This document shows positions 1 to 64,000 of a DNA stretch of 64,000 bases, piece after piece. How positions within the stretch are numbered: position 1 is the first letter of the stretch; each line of letters begins with the position of its first letter. The position numbers and the translations under genes were made by a program. A model generated the notes under the pieces. The model saw only the letters and a list, made by a program, of their open reading frames with translations, had not been told where the DNA came from and made no database searches. Source of the stretch: Candidatus Methylomirabilota bacterium (GTDB taxonomy: Bacteria > Methylomirabilota > Methylomirabilia > Rokubacteriales > DASRDR01); NCBI GenBank assembly GCA_035550795.1, contig DASZOL010000069.1, positions 3,942 through 67,941 of the forward strand. The letters are read 5' to 3'.

Positions 1-624
1 CGCGAGCGCTTCTGGGCGTCCAGGACGAAGCAGCTCCACCGCGCGCATATCACGACCGGCGACCGGCTCTGGTCGACCCTGCCCTACCTGCGCCCGATGG
101 CGACGATCACGAACGACACGCTCACGTACGGGATCGATGCCGACGGCGGCCGCTGCCACGACCTCCTCGGGACGCGCTGCGATCCCTACGTCACCAAGCT
201 CCTGACGGGGCAGGAGTTCGACTTCTGCTGCCACTCGAACCTGGTCCGGGCGATCGCGCCGTGGCGGCTCACCGAGCTGGACGTTCACGACGTGCTCAAC
301 ATCTTCCAGGTGACCGGGCTCCAGGACGACCGCTACTTCATGAAAGCCAGTCCCGCCCGGAAGGGCGACTTCTTCGAGCTCTTCGCCGAGATCGACCTCC
401 TCTGCGCGATCTCGACCTGCCCGGGGGGCGACCTTTCCATTCCTCTGTGGGGGCCGGGCGCGCGCGACCCGATCGAGGTGTGCCGGCCACTCGGCGTCGA
501 GGTCTGGCAACCGGAGGCCGGGCTCCTCGCCGGCTGGCGCTCGCCCGCGCCCGCCGACTACCGCGGCAACCACGGGATGCCCCTGCCGCCGGCCGCGGTG
601 CCGGCGGTCCCCACGGTTCGATGA
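1..624 (+). CDS. DUF1989 / urea carboxylase-associated family protein (5' partial)
   Basis: Frame open from base 1 (RERFWASRTKQLH...); HDLLGTRCDPY, CCHSNL, HDVLNIFQVTG, STCPGGD motifs; stop overlaps next start (ATGA). Confidence 0.85.
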   Translation, partial: RERFWASRTKQLHRAHITTGDRLWSTLPYLRPMATITNDTLTYGIDADGGRCHDLLGTRCDPYVTKLLTGQEFDFCCHSNLVRAIAPWRLTELDVHDVLNIFQVTGLQDDRYFMKASPARKGDFFELFAEIDLLCAISTCPGGDLSIPLWGPGARDPIEVCRPLGVEVWQPEAGLLAGWRSPAPADYRGNHGMPLPPAAVPAVPTVR

Positions 625-1610
625 AGGCGGAGGTGTCCGCTCCGACGCTCGCCGAGATCCGCTCCGCCCGCGAGCGGCTGGGTGACCGCGTCGTGGAGAC
701 GCCGGTGTGGTGGTGGCGCAACCGTGAGATCGCCGAGCACGTGGACGCCGGCACCCGGGTCATCCTCAAGCTTGAGCTCTTCCAGCACACGGGCACCTTC
801 AAGCCGCGGGGCGCGCTGACCGTCATGCTGGCGCTCGATCGCGCCACCCTGGCCCGCGGCGTCACCGCGGTCAGCGCCGGCAACCATGCGATCGCCGTCG
901 GTTATGCCGCCCGGGTCCTCGGCACGTCCGCCAAGGTCGTGATGCCCAGGACGGCCAACCCCGCGCGCGTGGCCGCCTGCCGGAGCTGGGGAGCCGAGGT
1001 CGATCTCGTCGAGGACGTGCACCGGGCGTTCGAGCGCGTGCGCGAGATCGAGGCCACGGAGGGTCGCACCTTCGTCCATCCGTTCGAGGGGCCGCTCACG
1101 GCCCTCGGCACGGCGACGCTCGGGCTCGAGCTCTCGGCCCAGGTCCCGGACCTCGACGCCGTGATCGTCCCCGTCGGCGGCGGCGGCCTCTGCGCCGGCG
1201 TCGCCACCGCCGTCAAGCTCGCCATGCCCCGCTGTCAGGTCTTCGGGGTCGAGCCGGAGGGCGCGGATTCGATGCGCCGGAGCCTCGCGGCGGGAAAGCC
1301 GGAATCGATCGAGGCCGTGCGGACGATCGCCGACAGCCTGGGGGCGCCCCACGCCGCGCCGTACAGCTTCGAGCTCTGCCGCCGGGCGCTCGACGACCTC
1401 GTGCTCGTGAGCGACGACGACCTGCGCCGCGCGATGGGCCTCCTCTTCCGCGGGGTCAAGCTGGCCGTCGAGCCGGCCGGGGCCGCCGCCACCGCGGCGC
1501 TGGTGGGCCCCCTGCGGGAGCGGCTGCGCGGGCGCCGGGTCGGCGTGATCGTCTGCGGCGCCAACATCGACACGGCGACCTTCGCGCGGCTCGTGACAAC
1601 CGAGCCGTAG
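621..1610 (+). CDS. PLP-dependent threonine/serine dehydratase family protein
   Basis: LKLELFQHTGTFKPRG (PLP Lys), SAGNHA, VGGGGL, EPAGAA; ATG 621 overlaps upstream TGA. Confidence 0.9.
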   Translation: MKAEVSAPTLAEIRSARERLGDRVVETPVWWWRNREIAEHVDAGTRVILKLELFQHTGTFKPRGALTVMLALDRATLARGVTAVSAGNHAIAVGYAARVLGTSAKVVMPRTANPARVAACRSWGAEVDLVEDVHRAFERVREIEATEGRTFVHPFEGPLTALGTATLGLELSAQVPDLDAVIVPVGGGGLCAGVATAVKLAMPRCQVFGVEPEGADSMRRSLAAGKPESIEAVRTIADSLGAPHAAPYSFELCRRALDDLVLVSDDDLRRAMGLLFRGVKLAVEPAGAAATAALVGPLRERLRGRRVGVIVCGANIDTATFARLVTTEP

Positions 1611-1705
1611 GGGCCGGGTCCACGGCATCCGCGAGCCTCCCGCCCGCCGGGCCGGCCGGCTCGACCGGCCGCCTGCGGGGCCCGGTCGCCGCCCTGCTCA
1701 CGGCC

Positions 1706-2881
1706 GTGGTGGCGATCGGCTCGCTGTCGATCGACATGGCCCTGCCGTCGCTGCCGGCCACCGCCGAGGCCCTCGGGGCGGCGCCGGCAACCGTACAGCT
1801 CACGGTGACGCTCTTCCTCGCGGCGTTCGCCTTGGCCCAGCTCATTCACGGCCCGCTCTCCGACCGCCTGGGGCGGCGCCGCGTGCTCCTCGGCGGGCTC
1901 GCCGTCTACCTGATCGGCGGGCTGGCCTGCTGGGCCGCGCCGTCCGTGCAGCTGCTGGTCCTGGGCCGCCTCCTCCAGGCGCTCGGCGCGGGCAGCGGCC
2001 CCGTCGTCGGCCGCGCGGTGATCCGTGATCTCTACGAGCCGGAGCCGGCCGCGCGCGTCCTCGGCTACATGGGCACCGCCATGGCCCTCACGCCGATCCT
2101 CGCGCCCATCCTCGGCGGCGTCATCCACGTGGCGCTCGGATGGCGCGCCGTCTACCTCGCGCTGGCCGCCTTCGGCGCCTTGTTCCTCGGGGTCTCCACC
2201 GTGCTCGTGCCGGAGACGAATCGTCGGCGCGACCCGGACGCGCTCCGGCCGGGCCACCTCGCGACGAACGCCGCCGATCTCCTCGGCGATCGCTCGTTCC
2301 TCGGGTACGTGCTGGTCGTCGCGCTCATGTTCGGGGGGCAGTTCGCGTTCATCACGGGGTCGGCCTTCGTCCTGATCGAGGTCCTCGCCGTGGCACCCGA
2401 CGTCTACGGGCTCTGCTTCGGCCTGGTCGCGCTCGGCCTGATGACCGGGAGCTTCCTGGCCGCGCAGCTCACCCGCCGGGTGGGCATCGACCGCCTGATC
2501 GCCGCCGCCACGAGCCTGGGCGCCGTTGCCGGTGGCGTCATGGCGGCGCTGGCCTGGAGGGGCGTCTGGACGGTGCCGGCGGTGATTGGCCCCATGGTCG
2601 CCTTCGCCGTCGGGGTGGGCGTCGTGCTCCCGACCGCCGTCGCGGGCGCCATCGGGCCGTTCCCGCGGACGGCCGGTCTGGCTTCGGCTGTCCTCGGGTT
2701 CCTCCAGCTCACCGCGGCGGCGGCGTATGGCATCGGGGTGAGTCGTCTCTACGATGGCACGCCGGTGCCGATGGCGGTCGCGATCGCGGCCGCCGGCCTG
2801 GCGGCGGCGGTGGCCCACCGCGTGGTCCGCATCCCGGCCCCCCGGGTCGCCTCGAACGGGCGCGCCCCGGACCGCCATTGA
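1706..2881 (+). CDS. Bcr/CflA family MFS drug-resistance transporter (true start probably upstream)
   Basis: SIDMALPSLP, GPLSDRLGRRRVLL, RAVIRDLY, ~12 TM segments. Confidence 0.9.
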   Translation: MVAIGSLSIDMALPSLPATAEALGAAPATVQLTVTLFLAAFALAQLIHGPLSDRLGRRRVLLGGLAVYLIGGLACWAAPSVQLLVLGRLLQALGAGSGPVVGRAVIRDLYEPEPAARVLGYMGTAMALTPILAPILGGVIHVALGWRAVYLALAAFGALFLGVSTVLVPETNRRRDPDALRPGHLATNAADLLGDRSFLGYVLVVALMFGGQFAFITGSAFVLIEVLAVAPDVYGLCFGLVALGLMTGSFLAAQLTRRVGIDRLIAAATSLGAVAGGVMAALAWRGVWTVPAVIGPMVAFAVGVGVVLPTAVAGAIGPFPRTAGLASAVLGFLQLTAAAAYGIGVSRLYDGTPVPMAVAIAAAGLAAAVAHRVVRIPAPRVASNGRAPDRH

Positions 2882-2898
2882 CCGTCTTCGCCCGCCGG

Positions 2899-2907
2899 TG
2901 CTAGCGT
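2899..2907 (+). promoter_or_regulatory. Extended -10 element (TG-C-TAGCGT) for the peptide ABC operon
   Basis: TGnTAnnnT match ~115 nt before ATG 3022. Confidence 0.45.
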
Positions 2908-3021
2908 CACCCTCGCTGCCGGTCAGACCACCGGATCGATGGCGGACCATCGGCCGCGCACGCGAGGGCACTGGCGCCAGCGCGAAGCGTCGGGCGCCGC
3001 CCGTCGGCGGCACCGATTGAC

Positions 3022-3984
3022 ATGAGTCCAGGTCTCGGGCGCTACATCGCGAAGCGGCTCGGGTTCGCCGGCCTGATGCTCGCCGGCGTCTCCGTCGTCC
3101 TCTTCACGCTCATGCGTCTGGCGCCGGGCGGCCCGGAGGCCGTCCTGGTCGGCGGAGAGTTCTCGCAGGAGGTCGCGGCCCAGGTGCGCGAGCGGCTCGG
3201 CCTGGACCGGCCGGTCGTCGCCCAGTACGGGACGTGGGCCCTCGCCGCCCTCCGCGGCGACCTCGGGCGCTCCTTCAAGACCGGCGATCCCGTCCTCACG
3301 CTGATCCTCGACCGGCTTGGTCCGACGCTCCAGCTGACGGGCGGGGCGCTCGTCCTCGCGCTCGGCGTCGCCGTGCCGCTCGGCGTCCTCGCCGCCGTGC
3401 GGCGGGACACGGTCTGGGACACCGTAGCCTCGGCGATCTCGCTCTTCGGCGTCTCGTTCCCGAGCTTCTGGCTCGGGATCATGCTGATCCTGCTCTTCTC
3501 GGAAGCCCTCCACCTCCTCCCACCCTCCGGCCTCAGCGAGTACGGCCGCGAAGGCGATCTGGGCGTCCGGCTCCGGCACGCCGCCATGCCGACCTTGACG
3601 CTCGGGCTGATCCAGATGGCGGCGTTCATGCGCTTCACCCGGTCGAGCCTGCTCGAGGCGCTCCGGCAGGACTACGTGCGTACCGCGCGGGCGAAGGGCG
3701 TCTCCGGTGGCCGGGTCGTCTGGCGCCACGCGCTTCGCAACGCCCTCATCCCGGTGGTCACCGTCGTGGGGCTCTCGCTCCCGACGCTCGTCGGCGGCGC
3801 GGTCCTGACGGAGACCGTCTTCGCCTGGCCCGGGGTCGGGCGGCTCGCGGTCGGCGCGGTCTTCGAGCGCGACTACCCGGTGATCATGGGCGTGAATCTC
3901 CTGGTGGCGGCGGTCGTGATCACCGCGAATCTCGTCACCGATCTCGCCTATTGCCTGATCGACCCGAGGATCTCGTACTCGTGA
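3022..3984 (+). CDS. Peptide/nickel ABC transporter permease (DppB/OppB family)
   Basis: LGLDRP..QYG.W, GDLGRS, DYVRTARAKG EAA loop, DPRI end. Confidence 0.93.
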   Translation: MSPGLGRYIAKRLGFAGLMLAGVSVVLFTLMRLAPGGPEAVLVGGEFSQEVAAQVRERLGLDRPVVAQYGTWALAALRGDLGRSFKTGDPVLTLILDRLGPTLQLTGGALVLALGVAVPLGVLAAVRRDTVWDTVASAISLFGVSFPSFWLGIMLILLFSEALHLLPPSGLSEYGREGDLGVRLRHAAMPTLTLGLIQMAAFMRFTRSSLLEALRQDYVRTARAKGVSGGRVVWRHALRNALIPVVTVVGLSLPTLVGGAVLTETVFAWPGVGRLAVGAVFERDYPVIMGVNLLVAAVVITANLVTDLAYCLIDPRISYS

Positions 3985-4817
3985 TCGGGCTCAAGCGGCT
4001 GGTCCGGAGCCGGCGCGGACTCCTCGGGGGTATCGTGGTCGCGGTCATGCTGATCGTCGGTCTCCTCGCCCCGGCCGTGGCACCCTACGGCTACTCGACC
4101 CAGTCGCTGCTCCAGCGCCTGAAGCCGCCGACCGTCGCCCACTGGCTCGGTACCGACGGATTCGGCCGGGACATCCTGACGCGGGTGGTGTGGGGCGCCC
4201 GCGTGTCCCTTCAGATCGGCTTCCTCGCGACGGGGCTCGCGATCCTTGTCGGGACGGCGGTGGGCGGCACCGCCGGCTACTTCGGCGCCGCCGTGGACAC
4301 GGCAATAATGCGCGTGGCCGACGTGTTCATGTCGGTGCCCGCGCTCTTCCTCATCCTCGTCGTCGTGGCGCTCTTCGGCGCGAGCCTCCTCAACACCGCG
4401 CTCGTCGTCGGTCTCGTCACCTGGGCTCCGGTGGCCCGGATCGTCCGGGGCGAGTGTCTCAGCCTCCGCGCCCGTGACTTCGTCGAGGCCGCCCGCGCGC
4501 TCGGCGCGAGCCACGGGCGGATCCTGGCGCGCCACGTGCTCGTGAACGCCGTGCCGGCGATCATCGTGCAGGGCACGTTGCTCCTCGGTCAGACGATCCT
4601 CATCGAGTCGGGCTTGTCCTACCTCGGCCTGGGGGCGCAGCCGCCCACGCCGAGCTGGGGCAACATGGTCGTGGAGGGACGGCAGTTCCTTGGCTCCGCC
4701 TGGTGGGTCTCGACCTTCCCGGGCCTGGCGATCTTCGTCACCGTCCTCGGCTTCAACCTCTTCGGCGACGGGCTGCGCGACGCGCTCGACCCGGCCCTTC
4801 GCGCGGGCTCCCGATAG
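3981..4817 (+). CDS. Peptide/nickel ABC transporter permease (DppC/OppC family)
   Basis: HWLGTDGFGRDIL, FVEAARALGA, LSYLGLG, GDGLRDALDP; GTGA overlap. Confidence 0.93.
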   Translation: MIGLKRLVRSRRGLLGGIVVAVMLIVGLLAPAVAPYGYSTQSLLQRLKPPTVAHWLGTDGFGRDILTRVVWGARVSLQIGFLATGLAILVGTAVGGTAGYFGAAVDTAIMRVADVFMSVPALFLILVVVALFGASLLNTALVVGLVTWAPVARIVRGECLSLRARDFVEAARALGASHGRILARHVLVNAVPAIIVQGTLLLGQTILIESGLSYLGLGAQPPTPSWGNMVVEGRQFLGSAWWVSTFPGLAIFVTVLGFNLFGDGLRDALDPALRAGSR

Positions 4818-4833
4818 ACAGGAGGAGGCTTCC

Positions 4834-6471
4834 ATGGGCTACCGGATCGTGCTTGCGATGGTCCTGGCACTGGCACTGGCCGCGGGGGTGGGCGCTCCGC
4901 CGGAGGGTGCCGCCGCGGGGAAGGACTTCGTCATCGGGTTCATCGGCGACGCGACGAGCCTGAACCCGGTCGTGGCCACCGACGGGCAGTCGTACATCGC
5001 GGAGTGGCCGATGTTCGACAGCCTCGTCGAGCTGGACGACAAGCTCGGCGTCAAGCCGCTTCTTGCCGAGTCGTGGGAGGTCTCGCGAGACGGCCTGACC
5101 TACACCTTCAAGCTGAAGAAGGGCGTGAAGTGGCACGACGGCAAGCCCTTCACGGCGCGGGACGTGGCTTTCACCTTCTACTCGGTCCTCGACCCCAAGG
5201 TCACCACGCCGCACCGCGCCTACTTCGACGCGCTGGTCGGCTTCCCGGAGCTCACGCGCAAGGACAACCCAAAGAAGCCGGACGAGCTGCCCGTCAAGCC
5301 GATCGAGGTCGTGGACGACCACACGGTCCGCTTCCGGCTGCGCTACGCCTACGGCGCCTTCCTGGCCGTCCTCGTGAATCCGCGGGCGGGCATCATCCCC
5401 GAGCACCTCCTCCGGGGTGTCGACCTCAACACGGCGGAGTACAACCGGAAGCCCGTGGGAACCGGCCCCTTCCGGTTCGTGGAGTGGCGGCGGGGGGACC
5501 GGCTCGTCATGGAGGCCTTCCCCGAGTACCACGGCGGGCGCCCGGCCCTCGACCGCCTGATCTACCGGGTCATTCCCGACACGGTCGTCCTCCTGCAGGA
5601 GCTGCGTGCCGGAGGCGTCGACTTCATCGAGCGCCCGCCGCTCACCGAGGTGGCGCGGCTCAAGCAGACGCCGGGGCTCAAGGTCCTCTCCACCGACAAT
5701 ACCTCGTACACCTATTTCGGCTTCCGCCAGGACCTGGCGCCGTTCGACGACCTGAACGTCCGGCGCGCCCTCTACCACGCCATCGACGTCCCCGCCATCG
5801 TCCGCGAGGTTCTCCAGGGGTACGGCGCCGTCGCGACGGGGCAGTTCCCGCCCGGCAGCTGGGCGTTCGACCCCTCGGTCAAGCCGTACGCCTACGACCC
5901 GAACCGCGCCAAGGCGCTCCTGTCCGAGTCCGGCTGGAAGCCGGGGCCCGACGGGGTCCTCGCGAAGGACGGCAAGCGCCTGTCCTTCTCGCTCCGGCAC
6001 GACCAGGCGGACCAGAACGTCAAGGACACCGCGATCATCGTCCAGGAGTTCCTGAAGAAGGTCGGCGTCGAGGCCCGCATCGAGCCTCTCGACTGGCCCA
6101 CGTTCGTCAAGAAGCTCTTCGCCTCGGAGTTCGAGGGCATCGTCGTGGGCTGGACGAACTTCCACGACCCGGACCCCTTCGCCTACACCATCTGGCACTC
6201 CAGCCAGTGGAAGGGCCGGAACTTCGCCCACTACAAGAGCCCGCGGGCCGACGCCGCGATCGAGGCCGCGCGACGCGCCGCCGACCAGGCCGAGCGCAAG
6301 AAGCACTACGCCGAGCTCTCGAAGATCCTCATGGAGGACGCACCGTACGTGTTCCTCTACTTCCCCCAGCAGGTCTACGTGACCCGCCAGACCTACGAGG
6401 GGTTCGTCCCCATCCCGGCCTACGGCGGGATCTACCAGTCGATGAAGGCCGTGCGCTGGACGGGCCGCTAG
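4834..6471 (+). CDS. Peptide ABC transporter substrate-binding protein (family 5)
   Basis: SD GGAGGAGG; signal peptide; PLLAESWEVS, KWHDGKPFTARDV, PVGTGPF. Confidence 0.93.
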   Translation: MGYRIVLAMVLALALAAGVGAPPEGAAAGKDFVIGFIGDATSLNPVVATDGQSYIAEWPMFDSLVELDDKLGVKPLLAESWEVSRDGLTYTFKLKKGVKWHDGKPFTARDVAFTFYSVLDPKVTTPHRAYFDALVGFPELTRKDNPKKPDELPVKPIEVVDDHTVRFRLRYAYGAFLAVLVNPRAGIIPEHLLRGVDLNTAEYNRKPVGTGPFRFVEWRRGDRLVMEAFPEYHGGRPALDRLIYRVIPDTVVLLQELRAGGVDFIERPPLTEVARLKQTPGLKVLSTDNTSYTYFGFRQDLAPFDDLNVRRALYHAIDVPAIVREVLQGYGAVATGQFPPGSWAFDPSVKPYAYDPNRAKALLSESGWKPGPDGVLAKDGKRLSFSLRHDQADQNVKDTAIIVQEFLKKVGVEARIEPLDWPTFVKKLFASEFEGIVVGWTNFHDPDPFAYTIWHSSQWKGRNFAHYKSPRADAAIEAARRAADQAERKKHYAELSKILMEDAPYVFLYFPQQVYVTRQTYEGFVPIPAYGGIYQSMKAVRWTGR

Positions 6472-6482
6472 GCGCGCCGCGC

Positions 6483-7313
6483 ATGGAGCTACGGGTCAAC
6501 GGGACGACGCTCCACGCGGAGGTCGTGGGGGACGGGGTGCCCTGCCTCGTCCTCCACGGCGGCCCCGGCACGGACTCGGGGGGCCTCGTCCGCTCGCTCG
6601 GGCCGCTGGCGGGCCCGCTCGGCCTCCGCATGATCTTCTGGGACCACCGGGGCCACGGACGCTCGGAGTGGGCACCGGTCGAGCAGTGCACGCAGGACCA
6701 GCTGGTGGCGGACGCGGAAGGCGTACGGCGCGCGCAGGGGCTCGGCCAGGTCCACGTGCTCGGCGTCAGCTGGGGCGGCTTCCTCGGTCTCATGTACGCC
6801 GCGCGCCATCCCGGCTCGATTCGCCGCCTCGCCGTCGTCGGAGCGGCGGCGAGCCACGCCTTCATGCCCCGGGCGGAAGCCAACGCTCGCCGCCAGGCGA
6901 CGCCCGAGCAATGGGCGGCTTACCGGTCGCTCTGGGACGGCTCGCTCCCCGACGATGCCGCGTTTCGCCGGGCATTCGAGACCATCCGGCCGCTCTACTT
7001 CCATGACACGGCGCTGGCCGAAGCCGCGAACGCCGCGCGGGCCGATACCCGGTACCGCCTCGCGGTGCGGAAGTTCATCATCGAGCACGAGTACCCGAGG
7101 TACGACTGCCGCCCCGAGCTGTCGGCCATCGCCTGCCCCGCGCTGGTCATGGTGGGGCGCCACGACTGGATCTGCCCCGTCGACCAGGCGGAGGAGATCC
7201 ACAAGCTGATCCCCCACTCGGAGCTCACGGTCTTCGAGGCGAGCGGCCACTCGCCCCAGACCGAGGAGCGGGACGCGTTCACGCGGCGCCTCGCCGCCTT
7301 CCTCCGCGGGTGA
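6483..7313 (+). CDS. Alpha/beta hydrolase, proline iminopeptidase-like
   Basis: HGGPG, DHRGHGRS, GVSWGG nucleophile, SGH catalytic His. Confidence 0.85.
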   Translation: MELRVNGTTLHAEVVGDGVPCLVLHGGPGTDSGGLVRSLGPLAGPLGLRMIFWDHRGHGRSEWAPVEQCTQDQLVADAEGVRRAQGLGQVHVLGVSWGGFLGLMYAARHPGSIRRLAVVGAAASHAFMPRAEANARRQATPEQWAAYRSLWDGSLPDDAAFRRAFETIRPLYFHDTALAEAANAARADTRYRLAVRKFIIEHEYPRYDCRPELSAIACPALVMVGRHDWICPVDQAEEIHKLIPHSELTVFEASGHSPQTEERDAFTRRLAAFLRG

Positions 7314-7466
7314 GCCCGGGCCCCGCCGGCCCGCGAGCCTGGCCCACGGTCCCTCCGAGCGGCCGGGCGCATCTGGGGTGACGGCGTCACGCGTCGAGGC
7401 AGCCCGCCAGGATCCGGGACGGCGAGCCCGAGGCCGCGTCGACGGTCGCGGCCGGAGCGGCGGGGC

Positions 7467-7844
7467 TCAGTGGGCGGCTGGCTGGAAGAGCTCGATGGCG
7501 TTCCCGGACGGATCCTCGATGAGGACCTGGGCGCCACCGGGGCCACGCACGATGTCGTTGCGAAACCGTAGCCCCGCGTCCCGAAGGCGATCCACCTCCG
7601 CCGCGATGTCGTCCACCAGGAGCTGAATGCGGTTCCAGCCGCCCGGCCCGGGCTGACGGCCATCGGGCATGGGCCGGCCGGCCGAGCTGGTGCGCCCGCT
7701 GAGCAGCAGCCGCAGGTCGCCGCGCGTGACGTCGGCGAAGGCCGGGGCCGCCCGGGACAGGAGGGTGAAGCCGAGGTGAGTCGTGTAGAAGGCGACGGCG
7801 TCGTCGACGTCGTCGACCATGTAGCGGACGTTGACGGTGCTCAT
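7467..7844 (-). CDS. VOC/glyoxalase family protein
   Basis: VDDVDDAVAFY, DPSGNAIELFQ. Confidence 0.9.
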   Translation of the reverse strand: MSTVNVRYMVDDVDDAVAFYTTHLGFTLLSRAAPAFADVTRGDLRLLLSGRTSSAGRPMPDGRQPGPGGWNRIQLLVDDIAAEVDRLRDAGLRFRNDIVRGPGGAQVLIEDPSGNAIELFQPAAH

Positions 7845-7881
7845 GAGGTGCGCACCTCCGCGCGGGGCGCCTCATCGGGCA

Positions 7882-9081
7882 TCAGACCCGCTCCAGCAGG
7901 ACGGCGATGCCCTGGCCGACGCCGATGCACATGGTGCAGACGGCGTAGCGGCCGCCTCGCCTCTCCAGCTCGTGCGTCGCCGTCGTCGCCAGGCGCGCGC
8001 CGCTCATTCCGAGCGGGTGACCGAGGGCGATGGCCCCGCCGTTCGGGTTCACGTGCTCGGCGTCATCCGGAAGGCCAAGGTCCCGGAGCACGGCCAGGGC
8101 CTGCGCGGCGAACGCCTCGTTGAGCTCGACCACGTCGATCCGGCCGAGGTCGAGTCCGGCCCGCGCCAGGAGCTTCTTCGTCGCGGGCACGGGGCCGATC
8201 CCCATGACGCGTGGCGGAACGCCGGCCGTCGCTCCCGCCACGACCCGCGCGCGGGGCGTGAGCCCGTGGGCGGCCGCGGCGCGCCCGGAGGCGACCAGCA
8301 GGGCGCAGGCGCCGTCGTTCACGCCCGACGCGTTGCCCGCCGTCACGGTGCCGCCCGCCCGGAAGGCGGGCCTGAGCCGGGCGAGGGCTTCGGGCGACGT
8401 GTCGCGCGGGTGCTCGTCCTCGGTGACCTGGATGGTCTCCTTCCCCCGAGACACGGTGACGGGCACGATCTCCTGGGCGAGTCGCCCGCTCTTCTGCGCG
8501 GCGCGCGCCCGGAGCTGGCTGCGCAGGGCGAATGCGTCCTGGTCCGTGCGCGCGACCTTCCACTCCTCGGCGACGTTCTCCGCCGTCTCCCCCATCGCGT
8601 CGGTGCCGAACAGCTCGTGCATCCGCGGGTTGACGAAGCGCCAGCCGATCGTGGTGTCGTAGAGCCGCGTGTCTCGCGCGAACGCCGCGTCCGCCTTGCC
8701 CAGGACGAACGGCGCCCGCGACATGCTCTCGACGCCGCCCGCCACGACCAGGTCCGCCTCGCCCCCGCGGATGAGCCGCGCGGCCGTGGCCACGGCTTCG
8801 AGCCCGGAGCCGCAGAGGCGGTTGACCGTCACGCCGGAGATCTCGACCGGCAGGCCCGCGAGCAGCGTGGCCATCCGCGCCACGTTCCGGTTGTCCTCGC
8901 CCGCCTGGTTGGCGCAGCCCAGGATGACGTCGTCGACGCGCGCCCAGTCGACCGAGGGATGGCGCGCCACGAGCGCCCGGATCGGGATCGCGGCCAGGTC
9001 GTCAGGCCGAACGGCCGCGAGCGCGCCGCCGTAGCGGCCGATCGGCGTCCGGGCGGCAGCGCAGATGAAGGCGTCCGGCAT
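7882..9081 (-). CDS. pcaF: 3-oxoadipyl-CoA thiolase
   Basis: [38 protein letters not shown]; SD GGGAGG before ATG 9081. Confidence 0.85.
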
Positions 9082-9101
9082 GGTCGATCCTCCCACCGGC
9101 C

Positions 9102-9107
9102 ATTATA
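9102..9107 (-). promoter_or_regulatory. Consensus -10 box TATAAT upstream of the thiolase
   Basis: Perfect TATAAT in GC-rich DNA, 20 nt before the start codon. Confidence 0.6.
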
Positions 9108-9204
9108 GGGCGCGGCGGCCGCCGCGGCGGCCCGTCGGCCGGACGCGCCCGCCGTCGCAGGCACGGCGGGCGGGGGATCGGCGCCCGGCGGCGGCGCCCC
9201 TCGG

Positions 9205-10638
9205 TCAGCAGACGGGGCGGCGGAGGACTGCGGGATCGATCCGCCGCGGAACGAGTCGCCCGTCGCCGGGCGCGCCGAGCAGCCGCCCGTGGTCGGCGAT
9301 CACCCGGCCCCGCAGGAGCGTGGTCACGGGCCAGCCGTGCACGGCCCAGCCCTCCCAGGGGCTGTAGTCGCTCACGTGGAAGTCGTCCCGCGTGAGCGTC
9401 TTCCGGACCGTCGGATCGAGCAGGACGAGATCGGCATCGCTGCCCGGCGCGATGACGCCCTTGCGCGGGTGCAGGCCGAAGATGCGCGCCGCGTTCGTCG
9501 CGGTGACCGCCGTGAACCGCTCCAGCGACATGCCGCGCTTGACCACGCCCTCGGTGTACGCGATGCCCAGACGGGCCTCGGCCCCGAGGTTGCCGCCCGT
9601 CACGTCCTCGATCGTCCGCCCGCGGAGCTTCAGCGCCAGGCTGGTGGGGTACTCGTCCGTCGCGAGGGTCGAAACACCGCCGTCGACCAGACCACGCCAG
9701 AGCGCCTCCCGGTCCTCCGGCAGCTTGAGCGACGGGTACGTGTGGGCGCAGAAGCCCCGCGGCGTCTTGTAGTGCTCGGCATCGAAGCAGGCGTACTGGT
9801 GGAGCGTCTCGGCATAGACGGGGGAGCCCGCCGCCCGCGCCGCCAGGACGGCCTCGACCCCTTCCCGCGCGGAGGTGTGGACGAAGTAGATCCCGGCACC
9901 GGTCGCCCGCCCGAGCGCGATCGTCCGGGCGAACGCCAGCTGCTCCGAGAGCTTGGTGTGGACCAGGTGCATGTTCGAGCCGTCCAGCCGCCCCTCGGCC
10001 CGGAAGCGCTCGTAGGCCGTCTGGACCAGCTCGTCGTCCTCCGCGTGGACCGTCACGAGCCCGCCGTGGCGGGCCGCCTCGGTCATGGCGAGCTCGATCC
10101 GCCCGAAGTCGAGCCGGAACGAGAGCCGCTTCGGGTGCGGCGGCAGGATGTCCGTCGTGAACACCTTGAAGCTCGGGAAGCCTGCCTCGATCGCCTCTCG
10201 CATCTCCGCGAACGCCGCGAGCGGCAGCGCCCCGCACAGGGTGATGTGGAAGCTGTAGTCGACGTGGGAGCGCCCCGCCCAGCGAGCCGCGCGCTCATCG
10301 AGGGCTTCCGCGATCCCGTTCTCGGGCCGCACGAAGGCGAAGTCGATGTGCGTGGTCGTCCCGCCGCACGCCATGCCGCGCGTGTCGTCCTCGGGTCCGA
10401 GTGTCAGGCCGGGCTCGTCCGGGCGAGTTCGGATGGCGTGAGCCAGGTGGGTGTGGGGCTCGACCCCGCCCGGCGCCACGATCCGCCCCGAGGCGTCGAG
10501 GACGCGGGCGCCGTCCGTCGGCAGCGAGCCGGGCAGCGCCAGGACCGCGATGCGCTCCCCCTGGACCCCCACGTCCCAGGGCCCGACGCCCTGGGGCGTG
10601 ACGACGGTGCCTCCGCGGACGACCAGATCAAGCGCCAC
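9205..10638 (-). CDS. Dihydropyrimidinase/hydantoinase-like amidohydrolase
   Basis: PGGVEPHTH, SFKVF (carbamylated Lys), VHAE, VHTS, ATD, PGSDADLV. Confidence 0.85.
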   Translation of the reverse strand: MALDLVVRGGTVVTPQGVGPWDVGVQGERIAVLALPGSLPTDGARVLDASGRIVAPGGVEPHTHLAHAIRTRPDEPGLTLGPEDDTRGMACGGTTTHIDFAFVRPENGIAEALDERAARWAGRSHVDYSFHITLCGALPLAAFAEMREAIEAGFPSFKVFTTDILPPHPKRLSFRLDFGRIELAMTEAARHGGLVTVHAEDDELVQTAYERFRAEGRLDGSNMHLVHTKLSEQLAFARTIALGRATGAGIYFVHTSAREGVEAVLAARAAGSPVYAETLHQYACFDAEHYKTPRGFCAHTYPSLKLPEDREALWRGLVDGGVSTLATDEYPTSLALKLRGRTIEDVTGGNLGAEARLGIAYTEGVVKRGMSLERFTAVTATNAARIFGLHPRKGVIAPGSDADLVLLDPTVRKTLTRDDFHVSDYSPWEGWAVHGWPVTTLLRGRVIADHGRLLGAPGDGRLVPRRIDPAVLRRPVC

Positions 10639-10644
10639 GCGGCG

Positions 10645-10673
10645 AGGGTAGCCCCGGGGCCCGCCAGGGTCAA
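10645..10673 (-). promoter_or_regulatory. Sigma70-type promoter TTGACC-17-TACCCT, predicted leaderless transcript
   Basis: -10 ends 6 nt before GTG 10638; no SD. Confidence 0.6.
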
Positions 10674-10783
10674 CGCGCCGGAGGCCGACTGCGCCGGAGG
10701 CCGACAGTCACCTCATCGCCGAGACGCGGACCCCGACAAGCCGGTTGGGTGGGGACCGGCCGACCGCCCCGGACGCGGCCAAG

Positions 10784-11488
10784 CTAGGGCAGGAGGATCC
10801 GGCCGCCACCCATGGCGCGGAGAAAATCGCCGACCCCCATCTGGAGGAAGGGGTTCTCGCGCTTCTCGGCGCCCATCGTCGACTGGGGTCCGCCGTAGTT
10901 GTGGCCGGGCAGGAGGATCGTGTCGTCGGGGAGTCGAGCGAGGCGCTGGGTGAGACTCCGGTGCATCTCGGCGGGGTCACCGCCCGGCAGGTCCGTCCGG
11001 CCGCACGCCTGGATGAAGAGCGTGTCGCCCGAGACGAGCCGCCCGTCGACGAGGAAGCACTGGGAGCCCGGCGTGTGGCCAGGGGTATGGATGAAAGTGA
11101 TCGTGAACCGGCCGACCGGCAGGTCCATGGCGCTGTCCACCTGGACCAGATCGGAGCCAAAGCCCCGGAGGAACTCCCGCTCGGCCCGGTGCACGTAGAC
11201 CTTGGCCCGCGCCTGGCCGAGCAGCTCCTCGACCCCGGGAATCCGGCCCGGCATGCCCCAGTCCTCCAGCGTCCCGCCCACGTGATCCTGGTGCGTATGC
11301 GTGATCAGCGCGCCGGTGATGCGGAGCCCGTCCGCCTCGGCCGTCCGCACGATCGTGTCGATCTCCCACGCCGGGTCCACCACGACGCACTCGCCCGCCG
11401 CACGGTCTCCCACGAGGTAGACGAAGTTCTGCATGGGGCCGAGCTCCATCTGCTTCACGTACAGCTCGTCCCGTCCGCCGGCGCTCAT
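10784..11488 (-). CDS. MBL-fold metallo-hydrolase (glyoxalase II-like)
   Basis: THTHQDHVGG, HTPGHTPG, SGDTLF, PGH. Confidence 0.9.
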   Translation of the reverse strand: MSAGGRDELYVKQMELGPMQNFVYLVGDRAAGECVVVDPAWEIDTIVRTAEADGLRITGALITHTHQDHVGGTLEDWGMPGRIPGVEELLGQARAKVYVHRAEREFLRGFGSDLVQVDSAMDLPVGRFTITFIHTPGHTPGSQCFLVDGRLVSGDTLFIQACGRTDLPGGDPAEMHRSLTQRLARLPDDTILLPGHNYGGPQSTMGAEKRENPFLQMGVGDFLRAMGGGRILLP

Positions 11489-12270
11489 CGACCCAGGAAC
11501 CGCGGCGCGCGCCGCTCGCGCGCCGCCAGCAGCCCCTCCCGGAGATCCGCGCTGCCGAAGGTGATGGCCTGGCAGAACGCCTCGTACTCGACCGCCGCCG
11601 CGACCGCGCTCTCGAGCCCCTGGTACACGGCGCGCTTGAGCATCCGCACGACGAGCGGCGAGCTACCGGCGATCGACCGGGCCGTCTCCAGCGCGGTCGG
11701 CATCAGCTCGCTGCGCGGCACCGCCCGGTTCACCAGCCCCATGCTCTCGGCCTCCCGTCCGGACACGACCCGCCCCGTGTAGAAGAGCTCGAGCGCGCGC
11801 GCCGCCCCGACCGCGCGCGGCAGTGTGAGCGTCGAGGCCATGCCGGGGTGGAGACCGAGACGCGCGAAGTTGACGCTGAGCCGCGCGTCCTCCGCGGCGT
11901 ACCGGAGGTCGCACGCAAGCGCGAGGGCCAGGCCCCCGCCGACCGCATGGCCGTGGACGGCGGCGATCGTGGGAACGGGCAGACGCAAGAGGGAGAGGTA
12001 GCGGTCGTAGTACGCGCGCATCACCTGGCGGCGCGCCTCGACCTCCCGGCGCGTGTTGGCCTCGATGAGCGCCATGTCGCCGCCCGCGCAGAACGACTCC
12101 CCTGCCCCGGCCAGGACGAGAACGCGGACGTCCGCGTTCGCCTCGACGCCCCGCAGCGCGTCGGCGAGCTCCTCGCCCATCTGCTCGCTCATCGGGTTGC
12201 GCCGGGCCGGCTCGTTCAGCGTGAGGAGGGCGACCCCGTCCGTGACGTCGAGAAGGATCGTGTCCGCCAT
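11485..12270 (-). CDS. Enoyl-CoA hydratase/isomerase family protein
   Basis: FCAGGD, PTIAAVHGHAVGGG, LACDLRYA. Confidence 0.92.
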   Translation of the reverse strand: MADTILLDVTDGVALLTLNEPARRNPMSEQMGEELADALRGVEANADVRVLVLAGAGESFCAGGDMALIEANTRREVEARRQVMRAYYDRYLSLLRLPVPTIAAVHGHAVGGGLALALACDLRYAAEDARLSVNFARLGLHPGMASTLTLPRAVGAARALELFYTGRVVSGREAESMGLVNRAVPRSELMPTALETARSIAGSSPLVVRMLKRAVYQGLESAVAAAVEYEAFCQAITFGSADLREGLLAARERRAPRFLGR

Positions 12271-12324
12271 CGCTCGATCAGACCCTCACGGGCGCGGGGT
12301 GACCCGCCGCCTGCGGGACCCGCA

Positions 12325-14106
12325 CTAGAGGAGCAGCTCTTCGGGCGTTGAGGGCAGGTCGCCCAGAGTCTTCGACTCGACCGCGTAGAGGGCCGGCTGG
12401 CCGGGAATCCGCACGTACGTCAGGCCGGCCTCCTGCTTCCCCACGGCCAGCGCGCCGATCGTCCGACCATCCTTGCCGGACAGGGTGACCGTCGTGGCGC
12501 CCGCGTCGAGACCGTATCGGGCCGCGTCCCACCCCTGCTCCGCCACGAGATCCTTCCACTTGAGGTTGCGGAGCGTCCACACGAGCTCGCTCACGCGGCC
12601 GCCCCGGGCCTTCCCCGTCCTCGGCGCCGCGAGCCGCCAGTCCTCTTCACCCGCGCCCGACCGGTCGAGCGTGAGCGTCACGCTCGGATGCTGAATCGTG
12701 ATCCGGGCGACGTCCTTCGTATCGAAGGCCTCCGCCAGAGACCGGTCGCGCAGCTCCATGACGCCGCGCGCCAGCTCCTCCAGCGCCGTCGGGTCGACCG
12801 CCGCCACCCTGGCGGGACCCTGGCCGACGACGCTCGCGTACGCGCGGTCCTTCTCGCGGGCCGCAGCCAGCAGCAGGGTCTTGGGCTCCTTGGCCTCCTT
12901 CTCCCAGACGGTGATGCGGACCCGGGGCTTGTCGAGGCCGTAGGTGGCGAGCCGCTTGGCGTCCTCGGACACGAAGTCACGGGCGCGGAGGTCGCGCGCC
13001 TTGAAGAGCACCTGGCTCATCGCGCCCTCGTCGGCAGGGAGCGTCACGGGCGCCGTGATCCGCCACTTGCCGTCCTGGAGCGCGAGCGCCACCTTGCCCT
13101 TGGGGCTCTCGATCTCGACGCGCTCGAGCTTTCCCCGGTCGTAGGCGAAGACCGTCTTGTCCCGGAAGGCCATCGCCGAGTCGGGGATGGACTTCCACAG
13201 CTCCTCCTCCACCAGGAACACCGCACCGTCACCTTCACGCTGGGCATACACGGCCTTCTTGCCCGGCACCGCCTTGCCGAAGCGCAGCGTTCGCACGGTC
13301 CGCGAGGCCTCCTCGCCCACCCCGAGCGTGAGTCGGGCCGGCCGGTCGAGCCCGTACTCCGCCAGGCTCTTGGGCGCGTCGGTCACGAACTCCTTGATTT
13401 TCGCGGCGTGGAGCTTCTCGAGGAGCCCGCTGATCGCCTCCCGGTCCGCCGGAGCCGCGAGGGGAGCCGTGAGCTGCCACTCGTCGGCGCCCTTGACCCC
13501 CGCCGCCGCGACCACCTGGCCCGCCGGTCCCCGCACCTCGACGGCCTTGACGTCCTTGCGTTCGAACGCGACCAGCGTGCGGTCGCGGAACTCGCCGGCC
13601 GGCTTCTGAACGTCTCGGAGAAGACCCTCGGGCACCAGGAGGACGGCAGGCTTGCCCGTCTCCTGGGCGTAGGCCCAGATGCCGGACGGGCTCTTCGCGC
13701 CAAGCTTGACGCCGCGCTCCTGTCCCTTGGCCTTGAAGGTCACCTCGGCGGCGGGAGGCGCGAGCCCGAAGTCCGCCGGCTGCGCGGGGTGGGCCTCGAT
13801 CTCGCGCTCGACCCGGAGGGTCGCCAGCGACGTCGCGAGGTCGTCCGCCGCCCGCCGGTCGGCCAGGGCCGCCACCGGCGCCACCAGGCTCCAGGTCTCA
13901 CCGGCCTTCCTGAGGTGTAGCGCGTCGGCGCCGCCCTTCCGGACGACGATCTCCTCGACGTCCTTCCCCTCCAGGCCCTTCCAGAGATGGTCCTTGATCG
14001 CGGCGGCCTTCTCGCGCTCGGGCCCCTGGCGGATGTCGTAGACGTAGTAGAAGGTGCCGAGCCCGAGCAGGAGAACGGCCAGTACCGTCGTCGTCAGCCA
14101 GCGCAT
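12325..14106 (-). CDS. DUF4340 domain protein, four tandem repeats, N-terminal TM anchor
   Basis: Four copies of W.L.AP....AD ... [YF]GL ... RD[RK] units. Confidence 0.85.
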   Translation of the reverse strand: MRWLTTTVLAVLLLGLGTFYYVYDIRQGPEREKAAAIKDHLWKGLEGKDVEEIVVRKGGADALHLRKAGETWSLVAPVAALADRRAADDLATSLATLRVEREIEAHPAQPADFGLAPPAAEVTFKAKGQERGVKLGAKSPSGIWAYAQETGKPAVLLVPEGLLRDVQKPAGEFRDRTLVAFERKDVKAVEVRGPAGQVVAAAGVKGADEWQLTAPLAAPADREAISGLLEKLHAAKIKEFVTDAPKSLAEYGLDRPARLTLGVGEEASRTVRTLRFGKAVPGKKAVYAQREGDGAVFLVEEELWKSIPDSAMAFRDKTVFAYDRGKLERVEIESPKGKVALALQDGKWRITAPVTLPADEGAMSQVLFKARDLRARDFVSEDAKRLATYGLDKPRVRITVWEKEAKEPKTLLLAAAREKDRAYASVVGQGPARVAAVDPTALEELARGVMELRDRSLAEAFDTKDVARITIQHPSVTLTLDRSGAGEEDWRLAAPRTGKARGGRVSELVWTLRNLKWKDLVAEQGWDAARYGLDAGATTVTLSGKDGRTIGALAVGKQEAGLTYVRIPGQPALYAVESKTLGDLPSTPEELLL

Positions 14107-14120
14107 CCGTCGACTCCGCG

Positions 14121-15686
14121 CTACCGCCCGCGCCGCCGGGCCACGGCCACCCCGCCCGCCGCGATCACTGCCAGCGGGATGAGCACCACCGGCACGAGAA
14201 ACACGACCTGGCCCTGGGCGGCGGTCAGGAAGACCGGAGCGCTCCGGGCCTCCCGCGGCCGCACCGCGATCAGATTCTCCTCCTCGGCGAGCCACGACAG
14301 CGTGTTGAGGAAGAAGTCGCGGTTGCCGGAGAGGTTGACGAACTCGTTCCCCGCGAAGTCGGAGTCGCCGATCAGCACGATCCGCGCCTTCGCTCCCTTC
14401 CGCTCGGCGGGCGCGTCCTTGGCGTCGAGCGTCGCGACCGCGGCGACGGTGAGGGGCCCCCGCGTCTCGCCGGGATCGGGCTTGACCTGGCCGGTGCGAA
14501 TCTGGTCCTGGCTGGTCTCGGCCCAGCTCTCGCCGGACGTCCGCGCGAGCCCCTGCGCGGTCACGCCCTCGGGCGCCTTCTCCTTCACGGAGACGGTGCG
14601 CGCGACCGGGAAGAAGGTCGCAAACCGGAAGTCGCGGGTGATCGGGTGCGAGAGGTAGTCCCCGACAACCGGGATCTCCGGCCCCGCGCCGGCCTGGCGG
14701 CCCTGGGGGTTGATGTCGATGATCACGTCGTTCCCGAGGCCGAGCCCCCAGCGCTCGAGGCTCGGTCCCAGCCCGGTGGTCTGGAACGGATCGATCATGA
14801 AGAGGATCTTGCCGGCCCGGGCCACGTATCCGGCCAGGGCGTCGATCTCGGTGGGCAGGAGCTCCTTCTGGGGGCCGGCAACGACCACGATGGTGGCGTC
14901 GTCCGGCACCTTGGGCTCGCGGGCGAGGAGGAGATCCTTGACGTCGTAGTTGAGCTTCTCGATGGCGGACTTCATCTGACCGTAGCCCGTCCGCTCGCTC
15001 GAGCCTGGGTCCTTCTCACCGTGCCCCTTGAGGAAGTAGATGACACGCTTGCCCGAGCGCGTGACTCGGACGATCCCGTTCGTCAGCTTCTCCTCGTCCA
15101 CGTCCTGGAGCTTCTCCTGCTTCTTCTGCCCGTCGGGCAGGACGGCTTCCAGGACAACCGTGCCGTAGGTCTCAAAGTTGTACTGCCGGGCCAGCAGCGG
15201 ATTCCGGTCCGCGTCGACGACTTCCCAGGTGAACTTCCCGTTCGAGCGCTGCGCGTACTGCTTGAGGAGATCCTCGGCCGCCCGCTTGTTCGGCTGATCC
15301 GGCCGGAAGAAGGCGACCGCCTTGACGGGCACGGCCAGCTCGCTGGCGATCTTCACGGTCTGGGGGGACAGGCTCCAGCGCTTGTTCTCGGTCAGGTCCA
15401 CCCGCCAGTTGTGCCGGTACGACACCGCCTCGACCAGCGCGATGACTCCCAGGATCAGGACGACCAGGATCGCCGCGTTGAGGCCGTACCGGGCCGCCCG
15501 CCCGGCCAGGGCCCGGCGCACGTTGCTCGCAAAGCTCGCGTACAGACCGAACAGCAGCACCAGTCCGCCGAGAATCAGCAGCGCCGGCCAGACCTTGGTC
15601 CACGACGGCCGGTAGGTCTGGAGGACGAAGCCCGCCACCAAGCCGGCGAGGCCGAAGAAGAGTGCCGGAGTCCCGAGTCGCTCCAT
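14121..15686 (-). CDS. GldG family ABC-associated protein
   Basis: DLTENKRWSLSPQT, YFLKGHGE, LIGDSDF, NRDFFLNTLSWL, C-terminal TM. Confidence 0.88.
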   Translation of the reverse strand: MERLGTPALFFGLAGLVAGFVLQTYRPSWTKVWPALLILGGLVLLFGLYASFASNVRRALAGRAARYGLNAAILVVLILGVIALVEAVSYRHNWRVDLTENKRWSLSPQTVKIASELAVPVKAVAFFRPDQPNKRAAEDLLKQYAQRSNGKFTWEVVDADRNPLLARQYNFETYGTVVLEAVLPDGQKKQEKLQDVDEEKLTNGIVRVTRSGKRVIYFLKGHGEKDPGSSERTGYGQMKSAIEKLNYDVKDLLLAREPKVPDDATIVVVAGPQKELLPTEIDALAGYVARAGKILFMIDPFQTTGLGPSLERWGLGLGNDVIIDINPQGRQAGAGPEIPVVGDYLSHPITRDFRFATFFPVARTVSVKEKAPEGVTAQGLARTSGESWAETSQDQIRTGQVKPDPGETRGPLTVAAVATLDAKDAPAERKGAKARIVLIGDSDFAGNEFVNLSGNRDFFLNTLSWLAEEENLIAVRPREARSAPVFLTAAQGQVVFLVPVVLIPLAVIAAGGVAVARRRGR

Positions 15687-15691
15687 GTCGG

Positions 15692-16459
15692 TCAGCCTCT
15701 CCAGCGCTTCGAATCGAGCGAACGCAAGGTGAGGAACAGGGCCAGGATCGTGAGGTTCAGGTAGTAGATCAGGTCCTTCGTGTCGATCACGCCCTTCGCG
15801 AACGACTCGAAGTGCTCGGTGAGGGACACGTGGGAGAGCACTCGCCCGAGGGCCCCCCCCGCGGAGTCGGAGGCCCAGGCGATCACCCAGAAGATCAGGA
15901 GCGTCCCGAAGGTCGCGACGGCCGCCACGATCTGATTCTCGGTCAGGGACGAGATGAGGATCCCGATCGCGATGAACGCCGCGCCCTGGAGCAGGAGCCC
16001 CAGATACCCGGTCGCCAGCGGCCCCCACTCCACCGGGGTGACCCAGGCCACGATCAGTGGATAGGCGGCGGTCAGGGCCAGCATGGCGGCGAAGACGGCG
16101 AGCGCGGCCAGGTACTTTCCGAGCAGGACCTCGCCGTCCCGGACCGGGTAGGTCAGGAGCAGCTCGATCGTCCCGCTCTTCTTCTCCTCGGCGAACAGAC
16201 GCATCGTGAGAATCGGCATCATCAGCAGCATGATGACGCTGATGTTCTGGAACAGGGGCCGCAGGACGCCCTCGGTGACCGAGAGGTCACGCGCCATCAT
16301 GGGATTCATCGCCGACTGCATGCTCATGATCGTGTAAAACGCGAACACGTTGTAGAAGAACCAGCCGCTGATCAGCGAGAAGATCGCCAGGACCGCATAG
16401 GCGATGGGCGAGCTGAAGTACACCCGGAGCTCCTTCTTGAAGACGGCCCAGGTCCTCAT
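15692..16459 (-). CDS. ABC-2 type permease (GldF-like)
   Basis: KKELRVYFSSPIAY, TMRLFAEEKKSGTIELLLT, FAKGVID. Confidence 0.9.
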   Translation of the reverse strand: MRTWAVFKKELRVYFSSPIAYAVLAIFSLISGWFFYNVFAFYTIMSMQSAMNPMMARDLSVTEGVLRPLFQNISVIMLLMMPILTMRLFAEEKKSGTIELLLTYPVRDGEVLLGKYLAALAVFAAMLALTAAYPLIVAWVTPVEWGPLATGYLGLLLQGAAFIAIGILISSLTENQIVAAVATFGTLLIFWVIAWASDSAGGALGRVLSHVSLTEHFESFAKGVIDTKDLIYYLNLTILALFLTLRSLDSKRWRG

Positions 16460-17445
16460 GGCGCCACGTCCTCCGCCGCCGCGGCGCCGGCGTCGACCAT
16501 TGCCTCGTCGTGCTCCTCGCCCGCCACCACGCGGATAAACAGGTCCTCGAGCGACAGGCCGAGGGCGCGCAGCTCGAGAAGACCCCAGCGCTGCTGCGCG
16601 GCCAGCTGGGCCACGTCCCGCCTGACGTCCCGCGCCCGGTCCGCCTCCAGGACGAACGTGCCGACGCCGTCGCTGCCGCCCCGGCTCTCCACCCGTTGGA
16701 CGCCGGGCAGGGCCCGGAGCGACCGGGCGATCAGCTCGGGCGGGCCCTCGATCTGCGCTTGCACCCGCGCCACCGGGGAGAGCTCTTGCATCAGCCGATC
16801 GAGGGGGCCGGACGCGACGATCCGGCCGCGGTTGATGATGACCACCCCCTCGCAGACCATCGACACCTCGGGCAGGATGTGCGTCGAGAGGATGACCGTG
16901 TGGGCGCCGGCCAGCGACTTGATGAGCTGGCGGATCCCGACAATCTGCTTGGGATCGAGTCCGATCGTCGGCTCGTCAAGGATGAGGACCTCCGGATCGG
17001 CGATGAGCGCCTGGGCCAGGCCAACTCGCTGGCGGTACCCCTTCGAGAGTCGCCCGATCAGCCGCTCACGTACGTCGGGGATCTGGCATTGTTCGAGAAC
17101 CTCCCCGACCCGGCGCAGCCGCTCGCTCCGGCCCAGCCCCTTGATGTGGGCGACGAAATCGAGGTACGCGGCCACCGTCATGTCCCCGTAGAGCGGGACG
17201 TTCTCAGGGAGGTAGCCGATGCGGCGCCGCACCTCCAGGGACTGCTCGAACACGTCGTAGCCGGCCACCCGAGCGGTCCCGCTGGACGCGGGCATGAAGC
17301 AGGAGAGGATCCGCATGGTCGTCGTCTTGCCCGCCCCGTTCGGGCCCAGGAAGCCGACGACCTGGCCCTTCTCGACGGCGAAGGAGACGTCCTGGATGGC
17401 CGGCACCGGCCCGTAACGCTTGGTGAGGCGATCGACCTCGATCAT
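16456..17445 (-). CDS. ABC transporter ATP-binding protein (GldA-like)
   Basis: GPNGAGKTT, LSKGYRQR, ILDEP, STH. Confidence 0.93.
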   Translation of the reverse strand: MIEVDRLTKRYGPVPAIQDVSFAVEKGQVVGFLGPNGAGKTTTMRILSCFMPASSGTARVAGYDVFEQSLEVRRRIGYLPENVPLYGDMTVAAYLDFVAHIKGLGRSERLRRVGEVLEQCQIPDVRERLIGRLSKGYRQRVGLAQALIADPEVLILDEPTIGLDPKQIVGIRQLIKSLAGAHTVILSTHILPEVSMVCEGVVIINRGRIVASGPLDRLMQELSPVARVQAQIEGPPELIARSLRALPGVQRVESRGGSDGVGTFVLEADRARDVRRDVAQLAAQQRWGLLELRALGLSLEDLFIRVVAGEEHDEAMVDAGAAAAEDVAP

Positions 17446-17550
17446 CGCTCGTCGCTCCGCTCCCGTGGAAACGCACGCTGAATCATCGACCGGAGAATTG
17501 GGGCGCTGTCGCGGCTCCCTGCAGGACGACGGGACTGCGATCAGTCACGA

Positions 17551-17559
17551 AGTATAGCA
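17551..17559 (-). promoter_or_regulatory. Extended -10 (TG-C-TATACT) for the Gld-like operon
   Basis: TGnTATACT ~105 nt before ATG 17445. Confidence 0.6.
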
Positions 17560-17593
17560 TAGGGCCGTCGCGCGGATCCCGCGACCGGGTCCC

Positions 17594-17626
17594 GGAGCCG
17601 GGCGGCCGGCCGGGCCGCCCGGCTCC
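17594..17626. terminator. Perfect 14-bp GC hairpin (possible terminator or structure element)
   Basis: GGAGCCGGGCGGCC / GGCCGCCCGGCTCC with 5-nt loop; no U-tract. Confidence 0.4.
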
Positions 17627-17828
17627 GATGAGCCCCGCGAGCCGCCCGCCGGCGGTGACGTCGGTGCGCCCGACGCTCGTGCCGGGGGGGAACCCCGCCA
17701 TTGTCAGGATGTCCCCCGTGATGGGCACCGGGAAGCCCGCGCCGCCCCGAGATCCGCACGTCGTTCGGGGTGACCGTGAAGTCCGAAGGCCCGCCGGATC
17801 ACCCCCCGCCGGCCGGCGCGGGCGGCGG

Positions 17829-18239
17829 TCACGCAGAGGCGGTCTCCGGGGCCAGAAGTGGCTCGAGCCAGTCGGGGATGGCGATCATGCGCTGGGTTTC
17901 CGGATTCCAGCAGGCATGCCGCGTCTCCCCCGTGGCGACGGGCTCCCCCGTCTCCACCTGCCGGATGTCGTACCGGAAGACGAACGACGCCCGCTTCCGC
18001 TCGCTGATCCAGCATCGCACGCGCAGCAGGTCGTCCAGCCGCGCGGGCTTGATGTACCGCACCGACGCCTCGACGACAGGCATGTGGACCTTCCGGTCCA
18101 CCGTCGACATCGGAAGGCCGTGCTGGCGGAGGAACTCCACGCGGCCGACCTCGAAGTATGTGAGGTAGTTCCCGTAGTAGACGACGCCCATGGTGTCGGT
18201 CTCGGCGTACCGCACCCGGATCGTCGTCTCGCACACCAC
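17829..18239 (-). CDS. Acyl-CoA thioesterase (YbgC/FadM hotdog family); start uncertain
   Basis: RVRYAETDTMGVVYYGNYLTYFEVGRVE, YIKPARLDD. Confidence 0.9.
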   Translation of the reverse strand: MVCETTIRVRYAETDTMGVVYYGNYLTYFEVGRVEFLRQHGLPMSTVDRKVHMPVVEASVRYIKPARLDDLLRVRCWISERKRASFVFRYDIRQVETGEPVATGETRHACWNPETQRMIAIPDWLEPLLAPETASA

Positions 18240-18392
18240 CGCGTCGTGCGGCCTCTCAGCAACGCGGCGGGACGATGGAACGTCGCTGTCCCCCGGCGGG
18301 CGCCGCCCGCGTCTCCGGCCCCGGGCCCGGCGGCGGCGACGCCGCACCACGCCACCCGCGGCACCGGCGCCTCCGGAAGGGACGCGGCGGCA

Positions 18393-19349
18393 TCAGAGGT
18401 ACTGACCGTAGCGGATCTTGACGACCACGTCCCGGACGCGGCGCGACTCGTCCACCGCGGTCATGAGGTCCGCCGTCCGGACGAGGCCCGGGTCCTGCCC
18501 GCCTCCCGCCTGGTGGACCTTCTCCTCGAGCGCACGGTGTATCACCTCGGCGACCTCGCCGCCGCTCATCCCGGCCAGCCGGGACACGAGCAGGTCAGGG
18601 TCGATGGGCTCGAAGAGCGTCCGCTCGGCCATCGCCTCCGCGCGCTTGCGCTGGATCTCGAGGATCTCCCGCAGCGCCGGGCCGTCGGGCAGCGGCACCT
18701 CGATGAGGTGGTCCAGGCGCCCGGGAGCGATGAGGAACGATCCGATTCCGTCCGGGCGGCTCGTCGAGGCGAGGACCAGGAGCGAGGGGAAGGCCCGCAG
18801 CCCGTCGAGCAGCTCACAGATCCCGATCAGGAGCGGCGCCGCCGCCTCCCGGGCGCGCTCGGGAGGAAGCATGTGCTCGAACGAGAGGGCCTCCGCGTCC
18901 TCGAAGTAGAGGACGCCCTTCCCCTCCGAGCCGGCGAGCTGGAACACCTCCTTGATCACCTCGGCCGCCAGCGGGCCGACCTTGGAGGTGAGGGTCGCCA
19001 GCCGGAAGTGATAGAAGAGCGCTTCCGACAACGTCGCCAGGGCCTTCGCGAGCAGCGTCTTCCCGTTGCCGGGCGGTCCGTAGAGGAGTCCGCCGCGCGG
19101 CGGGGCGATGCCCCAGCGCCGGTAGAGCTCGGGCGTCCGGAGCGCGTGGGACAGCCCGCTGATCGCGGCCTTCGCGCTCTCGGCGCCCCCGATCATCCCG
19201 AAGGTCACCTCCGGCCGCGGGATGACCTCGACCCGCCCCCGGAGGTCCCCGAACTTCGGCTCGAGCTTGCCGACCAGATCGTCCAGACGGCGCTGGACGG
19301 CCCACTCCACCGCGGGCAGGGCGCGGCTCGATCCCGCTGCGTCGCGCAC
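18393..19349 (-). CDS. Single-domain AAA+ ATPase-like protein with C-terminal GQYL (proteasome-docking) motif
   Basis: PPRGGLLYGPPGNGKT Walker A, LYFEDAE altered Walker B, PGRLD, ends KIRYGQYL*. Confidence 0.85.
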   Translation of the reverse strand: MRDAAGSSRALPAVEWAVQRRLDDLVGKLEPKFGDLRGRVEVIPRPEVTFGMIGGAESAKAAISGLSHALRTPELYRRWGIAPPRGGLLYGPPGNGKTLLAKALATLSEALFYHFRLATLTSKVGPLAAEVIKEVFQLAGSEGKGVLYFEDAEALSFEHMLPPERAREAAAPLLIGICELLDGLRAFPSLLVLASTSRPDGIGSFLIAPGRLDHLIEVPLPDGPALREILEIQRKRAEAMAERTLFEPIDPDLLVSRLAGMSGGEVAEVIHRALEEKVHQAGGGQDPGLVRTADLMTAVDESRRVRDVVVKIRYGQYL

Positions 19350-19355
19350 GCGCGG

Positions 19356-19883
19356 TCAGAACGTCGGGGGGGACCCGGCCTTGGGCAGGGCCCGCTCCGC
19401 CTTCTCGAAGACCTGGTCCTCCACGAGGATGGGCACCCGAGCCCGGAGCGCCAGTGCGATGGCATCCGAGGGTCGGGAGTCGATGGTGAGCTGGGTCCCT
19501 GCGGCTTCGAGGTGGAGCTGAGCGTAGTACACGTCGTCCCGCAGATCCGTCACGACGATGCGCTTGAGGGAGGCACGGAGATCGCCGAGAACGTTGAGGA
19601 ACAGGTCGTGCGTCAGCGGGCGCGGGGGGGTGAGCCCCTGGAGCGCGATGGCGATCCCGTTGGCCTCGAACGGACCGATGCTCATCGCGAGCGGCCGTCG
19701 GTCTCGCTTGCCCTGGAGAAGCACGACCGGCTGGCGCGTGCTCGGGTCCAGGACGACGCCCGTGACCTCCGCCTCCTGCGGGCTCGGTGGCGGCCCGCCC
19801 GCCTTCGGCGGCGCGGTCGCGCCCAGGCCCATGAGTCCCACCAGCGCCGCCATGGCCAGTGTCCGCGATCGCGCTCCCCGCAT
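19356..19883 (-). CDS. Bifunctional nuclease family protein (DUF151) with signal-like N-terminus
   Basis: IGPFEANGIA, PRPLTHDL, IDSRPSDAIALALR; SD GGAGG 7 nt before ATG. Confidence 0.9.
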   Translation of the reverse strand: MRGARSRTLAMAALVGLMGLGATAPPKAGGPPPSPQEAEVTGVVLDPSTRQPVVLLQGKRDRRPLAMSIGPFEANGIAIALQGLTPPRPLTHDLFLNVLGDLRASLKRIVVTDLRDDVYYAQLHLEAAGTQLTIDSRPSDAIALALRARVPILVEDQVFEKAERALPKAGSPPTF

Positions 19884-19920
19884 GGCGCATCCTCCCCCAG
19901 CGCCCCCGCGCCGTGCGCGC

Positions 19921-19926
19921 AGTATA
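19921..19926 (-). promoter_or_regulatory. -10 box TATACT for the DUF151-AAA operon
   Basis: TATACT ~37 nt before ATG 19883. Confidence 0.5.
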
Positions 19927-19973
19927 CCCCATCTCGCGCGCGCGGCCTCCGGGCCGGACCCAGGACCTGGCGG

Positions 19974-21140
19974 TCAGCGCTCCAGCCGGAACGCAAGGAC
20001 GCACGCGCCGGCGAGCAGGACGCTCAGGATGGCGAACATCGGCCCGTAGCCGACCGCGTGCGCCAGGTGACCGAAGCCGGCGGCGCCCGCGGCCTGGCCC
20101 ACCAGGATGAAGGCCATGAACACGCCCATGACGCGGCCGCGCCGCTCCGGCGGCGTCAGGTCCACGACCAGCGCCGTCAAGGCCGGATAGAGGAACCCGT
20201 GCGCGGCCCCGGCGAGGACGCCCGCCAGGGCCAGGAAGGGACCGGCCGCCAGCCCGACGCCCCGCAGCAGGCCGAGACCGGCCAGCAGCACGGTGCCGGC
20301 GGCCTGGAGCACCATCGCCGGGATGATCACGGCCCGCCGGCCCGCGGTGTCCGCAAGGCCGCTGCTCGTCGCTCGCAGGACGAGGGCCGCGCTCGAGTAG
20401 GCCACCGCGAAAACGCCCACCCATCGGACCCCGAGGTCGAGCGCATAGGTCGGAAAGAACGTGAACATCACGCCTTGGCCGAGACCGAAGGCCGCCCCGA
20501 GCGCCAGCGGGAGCCGCGGCGCCCCCGCGATGCCGCGCAGGAGGCCGGGCAGGCCCTCGCCGGCCGCCGGGCGGGGGGCGGGCGGCAGCGCGAGCCGCGC
20601 GGACATCCCGGCGGCCAGGAACGAGAGGGTGGCCGAGGCCAGGAAGAGGCCGCGGAAGCCGGCCGCCTGAACCACCAGCTCCCCGAGGGCCGGACCCACG
20701 GCGCCGGAGATGAGCCCGGAGATCCCGAAGATCCCGAGGGCCTGGCCCCGCCGGTCCGGCGGGGCCAGGTCCACGACCACCGTGAAGTTGGCGATGAAGA
20801 AGATGGAGAAGGCTGCGCCCTGCAAGGCGCGGAGCAATGGAAACCACCCGAGGGCCTCCGGGACGGCCGCGAAGGCCAGCGCCACCGCGCCGGTCAGGAC
20901 GGCCCCGCTCACGAGGAACGCCCGGCGCCCCCCGCGGTCGACCCACGCGCCGACCAGCGGCTGGACGACGATCGCCGACGCGTTGTAGCACGCCATCGTC
21001 AGTCCGAGCTGTCCGTCCGTCGCGCCGAGCTGCCGGAGGTGGAGCGGCAGCAGGACGAAACCCCCGAGCCCGGTGAAGAAGAGGAAGTTCATGGCCGCCG
21101 CGGTCAGGAACGCGGCGGTGAGGATCGTGGAGGAGGGCAT
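19974..21140 (-). CDS. MFS transporter
   Basis: GAWVDRGGRR, DLAPPDRRGQALG, ~12 TM segments. Confidence 0.9.
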   Translation of the reverse strand: MPSSTILTAAFLTAAAMNFLFFTGLGGFVLLPLHLRQLGATDGQLGLTMACYNASAIVVQPLVGAWVDRGGRRAFLVSGAVLTGAVALAFAAVPEALGWFPLLRALQGAAFSIFFIANFTVVVDLAPPDRRGQALGIFGISGLISGAVGPALGELVVQAAGFRGLFLASATLSFLAAGMSARLALPPAPRPAAGEGLPGLLRGIAGAPRLPLALGAAFGLGQGVMFTFFPTYALDLGVRWVGVFAVAYSSAALVLRATSSGLADTAGRRAVIIPAMVLQAAGTVLLAGLGLLRGVGLAAGPFLALAGVLAGAAHGFLYPALTALVVDLTPPERRGRVMGVFMAFILVGQAAGAAGFGHLAHAVGYGPMFAILSVLLAGACVLAFRLER

Positions 21141-21165
21141 CGACGGGCGGCGGGATGCCCGCCCG

Positions 21166-22917
21166 TCAGAGGAGGGTCGGCACGAGCTGGCGGGGCTTGA
21201 CGGCCAGGAGACCGCGCGTCGTCAAGCGCAGCGCGGGGATGGCCGAGAACGTGAGGGTCTGCAGCGTGAGCAGCGGGCGGCCGAGTCCGCAGCCCAGCGC
21301 GCGCAACGCCGCGGTCAGCGCGTCGAGCCCGCCGGCCAGCTCGGGAACGGACGCGGCGGCGGCGACGCCCCCGAGCGGGAGCGGCAGCTCCGCCAGAACG
21401 GCGCCACGGCCATCCACGACGACGAAGCCGCCGCCGAGCTCCACGACCCGCTGCCCGGCGGCCGCGAGCGCCTCGCGCGCCGCGCCGACGATGACCAGGT
21501 CGGCGGTGTCGAACGACAGCGTCGAGGCGACGGCCCCCGCGCGAAGACCGAACCCCTGGACCACCCCCAAGCCGCGGCGCAGCCCCGTCCGCCGGTCGCA
21601 GGCCGCCGCGAGCAGGAGGTCCGACGCCGGATTCGCCAGCACGGCCCCCCCGTGGACGGGGAGCGTGGCCTCCTCCTCGGCCGTCACGATGTCCCCGGCG
21701 ACCCGGATCACGCGCACCCGGGCCCGATCGCCCGCGGCGCGGAGACGGAACGACCCCGGGTCGAGCGGGCCCGGCCGGGGACGGTCGTAGAGTCCCGCGG
21801 GCAGGGGGACCAGGGGACACGGAACCAGGCAGCGGCCGTCGCGGGCGACCAGCCGGCCGCGCGCCACGACCACTTCGGGCCGCACCGTGCGGAGGTCGGG
21901 GAGCACGAGAAAGTCCGCCCAGCGGCCCGGGGCGATGCCCCCGAGCTCGCCATCGAGACCGAAGTGCTCTGCCGCGTTGAGGCTCGCCATCTGGTAGGCC
22001 GTCACCGGCGGGAGGCCGCGGTCGATCGCTCGCTGGACGATGCCGTCCATGTAGCCGCGCTGCAGGAGGTCATTCGGCCAGATTCCGTCGGAGGCCAGGG
22101 CTGCGCGGCGAAGCGACACGTCCGCCTGACGGACGTCGAGGACCGCGTCCAGGTCGCGCCGCACCGAGCCCTCCCGAATCAGGACCCGCATGCCGAGCCG
22201 GAGCCGATCGAGCGCCTCGGCGGCGGTGATCGGCTCGTGGCAGGAATCGATTCCGGCCGCGGCGCACGCCACGAGCCGAGGCCCCCGCGCTCCGGCCGTG
22301 TGGCCATCCACCGTCTTGCCGAGCGCCCGTGCCCGGTCGATCAGCCCGAGCAACCGCTCGGGCTCCGGGAGCAGGCGGTGCCAGTAGACCTCGCCGAGAC
22401 CAAGCACCCGCGGGTCGGCGAGGAGGGCCGCGACCGCGTCCGCGTCCAGGAGCGGCTCATCCGGCCTCGCCTCCGCCGACAGGTAGGAGATCACCGGCGC
22501 AGTGGCGTACGCATGGATCGGCTGGGCGGCGAGCGTGTCGAGGAACCACCGGGCGCCCGGCACGCCGAGCGCGGAGGTCACCTGGACCATCTCCGTGACA
22601 AGCGCGGTGAGACCCCGCGGGATGGCCTCCCGGAGCAGCTCCGGCAGCGCGGTGATGACGTCGAGGTGCGTGTGGCCGTCGAGGAAGCCCGGCACGAGGA
22701 CCCTGCCCCGGACGTCGAGCCGCCGGGTCTCCGGCCCGGCCAGGGCGGAGAGGTCCGGGCCGACCGCCGCGACCCGTCCGTCGAGGACCGCCACGTCCCA
22801 GCGGACGACCTCGCCCGTGTAGACGTTAACCACGTCACCGCCGAAGGCGACCAGGTCCGCCGAGGCCGCGCCCAGCGCCACCCCGAGGAGACGGCGGCGG
22901 TCCACGGCACCCGTCAT
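21166..22917 (-). CDS. ade: Adenine deaminase
   Basis: PGFLDGHTH, LGLGEV, DGH, SCHE, REGS, ASD, GGIAPGRWAD, C-terminal ade domain. Confidence 0.85.
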   Translation of the reverse strand: MTGAVDRRRLLGVALGAASADLVAFGGDVVNVYTGEVVRWDVAVLDGRVAAVGPDLSALAGPETRRLDVRGRVLVPGFLDGHTHLDVITALPELLREAIPRGLTALVTEMVQVTSALGVPGARWFLDTLAAQPIHAYATAPVISYLSAEARPDEPLLDADAVAALLADPRVLGLGEVYWHRLLPEPERLLGLIDRARALGKTVDGHTAGARGPRLVACAAAGIDSCHEPITAAEALDRLRLGMRVLIREGSVRRDLDAVLDVRQADVSLRRAALASDGIWPNDLLQRGYMDGIVQRAIDRGLPPVTAYQMASLNAAEHFGLDGELGGIAPGRWADFLVLPDLRTVRPEVVVARGRLVARDGRCLVPCPLVPLPAGLYDRPRPGPLDPGSFRLRAAGDRARVRVIRVAGDIVTAEEEATLPVHGGAVLANPASDLLLAAACDRRTGLRRGLGVVQGFGLRAGAVASTLSFDTADLVIVGAAREALAAAGQRVVELGGGFVVVDGRGAVLAELPLPLGGVAAAASVPELAGGLDALTAALRALGCGLGRPLLTLQTLTFSAIPALRLTTRGLLAVKPRQLVPTLL

Positions 22918-23501
22918 GCAGCCTCGCCAGGCGGCGTGATCAGGAGCGACCAGCCGCGCCGGGTCGCCCAGGTCCGGAGGAACTCGGCGTAGGAGAGGAT
23001 GCGATACGCCGTCGTCCCGGAGTGGAGGACCACGACCTCGCTCCGGTCGTCATAGCCCAGGAGCACCGCGAAGTGCGGCACCGACACCGGGCCCCGGCCC
23101 AGGTCCTGGAACACGATGAGCGGCCGGCCTCGGCGTAGCTCGGTCTTGGCGCGATCGAGGGTGCCCTCGAATGCCTGGGTCCGGAATCCGCGGCGGCGCG
23201 CCTCGAACTCGAGCTCGAGGTTGAGGACACCGCGGGCCGAGGGCAGGTAGAGGGCGCGCCCGATCTCCTCCGGGTCGGCGGCGGCCCCCCAGAAACGGAG
23301 AACCATGGCGAGCGCCGCCGGACCGCACTGGTAGGCGGCCTGGGGGATGAAGGGGACCGTCGCGATGAGGTGGCCGTGACCTGCGGCGACGTCGGCACGC
23401 ACGGCGTCCAGCGTGGTCTGAGCACATCCGCTTCCGAGGAGACCAGCCAGAAGGAGCGCGAGCCGCGCGCGCCCTCTGAAAGGTTGAAGCGGGCGCCACA
23501 T
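22914..23501 (-). CDS. C39-like (PA2778-type) cysteine peptidase, predicted lipoprotein
   Basis: Lipobox LGSGC; VPFIPQAAYQCGPAAL (Cys); HFAVLLGYD (His); stop overlaps ade start. Confidence 0.85.
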   Translation of the reverse strand: MWRPLQPFRGRARLALLLAGLLGSGCAQTTLDAVRADVAAGHGHLIATVPFIPQAAYQCGPAALAMVLRFWGAAADPEEIGRALYLPSARGVLNLELEFEARRRGFRTQAFEGTLDRAKTELRRGRPLIVFQDLGRGPVSVPHFAVLLGYDDRSEVVVLHSGTTAYRILSYAEFLRTWATRRGWSLLITPPGEAA

Positions 23502-23517
23502 CGCGTTTACTATACCA
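23484..23517. promoter_or_regulatory. Overlapping bidirectional promoter
   Basis: + strand TTGAAG-18-TACTAT; - strand TG-G-TATAGT ending 7 nt before ATG 23501. Confidence 0.55.
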
Positions 23518-23528
23518 TTCAACGCGAC

Positions 23529-23645
23529 ATGGCCCAGGACGCGCCGGTGCACCGCTGCTGGGTCTGCGGGGCGATCATGCGCGAGATCAAGTGCAAGATC
23601 GTCTGCCCGCATTGCGGGTATACGCGCGACTGCTCGGATCCCTGA
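23529..23645 (+). CDS. 38-aa Cys-rich zinc-ribbon microprotein
   Basis: MAQDAPVHRCWVCGAIMREIKCKIVCPHCGYTRDCSDP; CxxC...CxxC. Confidence 0.75.
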   Translation: MAQDAPVHRCWVCGAIMREIKCKIVCPHCGYTRDCSDP

Positions 23646-23661
23646 GCGCCGCGCGCCGGTC

Positions 23662-24531
23662 GTGACGATCGACGAGGCACTTCGCCAGGCGTCCGCCGAC
23701 GCCGCGCGCGGCGTCGTGACCGTACCCGCGAACCTCCACGGCTTCCCCGGCACTGCGCACGGCGGCGCGGTGGCCGCGGTGTTTCACCGCCTCACGCTGC
23801 CGCGCCCGCCGGTGGAGCTGCACGTCGAGCTGCTTCGCGGCGTGCCCACCGCCACGCCCCTCGGACTCCGCACGGGTAGCACCGGGGCGACTGCGCGACT
23901 GGCGCTGACCCAGCGCGAGCGCCCGCTGGCGGAGGCGACGCTCCGTCGCGAGGGGCTGGCCCAGCCGGATGTCTCCGGGCTGCGGGCCGGGTGGGCGGCG
24001 GACCACGACGCCCGGGCCGAGGTGCCCGGGACCGAGACCTGTCTCGCGTGCGGCTCCGCAAACCCGCTCGGCCTCGGCGTCCGCTTCCTGGTGAACGATG
24101 GGTTCCTCTGGCGCGAGTGTCTCCCGCCCCCGGCCTACCGGACGCGGGGAGGCACGCATCCAGCCCTCGCGCTCGTCCTCCTGGACGAGCTCGGCTGGTG
24201 GCTCGGCGCGCTCACGCAGAAGGAGTGCGGCGTGACCACCGACCTTCGCGTCACGCTCTTCGACTCGCTGCCCCTCGCGCCCCTCCTTGTCGTCGGTGAC
24301 CGCACGGCGGTCGGGCGCGACGACGACCCCCGGGGCCGGTACAGCCGGACCGCCGGGGCGCTTCTCGGTCCGGACGGCACACTCCTCGCGAGTGCGGAGA
24401 TCCGCTTCGCGGGGAGCCGCGCGTACACCCGGCGGCTCGTGGAGCCCTTTCTCACCAGGACGCCCCTCGACGAGCTGGCCCGCTGGTTCCCCAGTGCCCG
24501 GGATCTCGCCGCCCCGGAGTCCGGCGGCTGA
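23662..24531 (+). CDS. Tandem hotdog-fold (PaaI-like) thioesterase
   Basis: GTAHGG motif in domain 1; CLACGSANPLGL and LDE in domain 2. Confidence 0.7.
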   Translation: MTIDEALRQASADAARGVVTVPANLHGFPGTAHGGAVAAVFHRLTLPRPPVELHVELLRGVPTATPLGLRTGSTGATARLALTQRERPLAEATLRREGLAQPDVSGLRAGWAADHDARAEVPGTETCLACGSANPLGLGVRFLVNDGFLWRECLPPPAYRTRGGTHPALALVLLDELGWWLGALTQKECGVTTDLRVTLFDSLPLAPLLVVGDRTAVGRDDDPRGRYSRTAGALLGPDGTLLASAEIRFAGSRAYTRRLVEPFLTRTPLDELARWFPSARDLAAPESGG

Positions 24532-24554
24532 CGCCCGCCGCACGCGATTTCCGC

Positions 24555-24583
24555 TTGCAAAGGCCCGCATTCGTGGCGAAAAT
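24555..24583 (+). promoter_or_regulatory. Promoter TTGCAA-17-GAAAAT
   Basis: Exact 17-nt spacing; implies start at GTG 24606 (GGAG upstream). Confidence 0.5.
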
Positions 24584-24605
24584 GGTCGTCGAGTGGCTGG
24601 AGCCC

Positions 24606-25040
24606 GTGAAGAACATCATCGTCTACAGTCGTGAGCTAAAGGCGCAGAATCTTTACCCAAGACGCATTATTTCCCCCCCAGCGCCAAACAAGTGTTGCCC
24701 CGGCCGGATGGAAGTCCTTGGCCGGCCGCGGCTTGATGAGCAGGATCGGCGTTTCTCATACAAGCGGTGCAAGGTCTGCGGCTTTGCGCTCCGTCACTTC
24801 CTGGACCCCGTGGGTACCATCCTGACCCCGGCCTCACACGACCCTAAGGCGCGTAAGCCTTTGCCGGCGAAGGACAATCGACCGATCGGCTCAGTGCCGT
24901 CTCCGGACCGTGGCCTGCAGCTGGCGGCACCCGCGAGGAAGTCTGGGGCGGCCGCGCGCCACCCGGCGCGGCCAGCGCCGGTCCGGCGGCCGCACCCGGT
25001 CGGGGTCGATCGAAAGGGCGCGGGGCGTCGGCGGCGCTAA
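24606..25040 (+). CDS. Hypothetical protein with CC...CxxC putative Zn site and basic disordered tail
   Basis: NKCCPGRM...YKRCKVCGF; own promoter; start could also be ATG 24582. Confidence 0.65.
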   Translation: MKNIIVYSRELKAQNLYPRRIISPPAPNKCCPGRMEVLGRPRLDEQDRRFSYKRCKVCGFALRHFLDPVGTILTPASHDPKARKPLPAKDNRPIGSVPSPDRGLQLAAPARKSGAAARHPARPAPVRRPHPVGVDRKGAGRRRR

Positions 25041-25139
25041 GAGCCGCCCTGGGTCGCAAGGCCCCTTCCCCCTTCAGCTCGCGCCGGTGGCGACGGGCCC
25101 GTCAATTCATCCTTTGAAGCTCACCTGGAGTGATTCCGC

Positions 25140-27665
25140 ATGGACAGGGTTGTCACGTGGCCGCTTTGGTCCGCCGAGCAGATCGTCGAGGCGCTCCCTG
25201 ATCTTGTCGCCGTGGTCGAGATCCACCTGCCGGACCTCCCCCTCGAGCACCTCGAGAAGAACCGCGCCGCCGTCGAGGTCCTGAAGGGCGACATTCCCGG
25301 AACCGCCCAGGTCCGGGACGGCTCCCGCAGCGGGGACCTGACCACCCTGGGCTTCGCGCTGGACGTGCTCGGGCGGCGCGCCGCGCGGGATGGCGACCTC
25401 GGGGAAGCGCTCCGCCTCTTCCAGGCGGCCCACGAGCTCTTCCGGCGCGGCAATCCCCTGATGCGCGCCACCCGCCCGATGCGCCAGACCCTCGGGAATG
25501 CGGTTCGCGCGCTTCTCGTCGATCAGGTCTCCCGGTGCCAGCGCGGGGACACCGACGTGCGCGCGGTCCGCGCCGCCGTCACGGCGTTCGTCAGCTCGGC
25601 CTGGGGCACGGTGCCGACGCAGGTGGCGCTCGCCGTGGACGAGATGATCCTGATCGAGCTCGAGCGAGCGCGCCTGGCCGCCGAGAACGACCCGGCGCTG
25701 CGCGACCACCTGGTCCAGGCCAACGTGGAGGCCGTGCTCGAACTGGAGGTGCCCACGCGCCTCCAGCGCATCCGCCGGGACTGGGAGGACATCGGCGAGC
25801 GGGTCGCGCCCGCGGCGGTGCGACGCGCGCAGCGCGCCCTCCGCCGGGCCGAGCCCCTTTCCACCCTTGTCCCGCCGGCTATCTGGGAAGAGATCCGCCA
25901 GGCGGTCGAGCGAGGCGACACCGAGGCCCTCGGGCAGGCGCTGGCCGACGTGCGGGACGAGCTGGAAGGCAACCTCCGGCTCCGGCTCGACGCGAAGCCC
26001 GAGCACCGCGAGCCGGTCTCGGAGCTGCGCGTCGTGGGCGCCCCGGACCCCGCGTTTCTCCACGCCCGAGAGCTCCTGCTCCGGCGTGATCCCGGGGCGC
26101 TGGCCGAGTTCGCCGACCTGCACTATCGCCGCAGCACGAACACCATCGCCAAGGAGTGGTACGCGTACGCGCTGACCCTGTTCGGTCAGGCAACCGACAT
26201 CCACGACGTCATCGAGCTGCTCGAGGCCGCGATCGCGTCCGACCGCTTCCACGAGCATCGCGGCTGGACCGCGCGCTGGAACCTCGCTTGTGCGCTCCGG
26301 CGCCTGCCCTCGCGCGCGGACGAGGCGCTGGACGTCCTGCTGCCGGTGCTCGACCTCGACGCGCATCCCGTGGAGGTCTTCGAGCTGTGCCTGCTCTGGG
26401 CGATCGAGCAGGGCCGCCAGGACACGCTAGGAATCCTCTGCCTTCGCGCCCGCCACTACGAAGCGCACCTGCTCGCCGCGCTCCAGGACGCCGAGACGGC
26501 AGGAAACGCCGTTACGCCCGGGCGGTTTCGCGACCACTTCCGGCGGATCAACCGGATCCTCCGGGATCCAGACCGCGTCTTCCCGGATCCACGGGAGCGC
26601 CTGCTCTTCGAGGAGTTCGACCAGCTGACGCGGGAGTTCATCGAGACGTCGCTCGTCGCCGCGGGCGTCGAGTGGTTCCGGCAGCGTGTGGCGGCGGGGC
26701 CCGAGGCCGGCGTCTTCAAGAACTGGGAATGCGCGGCCACGCTCAACGAGGAAGCCGGAGATCTCGCCGCCAGCTGGCGGTGCCGCCTTCACAGCTGGCG
26801 GGTCACCCAGCACCGGCGGAACGTCCACCCGCGGAAGAAGGCCCAGCTCCTGCGCGCCCTGCTCGGCTGGGCCCAGCGCCATGGATTCCAGGAGGACGCG
26901 CTCCGGGTTTTCCGGCAGAGCTGGCGGGAGACCAGCTTCTCGGAGGGGGACGCGCGCCTGTGGGCGGAGCGGCTCGGCGCCCCGATTGCCGACGCCGCGG
27001 AGGCGGCGATGGAGGAGGAAGACGAGTCAGCGGCAGCCGGGCCTGGGACGCCCCCGGCGGTGGTCGCGTCTCAGCGCGAGGCGCCCGGCGGCGGCCGGCC
27101 GCGACCCGCGGATCCGTCGGTCCGCCGTCCGGCGCTTGCCCTGATGCTTGACTGGGAGAACGTGAAGGTCAGCCTCGCCCGCCACCTCGATGAGCTCCCG
27201 GCGGCTCGCACGCAGGCACTGCGCGCCCGGCTGAACGGCGTCGAGCTGGCCTCCCGGCTCCTCAACGCCGCCTGGCGACACGGCCTCCCTCGGCAGCGGT
27301 GGGCCGTCGCCGATTGGGACCGCGCCTTCTTCGAGGGCGATCAGAAGGCCGTGCGGAACGCGCGCTTTTCGACCGACATCGCCGGTGGCGACAAGGCCAA
27401 CGCGTCCGATCATGTGCTGCGCGAGAAGATCCATTCCGTCCTGCGCGAGCACCCGGAGATCCCCGTGTACGTGATCGGTACCGGGGACGGCGACTTCCAC
27501 GAGGTCGTCAAGACGCTCCGGCTGCAGGGGAAGCAGGTCATCCTCTGGGCGACGCGACGCTCGGTGAGCGAGAGCTACGGGGGCAGCCTCCAGGGGCCTG
27601 GCCGGATCCGGATCGAGTGGCTGGAAGACCTGGTCTTCGGCGAGGTGGGGGCCGACGCCAGGTGA
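25140..27665 (+). CDS. Large helical/TPR-like protein with C-terminal NYN (PIN-like) domain
   Basis: LMLDWENV, ASD, VIGTGDGDFHEVV..LRLQGKQV; TPR-like helices such as ARWNLACALRRL...DEAL. Confidence 0.8.
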   Translation: MDRVVTWPLWSAEQIVEALPDLVAVVEIHLPDLPLEHLEKNRAAVEVLKGDIPGTAQVRDGSRSGDLTTLGFALDVLGRRAARDGDLGEALRLFQAAHELFRRGNPLMRATRPMRQTLGNAVRALLVDQVSRCQRGDTDVRAVRAAVTAFVSSAWGTVPTQVALAVDEMILIELERARLAAENDPALRDHLVQANVEAVLELEVPTRLQRIRRDWEDIGERVAPAAVRRAQRALRRAEPLSTLVPPAIWEEIRQAVERGDTEALGQALADVRDELEGNLRLRLDAKPEHREPVSELRVVGAPDPAFLHARELLLRRDPGALAEFADLHYRRSTNTIAKEWYAYALTLFGQATDIHDVIELLEAAIASDRFHEHRGWTARWNLACALRRLPSRADEALDVLLPVLDLDAHPVEVFELCLLWAIEQGRQDTLGILCLRARHYEAHLLAALQDAETAGNAVTPGRFRDHFRRINRILRDPDRVFPDPRERLLFEEFDQLTREFIETSLVAAGVEWFRQRVAAGPEAGVFKNWECAATLNEEAGDLAASWRCRLHSWRVTQHRRNVHPRKKAQLLRALLGWAQRHGFQEDALRVFRQSWRETSFSEGDARLWAERLGAPIADAAEAAMEEEDESAAAGPGTPPAVVASQREAPGGGRPRPADPSVRRPALALMLDWENVKVSLARHLDELPAARTQALRARLNGVELASRLLNAAWRHGLPRQRWAVADWDRAFFEGDQKAVRNARFSTDIAGGDKANASDHVLREKIHSVLREHPEIPVYVIGTGDGDFHEVVKTLRLQGKQVILWATRRSVSESYGGSLQGPGRIRIEWLEDLVFGEVGADAR

Positions 27666-27690
27666 GCCGGGGCCGGGGCGGCGCCGTGAC

Positions 27691-28155
27691 TCAGGCGGAC
27701 GCGCGGAACCGCCGGAGGATGGCCTCGAGCTCCTCTCCGGCGCGGTGCCGGTCGCGCATCACGACCTCGTGACGCTCCTGCACCTCGACGAGCTCACGGG
27801 CCAGGCGCTCTCGCTCCCGGGTCAGAGCCTCGTGGCTCCCCCGGAGCGACGCGAGCGCGCGCTGAGACTCCTCGCGCTGCTGGAGGAGGCGCTCGTACTC
27901 GCGCGTCAAGCTGTCGTGGCTCGCCCGAAGGGACGCGAGCGCGTCCCGGACCTCTTCGTGCTCGTGGCCGAGCCGCTCGTGCGTCGCGCGTAGCTCGCCG
28001 AGCTCCCACGCGAGGCGGTCCGCTGTCTGACGGTACTCGTCGTGCTCTCGGGCCAAGGCTTCGACGTTGGACACGAAGCCGTCCCAGTCCAAGACGATCT
28101 GCCGAACGGCCTCGACGACCGACCGCAACTCGCCGAACTTGACCTCGGCCATCAC
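27691..28155 (-). CDS. Coiled-coil hypothetical protein
   Basis: Heptad periodicity; internal 28-aa repeat; SD GGGAGG. Confidence 0.75.
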   Translation of the reverse strand: MMAEVKFGELRSVVEAVRQIVLDWDGFVSNVEALAREHDEYRQTADRLAWELGELRATHERLGHEHEEVRDALASLRASHDSLTREYERLLQQREESQRALASLRGSHEALTRERERLARELVEVQERHEVVMRDRHRAGEELEAILRRFRASA

Positions 28156-28196
28156 ACGTCCCTCCCTGCCCCGGATCAGCCGCGCGGGGGAGCCTC

Positions 28197-28226
28197 ACGA
28201 TAGCCCAGCGTCTTGCCCGACCGCAA
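28197..28226 (-). promoter_or_regulatory. Promoter TTGCGG-18-TATCGT for the coiled-coil gene
   Basis: Consensus-like hexamers ~40 nt before start. Confidence 0.5.
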
Positions 28227-28310
28227 GGCTCGACTGCCCTCCGGACCACCACCAAACAGATGAGGAGTCGGCCCGGTCTAGGTGCCGGCCGGCGAGGGGT
28301 GATGCGGGCC

Positions 28311-28339
28311 TTGACGCCATCGGGCAAGCCGCCTACCGT
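28311..28339 (+). promoter_or_regulatory. Promoter TTGACG-17-TACCGT for the CusF-fold gene
   Basis: Near-consensus, exact 17-nt spacer. Confidence 0.6.
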
Positions 28340-28373
28340 CTGCCTACCCCGCTTGCGATCGGAGGGCCCTCGG

Positions 28374-29342
28374 ATGCTGACGGCGGTCAATGGACGCCCG
28401 CGGCCGCATGGCCGGCGCGGCCCCCGTGCTCGGTCCGCCCGGCGACTGCTGGGCGCCCTGGCCCTGGCACTCTGGGCCTTCGAGCCCACCGCGGCCGGCC
28501 AGAGCTTCGAGGGTCAAGGCCGCGTCATGGCCGTCGATGAGGGCCGCAACACCGTGACGATCCAGCACTCGACCATCCCGGGATTGCTCCCGGCCACCCG
28601 GTCGGAGTTCCCGGTCCGGACGGCGGGCGTGTTACAGGGCGTGCACCTGGGGGATCGCGTGCGGTTCACGCTCGACGCCGCCGACGACACCCACGGGCTG
28701 CTCACCGTGCTGAGCGTGGCTCCCGAGAGCACCGGCGGCGCCGGCTGGCTCGACCGCGTGATGCAAAGTGCGGCGGTGGCCCTCGGCCTCCTCACTCTCG
28801 CCGCCGCCGCGGCGGTGGGCGTCGTCCTCTGGCGGAATCTGCAGATCCTCCACCGCCGGGTGGTGGCGCTCGATCACGAGGTGGGGACGCTGCGGGGGCT
28901 CATCACCGACACGCAGGACGGGGTCCGCCAGATCGCCAAGGCCCTGGACGACGCCGCCACGGCCCTCCGCCTCGGGTACATCCAGGAGCTCGGCCGCCGG
29001 ATAGGTCCCGCCGCGCCGCTGGCCGCGATCGAGAGCGCGAACGCCCTGGCTCCCGGAGAGTCAGCCGGCGCAGTGGTCGTCATCGAGCGCGGGCGGGGCG
29101 CGCTGTACCGGGCGGTGGAGGGCGGGGCGGCCGGACCCGGGCTCGCGGTGATCTGGGATCGACGGCGTAGCGAGCGCCGCCGGAGCGCGCGGCGGCCGAT
29201 CGGCCACGAGCGCCGCCGGACGGAACGGCGAGGATCCCCGCCGGAGACGTGGAGGCAGCTCGGTTTCCAAGTCGTTCCCGGGGACGCCGCCGACGCCACC
29301 CGCGCCGCGCGCCTGCTCCGGCCCGGGAGTGCCGATCACTGA
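28374..29342 (+). CDS. CusF/Cu_bind_like OB-fold + TM + coiled coil + DRRxxERR-motif protein
   Basis: GRVMAVD..TVTIQH..IPG, GDRVRFTL; TM helix; VIWDRRRSERRR...ERRRTERR. Confidence 0.7.
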   Translation: MLTAVNGRPRPHGRRGPRARSARRLLGALALALWAFEPTAAGQSFEGQGRVMAVDEGRNTVTIQHSTIPGLLPATRSEFPVRTAGVLQGVHLGDRVRFTLDAADDTHGLLTVLSVAPESTGGAGWLDRVMQSAAVALGLLTLAAAAAVGVVLWRNLQILHRRVVALDHEVGTLRGLITDTQDGVRQIAKALDDAATALRLGYIQELGRRIGPAAPLAAIESANALAPGESAGAVVVIERGRGALYRAVEGGAAGPGLAVIWDRRRSERRRSARRPIGHERRRTERRGSPPETWRQLGFQVVPGDAADATRAARLLRPGSADH

Positions 29343-29379
29343 CACCGGCCGGGTGCCGGAGGCGCGCGCTCGACGCGCT

Positions 29380-30558
29380 CTACCCCGGCCGCCAGCCACC
29401 CGGGCGCAGCGCGGCGACGGCCCCGATCCAGGCGATCCCCGCGGCGATCCACCACGTCGCCCGGTAGCCAAACCAGGTCGCCCAGAACCCGAGCAGGACC
29501 GATCCGCCGAATATGCCGAGCTCCCACGCCGTGTACAGCGTGCCCATCGCCCGGCCGCGTTCGGCCGGCGGGACGCGGTCGGCCGTCATCGCCAGCAGTG
29601 CGGGCTGCCCGGCACCGAAGCCCAGGCCGTAAAGGGCGGCCGCGCCGAGGAACGAGGTCCGCGAAAAGGCCAGCCCCAGCAGGGCCAGGCTCAGGCCGCT
29701 GAGGGCGAGCGCCGGCGCGATCACCGCCCGCCGCCCGAAGCGGTCCGACAGGCGCCCGGCGGGAGACCGCACCGCCAGGCTGACCAGGGCGAACACCGTG
29801 AAGAAGAGGCCCGGGTTCCCGAGCTGGCGCTGCTCGGCGAAGAGGGGCAAGAGCGCCGCGATGCCGCCGTACGACACGTAGAGAGCGAGCACGAGCCCCG
29901 ACGGGTAGACGGCCGCGGGACTGAACCAGCGGCGCCAGAAGCGGGCGAGCGCACCGGTGCGGGACGCAGGGGGGAGCGATCCCGGACGGGTCGCCGGCGA
30001 GGGGCCGGCCGCCGGGAGCGTCTCCGGCAGCGCCCACGCCAGGGCGAGCGCCACGACCTCGATCGCGGTCGCCACCAGGAACGTCGCGGTGAAGCCCGCG
30101 CGGCTGACGAGCTCGCCGCCCAGGTACGGGCCGGCGGCGAGCGCGACCGCCGAGGCGAGGCCGTAGGCACCCATCGCCGCGCCGCGCCGCCCGGGAGGCG
30201 TGAGATCCGTCGCGATGACGGTGGCCGCCGTCGGACCGAATCCCATGCCTGTGCCGTGGAACACGCGCAGAAGCAGCAGTCCCGGGATCGTGCCGATGGC
30301 CGCGTACCCGAGCGGAGCCAGCGCGAAGATGACGGTGCCAAGGAGGACGAGCGGACGGCGGCCAATCCGGTCGGCCAGATCGCCCGCGATGGGCCGCAGC
30401 ACCATCGCGGCGAGCGCGAAGACGCCCATGATGAACCCCACGTGCGCCTCGCGAGCTCCGAGCCGCGTCGCGTAGAGCGGCATGACCGGCAGCAGGATCT
30501 GGAAGCCCAGGTAGAAGAGGAGCGTCGCGAGCCAGAGAACGAGGAACGGACGCCGCAC
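29380..30558 (-). CDS. MFS transporter
   Basis: GDLADRIGRRP, GRLSDRFGRR, DRVPPAERGRAMG. Confidence 0.9.
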   Translation of the reverse strand: MRRPFLVLWLATLLFYLGFQILLPVMPLYATRLGAREAHVGFIMGVFALAAMVLRPIAGDLADRIGRRPLVLLGTVIFALAPLGYAAIGTIPGLLLLRVFHGTGMGFGPTAATVIATDLTPPGRRGAAMGAYGLASAVALAAGPYLGGELVSRAGFTATFLVATAIEVVALALAWALPETLPAAGPSPATRPGSLPPASRTGALARFWRRWFSPAAVYPSGLVLALYVSYGGIAALLPLFAEQRQLGNPGLFFTVFALVSLAVRSPAGRLSDRFGRRAVIAPALALSGLSLALLGLAFSRTSFLGAAALYGLGFGAGQPALLAMTADRVPPAERGRAMGTLYTAWELGIFGGSVLLGFWATWFGYRATWWIAAGIAWIGAVAALRPGGWRPG

Positions 30559-30580
30559 GCCCGTCGCGGCGCGGGCCGGC

Positions 30581-32587
30581 CTAGCGGCCGAGGAGGGCCC
30601 GAGCCCGGGCCACGACGTTCTCGACCGTGAACCCGAGCTCCTTCATCACCACCTCGCCTGGCGCCGACGCGCCGAAGCGGTCGATCCCGACGACGGCGCC
30701 GGCGCTCCCGACCCACCGTTCCCAGCCGAAGGTCGCGCCCGCCTCCACCGCGAGGCGCCGTGACACGGCCCCGGGCAGCACCGATTCCTGGTAGTCGGGG
30801 GACTCCGCCTGGAACAGCTCCCAGGAGGGCATGCTCACGACGCGGGCGCGGACTCCGTCCTTCGCGAGGGCGGCCTGGGCCCCCAGGACGAGCTGGACCT
30901 CCGAGCCGGTGCCGATCAGGACGAGCTCGGAAGTGCCGCCCGGCGCGTCCGCGAGGACATATGCGCCGCGCTGGAGCCCCTCGGCCGGCGCGTAGAGCGC
31001 ACGGTCGAGGACGGGGAGCTTCTGGCGCGTGAGGACGAGCGCGGTCGGGCCGTGGCGGCGGGAGAGCGCGACCCGCCAGGCCACCACCGTCTCGGCGGCA
31101 TCGGCGGGACGGACCACGACCAGGTTCGGCATCGCGCGAAGCGAGGCCAGGTGCTCGACGGGCTCGTGGGTCGGCCCGTCCTCGCCGACCCCGATCGAGT
31201 CGTGCGTCCAGACGTACACGACCGGCAGCTCCGAGAGCGCCGCCAGCCGCACCGCCGGGCGCATGTAGTCGGAAAAGACGAAGAACGTGCCACAGAACAC
31301 GAGGAGGCCGCCGTGGTAGGTGAGGCCGTTCGAGATGGCCCCCATCGCGTGCTCGCGCACGCCGAAGTGGAGATGCCGGCCGCCCGGCGTGCCGCGCAGG
31401 AACGAGCCCGCCGTCTTGACGAGGGTCTTCGTCGACGGCGCGAGGTCGGCGTCTCCGCCCACGAGATGAGGCAGGCGGGGCGAGACGGCGGCGAGGACGG
31501 CGCCGCTGGCATCCCGGGTGGCCACCGGCGTCCCCGCCGGAAACGTCGGAAGATCCCGGTCCCATCCGGGGGTAAGCGTCCGCGCCTGACCGTGCTCCCA
31601 CTCGATCGCGAGATCCGGGAAGGCGCGGCGCCAGGCCTCGAGCCGGGCCTGCCAGTCCGCCTCCCCCCGGGCTCCCCGGGCGAGGGCCTCTCGGAAGCGA
31701 GCCACCGCCGCCTCGGGCAGCAAGAACCGCGGCTCGACCGGCCAGCCCAGCGCCTGCTTCGCGCCCTGGAGCTCCGCATCCCCGAGGGGCTCGCCGTGGG
31801 CCTCGTGCGTCCCGGCCTTCTTCGGCGCGCCGTAGCCGATCACGGTCCGCACGGCGATGATGGACGGGCGCTCGCCCTCCGCCCGCGCGTCACGAATGGC
31901 CTTGTCGATCGCGTCGAGGTCGTTCCCGTCCGGCACCGCCTGGGCGTGCCATCCGAGCCCCTCGAAGCGCCGGGGCACGTCCTCCGAGAACGAGAGCGCC
32001 GCCTTGCCCGCGAGCGAGACCTGGTTGTCGTCGTAGAGGACGATCAGCTTGCCGAGCCCGAGGTGCCCGGCCAGCGATGACGCCTCCGCGGCGACCCCCT
32101 CCATGAGGTCCCCGTCCGAGCAGATGACGTAGGTGTGGTGGTCGACGATCGTGTGGCCCGGGCGGTTGAAGCGGGCGGCGAGGTGTCGCTCGGCAATGGC
32201 CATGCCCACCGCGTTCGCCAGGCCCTGTCCGAGCGGCCCGGTCGTTGCCTCCACGCCCGGACTGACGCCGAACTCCGGGTGGCCGGGCGTCCGCGATCCC
32301 CATTGACGGAAGCGCTTGAGCTCCTCCAGCGGGAGGTCGTAGCCGGTGAGATGGAGCAGCGCATAGAGGAGCATCGAGCCGTGACCGGCAGACAGGACGA
32401 ACCGGTCGCGATCGGGCCACGCCGGCTGGGCCGGATGGTGTCGGAGAAAGCGCGTCCAGAGAACGTAGGCCATGGCGGCGGCCCCCATCGGCAGACCGGG
32501 ATGGCCGGACTTGGCCTGCTGCACCGAGTCGGCCGCGAGGAAGCGGATCGTGTTGACGCAGAGCTGGTCGAGATCCCGACCGGTCAT
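30581..32587 (-). CDS. tkt: Transketolase
   Basis: [24 protein letters not shown] motif, [22 protein letters not shown]. Confidence 0.97.
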
Positions 32588-34095
32588 GGAGCCAGCCTCC
32601 TCTCGGCGGTCATGTGCGGGACCAGAAGGTCGTAGAGCTGCCGGTGACGGGTCAGGCCAGCGCGGTAGCGGGCGTGCCGGGCGGGGTCCGGCGCGATGGC
32701 CGGCTGCACGGCCGCCGGGGCCGCCTCGAGTGAGGGGATCAGCCCGAGTGCCTCGCTCGCGAGGAGGGCCGCGCCCCGGCTCGATCCCTCGGCCTCGACC
32801 GACGGCGTGAGCGCCACTCCGAGGACGTCCGCCATGATCTGGGTCCACGCGGGCGAGGCCAGGAGCGCGCCGCCGGTGCCCACGACCTCCTGGAGGCCCG
32901 GGCACGCGTCGCAGAGACGCTGGTGGATCATGGCGAATCGGTACGCCACGGTCTCGAGTCCCGCGCGCACGAGGTCGATGGGCCGCGTCGCGAGCGACAG
33001 GCCCACGACGGCGGCCCGCGCACTCGCGACCCACCCGAGGCTCCGCTCGCCGGCCAGGAACGGGAGCACCGTCAGACCGTGGGCGTCCGCCTCCATCGCG
33101 CCGAGCTCCGACTCCACGCGCTCGGGCGAAGGCAGCCGGAGCGTGTCGGTGAGCCACGCGTAGAGGCTCCCGCCGTTCGACAGGGAGCCCCCGAGCAGCA
33201 GGCGCCGCCGATCCACGCGATAGCACCAGAGGCCGTCGGGGATGGCCACCGACTCCGCCGGGAAGCAGACCCGCATCGCGCCGGACGTTCCCACCATGAG
33301 GGCCGCCCGCGCGGCCGTCGTGCAGCCGGCGCCGACGTTCGAGCACGCGCCGTCGCCCAGCGCCGGAAACCACGGCGCGCCCGCCAGCAGCGGCCAGCGC
33401 GCGGCGTACTCGGGACGGAGGCCGCGGAACGGCTGGTCGCCGTCGACGATCGGCCCGAAGTGCTCCACGCCGAGCCCGACCACGCCCAGGATGCCCGGGT
33501 CCCAGCGTTGCGCCCACTGGTCGAAAAGACCGGTCCCCGACGCCATCGAGACGCTCGTGCGCAGCTCGCCGAAGAGGCGGAGACCCAGGTACTCCCCGAA
33601 CGAGACCCAGCGGCGCGTCGCTTGAAAGGCGGCGTGGTCGCGCTCCCGCAGCCACCAGAGTCGCGCGGGGAGATAGGACGTGTGGAGCCGGCATCCGACC
33701 CGCGCGTGGTACGCCTTCTCGTCGACGCGCGCGCGGAGCGCTTCCACTGCGCCGACGCTTCGCGTGTCTGCCCAGGAATAGACGGGGGTAGACGGGCGGT
33801 CGTCCGGGCCGAGACCGAGCACCGTGTGCCAGAAGGTGCTGGTGGCGACCGCCGCCACTTCGCCGGCCCGCGACCCGAGCGCGGCGACGAGACCGTCAAG
33901 CGTCTCCGCCACGAGCGCGAACAGTCGGTCGGCGTCGATCTCGACCCCCCCGTCGGGCGTCGTCGTCGCTTCGTACGGCTTCTGGCTGGCGAGGTCGAGC
34001 CCCCGGCCACGAGCGTCGAAGGCGAGCGTCCGCACGGAGGACGAGCCCACGTCGAGCGTGACAACGACCGGCTCGGCCAGTGAGGGCGCGGGCAC
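32584..34095 (-). CDS. gntK: Gluconokinase, FGGY family
   Basis: [44 protein letters not shown]. Confidence 0.85.
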
Positions 34096-34101
34096 GCATT
34101 C

Positions 34102-34110
34102 ATGGTAGCA
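34102..34110 (-). promoter_or_regulatory. Extended -10 TG-C-TACCAT; predicted leaderless gntK-tkt mRNA
   Basis: Ends 6 nt before GTG 34095. Confidence 0.55.
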
Positions 34111-34181
34111 GGGGGCCCGGAAGCCCTGCCACCCGGACGGCGGCGACCCAAGACGGCAACCGGGGGGCGCGCCCCCGTAGA

Positions 34182-34895
34182 ATGAGCCGGAGAGCGGTGG
34201 TGCTTCTGGAGATCCCGGCGGGCTGGTTCTGGATGGGCTGGGACGACGGTCTGCCCGACGCGCGGCCCGCGCACCACGTGTGGGTCGAGGGGTTCTTGAT
34301 GGCGCGTGCGCCGGTCACCAACGCCGAGTTCGGCGCGTTCCTGCGCGGCAGCGCCGCCGCCCCGCCGCCCTTCTGGGCCGACCCGCGGTTCGCCCACCCC
34401 GAGCAGCCGGTGGTGGGCGTGAGCTGGGACGAGGCCGTGCGGTTCTGCGACTGGCTGACGGGCGAGACGGGCCTTCCGCATCGGCTCCCCACCGAGGCCG
34501 AGTGGGAGCGGGCGGCGCGCGGTGGGCGGGAGCGCGCCCGCTATCCGTGGGGTGATGAGCCACCCGACCGGTGGTTCGGGCCGTCGGCCGGCCCCCTCGC
34601 GGCGCCGCCCCGGGTCGGCCAGGGACCGATCAACGGATTCGGCCTGACCGACCTCGCCGGCGTCGTCCACGAATGGTGTCTCGACTGGTACGCCGCCGAT
34701 GCCTACGCGCGGGAGCCCCGCCGCGCGCCGACCGGGCCGCCGCACGGCTCCCGCCGCGTCTCCCGCGGAGGTGCGTGGCGTCACCAGTCGCCCTGGAGCC
34801 CGGTGGCCCACCGCTCGAGCCTCCCGCCCCACCTCCGCTACTCGGACTACGGCTTCCGGGTGACCCGCGGAGCTGCGCCGGCGCCACCCCGATAG
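34182..34895 (+). CDS. Formylglycine-generating enzyme (SUMF1/FGE-sulfatase) family protein; start may be GTG 34197/34200
   Basis: PVTNAEF, PVVGVSWDEA..FC, RLPTEAEWE, RVSRGG, GFRV; catalytic FGE Cys pair absent. Confidence 0.88.
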   Translation: MSRRAVVLLEIPAGWFWMGWDDGLPDARPAHHVWVEGFLMARAPVTNAEFGAFLRGSAAAPPPFWADPRFAHPEQPVVGVSWDEAVRFCDWLTGETGLPHRLPTEAEWERAARGGRERARYPWGDEPPDRWFGPSAGPLAAPPRVGQGPINGFGLTDLAGVVHEWCLDWYAADAYAREPRRAPTGPPHGSRRVSRGGAWRHQSPWSPVAHRSSLPPHLRYSDYGFRVTRGAAPAPPR

Positions 34896-34934
34896 CGGGC
34901 CCCTCGGCGGCCGCCGGCGTTGAGGACGATCACC

Positions 34935-34962
34935 TTGACAGCCTGGGCGGGGCCTCGACTAT
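34935..34962 (+). promoter_or_regulatory. Promoter with perfect TTGACA -35 upstream of the LamG gene
   Basis: TTGACA-16-GACTAT. Confidence 0.45.
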
Positions 34963-35156
34963 CCTCGGCTCATGCGGCGCGCGATCACCGCGGCAGCACG
35001 CCCCCGACCCCCAGATTCGTGGGACCGCGCCTCCTGCCCTTGACGCCACCCTGACCGCCCGTAACGACGATTCCGGCCCTACCGGCCCGCTGACTGCGCA
35101 GGGAGCCGAGCCCCCGCGGCGCACGGTGGGGCCGTCCTCCTGGAGGAGACGCTACC

Positions 35157-36797
35157 CTGAGCCGACCAGCCGACAGCAGCCTGATCGCCCACTGGCCCTT
35201 CACCGCGGACTGCGCGGAGCATCGCGGGGCACGCTTGAGCGTCCGCAACCACGGCGTGCAGCTGAGCGAGTTTGGCCCGCGGCGGGGGATGGGGGCCGGG
35301 ATCTTCGACGGTCGGGGCGCCTTCCTGGAAGTGGACGACCATCCGATCCTCAGGTGGGGCACGCGGGACTTCACCGTGGCCGCGTGGGTTCACGCCGGCG
35401 ACGAGAACGGCGACGCGATCGGAGACGTGGTCGCGAAATTCGATCCCGACGCGCGGAAAGGCTTTCATCTGGGCATCCTCACGAACTCGGGCGTCACCAG
35501 CACGACTCAGCCCAACTATCGCAACCTTCACTTCGGCATCGACGATCGGCGCCCGGCCGCTCGGTGGACCGATTGCGGTCAGCCCGGCCGTGCAGTCTTG
35601 GTTGCCGCGCTGAAGGTCGCGAAGAACCGGCTCTATGCGGGCACCCTGGAGGCGGGCGCCGAGGAGCGCGGACACCTGTGGCGCTACGAGGGCGGGCGGC
35701 AGTGGGTCGATCTGGGCGCGCCCATCGGCTGCAACGTGGTCAACTCGGTGGCCGAGTTCGACGGCGCGCTCTACTGCGGAGTGGGACGCTACATGGGCGT
35801 GGGATCGGCGCTCGGGGAGTTGCCGAATCGGACGCCAGGCGGCCAGGTGTACCGACTGGATGAGGACGGCCGCTGGACCCGCTGCGGCCACCCGGGGGCG
35901 GAGGATGCAACGCCGGAGGACGTGCCGACCGTCGGCTACGCGTCCGGGAAGGCGGACGACGCCTTCGCCCTGACGGTTTACCGGGGACGTCTGTACTGTG
36001 CCAGCAACCATCGCCGCGGCGCGCTCGTCTACCAGGGAGGCGAGGCCTGGGAGTACATCGGCCCGGACCTGAGGATTCTCTCCTTCACGGTCTATCGTGG
36101 CAGTCTCTATGCGCTCATCAACGGGGGCCCGGTGTACCGCTACGAGGGCGGCTCGGAGTGGGTTTACTGCGGCTGTCCGACGGGATCGACGCAGACCTAC
36201 GGAGCCGTCACCGCCCAGGGCCGACTCTATGTCGGCACGTGGCCCGAGGGAGACGTGCACCGCTATGAGGGAGGGGAGACCTGGGCGTCGCTCGGCCGAG
36301 TGGGCTACGAGCGGGAGGTCATGGCCATGGCTCTCTACAACGGCAAGGCCTACGTCGGCTCACTCCCGATGGCGAACGTCTGGCGAATGGACGGCGAGCA
36401 GTTCACATTCATGGGAACGCTGGATTTCGCGTCCGCGCCACTGCGGCGCGTCTGGTCCATGGCGGTCTTCCGGGGCCAGCTGTTCGCCGGCACGCTTCCC
36501 TCCGGGCGCGTCTACTCGATGGAAGCCGGCGCGATGGCGACGTGGGACTCTGGCTTTCCGACGGGATGGCGCCACGTAGCGGCCATTCGGGACGGGGGCC
36601 GTCTCGCCCTCTACGTCGACGGCGGGCGGGTAGCGACCTCGGCCTCCTTCGCGGCAGCGGACTATGACCTGGACACCGACCGGCCGCTTACGATCGGCTT
36701 CGGCGTCAACGACTGCTTCTCCGGGCTCCTGAGCGATCTACGGCTTTACAGACGGGCCCTGGGCGATGCGGAGGTGGCGCGCCTGGCCCGGCGGTGA
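35157..36797 (+). CDS. LamG/concanavalin-like domain split by a beta-propeller insert; probable CTG start
   Basis: LIAHWPF, FTVAAWV ... WRHVAA, LYVDG, FSGLLSDLRLYRRAL; propeller repeats between. Confidence 0.75.
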   Translation: MSRPADSSLIAHWPFTADCAEHRGARLSVRNHGVQLSEFGPRRGMGAGIFDGRGAFLEVDDHPILRWGTRDFTVAAWVHAGDENGDAIGDVVAKFDPDARKGFHLGILTNSGVTSTTQPNYRNLHFGIDDRRPAARWTDCGQPGRAVLVAALKVAKNRLYAGTLEAGAEERGHLWRYEGGRQWVDLGAPIGCNVVNSVAEFDGALYCGVGRYMGVGSALGELPNRTPGGQVYRLDEDGRWTRCGHPGAEDATPEDVPTVGYASGKADDAFALTVYRGRLYCASNHRRGALVYQGGEAWEYIGPDLRILSFTVYRGSLYALINGGPVYRYEGGSEWVYCGCPTGSTQTYGAVTAQGRLYVGTWPEGDVHRYEGGETWASLGRVGYEREVMAMALYNGKAYVGSLPMANVWRMDGEQFTFMGTLDFASAPLRRVWSMAVFRGQLFAGTLPSGRVYSMEAGAMATWDSGFPTGWRHVAAIRDGGRLALYVDGGRVATSASFAAADYDLDTDRPLTIGFGVNDCFSGLLSDLRLYRRALGDAEVARLARR

Positions 36798-36844
36798 GGA
36801 GGAACCGGCGGCGATCCCTCCCAGGCCGGCCGCCCGACGGCCCA

Positions 36845-37939
36845 CTACCCGGACGCCAGGCGCCTGAGCTCCCTCTCCATCAGCTCGGCGTCGATCGGCA
36901 GGTCCACGGTCTTCCCTGAAAGACCGGACAAGAGCATCGCGTTGCCGATCTCCAGGGAGCGGATCGCCTCCGCCACCGGGGCCAGGAGCGCTGTTCCCGT
37001 CAGGATCGCGTCCCGGAAATTCTCGAGAATCAGAACATGGCTCTCGGGACCGGCGCCGTCGCCCGCGACGGGGACCTCGATTTCCTTGACCGGCGGCCGG
37101 ATGAAACGCTCCTTCGTGGTCCGGCTGAACTCGGAGGCGGCGACCTCGTTCCGGAAGAACCTGAGCTTTCCGGTCTCCGTATCCAGCTCCAGCTTCCCCT
37201 TGTCGCCGGCGATTTCCACCCGGTTGGTGCCGGGGGCCTCGCCGGTGGTCACGGCGAAAAGCCCTGTGGCTCCGCCTGGGTACTCGAGTATCGCGCTGAC
37301 GTCGTCCTCCACCTCGATCGGGTGGTACCTGCCGAGACCGATTTTCGCGGTGACCCGAGCGGGGAGCCCGGTGAACCACTGGAGGAGATCCAGGTCGTGG
37401 GAGGCCTGGTTGATCAGCACGCCTCCGCCCTCGCCCGCCCAGGTCGCCCGCCACCCGCCGCTCGCGTAGTAGGCGTGCGAGCGGAAGATGCCGGTGGCGA
37501 GCCAGATGACGCGTCGTATCTCTCCAAGCTCGCCCGCCTCGATCATGGATTTGATCTTGACGTGCACGGGGCGCGTTCGTTCATTGAAGATGACCCCGAA
37601 TCGGAGCGCCCCGTCCTTGTGGGCGCCGAGCATGCGCCGGCCGTCCGCGACGTGCACGGCCAAGGGCTTGTCGGTCAGCACGTGCAGCCCCCGATTGAGC
37701 GCGTCGATGGCGACCTCCGGGTGGCTCCAGTGGGGCGTGGCGATGACGACGCCGTCGACCTGCCCCGAGGCGATCAATCTCCGGTGGTCCGAGAACTTCT
37801 CCCCCGGCAGGTCCTTGATCCTGTCCAGGCTTCGGTTGCAGAGCGCCGTCAGCTCGAGTCCGGCGATGGACTGGATGGCCTCGGCGTACTGGCGACCCAT
37901 CTGACCCACGCCAACGACGCCCATCCTCACGCTCGTCAC
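36845..37939 (-). CDS. Gfo/Idh/MocA family oxidoreductase
   Basis: GVVGVGQMG, IATPHWSH, DKPL, GGGVLINQASHDLD; SD AAGGAG. Confidence 0.92.
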   Translation of the reverse strand: MTSVRMGVVGVGQMGRQYAEAIQSIAGLELTALCNRSLDRIKDLPGEKFSDHRRLIASGQVDGVVIATPHWSHPEVAIDALNRGLHVLTDKPLAVHVADGRRMLGAHKDGALRFGVIFNERTRPVHVKIKSMIEAGELGEIRRVIWLATGIFRSHAYYASGGWRATWAGEGGGVLINQASHDLDLLQWFTGLPARVTAKIGLGRYHPIEVEDDVSAILEYPGGATGLFAVTTGEAPGTNRVEIAGDKGKLELDTETGKLRFFRNEVAASEFSRTTKERFIRPPVKEIEVPVAGDGAGPESHVLILENFRDAILTGTALLAPVAEAIRSLEIGNAMLLSGLSGKTVDLPIDAELMERELRRLASG

Positions 37940-38076
37940 CGCGCGCGCTCCTTTCGGGGTGCTGCCGTCACGTCCGAGCATCGCAAGGGCCGTCTCCTCC
38001 CCGGGGTAGTGTCGCACGAGGCCCGCGAGGGCCGGAGGACGCATCGCGATCGGCGCACGCGGCGGGCGCACCCCCC

Positions 38077-38105
38077 TTGACATTCCAGGACCCGCCCGCG
38101 AAGAT
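38077..38105 (+). promoter_or_regulatory. Promoter TTGACA-17-GAAGAT for the sugar ABC operon
   Basis: Perfect -35, exact spacing. Confidence 0.6.
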
Positions 38106-38167
38106 TCGCGGAGCATGCCCCGCCCGATTCTGTCCGGTTTCGGCCACGCGCGCGAGAGGAGGTTCCC

Positions 38168-39457
38168 GTGAACAGGCGCAGCATCCTCAAGCTGGCACTC
38201 TCGGCCCCGCTCCTGGCCTCAAGGCGAGCGTGGGGCCAGGCGAAGACGATCACGCTCTGGTATCCGGCCGGTGACATCACGGCGGGAGCGGCGCACTTCA
38301 GTGACAAGAGCTTCTTCGCGCCGTTCGAGGCGAAGACGGGCGTCAAGGTCGAGGCGGTGGGCCTCGACTACGACACGATGCAGCAGAAGATCTTCGCTGC
38401 CGCCGCCGCCAAGAACGTGGGTGACATCCTGTTCGTGGATGGCTCCTGGGTCCCCGGCTTCCTCAAGGAGGAGATGCTCGACGCCGTGCCCGACGCCCGG
38501 GCCAAGGCATGGCTCGATGCCGTCTCCCCGGAGATCCGCACCCTCTCCGACTACGGCAAGGGGCGGATGTGGGGGTACCCGCAGTACGGGATCGACATCT
38601 ACGGCCTCACCTGGAACAAGGAGCACTTCAAGCAGGCCGGCCTCGATCCCGAGAAGCCGCCGCGAACCTGGGATGAGTTCCGGGACTACGCGAAGAAGCT
38701 GACCAAGCGTGACGCGCAGGGGAACATCACGCGGGTCGGCTACGCGATCCGCCATGTCGGACACCCGCACGGCGTGGTGCACAAGCATTTCTGGGCGATC
38801 TACGGCGCCGGCGCGTCCCTGGTCGACGACCCCTTGGCGCTCCGCGGGGGCAAGGCGAACTTCAACAACGAGGGCGGGCGGGCCGCCCTGAAGCTCGTCC
38901 TCGACATGCTGGACGTCGACAAGTCCACGAGTCTGAACTTCCCGGATCCGCGCGCCGCCCTGCTCAAGGGTCTCGCCTCCATGCAGATCAGCGAGACCGT
39001 GTCGATCCACGAGCGGGCACCGAAGGAGGCCCCCGACCTCAAGTGGGGCCTCGCGGCACCGCCGGTCCGCAAGGCCGGCGACAAGCCCGTCACCATGCTC
39101 GGCAGCTGGCTCTACGCGGTGCCGAAGATCGCGAAGAACCGGGAAGCCGCCTGGCAGCTTCTCGAGTGGATCAACACGGCCGAGCAAGACTACGAGATGT
39201 GCAAGAAGTACGCGGCGACACCTCGCTACAAGGCCAACTGGGACAAGGAGCCGTTCAAGTCAAACGCCTACAACCAGGCGCTCAAGCAGATCTATCCCTA
39301 CGGCAAGCCGCTGCCGGTCAACCTCGGGCTCAACGGCGTGATGGACGCCATGGGCGCGGCCATCCAGAAGACCTGGCACCACGAGGCCAAGCTGGAGGAT
39401 GCTCTCGCCGAGGCCGAGCGGGCGGCCAACAAGGCGATCGCCGACGCCGCCAAGTAG
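38168..39457 (+). CDS. Carbohydrate ABC substrate-binding protein (family 1), Tat signal
   Basis: NRRSILKL twin-Arg; DPEKPPRTWDE; SD GGAGG. Confidence 0.9.
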   Translation: MNRRSILKLALSAPLLASRRAWGQAKTITLWYPAGDITAGAAHFSDKSFFAPFEAKTGVKVEAVGLDYDTMQQKIFAAAAAKNVGDILFVDGSWVPGFLKEEMLDAVPDARAKAWLDAVSPEIRTLSDYGKGRMWGYPQYGIDIYGLTWNKEHFKQAGLDPEKPPRTWDEFRDYAKKLTKRDAQGNITRVGYAIRHVGHPHGVVHKHFWAIYGAGASLVDDPLALRGGKANFNNEGGRAALKLVLDMLDVDKSTSLNFPDPRAALLKGLASMQISETVSIHERAPKEAPDLKWGLAAPPVRKAGDKPVTMLGSWLYAVPKIAKNREAAWQLLEWINTAEQDYEMCKKYAATPRYKANWDKEPFKSNAYNQALKQIYPYGKPLPVNLGLNGVMDAMGAAIQKTWHHEAKLEDALAEAERAANKAIADAAK

Positions 39458-39466
39458 CCGCGTGCT

Positions 39467-39498
39467 GAGCCCGGGGCGGGCCGTGCCGCCCCGGGCTC
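39467..39498 (+). other. Intercistronic 13-bp hairpin after the SBP gene
   Basis: GAGCCCGGGGCGG / CCGCCCCGGGCTC. Confidence 0.55.
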
Positions 39499-39568
39499 GC
39501 CGGAGCGCTCCGACCGGCGGTCCGCACCGGTCGGCCCGAGCGCCCCGGCGCCATCCTCCCGCTCCACG

Positions 39569-40471
39569 ATGCAGTCGACGCGCCGCCTGATCGCCCGGCT
39601 CCACGCCCGGCACGTCTGGCACGCTTACCTGTTCATCGCCCCGATCCTTCTGCTGTTCGGCGCGTTCCGCGTGGTGCCCTCGCTCCAGACCCTCTTCTAC
39701 AGCTTCTACCGCGTGGAGCTCCTGCGGGGCCGCTTCACCTTCACCGGGCTGGACAACTTCCGGGAGCTCCTCGCCGACCCCACCTTCCACCGCGCCGCCA
39801 CGAACACGCTGATCTACGTGTTGGTGATCGTGCCCGTGTCCGCCGCGCTGGGGCTCCTGTTCGCGGTGCTCTTCGACGCGAGGTTTCCCCTCCGCGAGCT
39901 CTTCAAGGCCCTCTACTTCGCGCCGATGGTCACCAGCACCGTCGCCGCCGCCGTGGTGTGGTGGTGGCTGTATAACCCGCAGTTCGGCCTCTTCAACGTG
40001 CTCCTGCGGCTGGTGGGCCTGCCCATCCAGCCGTGGCTGATGTCGAGCCGGACCGCTCTCATGTCGATCATTCTCTTCAGCATCTGGAAGGGGCTCGGCT
40101 ACAACATGGTCATCTACCTCGCGGGGCTCCAGGCGATCCCCGAGAGCTTCCTCGAAGCGGCACGCATCGACGGCGCCGGGGCCTTCCAGCGATTCCGCCG
40201 AATCACGCTGCCACTGCTCGCGCCGACCACCGCGTTTCTCCTGATCTACAACTCGATCCAGGCCTTCCAGGTGTTCGACCAGGTCTTCGTGCTGACGAGC
40301 GGAGGTCCGGCCGGGTCGACCAACGTCGTCGTGCTCGACCTCTACCGCCAGGCCTTCGAGCGTTACAACTTCGGCTACGCGGCGGCCGAGGCGACCATCC
40401 TCTTCCTGCTGATCCTCGGCGTGACCGTGCTCCAGTACGTCTACAGCAAGCGCTACGAGGTCAGCTACTGA
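39569..40471 (+). CDS. Carbohydrate ABC permease (MalF/UgpA-like)
   Basis: FTGLDNF, YLAGLQAIP...EAARIDGA. Confidence 0.93.
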   Translation: MQSTRRLIARLHARHVWHAYLFIAPILLLFGAFRVVPSLQTLFYSFYRVELLRGRFTFTGLDNFRELLADPTFHRAATNTLIYVLVIVPVSAALGLLFAVLFDARFPLRELFKALYFAPMVTSTVAAAVVWWWLYNPQFGLFNVLLRLVGLPIQPWLMSSRTALMSIILFSIWKGLGYNMVIYLAGLQAIPESFLEAARIDGAGAFQRFRRITLPLLAPTTAFLLIYNSIQAFQVFDQVFVLTSGGPAGSTNVVVLDLYRQAFERYNFGYAAAEATILFLLILGVTVLQYVYSKRYEVSY

Positions 40472-40473
40472 CC

Positions 40474-41310
40474 ATGTGGGCGTCACCGCTCCGCGCACTC
40501 GGGACGCTCGGGCTGCTGGTCGTCGTGGCCGGCGTGGCCGTCATCATGATCTTGCCGTTCTACTGGATGCTCGTCACGGCGCTGAGCCCCGCCCCGGACG
40601 TCATGGCGTTCCCGCCGAAGTGGTGGCCCACGAGGATGACTCTCGAGCATTTCCAGTACGCCCTCCAAAAGGCGTCGTGGCTGACCTACTACTGGAACAG
40701 CCTCGTGGTGGGCGTGGTGTCGGTGGCCTGTTCGCTGGTCTTCGGGCTGTTCGCGGGCTACGCCTTCGCGGTCTACCGGTTCCCGCTCCAGAACGTGCTG
40801 TTCCTCCTGATCCTGAGCACGCTGATGGTGCCCGTCCAGGTGACCTCGGTGGCGCTCTACGTCCTGCTCTCGCGGATCGGCTGGGTGGACACCTACGCGG
40901 GGATCCTGGCGCCGAACTTCGCGAGCGCATTCGGCGTCTTCCTCCTGCGCCAGGCCATCCGGCAGATCCCGACCGAGCTCATCGAGGCGGCGCGGATCGA
41001 CGGCGCCGGCGAGATCCGGATCGTGCTGACCCTCATCTCGCCGCTCGTCCGCACCATGCTCGCCACTGTCGCGATGATCCTGTTCCTCGGCTCCTGGAAC
41101 GACTTCCTGTGGCCGGTCATCGTCATCAACTCGGCGGACCTCCGCACGCTCCCCGTCGGAATGGCGCTCTTCAAGGATCCCTACGGGAACATCAACTACG
41201 GGCCGCTGATGGCCGCCGCCGTGATCTCCACGGGGCCGATGCTCGTCGCTTACGCCCTCTCCCAGAAGTTCATGATTCGCGGTATCGCGACGACCGGCCT
41301 CAAGGGCTGA
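40474..41310 (+). CDS. Carbohydrate ABC permease (MalG/UgpE-like)
   Basis: IPTELIEAARIDGA, WNDFLWP, TTGLKG. Confidence 0.93.
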   Translation: MWASPLRALGTLGLLVVVAGVAVIMILPFYWMLVTALSPAPDVMAFPPKWWPTRMTLEHFQYALQKASWLTYYWNSLVVGVVSVACSLVFGLFAGYAFAVYRFPLQNVLFLLILSTLMVPVQVTSVALYVLLSRIGWVDTYAGILAPNFASAFGVFLLRQAIRQIPTELIEAARIDGAGEIRIVLTLISPLVRTMLATVAMILFLGSWNDFLWPVIVINSADLRTLPVGMALFKDPYGNINYGPLMAAAVISTGPMLVAYALSQKFMIRGIATTGLKG

Positions 41311-41335
41311 CGGGCGGGCGCGGGCAGGATATGAT
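41307..41335 (+). promoter_or_regulatory. Internal promoter CTGACG-17-TATGAT for SDR-aminotransferase
   Basis: Near-consensus -10, exact spacing. Confidence 0.5.
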
Positions 41336-41454
41336 CGGGAACGGCGTCCGTCCGGGCCCGCCGGTCAGCGGCTCCCGTCGGGGACGCGGGAGGACCGGGT
41401 GAGCCCACAGGCCGAAGGCCGTACGATCAACTGCGGCGGGACCTGGATTGCCCC

Positions 41455-42240
41455 GTGAGCGACGGCGGGCACGGGACGTGGGACGAGCCGCGCGTGGCGC
41501 TGGTGACAGGCGGCGCGGCGGGGATCGGCCGCGCGGAGTCGCTGGCGCTCGCCGAGGCCGGAGCCGACGTGGCGATCCTGGCCCACACGGATGTGACGGG
41601 CGCCGAGGAGACGGTGCAGCGATGCCGCGCCGCCGGCCGCCGGGCGCTGGTCGTTCGCGCGGACGTGCGCCGGTCGGACGAGGTGCGCCAGGCCGTCGCG
41701 GAGGTGGTCCGGGGCCTCGGCCGGCTCGACATCCTCGTCAACAATGCGGGGGCCCTCGGCGCCCAGCTCAACGTGCCCCTGCTCGAGCTCGACGAGGCCA
41801 CCTGGCACCTCATGATGGACTCGCATCTCACCGGGACGTTCCTCTGCTTGAAGCACGCGGCGCCTCACATGGTGCGCCAGCGCTGGGGCCGGATCATCAA
41901 CACGTCGTCCATCCACGGCCGCATCGGCGGGCGGCCGACGCTCGGCCACTACGGGGCCGCGAAGGCGGGCGTGATCGCCCTCACCCGGACGGCTGCGCGG
42001 GAGCTGGGGCCGCACGGGATCACCGTCAACGCGGTGTCGCCCGGTTACGTGGCCACCGAGCGCCTCGGCACCACCCTGCCCCAGGAACGCCTCGACGCGC
42101 TCGCGCGGCAGATCCCGGTCGGCCGCATCGGCACGCCGGCGGAGATCGGTGCCGCGGTGGTCTTCCTTGCCTCCGACGGCGCCGCCTTTGTGAACGGCGC
42201 CGTCCTCGATATCAACGGCGGCCGGATGGAGTACGTCTGA
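41455..42240 (+). CDS. Short-chain dehydrogenase/reductase (FabG-like)
   Basis: TGGAAGIG, NNAG, YGAAK. Confidence 0.93.
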   Translation: MSDGGHGTWDEPRVALVTGGAAGIGRAESLALAEAGADVAILAHTDVTGAEETVQRCRAAGRRALVVRADVRRSDEVRQAVAEVVRGLGRLDILVNNAGALGAQLNVPLLELDEATWHLMMDSHLTGTFLCLKHAAPHMVRQRWGRIINTSSIHGRIGGRPTLGHYGAAKAGVIALTRTAARELGPHGITVNAVSPGYVATERLGTTLPQERLDALARQIPVGRIGTPAEIGAAVVFLASDGAAFVNGAVLDINGGRMEYV

Positions 42241-42282
42241 CCGGCCCCGCGTCCTGAACCCCCCGACACAGGAGGAGTCGCC

Positions 42283-43623
42283 GTGCAGCAGTCATCGTTC
42301 ACCCCCCAGCAGCTCGCCGAGCTCCAGAGCCACGTCGGCTATGGCGCCACCTGGCTCGGGCCGGTGCTGGTCACCGGTCAGGGCTCCCGCGTCACCGACA
42401 TCGAGGGCAAGTCGTACATCGACTGCACCGCGCAAGCGTGGACGCTGGCCCTCGGCTACAACCACCCCGAGGTGATGGAGGCGGCATTCGCCCAGATGCG
42501 GTCCCTGCCCCACGTCCGCGCGGGCTTTCCCACGCTGCCGCGGCTCCAGCTCGCCAAGCGGCTGGCCGAGATCTGCCCCGGCCACCTGAACATCGTGACC
42601 TACGCGCCGACCGGCTCGCTCGGCATCGAGTCGGCGATGAAGCTCGCGATGATCAACCGGCCCGCGGCGCACCGGTTCGTGACCTTCTATCACGCGTACC
42701 ACGGGAACACCCTGGCGACGATGGCGGCGTCGTGGAGCCCGACCCGCACGTCCGGCGCCTACGGCCCCGGGACGAAGTTCATGCCGTTCATGCACAACTT
42801 CGTCCGGGTGCCCAATCCCTACGCATACCGCTGCTGGCGGCGTGCCCAGCACGCGCCCGACGGGCAGTGCGACGCCGGGTGCGCGGCGCCGATCCGGGAC
42901 ACGCTCCAGCGCGGAGTGGACGGCCCGGTGGCGGCGATCATGATGGAGCCGATCCAGGGCAACGGCGGCGGCATCGTGTTCCCGGCCGCCTTCGTGCGCG
43001 AGCTGCGCCGCATCGCCGACGAGTTCGGCGCGCTCCTGATCTTCGACGAGATCCAGACGGCCTTCGGTCGGACGGGCCGGATGTTCGCGGCCGAGCGGCT
43101 CGGCGTGACACCGGACATCATGGTCCTGTCCAAGGCGCTCGGGGGCGGCTTCCCGCTGGCCGCCGTCGTCGCCGACGACCGCCTGAAGCAGTTCGAGCCC
43201 ACGGGCGAGGACGTCTACACGTTCGGCTCGAACCCGATCGCCCAGGCCGCCGCGCTCAAGGTGATCGAGATCCTCGAGCGCGACCGCATCCCCGAGCACG
43301 CCGCCCGGATGGGGGCGCTCTTCACCCGGGGACTCAAGGCGCTCCAGGCCGAGTACCCCCAGATCGGCGACATCCGGGGGCCGGGACTCTTCCTCGGCGT
43401 GGAGCTCGTGACGGATCCGCAGACCCGGGAGCCGGCGGCCGCCGAGGCGAAGCGTCTGGTCGCCGAGGCCTGGCAGCGCGGCGTCATCCTGGCGACGGCG
43501 GCGGCGCTCCCGAACGTGATCAAGATCAAGCCGCCACTCGTCATCGACGAGGGCGAGGTCGAGACGGTGCTCGGGGTGCTGGCGGACTGCCTGAAGGTCG
43601 TCTTCCCGGATCGCCGGTCCTGA
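42283..43623 (+). CDS. Class III aminotransferase (4-aminobutyrate aminotransferase-like)
   Basis: AYHGNT, EPIQGNGG, FDEIQTAFGRTG, SKALGGG; SD GGAGGAG. Confidence 0.92.
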   Translation: MQQSSFTPQQLAELQSHVGYGATWLGPVLVTGQGSRVTDIEGKSYIDCTAQAWTLALGYNHPEVMEAAFAQMRSLPHVRAGFPTLPRLQLAKRLAEICPGHLNIVTYAPTGSLGIESAMKLAMINRPAAHRFVTFYHAYHGNTLATMAASWSPTRTSGAYGPGTKFMPFMHNFVRVPNPYAYRCWRRAQHAPDGQCDAGCAAPIRDTLQRGVDGPVAAIMMEPIQGNGGGIVFPAAFVRELRRIADEFGALLIFDEIQTAFGRTGRMFAAERLGVTPDIMVLSKALGGGFPLAAVVADDRLKQFEPTGEDVYTFGSNPIAQAAALKVIEILERDRIPEHAARMGALFTRGLKALQAEYPQIGDIRGPGLFLGVELVTDPQTREPAAAEAKRLVAEAWQRGVILATAAALPNVIKIKPPLVIDEGEVETVLGVLADCLKVVFPDRRS

Positions 43624-43629
43624 GGGAAC

Positions 43630-43850
43630 CGGCCAGGCTCACTGCGGGGGGCAGATCGAATCCCCGGGAATCCGGGACCGAGCCCTCCGGAGACCGGTCG
43701 GGCCTCGCGTGCGCCCCGCATCGGTTCCGGGCGCCGAACAAGCCATCCGGCGAGGCGGTGCCAAACGTCTGCAGCCGGCTGGCCGTCCGTCGTCGGGGAC
43801 GGGCCCACGCTGCGTCAGGCTCACGCGCACGAGCGACCGAGTCCGCTCAC
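43630..43850 (-). ncRNA. Candidate structured small RNA
   Basis: TATGAT box at 43851-43856 points into a gene-free gap between convergent genes; long terminal stem and sub-hairpins. Confidence 0.45.
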
Positions 43851-43885
43851 ATCATAAGGCCCGCCGGGCGCGCGCAACGCCCGGG

Positions 43886-44080
43886 TCAGGCGTCGCGAGC
43901 GGCGCCGGGCGCCGCGCCTGGCTCGTAGCCCGCGCATGCGAGCCGCGGCAGCCGGGGGTACCGGGGGAAGGCGGGATCGGTCTCTGCGCGCCGGCACAGG
44001 AAGAACACGGCGCCGCGCGCGCTCGGCACGCGGCGCATCCAGCGGCAGTCCGCGCAGAGCCCCGCGCGCGCCCGGTCCAC
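43886..44080 (-). CDS. 64-aa Cys-containing small hypothetical protein
   Basis: GLCADC...FFLCRRAETDPAFPRYPRLP..AC.GYE. Confidence 0.7.
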   Translation of the reverse strand: MDRARAGLCADCRWMRRVPSARGAVFFLCRRAETDPAFPRYPRLPRLACAGYEPGAAPGAARDA

Positions 44081-44142
44081 GGCGGCCGCGGCGCTGGCCG
44101 GCGATCCCGGATCGCGCGCGGGCCGCTCCGCGTCCGACGTGG

Positions 44143-44529
44143 TCAGCGCTCCGAGCCGCTGCCGCGGGGTCCCAGCCAGGGATCGAGGGCGTCGTAGCCG
44201 CTGGGCTCGCGCGGCGGCGGTCCCCAGGGGTACGGCACGTGCCGGTACGGTGCGCCCGGCGAAACGTCCCACGGGCGCGCGCCGGGCGGGGCGCCCGGTC
44301 GCGCGACCTCCACGAGCGCGCCAGCGTAGACAGCCCCGCCCGCGCCGCGACAGCTCCACCGCCCGTCCGGAAGCTGGCTTGGCCGCGCGTCGCACAGGTA
44401 CACCATTCCGACGGCGTCCTGGATCGCCGGCCATGCCGCGGCTGCGGCCGGGATCCATGGGAGGGTCAGGAGCAGCAGGCGCGCCAGGCCCGGGGCACTC
44501 CGCACCCCCGGTGACCACCTCGATCTCAT
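44143..44529 (-). CDS. Hypothetical exported protein
   Basis: Hydrophobic signal-like segment, two Cys, Pro-rich tail; start uncertain. Confidence 0.5.
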   Translation of the reverse strand: MRSRWSPGVRSAPGLARLLLLTLPWIPAAAAAWPAIQDAVGMVYLCDARPSQLPDGRWSCRGAGGAVYAGALVEVARPGAPPGARPWDVSPGAPYRHVPYPWGPPPREPSGYDALDPWLGPRGSGSER

Positions 44530-44566
44530 CGTGCGACGTCCGGCGCGGGGCGCTCCCCGGGGGCGC

Positions 44567-45340
44567 TCAGGCCGACCCCAGGTACGCCTTCTGGATGAGC
44601 GGGTTCTCGAGCAGCTCCTTGGCCGTGCCGGCGAGGACCACCTCGCCCATCTGGAGCACGTAGCCCCGGTTGGCGATGGACAGGGCCATGTTCACGTTCT
44701 GCTCGACCACGAACACGGTCGTTCCCTGCTGGTTGATCGCCTTGATGATGTCGAACACCTGCTCGACGTACCCCGGCGACAGGCCCATCGACGGCTCGTC
44801 CATGCAGAGGAGCGTCGGGTTCGCCATGAGGGCGCGCCCGATGGCGAGCATCTGCTGCTCGCCGCCGGACATCGTCCCGGCGAGCTGGCTCCGGCGCTCC
44901 TTGAGGACGGGGAACAGCCCGAAGACCCGGTCGAGCTCCGCCTCCCAGCCCGGCTCGCCGCGGCGCGTGTACCGCCCCATCTCCAGGTTCTCGATGACCG
45001 ACATGCGCGGGAACACCCGGCGGGCCTCGGGCACCGGCGCAATGCCGCGCCGGACGATCTCGCTCGTGCGGAGCGTGTGGATCGTCTCGCCCCGGAAGGT
45101 CACCGTGCCCTGGGCCGGGCGTACCAGGCCGAGCACGGTCTTCATCGTCGTCGACTTGCCCGAGGCGTTCCCGCCGAGAAGCGACACGATCTCGCCCTCG
45201 CGGATCTCGTAGCTCACGCCCTTCAGCACGTGGAGCGGCCCGTAGTACGTGTGGACGTCCGTGAACTGGAGGATCGGCTCGGCGGCCCCTGGCGGACGGC
45301 CGTCGGCGTGGGGCGGACGACCGTCGGTCTGCGAGCTCAC
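44567..45340 (-). CDS. livF: Branched-chain amino acid ABC ATP-binding protein
   Basis: GGNASGKST, MSGGEQQMLAIGRALM, DEPSMGL. Confidence 0.9.
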   Translation of the reverse strand: MSSQTDGRPPHADGRPPGAAEPILQFTDVHTYYGPLHVLKGVSYEIREGEIVSLLGGNASGKSTTMKTVLGLVRPAQGTVTFRGETIHTLRTSEIVRRGIAPVPEARRVFPRMSVIENLEMGRYTRRGEPGWEAELDRVFGLFPVLKERRSQLAGTMSGGEQQMLAIGRALMANPTLLCMDEPSMGLSPGYVEQVFDIIKAINQQGTTVFVVEQNVNMALSIANRGYVLQMGEVVLAGTAKELLENPLIQKAYLGSA

Positions 45341-45416
45341 GGGGCGACCCGGCCGGACGGGCTTCGGCCGGGGGGACTCGATCGGACGGCCTTCGGCCTG
45401 TGGCGGCCGGGGGAAC

Positions 45417-47435
45417 TCACGCGGCCCGCCTCCGGCGGCCGAGATACGCCTCGATCACCTTCTCGTCGTTGCGGACCTGCACGGGCTTGCCCTCGGCGAT
45501 CTTGACCCCGTGGTCCAGCACGACCACCCGGTCCGAGACGTCCATGACCACGTCGAGCTTGTGCTCGATCAGGACGATGGTGATGCCGAGCGTCCGCAGC
45601 GCCTTCACGAGGTCCATCAGCTCGAGGGTCTCCGCGGGGTTCATGCCCGCCGCCGGCTCGTCGAGCAGGAGCAGCTTCGGGCGGGTCATGATGGCCCGCG
45701 CGATCTCCGTCCGCCGCCGGTTCGCGTAGGAAAGGCCATACACGGGGTGGTCCAGCCGGGGGATCAGGCGGTTGCCGAAGAGGTCCAGCACCTCGAGCGC
45801 GCTCTCGACGGCTCGCCGCTCCTCCTCGCGCACCCGCGGGGGTCGGAAGATCGCCCCCAGCGGGCCCGCCCGGAGCCGCGTGTGCTCCCCCACCAGCATG
45901 TTCTCGAGCACGGAGAGGTTGTTGAACAACCGGATGTTCTGGAACGTGCGCGCCACCCCTCGCTGGACGATCTCGTGGGCCCTGAGCCCGCTGATCACCT
46001 CGCCCTCGAGCCGGATGACCCCGGCGTCGCGCGGCGCGAGCCCCGTGATCAGGTTGAAGAGCGTCGTCTTGCCCGAGCCGTTGGGGCCGATGACGCTCAG
46101 GATCTCCCCGGCGCGGACCGTGAGGTCGATCGAGTCCGCGGCGGCGACGCCGCCGAACCGCTTGGTGAGTCCCTCGATCTCGAGCAGGGGACGCGGGGAC
46201 GCGCCGGCGGGCTTCGGATCGGCCCACGAGAGCGTGACGGTCGTGCCCCGCGACGGCAGCGCCGCCTGCTGCTCCCGCGTGAGCGCCGACACCCGGCGGA
46301 CGGACGGGAAGAGTCCCTCGCGGCGGAAGAGCATCATGAGGACGAGGATCACCCCGAAGATGAGCTCGAGCGAGTTGATCAGCTGCAGCTTGGCCAGCCA
46401 GCCGCTTCCGATCTGGCGGCCGAGCGCGTTCACGTAGCCGGTCAGCTCCTGAAGAATGGTGGACTGCAGGAACGAAAGGACCAGGGCGGCGATGACCACA
46501 CCGCGCACCGAGCCCATCCCGCCGAGCACCACCATCACCAGGATCATCACCGAGACGGGGAACCGGAACATGTCGGGCGTGGCCGTCGTCAGCTTCGCCA
46601 CGTAGAAGACGCCCGCGAGCCCCCCGACCGCCGCGCCCATCGCGAACGCCAGGAGCTTGTAGTGGACGTGGCTCACGCCCATGGCGCCCGCCGCCAGCTC
46701 GTCCTCCCGGATGGCCATCCACGCCCGCCCGACGCGCGACTCCTGGAGCCGCAGCGACACGACGACCGCGAGGGCGACGAGCCCCAGGCCCAGGAAGTAG
46801 TAGGGCAGTGGACTGAAACCGAAGTCGAACCCGAACAGGCGCGGCGTGCGCACCCCTGGCAAGCCCATCGCTCCGTTCGTCAGCCCCTCCAGGTTCAGCG
46901 CGAGGACGGGCACGATCTCGCCGAACCCGAGCGTGACGATGGCCAGGTAGTCGCCGCGCAGCCGGAGCGTCGGGGCGCCGAAGAGCACGCCGAACACCGC
47001 GCAGATCAGCGCCCCCACGAGGAGCATGAACCAGAAGGAGAAGTGGAGCTGCACGATGTCGGGCTGCCCGTCCACCGGCACCCGGCTGACCTGACCCAGC
47101 CACACGAGCGGCGCCCACGCCTCCGACCAGGCGGGCTTGAGCTGGAAGGAGGCGGCGGCCCCGTACGTGTACGCCCCGATCGCGAAGAACGCCGCATAGC
47201 CGAGGTCCAGAAGCCCGGCGAATCCGACGACGATGTTCAGCCCGAGGGCCAGCAGGACGTAGGTGTACGCGTTGGCCGCGGCGTCGACGTGGCTGGGGTT
47301 GACTCCGGTGAAGGGGAAGGCCAGCGCCAGCGCGAGCAGGACCACCGACAGGAGCTGCCGCCGGCGCCCCAGGGGGATCGCGCGCCAGCGCGCCAGCGCG
47401 GGGCTCGTCGCCGCCCAGGAGGTCTCCGTGTCCAT
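45417..47435 (-). CDS. Fused LivM permease / LivG ATPase
   Basis: GLLDLGYAAFF, GDYLAIVTLGFGE; then GPNGSGKTT, LLLDEPAAG, VIEAYLG. Confidence 0.9.
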   Translation of the reverse strand: MDTETSWAATSPALARWRAIPLGRRRQLLSVVLLALALAFPFTGVNPSHVDAAANAYTYVLLALGLNIVVGFAGLLDLGYAAFFAIGAYTYGAAASFQLKPAWSEAWAPLVWLGQVSRVPVDGQPDIVQLHFSFWFMLLVGALICAVFGVLFGAPTLRLRGDYLAIVTLGFGEIVPVLALNLEGLTNGAMGLPGVRTPRLFGFDFGFSPLPYYFLGLGLVALAVVVSLRLQESRVGRAWMAIREDELAAGAMGVSHVHYKLLAFAMGAAVGGLAGVFYVAKLTTATPDMFRFPVSVMILVMVVLGGMGSVRGVVIAALVLSFLQSTILQELTGYVNALGRQIGSGWLAKLQLINSLELIFGVILVLMMLFRREGLFPSVRRVSALTREQQAALPSRGTTVTLSWADPKPAGASPRPLLEIEGLTKRFGGVAAADSIDLTVRAGEILSVIGPNGSGKTTLFNLITGLAPRDAGVIRLEGEVISGLRAHEIVQRGVARTFQNIRLFNNLSVLENMLVGEHTRLRAGPLGAIFRPPRVREEERRAVESALEVLDLFGNRLIPRLDHPVYGLSYANRRRTEIARAIMTRPKLLLLDEPAAGMNPAETLELMDLVKALRTLGITIVLIEHKLDVVMDVSDRVVVLDHGVKIAEGKPVQVRNDEKVIEAYLGRRRRAA

Positions 47436-48364
47436 CAGGCCTTCTGGGGCGTCTGCACGCCGAAAAGACCGGCCGGGCGGAAGACGAGGACGATGATGAG
47501 AATGGAAAAGATGATGACGTCCGTCCACTTCACCTCGAGGAGCTGGCCACCGAGCGACTGGATCAGGCCGATGAGGAGCCCGCCCACCACGGCGCCCGGG
47601 ATGTTCCCGATGCCGCCCAGCACCGCCGACGTGAACGCCCGCAGGCCGGTCTGGTAGCCGATGTAGAAGGCGGTGAACCCGTAGTAGAAGCCGAAGAACA
47701 GACTCCCCGCACCCGCGAGGGCCGACCCGAGGAAGAACGTCAGGATGATCACGCGGTCGACGTCGACCCCCATCATCTTGGCGGCGTCCATGTCCTGGGC
47801 CGTGGCGCGCATCGCCTTGCCGAGGGCCGTGTGGCGGACCAGATAGTTCAGCCCCATCATCAGCACCAGGCCGACCACGACGAGGAGGACCTGGCTCAGC
47901 GAGATCTCCGCTTGACCGATGAGCCACCGCCGGTCCGGAATGATCTTCGGGAACGGCTTCGTCTGGGGCCCGAGCGTCAACAGAATCGTATTGATCAGGA
48001 TGAATGCCACGCCGATCGTGGTGATCATCGGCGCCGTGCCGGACACGCCCCGCACCGGACGGAGGCAGACGCGCTCGATCACGACCCCCAGGCATCCGGT
48101 CGCCACCATGGTGACGACGAATACCAGGAGCAGCGTGCCGACCAGCGCCAGCCCGGTGAGGGCGCCCGACGAGCCGGTGTAGCCGAGGGCGTTGAGGAGA
48201 AGGAGCCCGAAGAACGTGCCCGTCATGAACACGCTGAAGTGGGCGAAGTTGATCAGCTCGATGATCCCGTAGACCATCGTGAAGCCCAGGGCCAGAAGGG
48301 CGTACATCATGCCCAGGGCGATGCCGTTGACGAGCTGCTGGAGGAAGACGTCGAAAACGCTCAT
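47435..48364 (-). CDS. livH: Branched-chain amino acid ABC permease
   Basis: YALLALGFTMVYG, AVLGGIG, FRPAGLFG. Confidence 0.92.
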   Translation of the reverse strand: MSVFDVFLQQLVNGIALGMMYALLALGFTMVYGIIELINFAHFSVFMTGTFFGLLLLNALGYTGSSGALTGLALVGTLLLVFVVTMVATGCLGVVIERVCLRPVRGVSGTAPMITTIGVAFILINTILLTLGPQTKPFPKIIPDRRWLIGQAEISLSQVLLVVVGLVLMMGLNYLVRHTALGKAMRATAQDMDAAKMMGVDVDRVIILTFFLGSALAGAGSLFFGFYYGFTAFYIGYQTGLRAFTSAVLGGIGNIPGAVVGGLLIGLIQSLGGQLLEVKWTDVIIFSILIIVLVFRPAGLFGVQTPQKA

Positions 48365-48431
48365 GGGCGGGGGGTGGTGTGATCGGACGGGCGGGCCGGG
48401 ATGGTCTCGACCCGCCCCCCGACGGTCACTC

Positions 48432-49640
48432 TTAGTTCTCGGGAGCCACGCCGACGTACTTGAACTTGCCGTCCTTCACTTGGTAGACGGAGACGACCTT
48501 GTTCTTAATGTCGCCGTTCTCGTCGTACTCGATCACCCCCTGGAGGGTGTTGAGCTTGGTCTTCTCGATCGCCTCCCGGACGTTCGACTTGTTCACGGGC
48601 TTCCCGGCCTTCGCGACCCGCTCGATCGCGTCCGCGATCACGAGGACCCCGTTGTAGCTGGTGATCGAGTAGTTCTGGGGGTCCCGCTTGTACTTCGACT
48701 TGAACTTGTTGATCCATTCCTGCGCCTTGGCGTCGTTCAGCATGTCGGGCGCGGCGATCGTCGCGACCCAGCCCTCCGCCGCGTCCTTACCCGCCTGCTC
48801 GGGAAACGACAGGTCGTAGATCCCGTCGGAGCCGAGCTTGTGCACCTTGGGCATGATCTCGTGGAGCTGGCGGGCCAGCTTCACGGCCGCCTGCTGAACG
48901 CCGCCGTAGTAGATCGCATCGGGGTTCATGCCCTTGATCTTCGTCAGGATCGTCTTGTAGTCGGCTTCCTTCGGGTCGAGCCGGTCGCGGCCGAGCACCT
49001 TGATCCCAAGCTCCTCGGCCTTCTTAGTGAACGTGTTCGCGACGCCGACCCCGAACGCCCCGCTGTCGTCCAGCACGTAGACGCTCTTGGCGTTCAGCGT
49101 CTTCTTCGCGTAGACGGCCACGTTCGGGCCCTGGTACGTGTCCGTCGTGACGTTCCGGAAGAACACCGGCTTGCCCTTCGGGCGGTACTGCGCCTTGAAC
49201 TTCGGGTCGGTGATGTCGGGGTTGGTCGCGCTCTGCGAGACGGTCGCCATGTCGCCCTCGCTCGCGATGGGCGAGATCGCCTTCCCCTCACCGCTCATCA
49301 TCGTGCCGATCGCCCCGACGACGGCGCCGTCGGCGATGTACTTCCGGTAGTTGGTCGCCGCCTGCGCCGGATCGTACTGCCCCGCGGCCGGCGTGGCGCT
49401 GTCCAGGACCCACAGCTCGAGCTTGTTGCCGGCGGCGCCGCCCTTCTGGTTGATCTCGTCGATGGCCATCTGGGCGCCCTTGACCATCGCGTCCGAGCTG
49501 TCGGCGTCCGCGCCGGTCACCGGGATGGACATGCCGATCTTGTAGGTTTTCGTCTGGGCTCCGCCGCTGCCCGGCAGGACCACGAGCAGGCCCACCGCCA
49601 GCAGCACGGCCAGCGTTCCGATGACGCCACGTCGAATCAT
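48432..49640 (-). CDS. Branched-chain amino acid ABC substrate-binding protein (LivJ/K-like)
   Basis: Signal peptide; GAQMAIDEIN..GG, ATNP, YSITSYNG; SD GGAGG. Confidence 0.9.
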   Translation of the reverse strand: MIRRGVIGTLAVLLAVGLLVVLPGSGGAQTKTYKIGMSIPVTGADADSSDAMVKGAQMAIDEINQKGGAAGNKLELWVLDSATPAAGQYDPAQAATNYRKYIADGAVVGAIGTMMSGEGKAISPIASEGDMATVSQSATNPDITDPKFKAQYRPKGKPVFFRNVTTDTYQGPNVAVYAKKTLNAKSVYVLDDSGAFGVGVANTFTKKAEELGIKVLGRDRLDPKEADYKTILTKIKGMNPDAIYYGGVQQAAVKLARQLHEIMPKVHKLGSDGIYDLSFPEQAGKDAAEGWVATIAAPDMLNDAKAQEWINKFKSKYKRDPQNYSITSYNGVLVIADAIERVAKAGKPVNKSNVREAIEKTKLNTLQGVIEYDENGDIKNKVVSVYQVKDGKFKYVGVAPEN

Positions 49641-49795
49641 CTTCTGACCTCCGGGTAAGAGCATCGGGTTCGGAAGGATACGCGGATCTCAGCGCGGGAC
49701 CCTCGCATTCGAGGTCGCCCATCACCTCCTCGGCCACCGTTCGGCTTCGCGCCGCCCGAGCACACTGCCGCCCGCCCGGGCGCAGGGTGCCCGCT

Positions 49796-49824
49796 ATTTT
49801 CGGCATGACGCGGCGCAAAATCAA
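49796..49824 (-). promoter_or_regulatory. Promoter TTGATT-17-GAAAAT for the liv operon (~150-nt leader)
   Basis: A/T-rich hexamers, exact spacing. Confidence 0.55.
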
Positions 49825-49871
49825 GCGGGGCGCCCCGGAGCTCCGGCCGGCGCTGGAGCCGAGGGGTCACC

Positions 49872-50300
49872 TCAGATGGCCTGCTGGATGGCGTCCAGGA
49901 CCGCGGTCTCCACGTTCTGCTCGGTGGCCGTCACGGGCTTCCGCTCCGTCATCCAGAGGATGCGCTCCTCGGTGTAGAGCTCCCGCTCGACGGTGACCGT
50001 CGTCCGCCCCTCGCCGGCCGCCTTGAGGGCGACGCGGAGCTTGTGGCGCAAACCCTTGCCGTAAACGGCGTAATCCTTGAAATCCACACCCCGGGAGTCC
50101 GTGAGGATCCACCCCACCGTCCGGTCGGACTGGTCGATCTCCCAGCCGAGGCTCTTCAGGACCGACTCCGTCACGGCCCAGACACGGTCGACCGGGGCGT
50201 TGAACGTCCGGCTCGGGGCGTCCGCCGCCCCGGCGGAGCCCAGGCCCCCGACCACCCCGAGCGCTAGCACGAGGACGCCGATGCGACCGATCCTGCTCAT
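49872..50300 (-). CDS. Exported protein, DUF3568/BamC-like helix-grip fold
   Basis: Signal peptide; TFNAPVDRVWAV...LGWEI...DR..G.I.T; ATGA overlap with hemY stop. Confidence 0.6.
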   Translation of the reverse strand: MSRIGRIGVLVLALGVVGGLGSAGAADAPSRTFNAPVDRVWAVTESVLKSLGWEIDQSDRTVGWILTDSRGVDFKDYAVYGKGLRHKLRVALKAAGEGRTTVTVERELYTEERILWMTERKPVTATEQNVETAVLDAIQQAI

Positions 50301-51721
50301 GGCAACCGTCCTTTGAGGATGGAGGTGAGGCGCTCGGCGGCGGCTTCGCCCGAGCGCACGCAGTCCGCGATCCCGACGCCGCGGTAGGCGCCGCCCGCGA
50401 GGGCGAGGCCGGGCAGGGCGTCGAGCCGGGCCTCGATCGCCGCGACCCGGTCGAGATGGCCGACATCGTACTGCGGCATGGCGCCGGGGTGGCGCCACAC
50501 GCGGGCGAGCACCGGCGCCCCGACGATCCCGAGGAGCGGCGCCACGTCGTCGTGGGCCAGGCGGGCGAGCGCCGCGTCCTCGCGGGCGAGCAGCTCGGCC
50601 TGCAAGGCGCCGCCGATGAACACGCGCAGGAGGGTGAATCCCTCTGGCGCGCGCCCCGGATACTTCACGCTCGAGAAGGTACAGGCGAGGGTCGCGCGCC
50701 GCTCCCCCCCGGGGACCACGAACCCGAAGCCGTCGAGAGGATGGCGGATCGCGGCCCTCGGATAGGCGAGCGCGACCGTCGCCGACGAGGCATACGCGAT
50801 CCCGCCGAGCAGCGCGGCAAGCGCGGGGTCCGCGCCAGCCACGAGCGGCGCCATCCGCGGGGCCGGCCCGGCCAGGACGATCCCGGCCGCCTTGAGAAGC
50901 GCCCCGCCGGATAGCCGCACCCCCCAGCCCTCCGGCGACGGCGCGACGGCGGCTGCCGGCGTGCCGGGCCGGACCGCGCCGGCCGGGAGCCGCGCCGCGA
51001 GGGCCGTGACCAGCTCCTCCATGCCCCCGGCCAGCGTGACGAAGAGGCTCCAGCGGGCTCCGCTCGCCCCGGCCGCCTCTCCGCGCCGGGCCGTCCGGCG
51101 AAGGCCGAGGATCAGGCTCCGGTGCTCGCGCTCCAGCGCGAGGAAGCGAGGCATGGTCGCCGCGAGGGACAGGCGGTCGGCGTCCGCCGTGTAGATCCCA
51201 CCGACGAGCGGCTGGGCGACCCGCTCGAGCGCCTCGCGCCCGAGCCGGCGCCGCACGAAGCTCCCGAGGCTCTCGTCCCCGGCGCCGCGGCGGCGTGGCA
51301 GGAGGAGGTCGAGCCCGAGCCGGAGCTTCCCGCGCCAGGAGAAGACGCCCGACGCGAGGACCGGCCACGCGCGCGTGGGGGCCAGGAGGAGGAAGCCCTC
51401 CGGCAGCGGACGCAGCCGGCCGCCGCGCACGACGTAGGTCCGCCGGAGGCGAGCGTCCGTCCGGCGGAGGCGCGGACCGAGCCCGATCCGCTCCGCGAGG
51501 GCGAGGGCCCACGGCTTCTCGGAGATGAACGAGTCAGGCCCCCCCTCGAGCAGGAACCCATCGGCGCACTCGGTCTGGATCGTGCCCCCGAGCCGCCCGG
51601 CCGCCTCGAGGACGACCAGGTCGAGCGGCCGGCCCGCGTCCCGCGAGAGCTCGACGAGCCGGTGGGCCGCGGCGAGCCCGGTGATCCCGCCGCCCACGAC
51701 GACGACCCGGAGCGGCGTCAC
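50297..51721 (-). CDS. hemY: Protoporphyrinogen/coproporphyrinogen oxidase (HemY type)
   Basis: GGGITGL, EGGPDSF, GGIY, MPQYDVGH, GIADCVRSG. Confidence 0.93.
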   Translation of the reverse strand: MTPLRVVVVGGGITGLAAAHRLVELSRDAGRPLDLVVLEAAGRLGGTIQTECADGFLLEGGPDSFISEKPWALALAERIGLGPRLRRTDARLRRTYVVRGGRLRPLPEGFLLLAPTRAWPVLASGVFSWRGKLRLGLDLLLPRRRGAGDESLGSFVRRRLGREALERVAQPLVGGIYTADADRLSLAATMPRFLALEREHRSLILGLRRTARRGEAAGASGARWSLFVTLAGGMEELVTALAARLPAGAVRPGTPAAAVAPSPEGWGVRLSGGALLKAAGIVLAGPAPRMAPLVAGADPALAALLGGIAYASSATVALAYPRAAIRHPLDGFGFVVPGGERRATLACTFSSVKYPGRAPEGFTLLRVFIGGALQAELLAREDAALARLAHDDVAPLLGIVGAPVLARVWRHPGAMPQYDVGHLDRVAAIEARLDALPGLALAGGAYRGVGIADCVRSGEAAAERLTSILKGRLP

Positions 51722-51745
51722 GCGCCCTTCACCCAGCCCGAGGGG

Positions 51746-52768
51746 CTACCGCTGCGAGAGCTCATGAACGGCGTCGACGAGCGCCCGCACGTGGTCCACC
51801 GGGGTGCCGGGCAGCACGCCGTGGCCGAGGTTGAAGATGTGGCCCGGCCGGCCGTCGGCCTGCCCCAGAATCACGGCCGCCCGGCGCCGGATCTCGGCCG
51901 GCGGGGCGAACAGCGCCGCCGGGTCGAGGTTCCCCTGGATCGCGGCGTCGTGGCCGACTCGGCGCCAGCCCTCGTCCAGCGCGACGCGCCAGTCGAGCCC
52001 GATGACGTCGCCGCCGGCCTCGCGCAGCGTCTCGAGCAGACCCGCCGTGCCCGTCCCGAAGTGGATCGCGGGCACCCCGGGCGTGAGCGATCCGAGGATC
52101 GTCCGCGTGTGGGGCAGCACGAAGGCCCGATAGTCGTCCGGGCCGAGCGCCCCCACCCAGGAGTCGAAGAGCTGCACCGCCTGCGCGCCGGCGGCGATCT
52201 GCCCGTCCAGGTAGCGCGCCGTGGTCCGGGCGAGAAGCCCCAGCAGGGCGTGCCACGCGCCGGGGTCTCCGTACATGAGCCGCTTCGTTTCGAGGTAGTC
52301 GCGGGAGGCGCCCCCCTCGATCAGGTACGACGCGACGGTGAACGGCGCGCCCGCGAATCCGATGAGCGGCACCCGCTCGCCGAGCGCGGCGCGCACCCGG
52401 CGGACCGTCTCGAAGACGAAGGGGACGGTCTCCGCGGGGTCACGCTCGATCAGCCGCTCGACGTCGGCCGCCGAGCGCACCGGGCGGCGGATGACCGGCC
52501 CCTCCCCCTGGGCGAACTCGAGGCCCACGCCGAGCGACTCCACCACCAGCAGGATGTCGGCAAAGAGGATGGCGGCGTCGACGCCGAGCTTCTCGACCGG
52601 GAGCAGCGTCACCTCGGCGGCGGCGTCCGGGGTCCGGCACAGATCGAGGAACCCGAACCGCGCGCGGATCGCGCGATATTCGGGGAGGAAGCGCCCCGCC
52701 TGGCGCATGAGCCACACGGGCGTGAACGGCGCCGGGCGGCGGCGGCAGGCGGCAAGGAACGGGTGCAC
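51746..52768 (-). CDS. hemE: Uroporphyrinogen decarboxylase
   Basis: PVWLMRQAGR, AAILFADIL, AVQLFDSW, QGNLDP, FNLGHG. Confidence 0.96.
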   Translation of the reverse strand: MHPFLAACRRRPAPFTPVWLMRQAGRFLPEYRAIRARFGFLDLCRTPDAAAEVTLLPVEKLGVDAAILFADILLVVESLGVGLEFAQGEGPVIRRPVRSAADVERLIERDPAETVPFVFETVRRVRAALGERVPLIGFAGAPFTVASYLIEGGASRDYLETKRLMYGDPGAWHALLGLLARTTARYLDGQIAAGAQAVQLFDSWVGALGPDDYRAFVLPHTRTILGSLTPGVPAIHFGTGTAGLLETLREAGGDVIGLDWRVALDEGWRRVGHDAAIQGNLDPAALFAPPAEIRRRAAVILGQADGRPGHIFNLGHGVLPGTPVDHVRALVDAVHELSQR

Positions 52769-52845
52769 GACCGGGACTGGCCTCCTCCCGAGCCTGTCTG
52801 TCGAGGTACCGCCCGGGAACGCGGTGGGCATCGAGCAGCACCGCC

Positions 52846-52855
52846 ATGATAGCAT
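52846..52855. promoter_or_regulatory. Overlapping divergent extended -10 elements (ATGATAGCAT)
   Basis: + strand TG-A-TAGCAT; - strand TG-C-TATCAT. Confidence 0.55.
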
Positions 52856-52903
52856 CGCCCCGTCGGCCATGACGCCCCTCCCTTCCAGGATGGACTCCCC
52901 GTC

Positions 52904-53083
52904 GTGACGACCACGCCCGAGCGCGCCCGCCAGGGAACGCTTGCCGACCTGGCGGCGGCGATCGAGCGGGCGGCCGCCGATCTGGCGCTTGCCGAGGAGC
53001 CCGCGGGCTTTCCGGCGGCCCTCGATGGGGGGGCGCCGCCGGCCGAGCCGGCGGTCGTCCCGGCCGAGCGATCCGGTGGCTGA
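52904..53083 (+). CDS. 59-aa small protein, putative GatC/AtzG-like amidase partner
   Basis: Helical LADLAAAIERAAADLALAEEPAGF; overlaps amidase start by 8 nt. Confidence 0.55.
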   Translation: MTTTPERARQGTLADLAAAIERAAADLALAEEPAGFPAALDGGAPPAEPAVVPAERSGG

Positions 53084-54479
53084 CGAGACCCTGGCCGGGC
53101 TCGCTCAGAGGATCCGGGCGCGCGAGATCTCCCCGGTCGAGGCCACCCAGGCCTGCCTGGCGCGGGTGGAGGCCATCGGGCCCCGGCTCCATGCGTTCGT
53201 CCGCGTCGATGCCGAGGAAGCTCTCCAGACGGCCCGGATCCGGGAGGCGGAGGTGAAGGCCGGCCGGACGCGCGGCCCGCTCCACGGGGTCCCGCTCGCC
53301 CACAAGGACCTCTTCGTCTGGCGCGCCCGCCCCGCCTCCTGCGGCACGGCGTTCCCCGAGTACTTCCGGGCCGACCACGACGCGACGGCGGTCGCTCGCC
53401 TGGAGGCGGCCGGGGCCATCACGCTCGGCCGGCTGAACCTCTCGGAGCTGGCCCTCGGCCCGTTCGGCGACAACGCCCACCACGGCGACGCCGAGACGCC
53501 CTGGCGCCACGGCCACTGCGCCGGCGGGTCGTCGAGCGGGTCCGGCGTGGCCGTGGCGGCGGGGCTCGTGTACGGGGCGCTCGGCACCGACACGGGCGGC
53601 TCGATCCGGCTGCCCGCGGCGTGCTGCGGCATCGTGGGGCTCAAGCCCACCTATGGACGCGTGAGCCGGGCGGGCGGGATGCCGCTCTCCTGGTCGCTCG
53701 ACCACGTGGGCCCCCTCGCCCGGACCGTGCGGGACGCGGCCATCCTGCTCGGCGTCATCGCGGGCGTCGACGCCCGCGACGCGACGACGAGCGCCCGCCC
53801 GGTCCCGGACTACGTGGCGGGCCTTGACCGGCCGATTACCGGCTTGCGGGTCGGCGTGCCCGACCGCTACTACGGGGACGGAATCGACGCGCAGGTCCAG
53901 ACCGCGGTCCAGCGGGCGACGGAGACGCTGCGCGGGCTGGGCGCGGAGGTCGTGGAGTCGCCTCTCCCCGATCCGGCGCTTCTCAACGACCTCGCGAACG
54001 TGATCGCGCGCAGCGAGAGCGCGGCCGTGCACGCCCGCATCGTTCGCGAGTCGCCCCACGCGCTCCAGCCGGCGGTGCTCTCGCGCCTGGAGATCGGGTT
54101 CCACGTGAGGGCCCACGACTACCTGCAGGCGAACCGGCTCCGTGCTCGCGCGGCGCGGACCTTCGTCGCCGAGGTCTTCGCGCGGGTCGACGTCCTCGTC
54201 GCGCCGACGATCCCCGAGCCCGCTCCGGCGCTGGCCGCGGTGAAGGCGGGGACGCCCGACGAGATCGTCCGCCGCATGGGCCGCTTCTCGCGCCTGACGC
54301 GCCCCTGGAACGCCCTCGGGCTGCCGGCGCTCACAGTGCCTTGCGGGTTCGCGGCGGACGGGCGCCCGATGGGGTTCCAGATGATCGGCCGTCCCTTCGA
54401 CGAGGCCACGCTGCTCCGCGCCGGCCACGCCTACGAGCAGACGGCGGGCTGGTGGCAGCGGCGCCCGCCGCTCCCGTAA
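53076..54479 (+). CDS. Amidase signature family protein (GatA/AtzE-like)
   Basis: GVPLAHKD, GGSSSGS, GTDTGGSIR, GLKPTYGRVS. Confidence 0.92.
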   Translation: MADETLAGLAQRIRAREISPVEATQACLARVEAIGPRLHAFVRVDAEEALQTARIREAEVKAGRTRGPLHGVPLAHKDLFVWRARPASCGTAFPEYFRADHDATAVARLEAAGAITLGRLNLSELALGPFGDNAHHGDAETPWRHGHCAGGSSSGSGVAVAAGLVYGALGTDTGGSIRLPAACCGIVGLKPTYGRVSRAGGMPLSWSLDHVGPLARTVRDAAILLGVIAGVDARDATTSARPVPDYVAGLDRPITGLRVGVPDRYYGDGIDAQVQTAVQRATETLRGLGAEVVESPLPDPALLNDLANVIARSESAAVHARIVRESPHALQPAVLSRLEIGFHVRAHDYLQANRLRARAARTFVAEVFARVDVLVAPTIPEPAPALAAVKAGTPDEIVRRMGRFSRLTRPWNALGLPALTVPCGFAADGRPMGFQMIGRPFDEATLLRAGHAYEQTAGWWQRRPPLP

Positions 54480-54495
54480 CCCGGACACGCCGCGC

Positions 54496-55032
54496 GTGGC
54501 GACTCCCGGACCGGTCTCCGAGCGCGAGCTGGACGGCTCGCTCACCGAGTACTTCGACATGGACGTCCGGGGCGACCGGGTCGAGCGCCTGCTGACGGAG
54601 CTCTTCACCGAGCACTGGCGGGGCCTGACGGTCGGGCCGCTGATCCAGGGCGCGGTGTTCGAGGTGCGCTTCACGGGCCCGCCGCGGGTCACGATGCTGG
54701 ACGGCTACATGACCGTCGACCCCGGCCCGTGGCACTTCCATCTCTGCGTGAACGACCACCGGGAGGCGCCGCCGGAGCTCGCGGCCATCCGCCGGGTCGG
54801 GCGCGCGGCCTTCTTCCGGGCACACGGCACGGGCGGGGCCGGTCACGCCCCGATGACCTGGGGCCTCCGGCTCTGGAACGGGCGCGGCGAGCAGATGGTC
54901 ACTGTCCTCTTCCCGAGCGCCTACTATTCGGACGCGATGGAGCTCCTGCCGGAGCCCGACTGGCGCCGGCTCGCGCTATGGGAGGCGCTGCGCGGGCAGC
55001 ATGCGGCGGGGGCCGCGCCCGGGCGCGGCTGA
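54496..55032 (+). CDS. Hypothetical protein, possible HemS/ChuX-like fold
   Basis: GAVFEVR, DGYMTV..GPWHFHLC, WGLRLWNGRGEQMVTVLFP. Confidence 0.6.
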   Translation: MATPGPVSERELDGSLTEYFDMDVRGDRVERLLTELFTEHWRGLTVGPLIQGAVFEVRFTGPPRVTMLDGYMTVDPGPWHFHLCVNDHREAPPELAAIRRVGRAAFFRAHGTGGAGHAPMTWGLRLWNGRGEQMVTVLFPSAYYSDAMELLPEPDWRRLALWEALRGQHAAGAAPGRG

Positions 55033-55066
55033 TCGGCCGTGGGCGCCCTGACGCGTGCCCACCGGC

Positions 55067-56140
55067 TCAGGTGGCGGCGCGCGATCGGGCGGACGAGCCC
55101 GCGCCGCCCGCCAGGCCCGCCCAGCCCGACCGCACGCGCGCGAGGAGCCGCGCCGTCCCGGCGGCGTCCAGGAACGCCGCCCCGGCCGCGTGCTCGGTCA
55201 GCACCGCCAGCTCGCCCGGCGTGAAGCCGAGCGTCGTGAGGCAGAGCTCCAGCTCGTCCAGCACGCTCGCGCCGAAGAAGGTGGGGTCGTCCGAGTTCAC
55301 GGTCACGCGCACGCCGGCGTCGTAGAGGCGCCGAAGCGGGTGGAGGGCGTGGCTCGCGACGGCCCCCGTCCGCACGTTGGAGGTCGGACACACCGTGAGC
55401 GGGATCGCCTCCCGCGCCAGGCGCACGACCAGCGCGGGGTCCTCGACGGCCCGGATGCCGTGATCCACGCGGTCCACGCCGAGCCGGTCGAGCGCCTCCC
55501 GGACGGAGTCGGGCCCGCCGACCTCACCCGCGTGGGCCGTGCGGTGGAATCCGCGCCGCGCGGCCTCGGCGTAGACCTCGCCGAAGGGACCGGGTGGATA
55601 CTCGACCTCGCTCCCGCCCAGCCCCACCGCCACGACGCCCTGACCGCGATAGGGGGTGACCTCCTCCAGCCGGCGGGCGGCCGTCGCCGGGCCGTGGTTG
55701 CGGATCAGGTCGACGACGAGCCCGCAGGTGATGTCGTGGGCGCGGGTCGCCCGCTCGATGCCCCGGAGCACCGCCTCGACGATCCCTGTGGCCTCGAGCG
55801 CGCTCGCCTTCACGTAGTCGCCGGGGGAGATGGAGGGCTCGACGTGCACGACGCCCAGCTGCGCCAGGTCGCCCAGCACCGACTCGGCCAGGGACTCGAA
55901 GTCCTCGTACCGGTCCAGGAATCCGCACTTCCACACCCAGCGCTCGATGAACTCGTCGAACGTCCGGAAGGCCAGCCGGGCGCGCAGGGCCTCGAGGGTC
56001 GCCACGCCCGCGTCGGGTCGGCGGCCCACCCGATCGAGCAGCCACGGCACCGCCATCGCCCCGTCGAGATGGAGATGGAGCTCCACCTTGGGCGCGGCGC
56101 GGAGCGCCGCGCGGACGCCGGGGTCGAGCCCCGGCGTCAC
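55067..56140 (-). CDS. add: Adenosine deaminase
   Basis: ELHLHLDG, HAGE, CPTSN, NSDDP; GTGA overlap with upstream gene. Confidence 0.9.
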   Translation of the reverse strand: MTPGLDPGVRAALRAAPKVELHLHLDGAMAVPWLLDRVGRRPDAGVATLEALRARLAFRTFDEFIERWVWKCGFLDRYEDFESLAESVLGDLAQLGVVHVEPSISPGDYVKASALEATGIVEAVLRGIERATRAHDITCGLVVDLIRNHGPATAARRLEEVTPYRGQGVVAVGLGGSEVEYPPGPFGEVYAEAARRGFHRTAHAGEVGGPDSVREALDRLGVDRVDHGIRAVEDPALVVRLAREAIPLTVCPTSNVRTGAVASHALHPLRRLYDAGVRVTVNSDDPTFFGASVLDELELCLTTLGFTPGELAVLTEHAAGAAFLDAAGTARLLARVRSGWAGLAGGAGSSARSRAAT

Positions 56141-57885
56141 GGCCCGCTCTCGGCCTCGTCGACGAGGGGCAGCACGATGTGGCTCGGGTGCTGCGCGTCG
56201 TGATAGACGGTCTGCGTGGCGCGCACGAGGTCGGCGCCCACCCCGAACGACCCGTCCGTGTTCGGGTGCCGGTCGAACTGCGGGAAGTTCGACGACGCGA
56301 TCTCGACCCGGATGCGATGGCCGCGGCGGAACAGATTGGATGACGACCAGCAGTCGATCTCGAGCCGGTACGGCCGGCCCGGCTCGAGGAAGGTCGGTCG
56401 CTCGAAGGAGTCGCGGTAACGGGCGCGCAGGATGCCCTGCGCCACGTTCATCGCGTACCCCGTCGGGAGGACGTCGACGAGCTTCGCGGTGAAGTCGGTG
56501 TCCGGGGCCGACGACGCCGCCCACAGGACCACCTTGATGGGACCGGTGACCTCGACCTCGGCCTCGAGCGGCGGCGTCGAGTAGACGAGCACGTCCGGCC
56601 GCCACTCCGCGGGCCGCTGGTCGCGCGGCCCCATGGAGATCGGCGTGATGTCCTCGCCGCAGCAGGTGCTTCCCCCGAGCGTCGGCACGGGGTCGGCGGG
56701 GTCGTAGACGTACCGGTCCGGCGGCTCCGCACCGGGCGCCCGGCGGTCGAGCCGGCCGTCCCCCCAGAGGGTGCCGGCCTGGCCGGCCGAGTGGAGATAG
56801 TACGGGACGAAGCGAGTGCCGGGGATCGGCCAGTCGGTGGCCGTGCGCCAGCGGTTCCGGCCCATCACGAAAACCTTCACGGGCGGCTCGCTCATGATCC
56901 CGTCGTCCCGGCCGCGGAGCCAGTAGTCGAACCAGCGCAGCTCTTCCCGCCGGAGGTCGACGAGGCTCTCCGGTCCGAAGTCGATGTCACCGGTCCGGCT
57001 CCGGGTGCCGCGCTCCCCCAGCGAGTGGATCCACGGCCCGATCAGGACCTTCTGCCGCCGCGCGCGCTCGGACGCGCCCTTGGCGCGGACCCCCATGAAG
57101 TTGTTGAGGGTCCCCTGGAGGAACACGTCGTACCAGCCGCCGAACCCGTAGGCCGGCACATCGATCTGCGTGTAGTCCTTCTCGACGTTGCCGAGACGCT
57201 CCCAGTACGGCCCGTAGTCCGGGTGCCGGATCCACTCCCGGTAGAACTCGCAGACGCGGCCCGCGCGCTCGTCGCCCGTGAGGAGCGGCAGGTGCCAGAA
57301 GAGCGTCGAGTAGTGCTGCTCGGGAGGCATCCAGAGGTACTGGGTCTGGTTCGTGCGCGTGTGCATCTGCACCGCGCCCCACCGGAGGTTGAAGCCGAGC
57401 TGGAAGGCGCCGCCCGTGTAGACCCAGTTGTGGTAGAGGTTCGAGAACCCGACGCGGGGGGCCATCGCGGCCAGGTGGCGGTTCCGGAGGGGCGCGGCCA
57501 GCCACTGGGTGAGCGCCAGGTACGAGGCGCCGCTGGTCCCCACCTTCCCGGTCGACCACGCCTGCGTCCCGCACCACTCCTGCGCGTCGTAGCCGTCCTC
57601 GGCCTCGTGGACGAACGGGGTCCACTCCCCCCCGGAATCGAAGCGTCCGCGCACGTCCTGGATCGCGACGGCGTAGCCCCGCTGGGCGAAGTAGACGCCG
57701 TCCTCCACCAGGTAGTCGACGTTGTTGCTGTACGGGGTGCGGATCAGGATGACCGGAAAGGGCCCGAGCCCCTCCGGCAGGTAGACGTCGGTCGAGAGCC
57801 TCACGCCGTCCCGCATCGGCACCCCGATGCCCAGCAGCGTGCGCACGTGGTGAAGCGAACCGGCAGCGTCGGTCAGTGGCGGCAT
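56137..57885 (-). CDS. CocE/NonD family serine hydrolase
   Basis: MRDGVRLSTDVY, RTPY, QDVRGRFDSGG, GASY, GPWIH, SSNFPQFDRH. Confidence 0.93.
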   Translation of the reverse strand: MPPLTDAAGSLHHVRTLLGIGVPMRDGVRLSTDVYLPEGLGPFPVILIRTPYSNNVDYLVEDGVYFAQRGYAVAIQDVRGRFDSGGEWTPFVHEAEDGYDAQEWCGTQAWSTGKVGTSGASYLALTQWLAAPLRNRHLAAMAPRVGFSNLYHNWVYTGGAFQLGFNLRWGAVQMHTRTNQTQYLWMPPEQHYSTLFWHLPLLTGDERAGRVCEFYREWIRHPDYGPYWERLGNVEKDYTQIDVPAYGFGGWYDVFLQGTLNNFMGVRAKGASERARRQKVLIGPWIHSLGERGTRSRTGDIDFGPESLVDLRREELRWFDYWLRGRDDGIMSEPPVKVFVMGRNRWRTATDWPIPGTRFVPYYLHSAGQAGTLWGDGRLDRRAPGAEPPDRYVYDPADPVPTLGGSTCCGEDITPISMGPRDQRPAEWRPDVLVYSTPPLEAEVEVTGPIKVVLWAASSAPDTDFTAKLVDVLPTGYAMNVAQGILRARYRDSFERPTFLEPGRPYRLEIDCWSSSNLFRRGHRIRVEIASSNFPQFDRHPNTDGSFGVGADLVRATQTVYHDAQHPSHIVLPLVDEAESGP

Positions 57886-57942
57886 GAGCTCTCCCGGGTT
57901 GAAGGGGCGGGACGTCGAGGCCGGACGGTCCAGGCGGGCGCG

Positions 57943-57951
57943 ACTCTAACA
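57943..57951 (-). promoter_or_regulatory. Extended -10 TG-T-TAGAGT for cocE-add
   Basis: TGnTAnnnT ~57 nt before ATG 57885. Confidence 0.5.
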
Positions 57952-58033
57952 CGCGTCCGCGACGCGAACAAGGCGCCGCGGGCCGCCCCACCGGGGAAGG
58001 TCGGCGCCCGCGGCGAATGGCGGACGGCGGCGC

Positions 58034-59518
58034 CTACCCGGTGCCGAGCACCACGTAGCGCTGCGACCCGTCCCGCTCGACCCGGAGCAGCACCTGGGCA
58101 GGATCCTGGCCGCGAGAGAGTCCTCGCTCGACGTCCTGGAGCCCCTCGACGGCCATCCGGTTCACCTCGCGGATCACGTCCCCCGGCGCGAGGCCCGCCT
58201 GGGCGGCGGGCGAGTCGGGCTTCACCTGGGTCACGACGACTCCCTTGTCGCTCTGGACGCCGAGCTGCTTCGCGAGCTCCGGGGTCAGCTCCTGGAGCGC
58301 CAGCCCGAGCTTCTCGGTGGCCTGGCTCTCCGGGGCCTTCTCGGCAGGCGAGGCGGCGCGCGCTTCCCGCGCGTCGGCGAGGTTCCCCACCGTGACCTGC
58401 ATGGTCTGCTGTTTGCCGTCCCGCAGGACCACGACCGGAACCGCGCGCCCGACCGGCGTGTTGGCCACGATCGCGGGGAGGGTGCGGGGGCCCTCGACGG
58501 GCTTGCCGTCGAAGGTGACGATGACGTCGCCCGGCTTGAAGCCCGCGCGGGCGGCGGGCGAGTCGTCGGAGACCGAGGCGATGAGCGCTCCCTGGGTGCT
58601 CGTGATCCCGAAGGACTTGGCGAGCTCCTGGGTCAGGGGCTGGATCGACACTCCCAGCCACCCCCGGGTGACCTTGCCCGTGGAGCGGAGCTGCCCGAGG
58701 ATCGGCTTCGCCAGGTCGACCGGGATCGCGAACCCGATCCCCTGGAATCCGCCCGAGCTGCTGCGGATCGCCGAGTTGATGCCGACGGCCTCGCCCTTCG
58801 TGTTGATGAGCGGGCCGCCGGAGTTGCCGGGGTTGAGGGCGGCGTCGGTCTGGATGAAGTCATCGAAACGGCCCTGGCCGATGAAGCGGCCGGTGCCGCT
58901 CACGATGCCCACCGTGACGGTGTGATCGAACCCGAACGGGTTCCCGATGGCCATCACGGGCTCGGCCACCTTGAGCGCGCTCGAGCTGCCGAGCGGGATC
59001 ATCGGGAGACCCGTCGCCTCGATCTTCAGGAGGGCGAGATCGGTCTCCGCGTCGCTGCCGACGACCTTCGGCTGGAAGGTCCGCCCGTCGGAAAGCTGGA
59101 CCTCGATGGACTTGGAGCCGTCCACCACGTGATGGTTCGTGACGATGTAGCCGTCGGCGTCGATGATGAACCCGGACCCGACGCCACGCGGGCGGGGCTC
59201 GCGCTCGCCCCCCTCCGGGGTCTGCGGGGGCTGCGGGAAGAACCGCCGGAAGGGCTCGGGGATGTTGGGCGCGCGCGAGCGCCGGGCCTCGCCCGCCGTA
59301 CGGACGTTGACGACGGCCGGCGTGAGCGTCTCCGCCAGCCGCACCCACGGGTACGACTCCGGCAGCGCCCCCGCGAATGCGGGGTCGGTGGCGCGCGGGG
59401 TCGCCTGCGCCACCGTGGACAGGACGCCGCCGGCCGCGCCGGCGGCCGTCGAAGAGCTCGTCAGGGCGAGCAAGAGCCCGAGGGCCACACCCGCGGGCCA
59501 TCGCATGTTGCCACTCAT
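58034..59518 (-). CDS. degP: Do/DegP (HtrA) serine protease with two PDZ domains
   Basis: GSGFII, TNHHVV, DLALLK, QTDAALNPGNSGGPL, two PDZ; SD GGAGG. Confidence 0.9.
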   Translation of the reverse strand: MSGNMRWPAGVALGLLLALTSSSTAAGAAGGVLSTVAQATPRATDPAFAGALPESYPWVRLAETLTPAVVNVRTAGEARRSRAPNIPEPFRRFFPQPPQTPEGGEREPRPRGVGSGFIIDADGYIVTNHHVVDGSKSIEVQLSDGRTFQPKVVGSDAETDLALLKIEATGLPMIPLGSSSALKVAEPVMAIGNPFGFDHTVTVGIVSGTGRFIGQGRFDDFIQTDAALNPGNSGGPLINTKGEAVGINSAIRSSSGGFQGIGFAIPVDLAKPILGQLRSTGKVTRGWLGVSIQPLTQELAKSFGITSTQGALIASVSDDSPAARAGFKPGDVIVTFDGKPVEGPRTLPAIVANTPVGRAVPVVVLRDGKQQTMQVTVGNLADAREARAASPAEKAPESQATEKLGLALQELTPELAKQLGVQSDKGVVVTQVKPDSPAAQAGLAPGDVIREVNRMAVEGLQDVERGLSRGQDPAQVLLRVERDGSQRYVVLGTG

Positions 59519-59544
59519 ATCTCGACTTCCTCCTACCTGTTCTC

Positions 59545-60198
59545 TCAGAAGTTGGCCGGGAAGAAATGGATCGTCCAGCCCGGCGCCCGCGGGTCGACCG
59601 TCAGGGTACGGTCGAACGTCCCGACGAGGCGGCGCCCGAGCTGGGTGTCCACGAATGCCTGCGCAACGACCCGGTGCTGGCCGATGTCCAGCACGACAGG
59701 GGCCTGTGTCCCCGGCCCCAGCACGAGCGGTGCGGGGGATCCGGGCGGAAGGTCGATGAAGACGTGGATCTCCCACTGCGTGCCGTTCGTGATCACGCCC
59801 ACGGTCGGGTCCGGAGGCCGTCCAGGGGCGCCGCTCGAAGGCGGCCCGACGGGGGGCGGAGGCGGGGGCGCTGTCACCACGGACCACTGGCCGGGCGGCG
59901 GCGGAGGAGGAGGCGCGCCGGCCGGCGGGGGCGGGGGAACCGGCGGAGCGGGAGTGGCCGCGGCCGTCCGCTGCTGGATGACCTCGCCAGCCAGCGCGCC
60001 GATCAGGCCGCCGATGAGGGCGCCCAGCCCCAGGTTGCGCCCGACGTGGGACCCGGAGGTCGCGGCGCCGACCATCGCGCCCCCGGCGGCTCCGATGATG
60101 GCCCCCTTCGCCGCGCCCTGGTTGCCCGCGGTACACCCGGCGAGGACGAGGGCCAGGAGCCCCACGGCAACCACTCGGTGCGCGACGCGGATCCTCAC
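59545..60198 (-). CDS. Glycine-zipper lipoprotein with Pro-rich linker and C-terminal beta domain
   Basis: LAGC lipobox, GAIIGAAGGA/GALIGGLIG, poly-Pro; SD GGAGG before GTG 60198. Confidence 0.75.
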   Translation of the reverse strand: MRIRVAHRVVAVGLLALVLAGCTAGNQGAAKGAIIGAAGGAMVGAATSGSHVGRNLGLGALIGGLIGALAGEVIQQRTAAATPAPPVPPPPPAGAPPPPPPPGQWSVVTAPPPPPPVGPPSSGAPGRPPDPTVGVITNGTQWEIHVFIDLPPGSPAPLVLGPGTQAPVVLDIGQHRVVAQAFVDTQLGRRLVGTFDRTLTVDPRAPGWTIHFFPANF

Positions 60199-60358
60199 GG
60201 GAACCTCCCTGGACACGCCTCGTTGCGGCGTTTCTGTCAGTCTACTGCCGGGGGCGCGAGACTGTCCACGAACCCGCCCCCCGATCGCGGTCCGAAGCCT
60301 CCTCTGGCGACGCTTTTGACCACGGAGCGCTCCATACTGTTCACCGGGAGGGTATCTC

Positions 60359-60388
60359 TTGACCCGGGACCGCTAATTGCCCTAGATT
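60359..60388 (+). promoter_or_regulatory. Promoter TTGACC-18-TAGATT for the kinase gene
   Basis: Near-consensus hexamers. Confidence 0.5.
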
Positions 60389-60446
60389 TCAGGCCTACTT
60401 GAGACTCGTCGAGCCTTCCCCGTCGAGGCCGCGGCCAGAGGAGAGC

Positions 60447-62858
60447 GTGACGACCGACCGAGCGGCTTCCCCTCGATCCCTTGTCCCCGCCGGGCCGGGC
60501 CGCCCGTCCGCGGCGCCCATCCCGAGAACCGGCCACTTCGGCTCGCTCCAGACGAAGTTCTTGGTGGGCACGCTGCTCGTCGTGGCGTCGGTCATGGGCG
60601 CCCTGGTCCTGATCGTCGAGCACCGTCAGCGAGAGGCCATCATTCGCGAGGTGCAGAAGCGCGGGGACGCCCTCGCGCGCGACCTCGCCGCGGGCTCCAC
60701 CGGCGCGCTGGTGCTCTACAACTACACGCAGCTCGAGCAGAACGTCGCGCGGCTTGACACCGAGACCGACGTGGCGTACGCGATGATCCTCGACCGCGAG
60801 GGGCGGGTCGCCGCCCACAATCACCGGCCCGAGATCGTGGGCACTCTCCTCTCCGGCAGCACGCTGGACCGCATCCTGTCCACGGATGCCACCCTGGCGC
60901 AGGAGCTCGACGGGCCCGACGGAGAGGCGCTCTACGACTTCGCCGTGCCGATCCGGGTGGACGCCCAGCGGTGGGGCACGGCCCGGATCGGTCTCTCGCG
61001 CCGGCGGATGGAAGCGGAGATCGTCGCCACCCGGCGCCAGCTGGTCGGGCTCGCCGTGCTCGTCCTGGCCGGAGCCGGGCTCGCCTCCGCCCTGGTTGCC
61101 CGAAGAATCGTGCGACCCGTGCGGCAGCTCGCCGCGGGCGCCGTCGCCATCTCCCGGGGGGAGTTCGGCCAGCGCGTCGAGCCGACGACCTCCGACGAGA
61201 TCGGACAGCTGGCCTCCGCGTTCAACGACATGGCCGGCCAGCTGCACGAGCAGCGCTCCGCGCTCCTCGAGCAGAGGACAGCGCTCGAGGCGGCCCACGG
61301 GGAGCTTCGCCGTCGTTTCGGCGAGCTGTCCGATCTCAAGAGCTACACGGACCACATCCTCGACTCTCTGGTCAACGGGATCGTCACCCTCGACCTGGAA
61401 GGCCGCGTCGTCACCCTGAACGGCGCTGCCGAATCGCTCCTCGGATGCCCGGCGCCCGCCGCGGCCCGGGGACGCCATGTGACCGACGTCCTGGCGCACG
61501 CGCCGGAGGTGGTCGCCCTCCTCCAGGCGGCCCTCCAGTGGCGCACCGGGCGCATCGCAACGGTGACGCTCCCGGGGCCGATGGGCCGCGCCGTGCCGCT
61601 CGAGGTCACGACGGCGACCCTGAAGGGGGGCGAGGGGCAGGACCTCGGGGTGCTCGTCATCGTGCGCGATCTCACCGCGGTCCGGGCCCTCGAGGCGCAG
61701 CTCCGGCACGCCCAGAAGATGGAAGCGGTCGGGCGGCTGGCCGGAGGGGTCGCGCACGACTTCAACAACCTGCTCACCGTGATCACCGGCCGGAGCCAGC
61801 TCCTGCTGCTGAAGCTTCCGTCCGACAGCTCGCTCCGCCGGGACGTCGAGCTCGTGGAGGAGACCGCCCACCGGGCCTCCGCCCTGACCCGGCAGCTCCT
61901 CGCGTTCAGCCGGAAGCAGATGGTGCAGCCGCGCATCGTCGACCTGAACGAGGTCGTCCGCGGCATGGAGACGATGCTGAGCCGCCTCATCGGCGAGGAC
62001 ATCTCCCTCGCCACCCGCCTCGATCCGACCGCCGGGTGCGTCCGGGCGGACCCCGCCCAGCTCGAGCAGATGATCGTCAACCTGGCGGTCAACGCGCGTG
62101 ACGCGATGCCCCTCGGGGGGCGGCTGTCGCTCGAGACCAGCTACGTCCGGCTCGACGAGTCCCTCGCCCGGCAGCACGTGGGCCTCCGCCCCGGCCCCCA
62201 TGTCCGCCTGCTCGTCCGCGACACGGGCGTCGGCATGGACGGGCTCATCAAGGCCCACCTCTTCGAGCCGTTCTTCACGACCAAGGGCCCGGGCAAGGGG
62301 ACCGGGCTCGGACTGGCGACGGTCTACGGCATCGTGACGCAGAGCGGGGGCGCGATCCGGGTGGACAGCGAGCCCGGGCACGGCGCCGTGTTCACCATCG
62401 ATCTCCCGCGCGTCGACGCGCCGGCGGACCTGCGCGGAGACCCCGGGATGCCGGAGGCCGCGCCGCACGGCTCGGAGACGGTGCTCCTCGTGGAGGACGA
62501 GCCGGAGGTCCGCGGCCTCGCGCGCGACATCCTGCACCAGCAGGGCTACACAGTGCTGGAGGCGGCGGACGGGGACGAGGCCCTCCGGATCGGGCGGGGA
62601 CACGGGGGTCCCATCCACCTGCTGGTGACCGACGTCGTGATGCCCCAGATGGGCGGCCGCGAGCTCGCCGACCGCCTGCAGGCGGGCCGGCAGGAGACGA
62701 AGGTTCTCTACGTGTCCGGCTACACGGACGACGCCATCCTCCACCAGGGCGTCTCGGAAACGGGCACCGCGTTCCTGCCGAAGCCGTTCACGGCGTCGGC
62801 GCTGGCCCACAAGGTCCGGGAGGTCCTGGACGCGGCACCGGCGGGCGGCGCCCGCTAG
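60447..62858 (+). CDS. Hybrid sensor histidine kinase (TM-Cache-TM-HAMP-PAS-HisKA-HATPase-REC)
   Basis: DEIGQLA, GVAHDFNNLL, NARDAM, DTGVGM, GTGLGL, LLVEDE, TDVVMP, KPF. Confidence 0.93.
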   Translation: MTTDRAASPRSLVPAGPGRPSAAPIPRTGHFGSLQTKFLVGTLLVVASVMGALVLIVEHRQREAIIREVQKRGDALARDLAAGSTGALVLYNYTQLEQNVARLDTETDVAYAMILDREGRVAAHNHRPEIVGTLLSGSTLDRILSTDATLAQELDGPDGEALYDFAVPIRVDAQRWGTARIGLSRRRMEAEIVATRRQLVGLAVLVLAGAGLASALVARRIVRPVRQLAAGAVAISRGEFGQRVEPTTSDEIGQLASAFNDMAGQLHEQRSALLEQRTALEAAHGELRRRFGELSDLKSYTDHILDSLVNGIVTLDLEGRVVTLNGAAESLLGCPAPAAARGRHVTDVLAHAPEVVALLQAALQWRTGRIATVTLPGPMGRAVPLEVTTATLKGGEGQDLGVLVIVRDLTAVRALEAQLRHAQKMEAVGRLAGGVAHDFNNLLTVITGRSQLLLLKLPSDSSLRRDVELVEETAHRASALTRQLLAFSRKQMVQPRIVDLNEVVRGMETMLSRLIGEDISLATRLDPTAGCVRADPAQLEQMIVNLAVNARDAMPLGGRLSLETSYVRLDESLARQHVGLRPGPHVRLLVRDTGVGMDGLIKAHLFEPFFTTKGPGKGTGLGLATVYGIVTQSGGAIRVDSEPGHGAVFTIDLPRVDAPADLRGDPGMPEAAPHGSETVLLVEDEPEVRGLARDILHQQGYTVLEAADGDEALRIGRGHGGPIHLLVTDVVMPQMGGRELADRLQAGRQETKVLYVSGYTDDAILHQGVSETGTAFLPKPFTASALAHKVREVLDAAPAGGAR

Positions 62859-62889
62859 ACTACAGCGCCCGCCGCCGGTCCGAACCGCA

Positions 62890-62911
62890 CGCCCCGCTCG
62901 GGAGCGGGGCG
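62890..62911. terminator. Hairpin between convergent genes
   Basis: CGCCCCGCT / AGCGGGGCG 9-bp stem. Confidence 0.4.
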
Positions 62912-62925
62912 CCGCACGAGGCCCG

Positions 62926-64000
62926 TCAGTCCGCCAGGACGGCGACCGCCGACTCGAACGCCCGGATGGTCTCCGTGACGTCGGCCTCGTCGTGCACGAT
63001 GGACAGGTAGAACTTCGACGCGCCGCGGAACACCCCGCGCTCGCGCAGGAGCCGCACGAAGCGGGCGAGCCGCGCCCGGTCGGCCCCGAGCGTCGAGCGA
63101 TAGTCGGTGATCTCGCCGTCGGTGAAGTAGACCTCGAACAGCACGCCCTCGCCCACGACGCGCGCCGGGATGCCCGCCGAGTCGCAGGCGCGCTGGAGCG
63201 CCTGCTTGAGCTGGTTGCCGAGCGCGTGCATCCGCTCGTAGGTGCCGGGGCGCTTCAGGATCCGGACGGTCGCCAGGCCGGCCGCGGTGGCGATCGGGTT
63301 GCCGCTGAGGGTGCCGACCTGCGGGATGAACTGCTCCCGGCTCACCCGGGACTGGTCAAAGTGCGCCATGAGCTCCTCGCGCCCGGCGACCGCCGTCAAC
63401 GGAAAGCCGCCCCCGACGGCCTTGCCGAGCGCGCAGAGGTCCGGCGTGACGCCGTAGAACTCCTGGGCGCCGCCGTAGGCGAACCGGAACGAGGTCACCA
63501 CCTCGTCGAAGATGAGCGGGATGCCGTGGCGGGCGGTCAGGTCGCGGAGCCCGGTGAGGAACCCCGGGCGCGGCGCCAGCACGCGCTGGAAGGGCTCGAC
63601 GATGATGCCCGCCAGCTCGTCGTGGTGCCGGTTCACGATGGCGGCGGTCGTCTCCAGGTCGTTGAACGGGGCCACCAGCATCGTGGACTCGATCGCCCGC
63701 GGGATGCCCGCCGAGTCCGGCACCGGCGTCGGGAACGCCCCCGGCGCCGGGGGGCTCATGCTCATCACCGCGTAGTCGTGCATGCCGTGATAGCCGCCCT
63801 CGAACTTGAGGATGCGGTCGCGGCGCCGGACGGCGCGCGCCACCCGCATGGCGTAGAGGGTGGCCTCGGTCCCCGAGCTGCAGAAGCGTACCTTCTCCGC
63901 GCACGGCATCGCCTTGGAGATCTCCTCGGCGAGGAGGATGGCGTGCTCGTTGTTCGCGAAGAACGTCGAGCCGCGCTCGAGCTGCTCCTTCACGGCGGCC
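62926..64000 (-). CDS. Glutamate-1-semialdehyde aminomutase-like class III aminotransferase (5' partial)
   Basis: SGTEAT, GGYHG, LIFDEVVTSFR, LGKAVGGGFP, GTLSGNP. Confidence 0.85.
   Translation of the reverse strand, partial: AAVKEQLERGSTFFANNEHAILLAEEISKAMPCAEKVRFCSSGTEATLYAMRVARAVRRRDRILKFEGGYHGMHDYAVMSMSPPAPGAFPTPVPDSAGIPRAIESTMLVAPFNDLETTAAIVNRHHDELAGIIVEPFQRVLAPRPGFLTGLRDLTARHGIPLIFDEVVTSFRFAYGGAQEFYGVTPDLCALGKAVGGGFPLTAVAGREELMAHFDQSRVSREQFIPQVGTLSGNPIATAAGLATVRILKRPGTYERMHALGNQLKQALQRACDSAGIPARVVGEGVLFEVYFTDGEITDYRSTLGADRARLARFVRLLRERGVFRGASKFYLSIVHDEADVTETIRAFESAVAVLAD

Follow-up and report, generated by a model that had tools for sequence, protein, structure and literature searches.

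The only GQYL-bearing activators of bacterial proteasomes described so far are Mpa/ARC and Bpa/PafE, both from Actinobacteria, and the role of the C-terminal GQYL as their docking motif has been described (PMC12288473, PMC6017811). Docking by the HbYX tails of proteasomal ATPases is driven by ATP binding (reviewed in PMC5476697). Here we analysed a window, the whole 64,000-nt stretch of DNA presented above, that encodes a minimal AAA protein (P0002) ending in GQYL, together with the family to which this protein belongs. Members of this family, called mini-AAA below, are ~310 aa long, are usually encoded by a single-copy gene and were found across Rokubacteria/Methylomirabilota. No description of the family was found in the literature searched on GQYL, Rokubacteria proteasomes and HbYX motifs in bacterial proteasomes.

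The closest described systems each share part of the mini-AAA design. Like PAN, mini-AAA proteins combine a classical AAA large domain and a four-helix lid with a C-terminal docking tail in which Tyr is penultimate. Unlike PAN, they carry one short helix instead of an N-terminal coiled coil and OB ring, and a bacterial GQYL accompanied by an actinobacterial-type PrcAB instead of the archaeal HbYX. Mpa/ARC belongs to the same AAA clade, ends in an identical GQYL and is encoded in the same genome, but possesses a coiled coil for Pup capture, a double OB domain and a beta-grasp domain before the tail; the mini-AAA gene, in contrast, lies outside the pup-proteasome cluster. Bpa/PafE (PF10759) resembles mini-AAA in its GQYL tail and in the role proposed for mini-AAA, Pup-independent opening of the gate for unfolded substrates, yet its fold is unrelated: Bpa is a four-helix bundle that assembles into a dodecamer and lacks a nucleotide site. 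The Cdc48-like Cpa of Actinobacteria is likewise a bacterial AAA protein of the classical clade for which an interaction with the 20S has been proposed, but it has two AAA domains and an N-domain, and lacks a HbYX/GQYL tail (PMC6017811). Since the mini-AAA tail is the same as that of the bacterial proteasome activators, we propose that the family is probably an accessory partner of the 20S proteasome.

A single AAA module with a PAN-like fold

The gene and the two features outside its AAA core are as follows.
18393..19349, minus strand: gene for the minimal AAA protein P0002 with the GQYL tail (318 aa; GTG start at 19349, stop codon 18393-18395)
19242..19307, minus strand: conserved, family-specific N-terminal amphipathic helix, EWAVQRRLDDLVGKLEPKFGDL, residues 15-36 (conserved columns and AF2 helix 13-33)
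18396..18419, minus strand: C-terminal tail, KIRYGQYL, residues 311-318, the last four being exactly the motif with which Mpa and Bpa dock on the 20S

An initial annotation, made from the DNA letters, had described a 318-aa reading frame ending in KIRYGQYL. The frame stands, with the end VVVKIRYGQYL, and the strand, which had been left unstated, is minus, the gene running from 19349 to 18393. Pfam AAA (PF00004) matched residues 88-220 with 58.4 bits (cut-off 21.2; E 1.3e-15), and similarity to PAN/Cdc48 begins at about residue 28-40. The ~45 residues preceding the core consist of one short helix (13-33) in the AF2 model, which has a pLDDT of 91.3. The family alignment showed conserved columns in this helix region (R20, R21, L22, D24, L29, K32, G34, L36 and G38), at the position where PAN and Mpa carry their coiled-coil/OB domains. 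At the opposite end, only ~5 residues follow the last helix, and the tail appeared as a low-confidence free end in the AF2 models of both P0002 and a clade-I member. P0002 has no obvious hexamerisation domain, and the isolated AAA domain of PAN is not known to form stable hexamers; these points and the shortness of the tail speak against the docked ring favoured below.

Foldseek placed the AAA domain of PAN (3whk and 3h4m) as the best match of the P0002 model, with a target-normalised TM-score of ~0.9. The best NCBIfam models for P0002 were also those of PAN, NF003069 (130.7 bits) and TIGR01242 (123.7 bits), although the family cut-off of 500 is far above these scores and the match spans model positions 108-351, the AAA module only. 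The same PAN models topped the NCBIfam matches of the clade-I protein P0286, at 185-186 bits and reaching the C-terminal end of the model. By sequence as well as by structure, the nearest relatives are proteasomal ATPases. The PAN, CDC48 and FtsH models all matched P0002 far below their cut-offs. The Mpa model TIGR03689 gave only 67.1 bits against a cut-off of 504.75 and PF10759 did not match. These scores, and the single N-terminal helix, which leaves P0002 without a coiled-coil or OB domain as the initial annotation had said, bear out its view that the protein is distinct from both Mpa and Bpa. Origin by recent truncation of Mpa was rejected as well: the AAA cores of the two proteins share only 28% identity, and the PAN, Cdc48 and FtsH models outscore the Mpa model.

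Conservation of the GQYL tail and the host proteasome

A six-frame search of the 4.85-Mb genome for reading frames of at least 60 aa ending in GQYL returned exactly two, the Mpa/ARC orthologue and P0002. The same end was present in all 121 of 121 close homologues of P0002 and, within the P0125 clade, in 116 of 117 proteins, the single exception being GHYL; the tail was essentially invariant in more than 240 homologues, down to 41% identity. Of the 251 genomes of the phylum, 200 matched a DNA pattern coding for KIRYGQYL followed by a stop, almost all of them once, and none matched its reversed control. A contig scan with the family alignment, through its back-translated Walker-A pattern, recovered AAA genes of a generic kind from archaea and bacteria, with L015 as the sole true member, and was uninformative on taxonomic range. 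Judged by this conservation, the GQYL tail of the mini-AAA family is more than a product of chance.

The host, a metagenome-assembled Rokubacteria/Methylomirabilota genome, encodes a full actinobacterial-type Pup-proteasome set, with mpa-dop-prcB-prcA-pafA on contig C17. The pup gene was not found between dop and prcB on this contig and is located on C118. The Mpa of the genome (C17:67925-69838) ends in TTTGQYL and matches TIGR03689 with 747 bits. PrcA matched the Rhodococcus and M. tuberculosis PrcA proteins at ~1e-75, and the pocket Lys52 is retained in ENPSTLLHKISEIYDR. The search for prcA/prcB, pup, pafA/dop and a full-length Mpa suggested by the initial annotation thus recovered every gene, including a second GQYL-ending protein in Mpa itself. 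The annotation had also conceded that its proposal would fall if the lineage lacked 20S genes or if GQYL varied among homologues; since the 20S genes are present and the tail is invariant among homologues, neither computational objection arises.

Stepwise loss of the motor motifs

The motor motifs of P0002 were located as follows.
19056..19079, minus strand: Walker A, GPPGNGKT, residues 91-98, intact (G91, P92, G94, G96 and K97 are invariant columns)
18963..18989, minus strand: pore-loop-1 region, TSKVGPLAA, residues 121-129 (alignment to p97)
18891..18914, minus strand: Walker B, VLYFEDAE, residues 146-153 (alignment to p97 D2 'VLFFDELD')
18711..18770, minus strand: sensor-1 (ASTSRPD) and second region of homology, SRH (FLIAPGRLD) (sequence and p97 alignment)

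Relative to p97 D2, the canonical D-E of Walker B reads E-D in P0002, which puts an Asp at the position of the catalytic Glu. The sensor-1 Asn is replaced with Ser and the first SRH Arg with Ala, the second Arg being retained, and pore loop 1 is one residue short of the canonical length and lacks an aromatic residue. P0002 therefore departs from the catalytically competent set of Walker B hhhhDE, sensor-1 Asn/Thr, two SRH arginines and an aromatic pore loop 1. The initial annotation had read the motifs correctly throughout, from the intact Walker A to the non-canonical LYFEDAE, the SKVG loop without an aromatic residue, STS instead of ATN at sensor-1 and the replaced first SRH Arg. The same elements distinguish the clade of the window from PAN, with Walker B, pore loop, sensor-1 and Arg finger all degenerate in the former. 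Rings of the NSF D2 and p97 D1 type, which hardly hydrolyse the ATP that they bind, also combine an intact P-loop with weakened catalytic or pore parts and use nucleotide binding for assembly, not for work. P0002 resembles them in this combination, but they are domains within two-ring motors, whereas P0002 would form a ring of its own that carries a protease-docking tail.

This degeneration is not a property of the whole family. In the deep clades, Walker B DE, the KWY pore loop (TKWY[AG][DE]S), sensor-1 Asn and RPGR are all canonical, and in the crown clade of the window (Rokubacteriales) all four are gone, so that the description of a motif-degenerate protein class given in the initial annotation holds for the crown clade and fails for the family. 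The deeper clades indicate that the ancestral mini-AAA was an ordinary motor, and their members, having retained all motor motifs, are probably true minimal unfoldases. In the tree, the motor motifs disappear step by step and in order while the tail is kept, and Walker B changes by clade from DE to DD to ED. A joint reading of these data tentatively suggests that Arg finger loss and pore-loop shortening came first, followed by loss of the aromatic residue and finally of the Walker-B Glu and the sensor-1 Asn, while the docking tail stayed frozen.

On an explanation that we consider unlikely, P0002 would still be a working Pup-independent unfoldase. Slow but productive ATP hydrolysis would be sustained by the ED/DD Walker B, the sensor-1 Ser and the one SRH arginine that is left, and the ring would use a smooth aliphatic pore to thread substrates into the 20S. 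Both Walker A and the second Arg of the SRH are invariant in the family alignment, the acidic pair at Walker B is always retained, with DE in a few crown members (P0097 and P0106), and dN/dS values of 0.12-0.17 for the closest pairs of the crown clade indicate purifying selection, all of which fits a functioning enzyme. Moreover, the derived crown motifs SKVGP, STSRPD and IAPGR are themselves conserved, which suggests a tuned rather than a dead state. However, four independent motor elements were altered together in the crown clade, the aromatic or bulky pore residue is gone, and the protruding pore loop of clade I is absent from the AF2 model of P0002. This region is modelled as a continuous helix (117-141) in P0002 compared to a broken helix (114-120 and 125-138) in the clade-I member; the kink of clade I thus appears, in the models, to be smoothed into one helix.

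Gene neighbourhood and co-occurrence with the 20S

The neighbours of the AAA gene in the window form a block with it.
19974..21140, minus strand: MFS transporter gene, upstream member of the MFS-BFN-AAA-4HBT block
19356..19883, minus strand: BFN_dom (DUF151) protein gene, 175 aa, upstream neighbour (Pfam PF02577, 2.8e-36)
17829..18350, minus strand: 4HBT-type thioesterase gene, downstream syntenic neighbour

Only 6 nt separate the end of the BFN_dom gene from the AAA start in the window, and the MFS-BFN-AAA-4HBT order is conserved across Rokubacteriales with a BFN/AAA gap of 4-45 nt. No operon or neighbourhood link to Pup-proteasome genes was found: the neighbours are the MFS, BFN_dom and thioesterase genes, or unrelated genes in other clades. 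Both observations favour an explanation in which P0002 is unrelated to the proteasome and acts as a stand-alone AAA remodeller or chaperone, perhaps with its syntenic neighbours, the tail serving self-assembly or another partner. Two features of the distribution described below, the absence of the family from the 20S-bearing genomes of group f13 and a co-occurrence odds ratio near 1, point the same way. We nevertheless assign this explanation a low probability. The synteny is confined to one order, and clade-I members occupy other gene contexts, without a BFN_dom gene alongside, with an unchanged tail. The N-terminus of the BFN_dom protein is signal-peptide-like, so the protein is probably not cytosolic; for this reason and because of the single-order synteny, it is an unlikely cytosolic partner, and the conserved synteny may, but need not, reflect a functional link between the two genes. 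The tail is also exactly the Mpa/Bpa motif, with Mpa its sole other bearer in the genome. HslV, considered as the true docking partner, was rejected because it already has an adjacent intact HslU, ending in SRYIL. Finally, membership in an anti-phage defence system, among the IteA/IetA and TRIP13-like AAA ATPases (PADLOC, NF042959), was rejected, since the IteA model scored 34.7 bits against 510, PADLOC returned only weak, generic and partial AAA matches (20-39 bits), and the neighbouring genes had no PADLOC matches.

Across the 251 genomes, the AAA tail pattern and PrcA were both present in 155, the AAA alone in 45, the 20S alone in 39 and neither in 12, an odds ratio of ~1.06. The raw co-occurrence carries no signal; both genes are near-universal, and absences are mostly gaps in metagenome-assembled genomes (MAGs). 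The Pup-proteasome cluster often lies at contig ends in the MAGs of the phylum, and all three inspected genomes with the AAA and an apparently absent 20S contained fragments of Pup-proteasome genes at contig ends, which indicates assembly breaks rather than loss. In the two genomes of family f6, both 100% complete, the AAA, the 20S and the Pup ligase are absent together. Conversely, in some clades the 20S works without mini-AAA: no family member accompanies it in eight near-complete genomes of f13, one of which is closed, or in roughly half of f8. The f13 genomes encode a 760-aa Cdc48-like protein.

A putative ATP-sensing partner of the 20S

With modest confidence, we favour the reading that P0002 is a Pup-independent, 20S-docking ring acting as an ATP-binding gate-opener or cap, or as a competitor of Mpa, and not as a translocating unfoldase. 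Ring formation, docking and an effect on the gate are all inferred. P0002 would assemble into a nucleotide-bound ring, most likely binding ATP with poor or no hydrolysis, and its GQYL tails would insert into the pockets between PrcA subunits as those of Mpa and Bpa do, which would make it an accessory regulator that acts on the 20S gate independently of Pup. Consistent with such a state, Walker A and the tail are kept under purifying selection in the crown clade although the four motor elements are gone. As a gate-opener or cap it may serve peptides and unfolded proteins, or it may occupy the 20S in competition with Mpa.

A broader reading, which we offer as a possibility short of even odds, is that mini-AAA proteins constitute a third class of GQYL-bearing 20S partners, architecturally distinct from Mpa and Bpa and in effect a free-standing minimal ring, 'PAN without its N-domain', that passed from unfoldase to nucleotide-gated pseudo-ATPase cap. 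P0002 would stand at the end of this path, sensing ATP and acting as a gate-opener or competitor, and would link access to the 20S to the nucleotide status of the cell without mechanical work. If true, bacterial proteasome regulation would reach beyond Actinobacteria with a third GQYL family, one that spans the phylum in a soil lineage still uncultured. With little beyond one AAA module and a tail, mini-AAA would also be the smallest AAA ring in nature for which docking on the 20S is predicted. The sister clades with intact and decayed motors would then offer a natural comparison for separating the contributions of ATP binding, hydrolysis and pore-loop grip to gate opening and substrate entry.

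Wherever the family occurs it is accompanied by Mpa, and in some genera by Bpa as well. Together with the loss of motor motifs under a retained tail, this would also suit a 20S assembly chaperone, or a purely inhibitory cap against Mpa/Bpa, that uses GQYL for docking on PrcA, and HbYX-bearing assembly chaperones are known in archaea and eukaryotes (Pba1/2, PbaA/B). Such a role appears improbable to us: nothing specific favours it, and the clade-I members look like active motors, so that substrate delivery fits better than chaperoning. Bpa homologues of ~155-165 aa were detected in 52 of the 251 genomes, with none in the window's own genus. A role of mini-AAA as a substitute for missing Bpa was rejected as a general explanation, since the coexistence of the two in several genera argues against simple replacement. 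The Bpa homologues end in GQYL or GHYL, which indicates that the GQYL code is in use in the phylum.

Architecture and fold of the mini-AAA protein

Translation of the gene for the minimal AAA protein (mini-AAA) gave the 318-aa product with the GQYL end that the initial annotation had described, and together with the p97 alignment it upheld all of that annotation's readings of Walker A, Walker B, the pore loop, sensor-1 and the second region of homology (SRH):

18393-19349, minus strand: mini-AAA gene, GTG start at 19349, TGA stop, 318 aa, ...VVVKIRYGQYL
Residues 91-98: Walker A, GPPGNGKT
Walker B: VLYFEDAE, aligned with p97 D2 VLFFDELD, the canonical Asp-Glu being Glu-Asp
Pore-loop region: TSKVGPLAA, aromatic-free, 1 residue shorter than K-[YFW]-[VI]-G
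Sensor-1: ASTSRPD, Asn replaced by Ser
SRH: FLIAPGRLD, first Arg replaced by Ala, second Arg kept

Long plus-strand ORFs overlapping the gene (e.g. 17628-21200) are typical of 71-72% G+C DNA. The Pfam AAA match spans residues 88-220 and the similarity to PAN and Cdc48 starts near residue 28-40, which leaves no space for a coiled-coil or OB domain and agrees with their claimed absence.

The protein is a classical-clade AAA module. Its highest NCBIfam scores were to PAN (NF003069, 130.7 bits; TIGR01242, 123.7), with lower scores for CDC48 (116.6 bits), FtsH (86) and Mpa (67), each far under its cut-off, and its PDB sequence matches were p97/Cdc48 D1 and D2 and PAN. The AlphaFold2 (AF2) model, built like those of other family members as a monomer and based on a 34-sequence family alignment (pLDDT 91.3, pTM 0.88), consisted of an N-terminal helix (13-33), an alpha/beta large domain and a four-helix lid, whose last helix (292-313) continues directly into the tail YGQYL, the part of the chain with the lowest confidence. 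Foldseek matched this model best to the PAN ATPase domain (3whk, 3h4m; target-normalised TM-score ~0.9), followed by FtsH and p97.

The earlier statement that the protein is neither Mpa nor Bpa was borne out, since its scores for Mpa and PAN are below cut-off and their N-domains are absent, and since its fold differs from that of Bpa; unlike Cpa, which has two AAA domains and no such tail, it has a single AAA domain. Mini-AAA is outside every named family tested (Mpa, PAN, Bpa, Cpa). No such family was found in the literature searched on GQYL, on Rokubacteria and the proteasome, or on HbYX and the bacterial proteasome, where Mpa/ARC and Bpa alone were named as GQYL-bearing activators, and the source annotation of the homologues offers nothing beyond 'AAA family ATPase' or generic COG names. 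Judged by sequence, the family probably belongs among the AAA-type regulators of the 20S proteasome (20S), and is unusual in combining a minimal architecture with naturally occurring forms that grade from an intact motor into a pseudo-ATPase.

Proteasome genes of the host genome

The search for 20S, Pup-system and full-length arc/mpa genes proposed in the initial annotation located all of them in the host genome (4.85 Mb, 119 contigs, 83% complete), with mpa/arc (TIGR03689, 747 bits), dop, prcB, prcA and pafA on one contig (C17), no recognisable pup in the ~650-nt dop-prcB gap there, and pup on a separate contig outside the window:

C118:8242-8442, plus strand: pup, canonical Pup of 66 aa, ends ...YVQRGGE (EEFVKSYVQRGGE)

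A separate, intact hslVU pair is also present. The host Mpa orthologue ends in ...TTTGQYL, and among six-frame ORFs of at least 60 aa across the whole genome only Mpa and mini-AAA end in GQYL. Opening of the mycobacterial 20S by Mpa and Bpa requires the C-terminal GQYL and acts via a conserved alpha-subunit lysine (PMC12288473, PMC6017811), and this PrcA pocket lysine is itself required for GQYL-dependent activation (PMC12288473). Host PrcA, whose matches to the Rhodococcus and M. tuberculosis proteins have E-values of 1e-72 to 1e-75, keeps the lysine (Lys52, in ENPSTLLHKISEIYDR).

Tail conservation and family range

Alignment of homologues, also proposed earlier, established that the tail is conserved: GQYL ends all 120 proteins returned by a homologue search (66-92% identity, 301-327 aa; labelled Candidatus Rokuibacteriota or Methylomirabilota), 117 of them with KIRYGQYL. 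Exhaustive searching among 1.84 billion cluster representatives yielded just five full-length 50%-identity clusters (P0124, P0125, P0128, P0141, P0148; 41-52% identity to mini-AAA in alignment), all ending in [YT]GQYL, after which the next-best matches were generic Cdc48-like and other AAA proteins. A second profile search gave >115 members of the P0125 clade, with KIRYGQYL ending 115/117. At the DNA level, the KIRYGQYL-stop pattern occurred in 200 of 251 phylum genomes, nearly always once (reversed-pattern control, 0 genomes), and some pattern-negative genomes hold the variants KTRYGQYL or KIRRYGQYL, or a copy truncated at a contig end. On the evidence of these searches to date, the family seems confined to Methylomirabilota.

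The NCBI labels 'Acidobacteriota' and 'Deltaproteobacteria bacterium' that some members bear offer little support for a broader distribution. The label 'Acidobacteriota bacterium' on one MAG (L109; GCA_029580855.1, JAKPQH010000245.1) is misleading; the MAG and genome G009 are one and the same, with identical coordinates, and lie within the window's own GTDB phylum. The 'Deltaproteobacteria' contig has the same adenine-deaminase neighbour as the window.

Co-occurrence with 20S and Bpa

PrcA (TIGR03691) was detected in 194 of the 251 genomes, all of them MAGs. Genomes with the AAA tail pattern divided into 155 with and 45 without 20S, and those lacking it into 39 and 12, respectively, so that an odds ratio of ~1.06 gave no co-occurrence signal. 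Such a result might suit an AAA protein independent of the proteasome, its tail serving another role. However, artefact accounts for at least some of the 'AAA only' class, because in each of three such genomes a contig terminates precisely with a fragment of the Pup-ligase gene or of prcB (L111-L113; G024, C16 end; G043, C4 end; G041, C543), and no verified genome with mini-AAA and without a proteasome system was found among the phylum genomes examined. The invariant tail argues for docking, as strong but not conclusive evidence, and we consider independence from the proteasome improbable. Contig ends cut the Pup-proteasome cluster in several MAGs, producing false 'no 20S' calls; dop/pafA paralogy may be the cause of the assembly breaks.

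Two genomes of family f6, both 100% complete, lack the AAA protein, 20S and Pup ligase alike. The 20S occurs without mini-AAA in eight f13 genomes (99-100% complete, one closed), and mini-AAA is also missing from about half of f8, indicating that it is accessory rather than obligate. The f13 genomes (G049-G068, e.g. L122-L128) carry instead a ~760-aa Cdc48-like protein with two AAA domains, which recalls the Cpa of Actinobacteria. Bpa homologues (PF10759) exceeded the Pfam cut-off in 52/251 genomes, with ends ...PGHYL or ...GPGQYL (e.g. L133 1462-1926, plus strand; L134 1474-1971, minus strand), and coexist with mini-AAA in several genera; none was found in the window's genus.

Motif decay along the family tree

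A maximum-likelihood tree (quick search, SH-aLRT support, 68 representatives) separated clade I from clade II (99% support, branch length 0.71), which includes the crown containing the window's protein.

Motif states in the mini-AAA family tree
Clade I (f7, f10, few f13 members, P0128, P0148): Walker B mostly canonical LFLDE[IL]D; pore loop mostly K-W-Y-[GA]-[DE]-S; sensor-1 mostly STNRPD; SRH mostly I/V-R-P-G-R
Clade IIa (P0124, L015, L117, L118): Walker B DE; pore loop SKFG, shortened yet aromatic; sensor-1 N or S; SRH first Arg gone (A/E-P-G-R)
Clade IIb (P0120, P0122): Walker B DE; pore loop SKIGP, aromatic gone; sensor-1 N; SRH APGR
Crown (48 rows including the window, 100% support): Walker B DD or ED; pore loop SK[VI]GP; sensor-1 Ser or Gly, single Asn exception; SRH mostly APGR

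Throughout the tree, no change is seen in KIRYGQYL, Walker A or the second SRH arginine, and the derived motif states are themselves conserved. The altered Walker B and pore loop, which the initial annotation had asked about among homologues, are thus conserved in the crown, whereas clade I is mostly canonical. The dN/dS of 0.12-0.17 for the window's gene against its nearest relatives (dS 0.3-0.5) indicated that the gene is kept by selection and is not decaying. As weak evidence for the pore change, the AF2 model of a clade-I member is broken in the ordinary way at the WY tip, between helix 114-120 and helix 125-138, whereas the window's model has a single continuous helix, 117-141.

Proposed mode of action

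In proteasomal ATPases, ATP binding drives Tyr-penultimate tails into pockets between alpha subunits (PMC5476697). Mini-AAA may likewise assemble as a nucleotide-bound ring that GQYL docks on PrcA7, with a mode of action comparable to that of the base ring in PAN or Mpa. Clade-I members would then be unfoldases of minimal size that need no Pup. Crown proteins keep an intact P-loop but no longer have the catalytic Glu, the Asn of sensor-1, an aromatic pore residue or one of the Arg fingers, which suggests that they bind ATP with inefficient hydrolysis and grip. They could act as ATP-dependent gate-openers or caps for peptides and unfolded chains, or as Mpa competitors, two roles that sequence does not tell apart. 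We lean, by a narrow preference, towards this overall reading. A slow but functioning unfoldase, with which the intact P-loop and selective maintenance would agree and the four losses would not, seems rather unlikely. A chaperone for 20S assembly, or a cap that only inhibits, could tolerate those losses but would fit the mostly canonical clade I poorly, and we regard this reading as more doubtful still.

Gene neighbourhood

No Pup-proteasome genes lie beside the mini-AAA family genes among the members examined. Rokubacteriales keep the block (adenine deaminase)-MFS-BFN_dom-AAA-4HBT thioesterase (L015 also compared), with a BFN-AAA gap of 4-45 nt, 6 nt in the window:

19356-19883, minus strand: BFN_dom (DUF151) gene, ends 6 nt ahead of the AAA gene

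The signal-peptide-like N-terminus of the BFN_dom protein (MRGARSRTLAMAALVGLMGLGATA...) speaks against a cytosolic partnership with mini-AAA, and the pairing, kept across Rokubacteriales, is missing beside deeper family members. Upstream of some clade-I genes lie DctPQM or an acetyltransferase, with GntR on the downstream side and rpoD, dnaG and mutS2 nearby; in f10, also of this clade, a lipoprotein gene takes the upstream position. In the P0148 clade (L136), adenine deaminase is directly upstream of mini-AAA. In the window, the MFS gene is preceded by genes for a Peptidase_C39-like protein and adenine deaminase, and the thioesterase gene is followed downstream by an ABC-2 exporter set:

22914-23753, minus strand: Peptidase_C39-like protein
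21166-22917, minus strand: adenine deaminase
12325-17445, minus strand: ABC_tran, ABC2_membrane, ABC_transp_aux/DUF7088, DUF4340

What the first reader, a model, noticed from the sequence alone, without database searches (positions are those of the whole stretch)
25140..27665. 841-aa TPR-like sensor fused to an intact NYN RNase domain: possible sensor-effector (defence or stress) protein
Seen: ~640 aa of amphipathic helical, TPR-like sequence, an acidic/Pro-rich linker, then an NYN domain with the acidic motifs DWEN, ASD and GDGDF. Known: NYN (LabA/DUF88) domains are PIN-like metal-dependent RNases, usually small or fused to OST-HTH. TPR-sensor plus nuclease-effector layouts recur in antiphage systems. 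Inference: a ligand-gated RNase. The flanking genes are orphans, not metabolic.
Basis: partly seen in the sequence, partly recalled or inferred. Interest (0 to 1): 0.7.

Follow-up and report, generated by a model that had tools for sequence, protein, structure and literature searches.

The report
TPR-tethered NYN RNase, ATPase-less NLR relative
This is a real 841-residue gene that joins a long helical-repeat scaffold to an intact RNA-cutting (NYN) domain; it is a core, slowly evolving gene of one family of uncultured soil Rokubacteria that descends from a rare, unstudied immune-receptor-like protein family after losing that family's ATP-driven switch, and its function is untested.

Summary
Observation confirmed. 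ORF 25140-27665 (+) encodes 841 aa. It has a confidently modelled all-helical TPR-like solenoid (aa 12-628), a disordered acidic/Pro-rich linker (619-661) and an NYN domain. The five best PDB fold matches of that domain are all the MARF1 NYN domain. The DxEN, SDH and GDxDF motifs are invariant in 31 homologues.

Interpretation partly supported. The architecture is right. "Orphan flanks" is wrong: the neighbours include adenine deaminase, MFS transporters, a C39 peptidase and transketolase. No PADLOC model matches the protein, its relatives or its neighbours beyond generic hits.

The gene is single-copy and syntenic in every sampled genome of one Rokubacteria family and absent from the sister family. 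Both domains are under strong purifying selection (dN/dS about 0.1); the linker evolves nearly neutrally.

New point: most relatives are about 1450-1700 aa and carry a P-loop ATPase (AAA_16/ATPase_2/AAA_14) plus a probable winged helix between the solenoid and the NYN domain. They are scattered across at least five phyla, sometimes beside TIR-NB-ARC, CHAT or toxin-antitoxin genes. The Rokubacterial short form is nested inside them, so the ATPase was lost.

A small basic zinc-ribbon gene always lies directly upstream and has the same family-limited distribution within the order.

Most likely function: a partner- or ligand-directed endoribonuclease that became a fixed chromosomal gene. Defence versus cellular role is unresolved.

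The parts
25140..27665 (+). Gene for the 841-aa TPR-like/NYN protein (P0001), stop codon included
   Evidence: ORF list and translation; GC3 0.90; about 110 full-length orthologues at 61-87% identity
25127..25130 (+). GGAG Shine-Dalgarno-like motif 9 nt upstream of the ATG
   Evidence: Read directly from the sequence; function inferred
25140..26993 (+). N-terminal all-helical TPR-like solenoid, aa 1-618 (pI about 6). Its most conserved part is aa 301-450 and 481-540 (KEWYAYAL, RWNLACALRR, HFRRINRIL, EWFRQR, KNWECAA)
   Evidence: AF2 helices 12-628, pLDDT mostly above 85; Foldseek matches to OGT, SPINDLY, Ski3, Tom70 and consensus-TPR superhelices, E 2e-5 to 1e-3; conservation profile; dN/dS 0.12-0.18
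26994..27122 (+). Disordered acidic/Pro-rich linker, aa 619-661. It occupies the place where relatives carry about 630 aa with a P-loop ATPase
   Evidence: pLDDT below 50 at 619-661; dN/dS 0.6-1.0; pairwise alignment with P0109
27123..27662 (+). C-terminal NYN (LabA-like, PIN-like) nuclease domain, aa 662-841 (pI 9.5)
   Evidence: Pfam PF01936; domain model pLDDT 87.5, top five PDB hits all MARF1 NYN; BFVD hits to NYN/LabA-like proteins; dN/dS 0.10-0.14
27150..27161 (+). Motif D671-W-E673-N674 at the end of strand 1 (predicted metal-binding Asp)
   Evidence: D, E and N invariant in 31 sequences
27405..27413 (+). Motif S756-D757-H758 (second conserved acidic position)
   Evidence: Invariant in 31 sequences
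27483..27497 (+). Motif G782-D783-G-D785-F786 (NYN signature with two Asp)
   Evidence: G, D, D and F invariant in 31 sequences
24582..25040 (+). Small, very basic (pI 11.5) zinc-ribbon protein gene (CC...CxxC), start at 24582 ATG or 24606 GTG. It lies 100 nt upstream on the same strand and is a possible partner
   Evidence: Conserved at 57-93% directly upstream of the NYN gene in every Rokubacteria locus examined. Within the order Rokubacteriales it has nearly the same distribution as the NYN gene: present in family f1, absent from f2, with one weak hit in an f3 genome that lacks the NYN gene. The site after p289 is empty in f2. The functional link is inferred

Best explanation
The gene encodes a metal-dependent NYN endoribonuclease tethered by a flexible, fast-evolving 43-residue linker to a roughly 620-residue TPR-like solenoid.

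It is a derived, ATPase-less member of a rare, undescribed protein family. The usual form of that family (about 1450-1700 aa) reads: TPR-like solenoid, then a P-loop ATPase (AAA_16/ATPase_2/AAA_14-like) with a probable winged helix, then NYN. That is an NLR/STAND-like sensor-switch-effector layout with the order inverted.

In one family of Rokubacteria (Methylomirabilota) the ATPase module was deleted. The remaining two-domain protein, together with a small basic zinc-ribbon gene directly upstream, became a fixed, single-copy, syntenic chromosomal gene under strong purifying selection.

Proposed mechanism (inferred): the solenoid binds a conserved macromolecular partner or ligand. That partner could be the zinc-ribbon protein, another protein or an RNP. 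Binding positions or unmasks the NYN active site (D671, D757, D783, D785 with Mg2+/Mn2+), which then cleaves single-stranded RNA.

Because the nucleotide switch is gone and the gene behaves like a core gene, I think it now acts as an 'institutionalised' stress- or conflict-response or RNA-turnover nuclease rather than a mobile anti-phage cassette.

Shown here: the gene, the folds, motif conservation, distribution, synteny, selection, and nesting within the long forms. Inferred: RNase activity, gating by the solenoid, partnership with the zinc-ribbon protein, and the biological role.
For: - Folds: full-length AF2 model pLDDT 86.7. The solenoid matches TPR superhelices. The NYN domain model's top five PDB hits are all MARF1 NYN, TM 0.72-0.80.
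- Catalytic motifs are invariant in 31 sequences.
- Relatives with an inserted ATPase: Pfam AAA_14, ATPase_2 and AAA_16 lie between the two shared domains. The profile search of 1.84 billion representatives finds mostly 1400-1700-aa members and only two or three short ones.
- The tree places the Rokubacteria short forms as one clade (support 100) nested within long forms (support 99).
- No ATPase-insert homologue was found elsewhere in the window's genome.
- Distribution: 11/11 and 16/16 sampled genomes of the family carry one copy, and none of the many near-complete sister-family genomes sampled does.
- Synteny with p289 and the small zinc-ribbon gene is fixed. The site is empty in the sister family.
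- dN/dS is about 0.12 for the solenoid, about 0.11 for NYN and 0.6-1.0 for the linker. Amino-acid identity equals that of neighbouring housekeeping genes.
Against:
- The Pfam NYN score of this protein alone is just under the gathering threshold.
- The relative orientation of the two domains is not predicted with confidence (pTM 0.51), so gating is conjecture.
- The ATPase of the long forms could not be classified rigorously as STAND: Pfam hits are weak and there is no PDB sequence hit.
- Family-wide fixation does not exclude an immune role.
- The zinc-ribbon gene belongs to a multi-copy family that elsewhere precedes unrelated operons, so its adjacency may be regulatory or coincidental.
- The window's genome is only 83% complete, so the absence of a trans ATPase is not proven.
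Confidence: 0.5

Rival explanations
1. Active anti-phage (abortive-infection) sensor-effector. The TPR solenoid recognises a phage protein or nucleic acid and directly releases the NYN RNase to destroy host and phage RNA, with no nucleotide switch.
For: - The parent family has an NLR-like sensor-ATPase-effector layout and a patchy distribution across Chloroflexota, Acidobacteriota, Actinomycetota, Planctomycetota and Methylomirabilota at 35-56% identity.
- Some long forms sit next to TIR-NB-ARC-TPR and kinase-AAA_16-TPR genes, a CHAT protease, or PIN/antitoxin genes.
- NYN and TPR domains recur in conflict systems (PMC8195603, read; the rest is my own knowledge).
Against: - There is no PADLOC hit for the short or long forms, and the neighbours give only generic coiled-coil and AAA matches.
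- In Rokubacteria the gene is single-copy, present in every genome of the family, in fixed synteny among metabolic genes, with dN/dS about 0.1 in the supposed sensor and no hypervariable segment.
- The ATPase switch that normally keeps such effectors in check is missing.
Confidence: 0.25
2. Two-gene toxin-antitoxin-like or regulator-nuclease pair. The small basic zinc-ribbon protein encoded 100 nt upstream binds the mildly acidic solenoid or the NYN domain and inhibits or targets the RNase. Loss or modification of the small protein frees the nuclease.
For: - The two genes are always adjacent on the same strand in the family.
- Within the order they share nearly the same distribution: present in f1, absent from f2, apart from one weak small-gene hit in an f3 genome.
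- The site after p289 is empty in the sister family.
- The charges are complementary: solenoid pI about 6, small protein pI 11.5.
Against: - Long forms never have the small gene nearby.
- The zinc-ribbon domain is a multi-copy family (1-8 copies) in other Methylomirabilia and precedes unrelated operons such as Mrp/ApbC-SufB, which fits a general DNA- or RNA-binding regulator better.
- The 100-nt gap shows no translational coupling.
Confidence: 0.12
3. Housekeeping RNA-processing or decay enzyme (for example an rRNA, tRNA or mRNA maturation nuclease) whose TPR domain docks it on the ribosome or a degradosome-like complex. This would be analogous to PPR-NYN proteinaceous RNase P or to ribosome-dependent Rae1/YacP.
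For: The gene shows core-gene behaviour and purifying selection. In some genera it lies beside RNase HII, L19, TrmD, RimM and S16 genes. The central solenoid is as conserved as the catalytic domain.
Against: - The gene is absent from the sister family and from most of the phylum, so it cannot be a general housekeeping function.
- RNase P RNA is present in 9/9 good genomes of the family, so it does not replace RNase P.
- Its relatives are sporadic and horizontally spread.
Confidence: 0.1
4. Catalytically dead scaffold: the NYN fold is kept only as a binding module.
For: The Pfam score is marginal, and the first helix-rich insert (aa 680-712) departs from the NYN model, which starts matching at profile position 22.
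Against: All four canonical acidic positions and their flanking residues are invariant across 31 sequences from several phyla. NYN-domain dN/dS is about 0.1.
Confidence: 0.03

Closest known systems
LabA-like NYN domains (Pfam PF01936), e.g. the MARF1/limkain-b1 NYN domain (PDB 6fdl, 5yaa) and VPA0982 (2qip)
   Same: Same fold (TM 0.72-0.80 to MARF1 NYN). Same DxxN, SD and GDxDF acidic motifs. Pfam PF01936 matches across the family.
   Different: There is no OST-HTH/LOTUS domain. An extra three-helix insert follows strand 1 (aa 672-711). The domain is fused to a 620-aa TPR-like solenoid. Sequence identity to solved NYN domains is only 14-17%, and the PDB profile search was not significant (2qip E=0.19).
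STAND/NLR-like NTPases with TPR sensors and nuclease effectors (bacterial Avs/NLR-related proteins; NTP-dependent conflict systems of Kaur et al. 2020, PMC7159879)
   Same: The long relatives combine superstructure-forming repeats, a central P-loop ATPase with weak AAA_16/ATPase_2/AAA_14 matches plus a probable winged helix, and a nuclease effector. They are sporadic across phyla and sometimes lie beside TIR-NB-ARC, CHAT or toxin-antitoxin genes.
   Different: The window protein has no ATPase at all. In the long forms the order is inverted (repeats N-terminal, effector C-terminal). No PADLOC or Pfam nSTAND model matches. The ATPase clade was not resolved.
PRORP (proteinaceous RNase P: PPR helical repeats plus a NYN metallonuclease)
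   Same: The logic is the same: a helical-repeat domain that selects the substrate, fused to a C-terminal NYN nuclease.
   Different: The NYN subfamily differs (LabA-like, not PRORP-type) and there is no zinc-binding central domain. Bacterial RNase P RNA is present in 9/9 good genomes of the family, so this protein does not replace RNase P.
Giant zinc-ribbon/STAND-like ATPase/NYN protein from a soil Chloroflexota bacterium noted earlier in this scan (e1-3906804)
   Same: Helical scaffold plus ATPase plus intact NYN. A 1687-aa representative (P0257) that begins with a zinc ribbon matches my family profile at E=1.8e-7, so it probably belongs to the same superfamily.
   Different: It is much longer, keeps the ATPase, and has an N-terminal zinc ribbon unrelated to the small Rokubacterial zinc-ribbon protein. 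I could not confirm identity with that earlier finding.

Membership tests
NYN domain, LabA-like (Pfam PF01936) | Significant match to the family HMM at or above the gathering score | tested here: met
   The protein-mode score is 23.6 bits against a cut-off of 24.2 (E=7.9e-5), which is marginal on its own. The six-frame genome search gives 26.8 bits, over the cut-off. Homologues aligned over the whole domain score 28-46 bits.
NYN domain, LabA-like (Pfam PF01936) | PIN-like alpha/beta fold with a parallel sheet | tested here: met
   Domain model pLDDT 87.5, pTM 0.85. The top five PDB matches are all MARF1 NYN, probability 1.0, TM 0.72-0.80, rmsd 3.3-4.4 A. BFVD matches to NYN/LabA-like proteins.
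NYN domain, LabA-like (Pfam PF01936) | Conserved acidic residues (DxxN after strand 1, a central SD, and GDxDF) | tested here: met
   D671, E673, N674, S756, D757, G782, D783, D785 and F786 are invariant in 31 sequences.
NYN domain, LabA-like (Pfam PF01936) | Metal-dependent ribonuclease activity | not testable with these tools
   Needs biochemistry.
TPR repeat proteins | Pfam TPR repeat matches above threshold | tested here: not met
   Only a faint TPR_2 match (13.7 bits against 27) at aa 73-101. Distant long relatives P0177 and P0251 do pass, with TPR_2, TPR_8, TPR_14 and TPR_19 in P0177 and TPR_19 in P0251.
TPR repeat proteins | Right-handed superhelix of helix-turn-helix pairs | tested here: inconclusive
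   Foldseek matches to OGT, SPINDLY, Ski3, Tom70 and designed CTPR proteins reach E 2e-5 to 1e-3 with probability about 1.0, but TM is only 0.1-0.4 because the superhelix geometry differs. 'TPR-like alpha-solenoid' is safe; canonical 34-residue TPR periodicity was not shown.
STAND / NLR-like NTPases (Avs, NACHT, NB-ARC, MalT-type) | Central P-loop NTPase (NOD) module | tested here: not met
   It is absent from the window protein; a 43-aa disordered linker occupies its place. It is present in the long relatives (Pfam AAA_16, ATPase_2 and AAA_14, weak). No trans copy was found in the window's genome.
Known anti-phage defence systems (PADLOC-DB v2) | Match to a defence-system protein model, and location in a defence island | tested here: not met
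   There were 0 hits for P0001. Long forms gave only weak P-loop or NYN-tail hits. Neighbours gave only coiled-coil and generic AAA noise. Pfam identifies the flanks as metabolic and transport genes.
PRORP-type protein-only RNase P | Replaces RNA-based RNase P; PPR domain plus PRORP-type NYN | tested here: not met
   RF00010 is found in 9/9 high-quality genomes of the family. There is no PRORP or PPR Pfam hit.
MARF1/limkain-type NYN proteins | NYN combined with OST-HTH/LOTUS RNA-binding domains | tested here: not met
   No OST-HTH/LOTUS match in Pfam; the rest of the protein is a helical solenoid.

The most novel reading that the evidence does not exclude
The Rokubacterial pair (small basic zinc-ribbon protein plus TPR-NYN protein) is a nucleotide-independent RNA-targeting surveillance module that evolved from an NLR-like TPR-ATPase-NYN receptor by deleting the NTPase switch. 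It would be a natural example of an immune-receptor-type protein that stays functional and becomes a fixed core gene without its ATPase, with the solenoid gating the RNase directly. The parent TPR-ATPase-NYN family would then be an undescribed single-gene, RNA-degrading NLR-like defence family of soil bacteria.
Probability: 0.2. Interest if true: 0.7.

Novelty: new variant of a known kind. Interest (0 to 1): 0.45.

Why it matters
- NYN nucleases and TPR sensors are each well known. This particular family has no Pfam or PADLOC model of its own and was found in no paper in three literature searches. That holds for both forms: solenoid plus P-loop ATPase plus LabA-like NYN, and its ATPase-less Rokubacterial derivative.
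- If the long forms are immune receptors, they add an RNA-degrading, inverted-order NLR-like class.
- The short form then shows what happens when such a receptor loses its nucleotide switch and is fixed in a lineage. That bears on how conflict systems are domesticated.
- The family also offers a tractable model, because cultured Actinoallomurus and Amycolatopsis strains carry long forms.
- If it is only a lineage-specific RNase, it is a modest annotation gain for an uncultured phylum.

Tried and rejected
1. PRORP-like replacement of RNase P. Rejected: bacterial RNase P RNA is present in 9/9 good genomes of the family. It is missing only from the 83%-complete genome that holds the window and from two other incomplete ones.
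2. ATPase supplied in trans. The 629-aa insert of P0109 finds nothing in the window's genome. The nearby AAA gene (18393-19349) is a different, PF00004-type ATPase and is also conserved in the sister family that lacks the NYN gene.
3. Small zinc-ribbon protein fused at the N-terminus of the giant (over 1650 aa) relatives. Their N-termini are TPR-like, or in P0257 an unrelated DZR-type ribbon; BLAST found no similarity.
4. Small zinc-ribbon gene as a general partner of the family. It is absent near all 18 long-form or other loci checked.
5. Sequence-only PDB searches. The full protein, the NYN profile and the ATPase insert gave nothing significant; only the fold search resolved the NYN domain.
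6. PADLOC on the protein, six long relatives and nine neighbours gave nothing meaningful.
7. The promoter and terminator scan of 23400-28400 found no sites, so the operon structure is unresolved.
9. A viral structure library search gave only generic TPR and NYN/LabA-like giant-virus proteins.
10. Literature searches found no description of the family.
Full report
**1. The observation**

The window is 72% G+C. ORF 25140-27665 on the + strand encodes 841 aa with an ATG start. Its GC3 is 0.90, like the other real genes of the window. A GGAG lies 9 nt upstream of the ATG.

Pfam gives a marginal NYN (PF01936) match at aa 705-810 (E=7.9e-5, 23.6 bits against a cut-off of 24.2) and only faint TPR matches at aa 71-102. 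NCBIfam and PADLOC give nothing useful.

An AlphaFold2 model built on 31 homologues is confident (mean pLDDT 86.7). It shows:
- 34 helices from aa 12 to 628;
- a disordered stretch at 619-661;
- a beta-alpha-beta domain at 665-833.

The disordered stretch is acidic and Pro-rich (pI 4.2).

**2. The two domains**

A separate model of aa 658-841 (pLDDT 87.5, pTM 0.85) was searched against the PDB. The five best matches are all the NYN domain of human or mouse MARF1 (6fdl, 5yaa). Probability is 1.0, TM normalised to the target is 0.72-0.80, and rmsd is 3.3-4.4 A. The next hits are unrelated Rossmann-like folds with far lower TM.

In the viral structure library the matching small proteins are annotated NYN or LabA-like/DUF88. 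Homologues that align over the whole domain pass the Pfam NYN threshold with up to 46 bits. NYN membership is therefore secure by fold, profile and motifs. Only the activity is untested.

The full-length model matches long TPR superhelices: O-GlcNAc transferase, SPINDLY, Ski3, Tom70 and designed consensus TPRs. E-values run from 2e-5 to 1e-3, but TM-scores are low, as expected for solenoids of different pitch. Two distant relatives pass Pfam TPR thresholds. 'TPR-like alpha-solenoid' is justified; a canonical TPR array was not shown.

The solenoid is mildly acidic (pI about 6) and the NYN domain is basic (pI 9.5).

**3. Who has it**

The word-indexed search found about 110 full-length proteins of 825-855 aa at 61-87% identity. 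Every source name given was Rokubacteria/Methylomirabilota.

Across 151 genomes of the phylum, the gene is present once in all 11 sampled genomes of the window's own family. It is absent from every sampled genome of the sister family, many of them over 95% complete. It occurs once more, in a different form, in one genome of another order. A search with the NYN model finds exactly one ORF of about 840 aa in 16 of 16 genomes of the family.

The upstream gene order is fixed: 4HBT thioesterase, AAA protein, BFN nuclease, MFS transporter and/or adenine deaminase, C39 peptidase, a 289-aa protein (p289), a small zinc-ribbon protein, then the NYN gene. The downstream side differs between genera.

The flanks are therefore mostly ordinary metabolic and transport genes, not orphans. 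PADLOC finds only coiled-coil and generic AAA noise in them.

**4. Selection**

Between the window and 16 orthologous loci, the solenoid is 68-88% identical and the NYN domain 75-90%. That is the same range as adenine deaminase, BFN and the AAA protein in the same loci.

Nei-Gojobori estimates for eight usable comparisons give dN/dS of 0.12-0.18 for the solenoid in seven of them and 0.30 in the most divergent pair (L030). The NYN domain gives 0.10-0.17 and the linker 0.6-1.0.

No hypervariable 'sensor' segment is visible. The middle of the solenoid (aa 301-450) is as conserved against relatives from other phyla as the catalytic domain (60%). Only the first 150 residues are clearly more variable (38%).

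**5. The wider family and the lost ATPase**

About a dozen hits of 1430-1472 aa share the whole solenoid (49% identity over aa 1-650) and the NYN domain (60%). Between the two they carry about 630 extra residues with Pfam AAA_14, ATPase_2, AAA_16 and AAA_35 matches. These are followed by what looks, by eye, like a winged helix.

A profile search of 1.84 billion cluster representatives found 311 proteins. Nearly all full-length representatives are 1400-1700 aa; only two or three are short. More distant ones again show TPR, P-loop and NYN in that order.

In named genomes the long forms are scattered. They occur in Anaerolineae and Ktedonobacteraceae (Chloroflexota), Pyrinomonadaceae and Thermoanaerobaculia (Acidobacteriota), and Planctomycetota. 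They also occur in Actinoallomurus soli, Amycolatopsis and Actinophytocola (Actinomycetota) and in a groundwater Methylomirabilota MAG, at 35-56% identity. This patchiness points to horizontal spread.

A maximum-likelihood tree places all Rokubacterial short forms in one clade (support 100), nested within a clade that also contains long forms (support 99). Two other short proteins (P0119, P0136) lie elsewhere. The simplest reading is that the long form is ancestral and the ATPase was lost at least twice. The tree is midpoint-rooted, uses a quick search and includes the ATPase columns, so this needs a fuller analysis.

The ATPase insert has no homologue elsewhere in the window's genome, though that genome is only 83% complete.

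**6. Neighbourhoods of the long forms**

The long forms have no conserved partner. In individual loci the long gene lies:
- near a TIR-NB-ARC-TPR gene and a kinase-AAA_16-TPR gene;
- directly after a 1154-aa CHAT protein or a Ser/Thr kinase;
- beside a PIN toxin or an Unstab_antitox gene.

Other loci show two-component systems, glycosidases, DsbD or YfhO.

No PADLOC model matches beyond weak P-loop hits and NYN-tail hits. The picture fits stand-alone NLR-like conflict genes of soil bacteria but does not prove it. Three literature searches found no description of this architecture. The eLife paper PMC8195603 mentions NYN only as one of several RNase effectors in animal TRADD-N proteins.

**7. 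The small zinc-ribbon neighbour**

A gene 100 nt upstream (24582 or 24606 to 25040) encodes a very basic (pI 11.5) protein with a CC...CxxC ribbon and an Arg/Pro-rich tail. It is conserved at 57-93% and lies directly upstream of the NYN gene in every Rokubacterial locus examined.

Within the order it has nearly the same distribution as the NYN gene: present in the family and absent from the sister family. The exception is one weak hit in a third family (f3) whose genome lacks the NYN gene.

The preceding gene, p289, is an order-wide core gene (59 of 61 genomes). In two sister-family genomes the synteny up to p289 is kept, but neither the small gene nor the NYN gene follows. The pair therefore looks like one two-gene insertion or deletion unit.

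Against a dedicated partnership:
- the 67-aa ribbon domain is a multi-copy family (1-8 copies) in other Methylomirabilia;
- one copy precedes an Mrp/ApbC-SufB operon;
- no long form has it nearby.

It could be a lineage-specific nucleic-acid-binding regulator.

**8. Mechanism and role**

Established knowledge of NYN/PIN nucleases is that four acidic residues hold Mg2+/Mn2+ and the enzymes cut single-stranded RNA (Anantharaman and Aravind 2006; MARF1 studies; my own knowledge). On that basis I infer an endoribonuclease with D671, D757, D783 and D785 at the active site.

The solenoid is too large, too conserved and too constrained to be a passive appendage. I infer that it selects the target or controls access to the active site through a conserved macromolecular ligand.

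In the long forms the ATPase would provide the usual ligand-triggered switch or oligomerisation. In the Rokubacterial form this step has been removed. Control must then be direct, or exerted by a partner such as the zinc-ribbon protein.

Because the gene is fixed, syntenic and slowly evolving, I favour an 'institutionalised' cellular role (stress or conflict response, or RNA turnover) at about 0.5. The alternatives are:
- a still-active anti-phage sensor-effector (0.25);
- a toxin-antitoxin-like pair (0.12);
- a housekeeping processing enzyme (0.10);
- a dead scaffold (0.03).

A PRORP-like role is excluded because RNase P RNA is present in 9 of 9 good genomes of the family.

**9. Verdict**

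The defence reading is not supported for this lineage, although it is plausible for the parent family.

The added value is the link to an undescribed TPR-ATPase-NYN family and the evidence that the ATPase was lost. A 1687-aa representative with such a ribbon (P0257) matches my profile weakly (E=1.8e-7), so that protein probably belongs to the same superfamily.

Novelty: a new variant of a known kind. Interest is moderate (0.45), and everything functional remains to be tested.

Noticed in passing
window 24582-25040 (+); also L015 5639-6052 (-): The N-terminal 67 aa of the small zinc-ribbon protein (NIIVYSRELK...CC...CxxC) define a family with no Pfam model. It has 1-8 copies per genome in several Methylomirabilia families, is single-copy in the window's family and is absent from the sister family. 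In one complete genome a copy precedes an Mrp/ApbC-SufB operon. It may be a lineage-specific regulator family.
   Followed up: partly
window 23662-24531 (+): The 289-aa protein (P0123) has only a weak 4HBT_3 (acyl-CoA thioesterase) match and an internal CxxC. It is a core gene of the whole order (59/61 genomes) and marks the site where the zinc-ribbon/NYN pair is present or absent.
   Followed up: partly
window 27691-28155 (-): A 154-aa all-coiled-coil protein lies convergent to the NYN gene, 25 nt beyond its stop. It is conserved (69-82%) only in the closer relatives. Its Pfam and PADLOC hits are coiled-coil noise (JetC, HALZ).
   Followed up: no
L060 1-7405: In one metagenomic contig the long TPR-ATPase-NYN gene follows a kinase-AAA_16-TPR gene, an HTH_17 gene and an 841-aa TIR-NB-ARC-TPR gene. 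This is a cluster of NLR-like genes.
   Followed up: no
L054 2312-5776: In an Actinophytocola MAG a 1154-aa protein with a C-terminal CHAT (caspase-like) domain ends about 225 nt before the long TPR-ATPase-NYN gene, on the same strand.
   Followed up: no
P0109 aa about 760-880 (L020): Between the solenoid and the ATPase, the long forms carry a segment that by eye looks like a beta-sandwich (IYRTRIFARL...VEISIDVTYKSGE) with no Pfam match. It was not modelled.
   Followed up: no
L021: A contig titled 'uncultured Thermoleophilaceae bacterium' carries an 85%-identical orthologue with Rokubacterial synteny. The MAG label is probably wrong, or the contig is mis-binned.
   Followed up: no
L037 6001-8491: The orthologue in this MAG reads as only 646 aa in frame and gives aberrant dN/dS. 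It is probably a frameshift or assembly error.
   Followed up: no
G000 (the window's genome): The search found no RNase P RNA in the window's genome or in two other incomplete genomes of the genus, although all 9 high-quality genomes of the family have it. This is most likely incompleteness (83%).
   Followed up: partly
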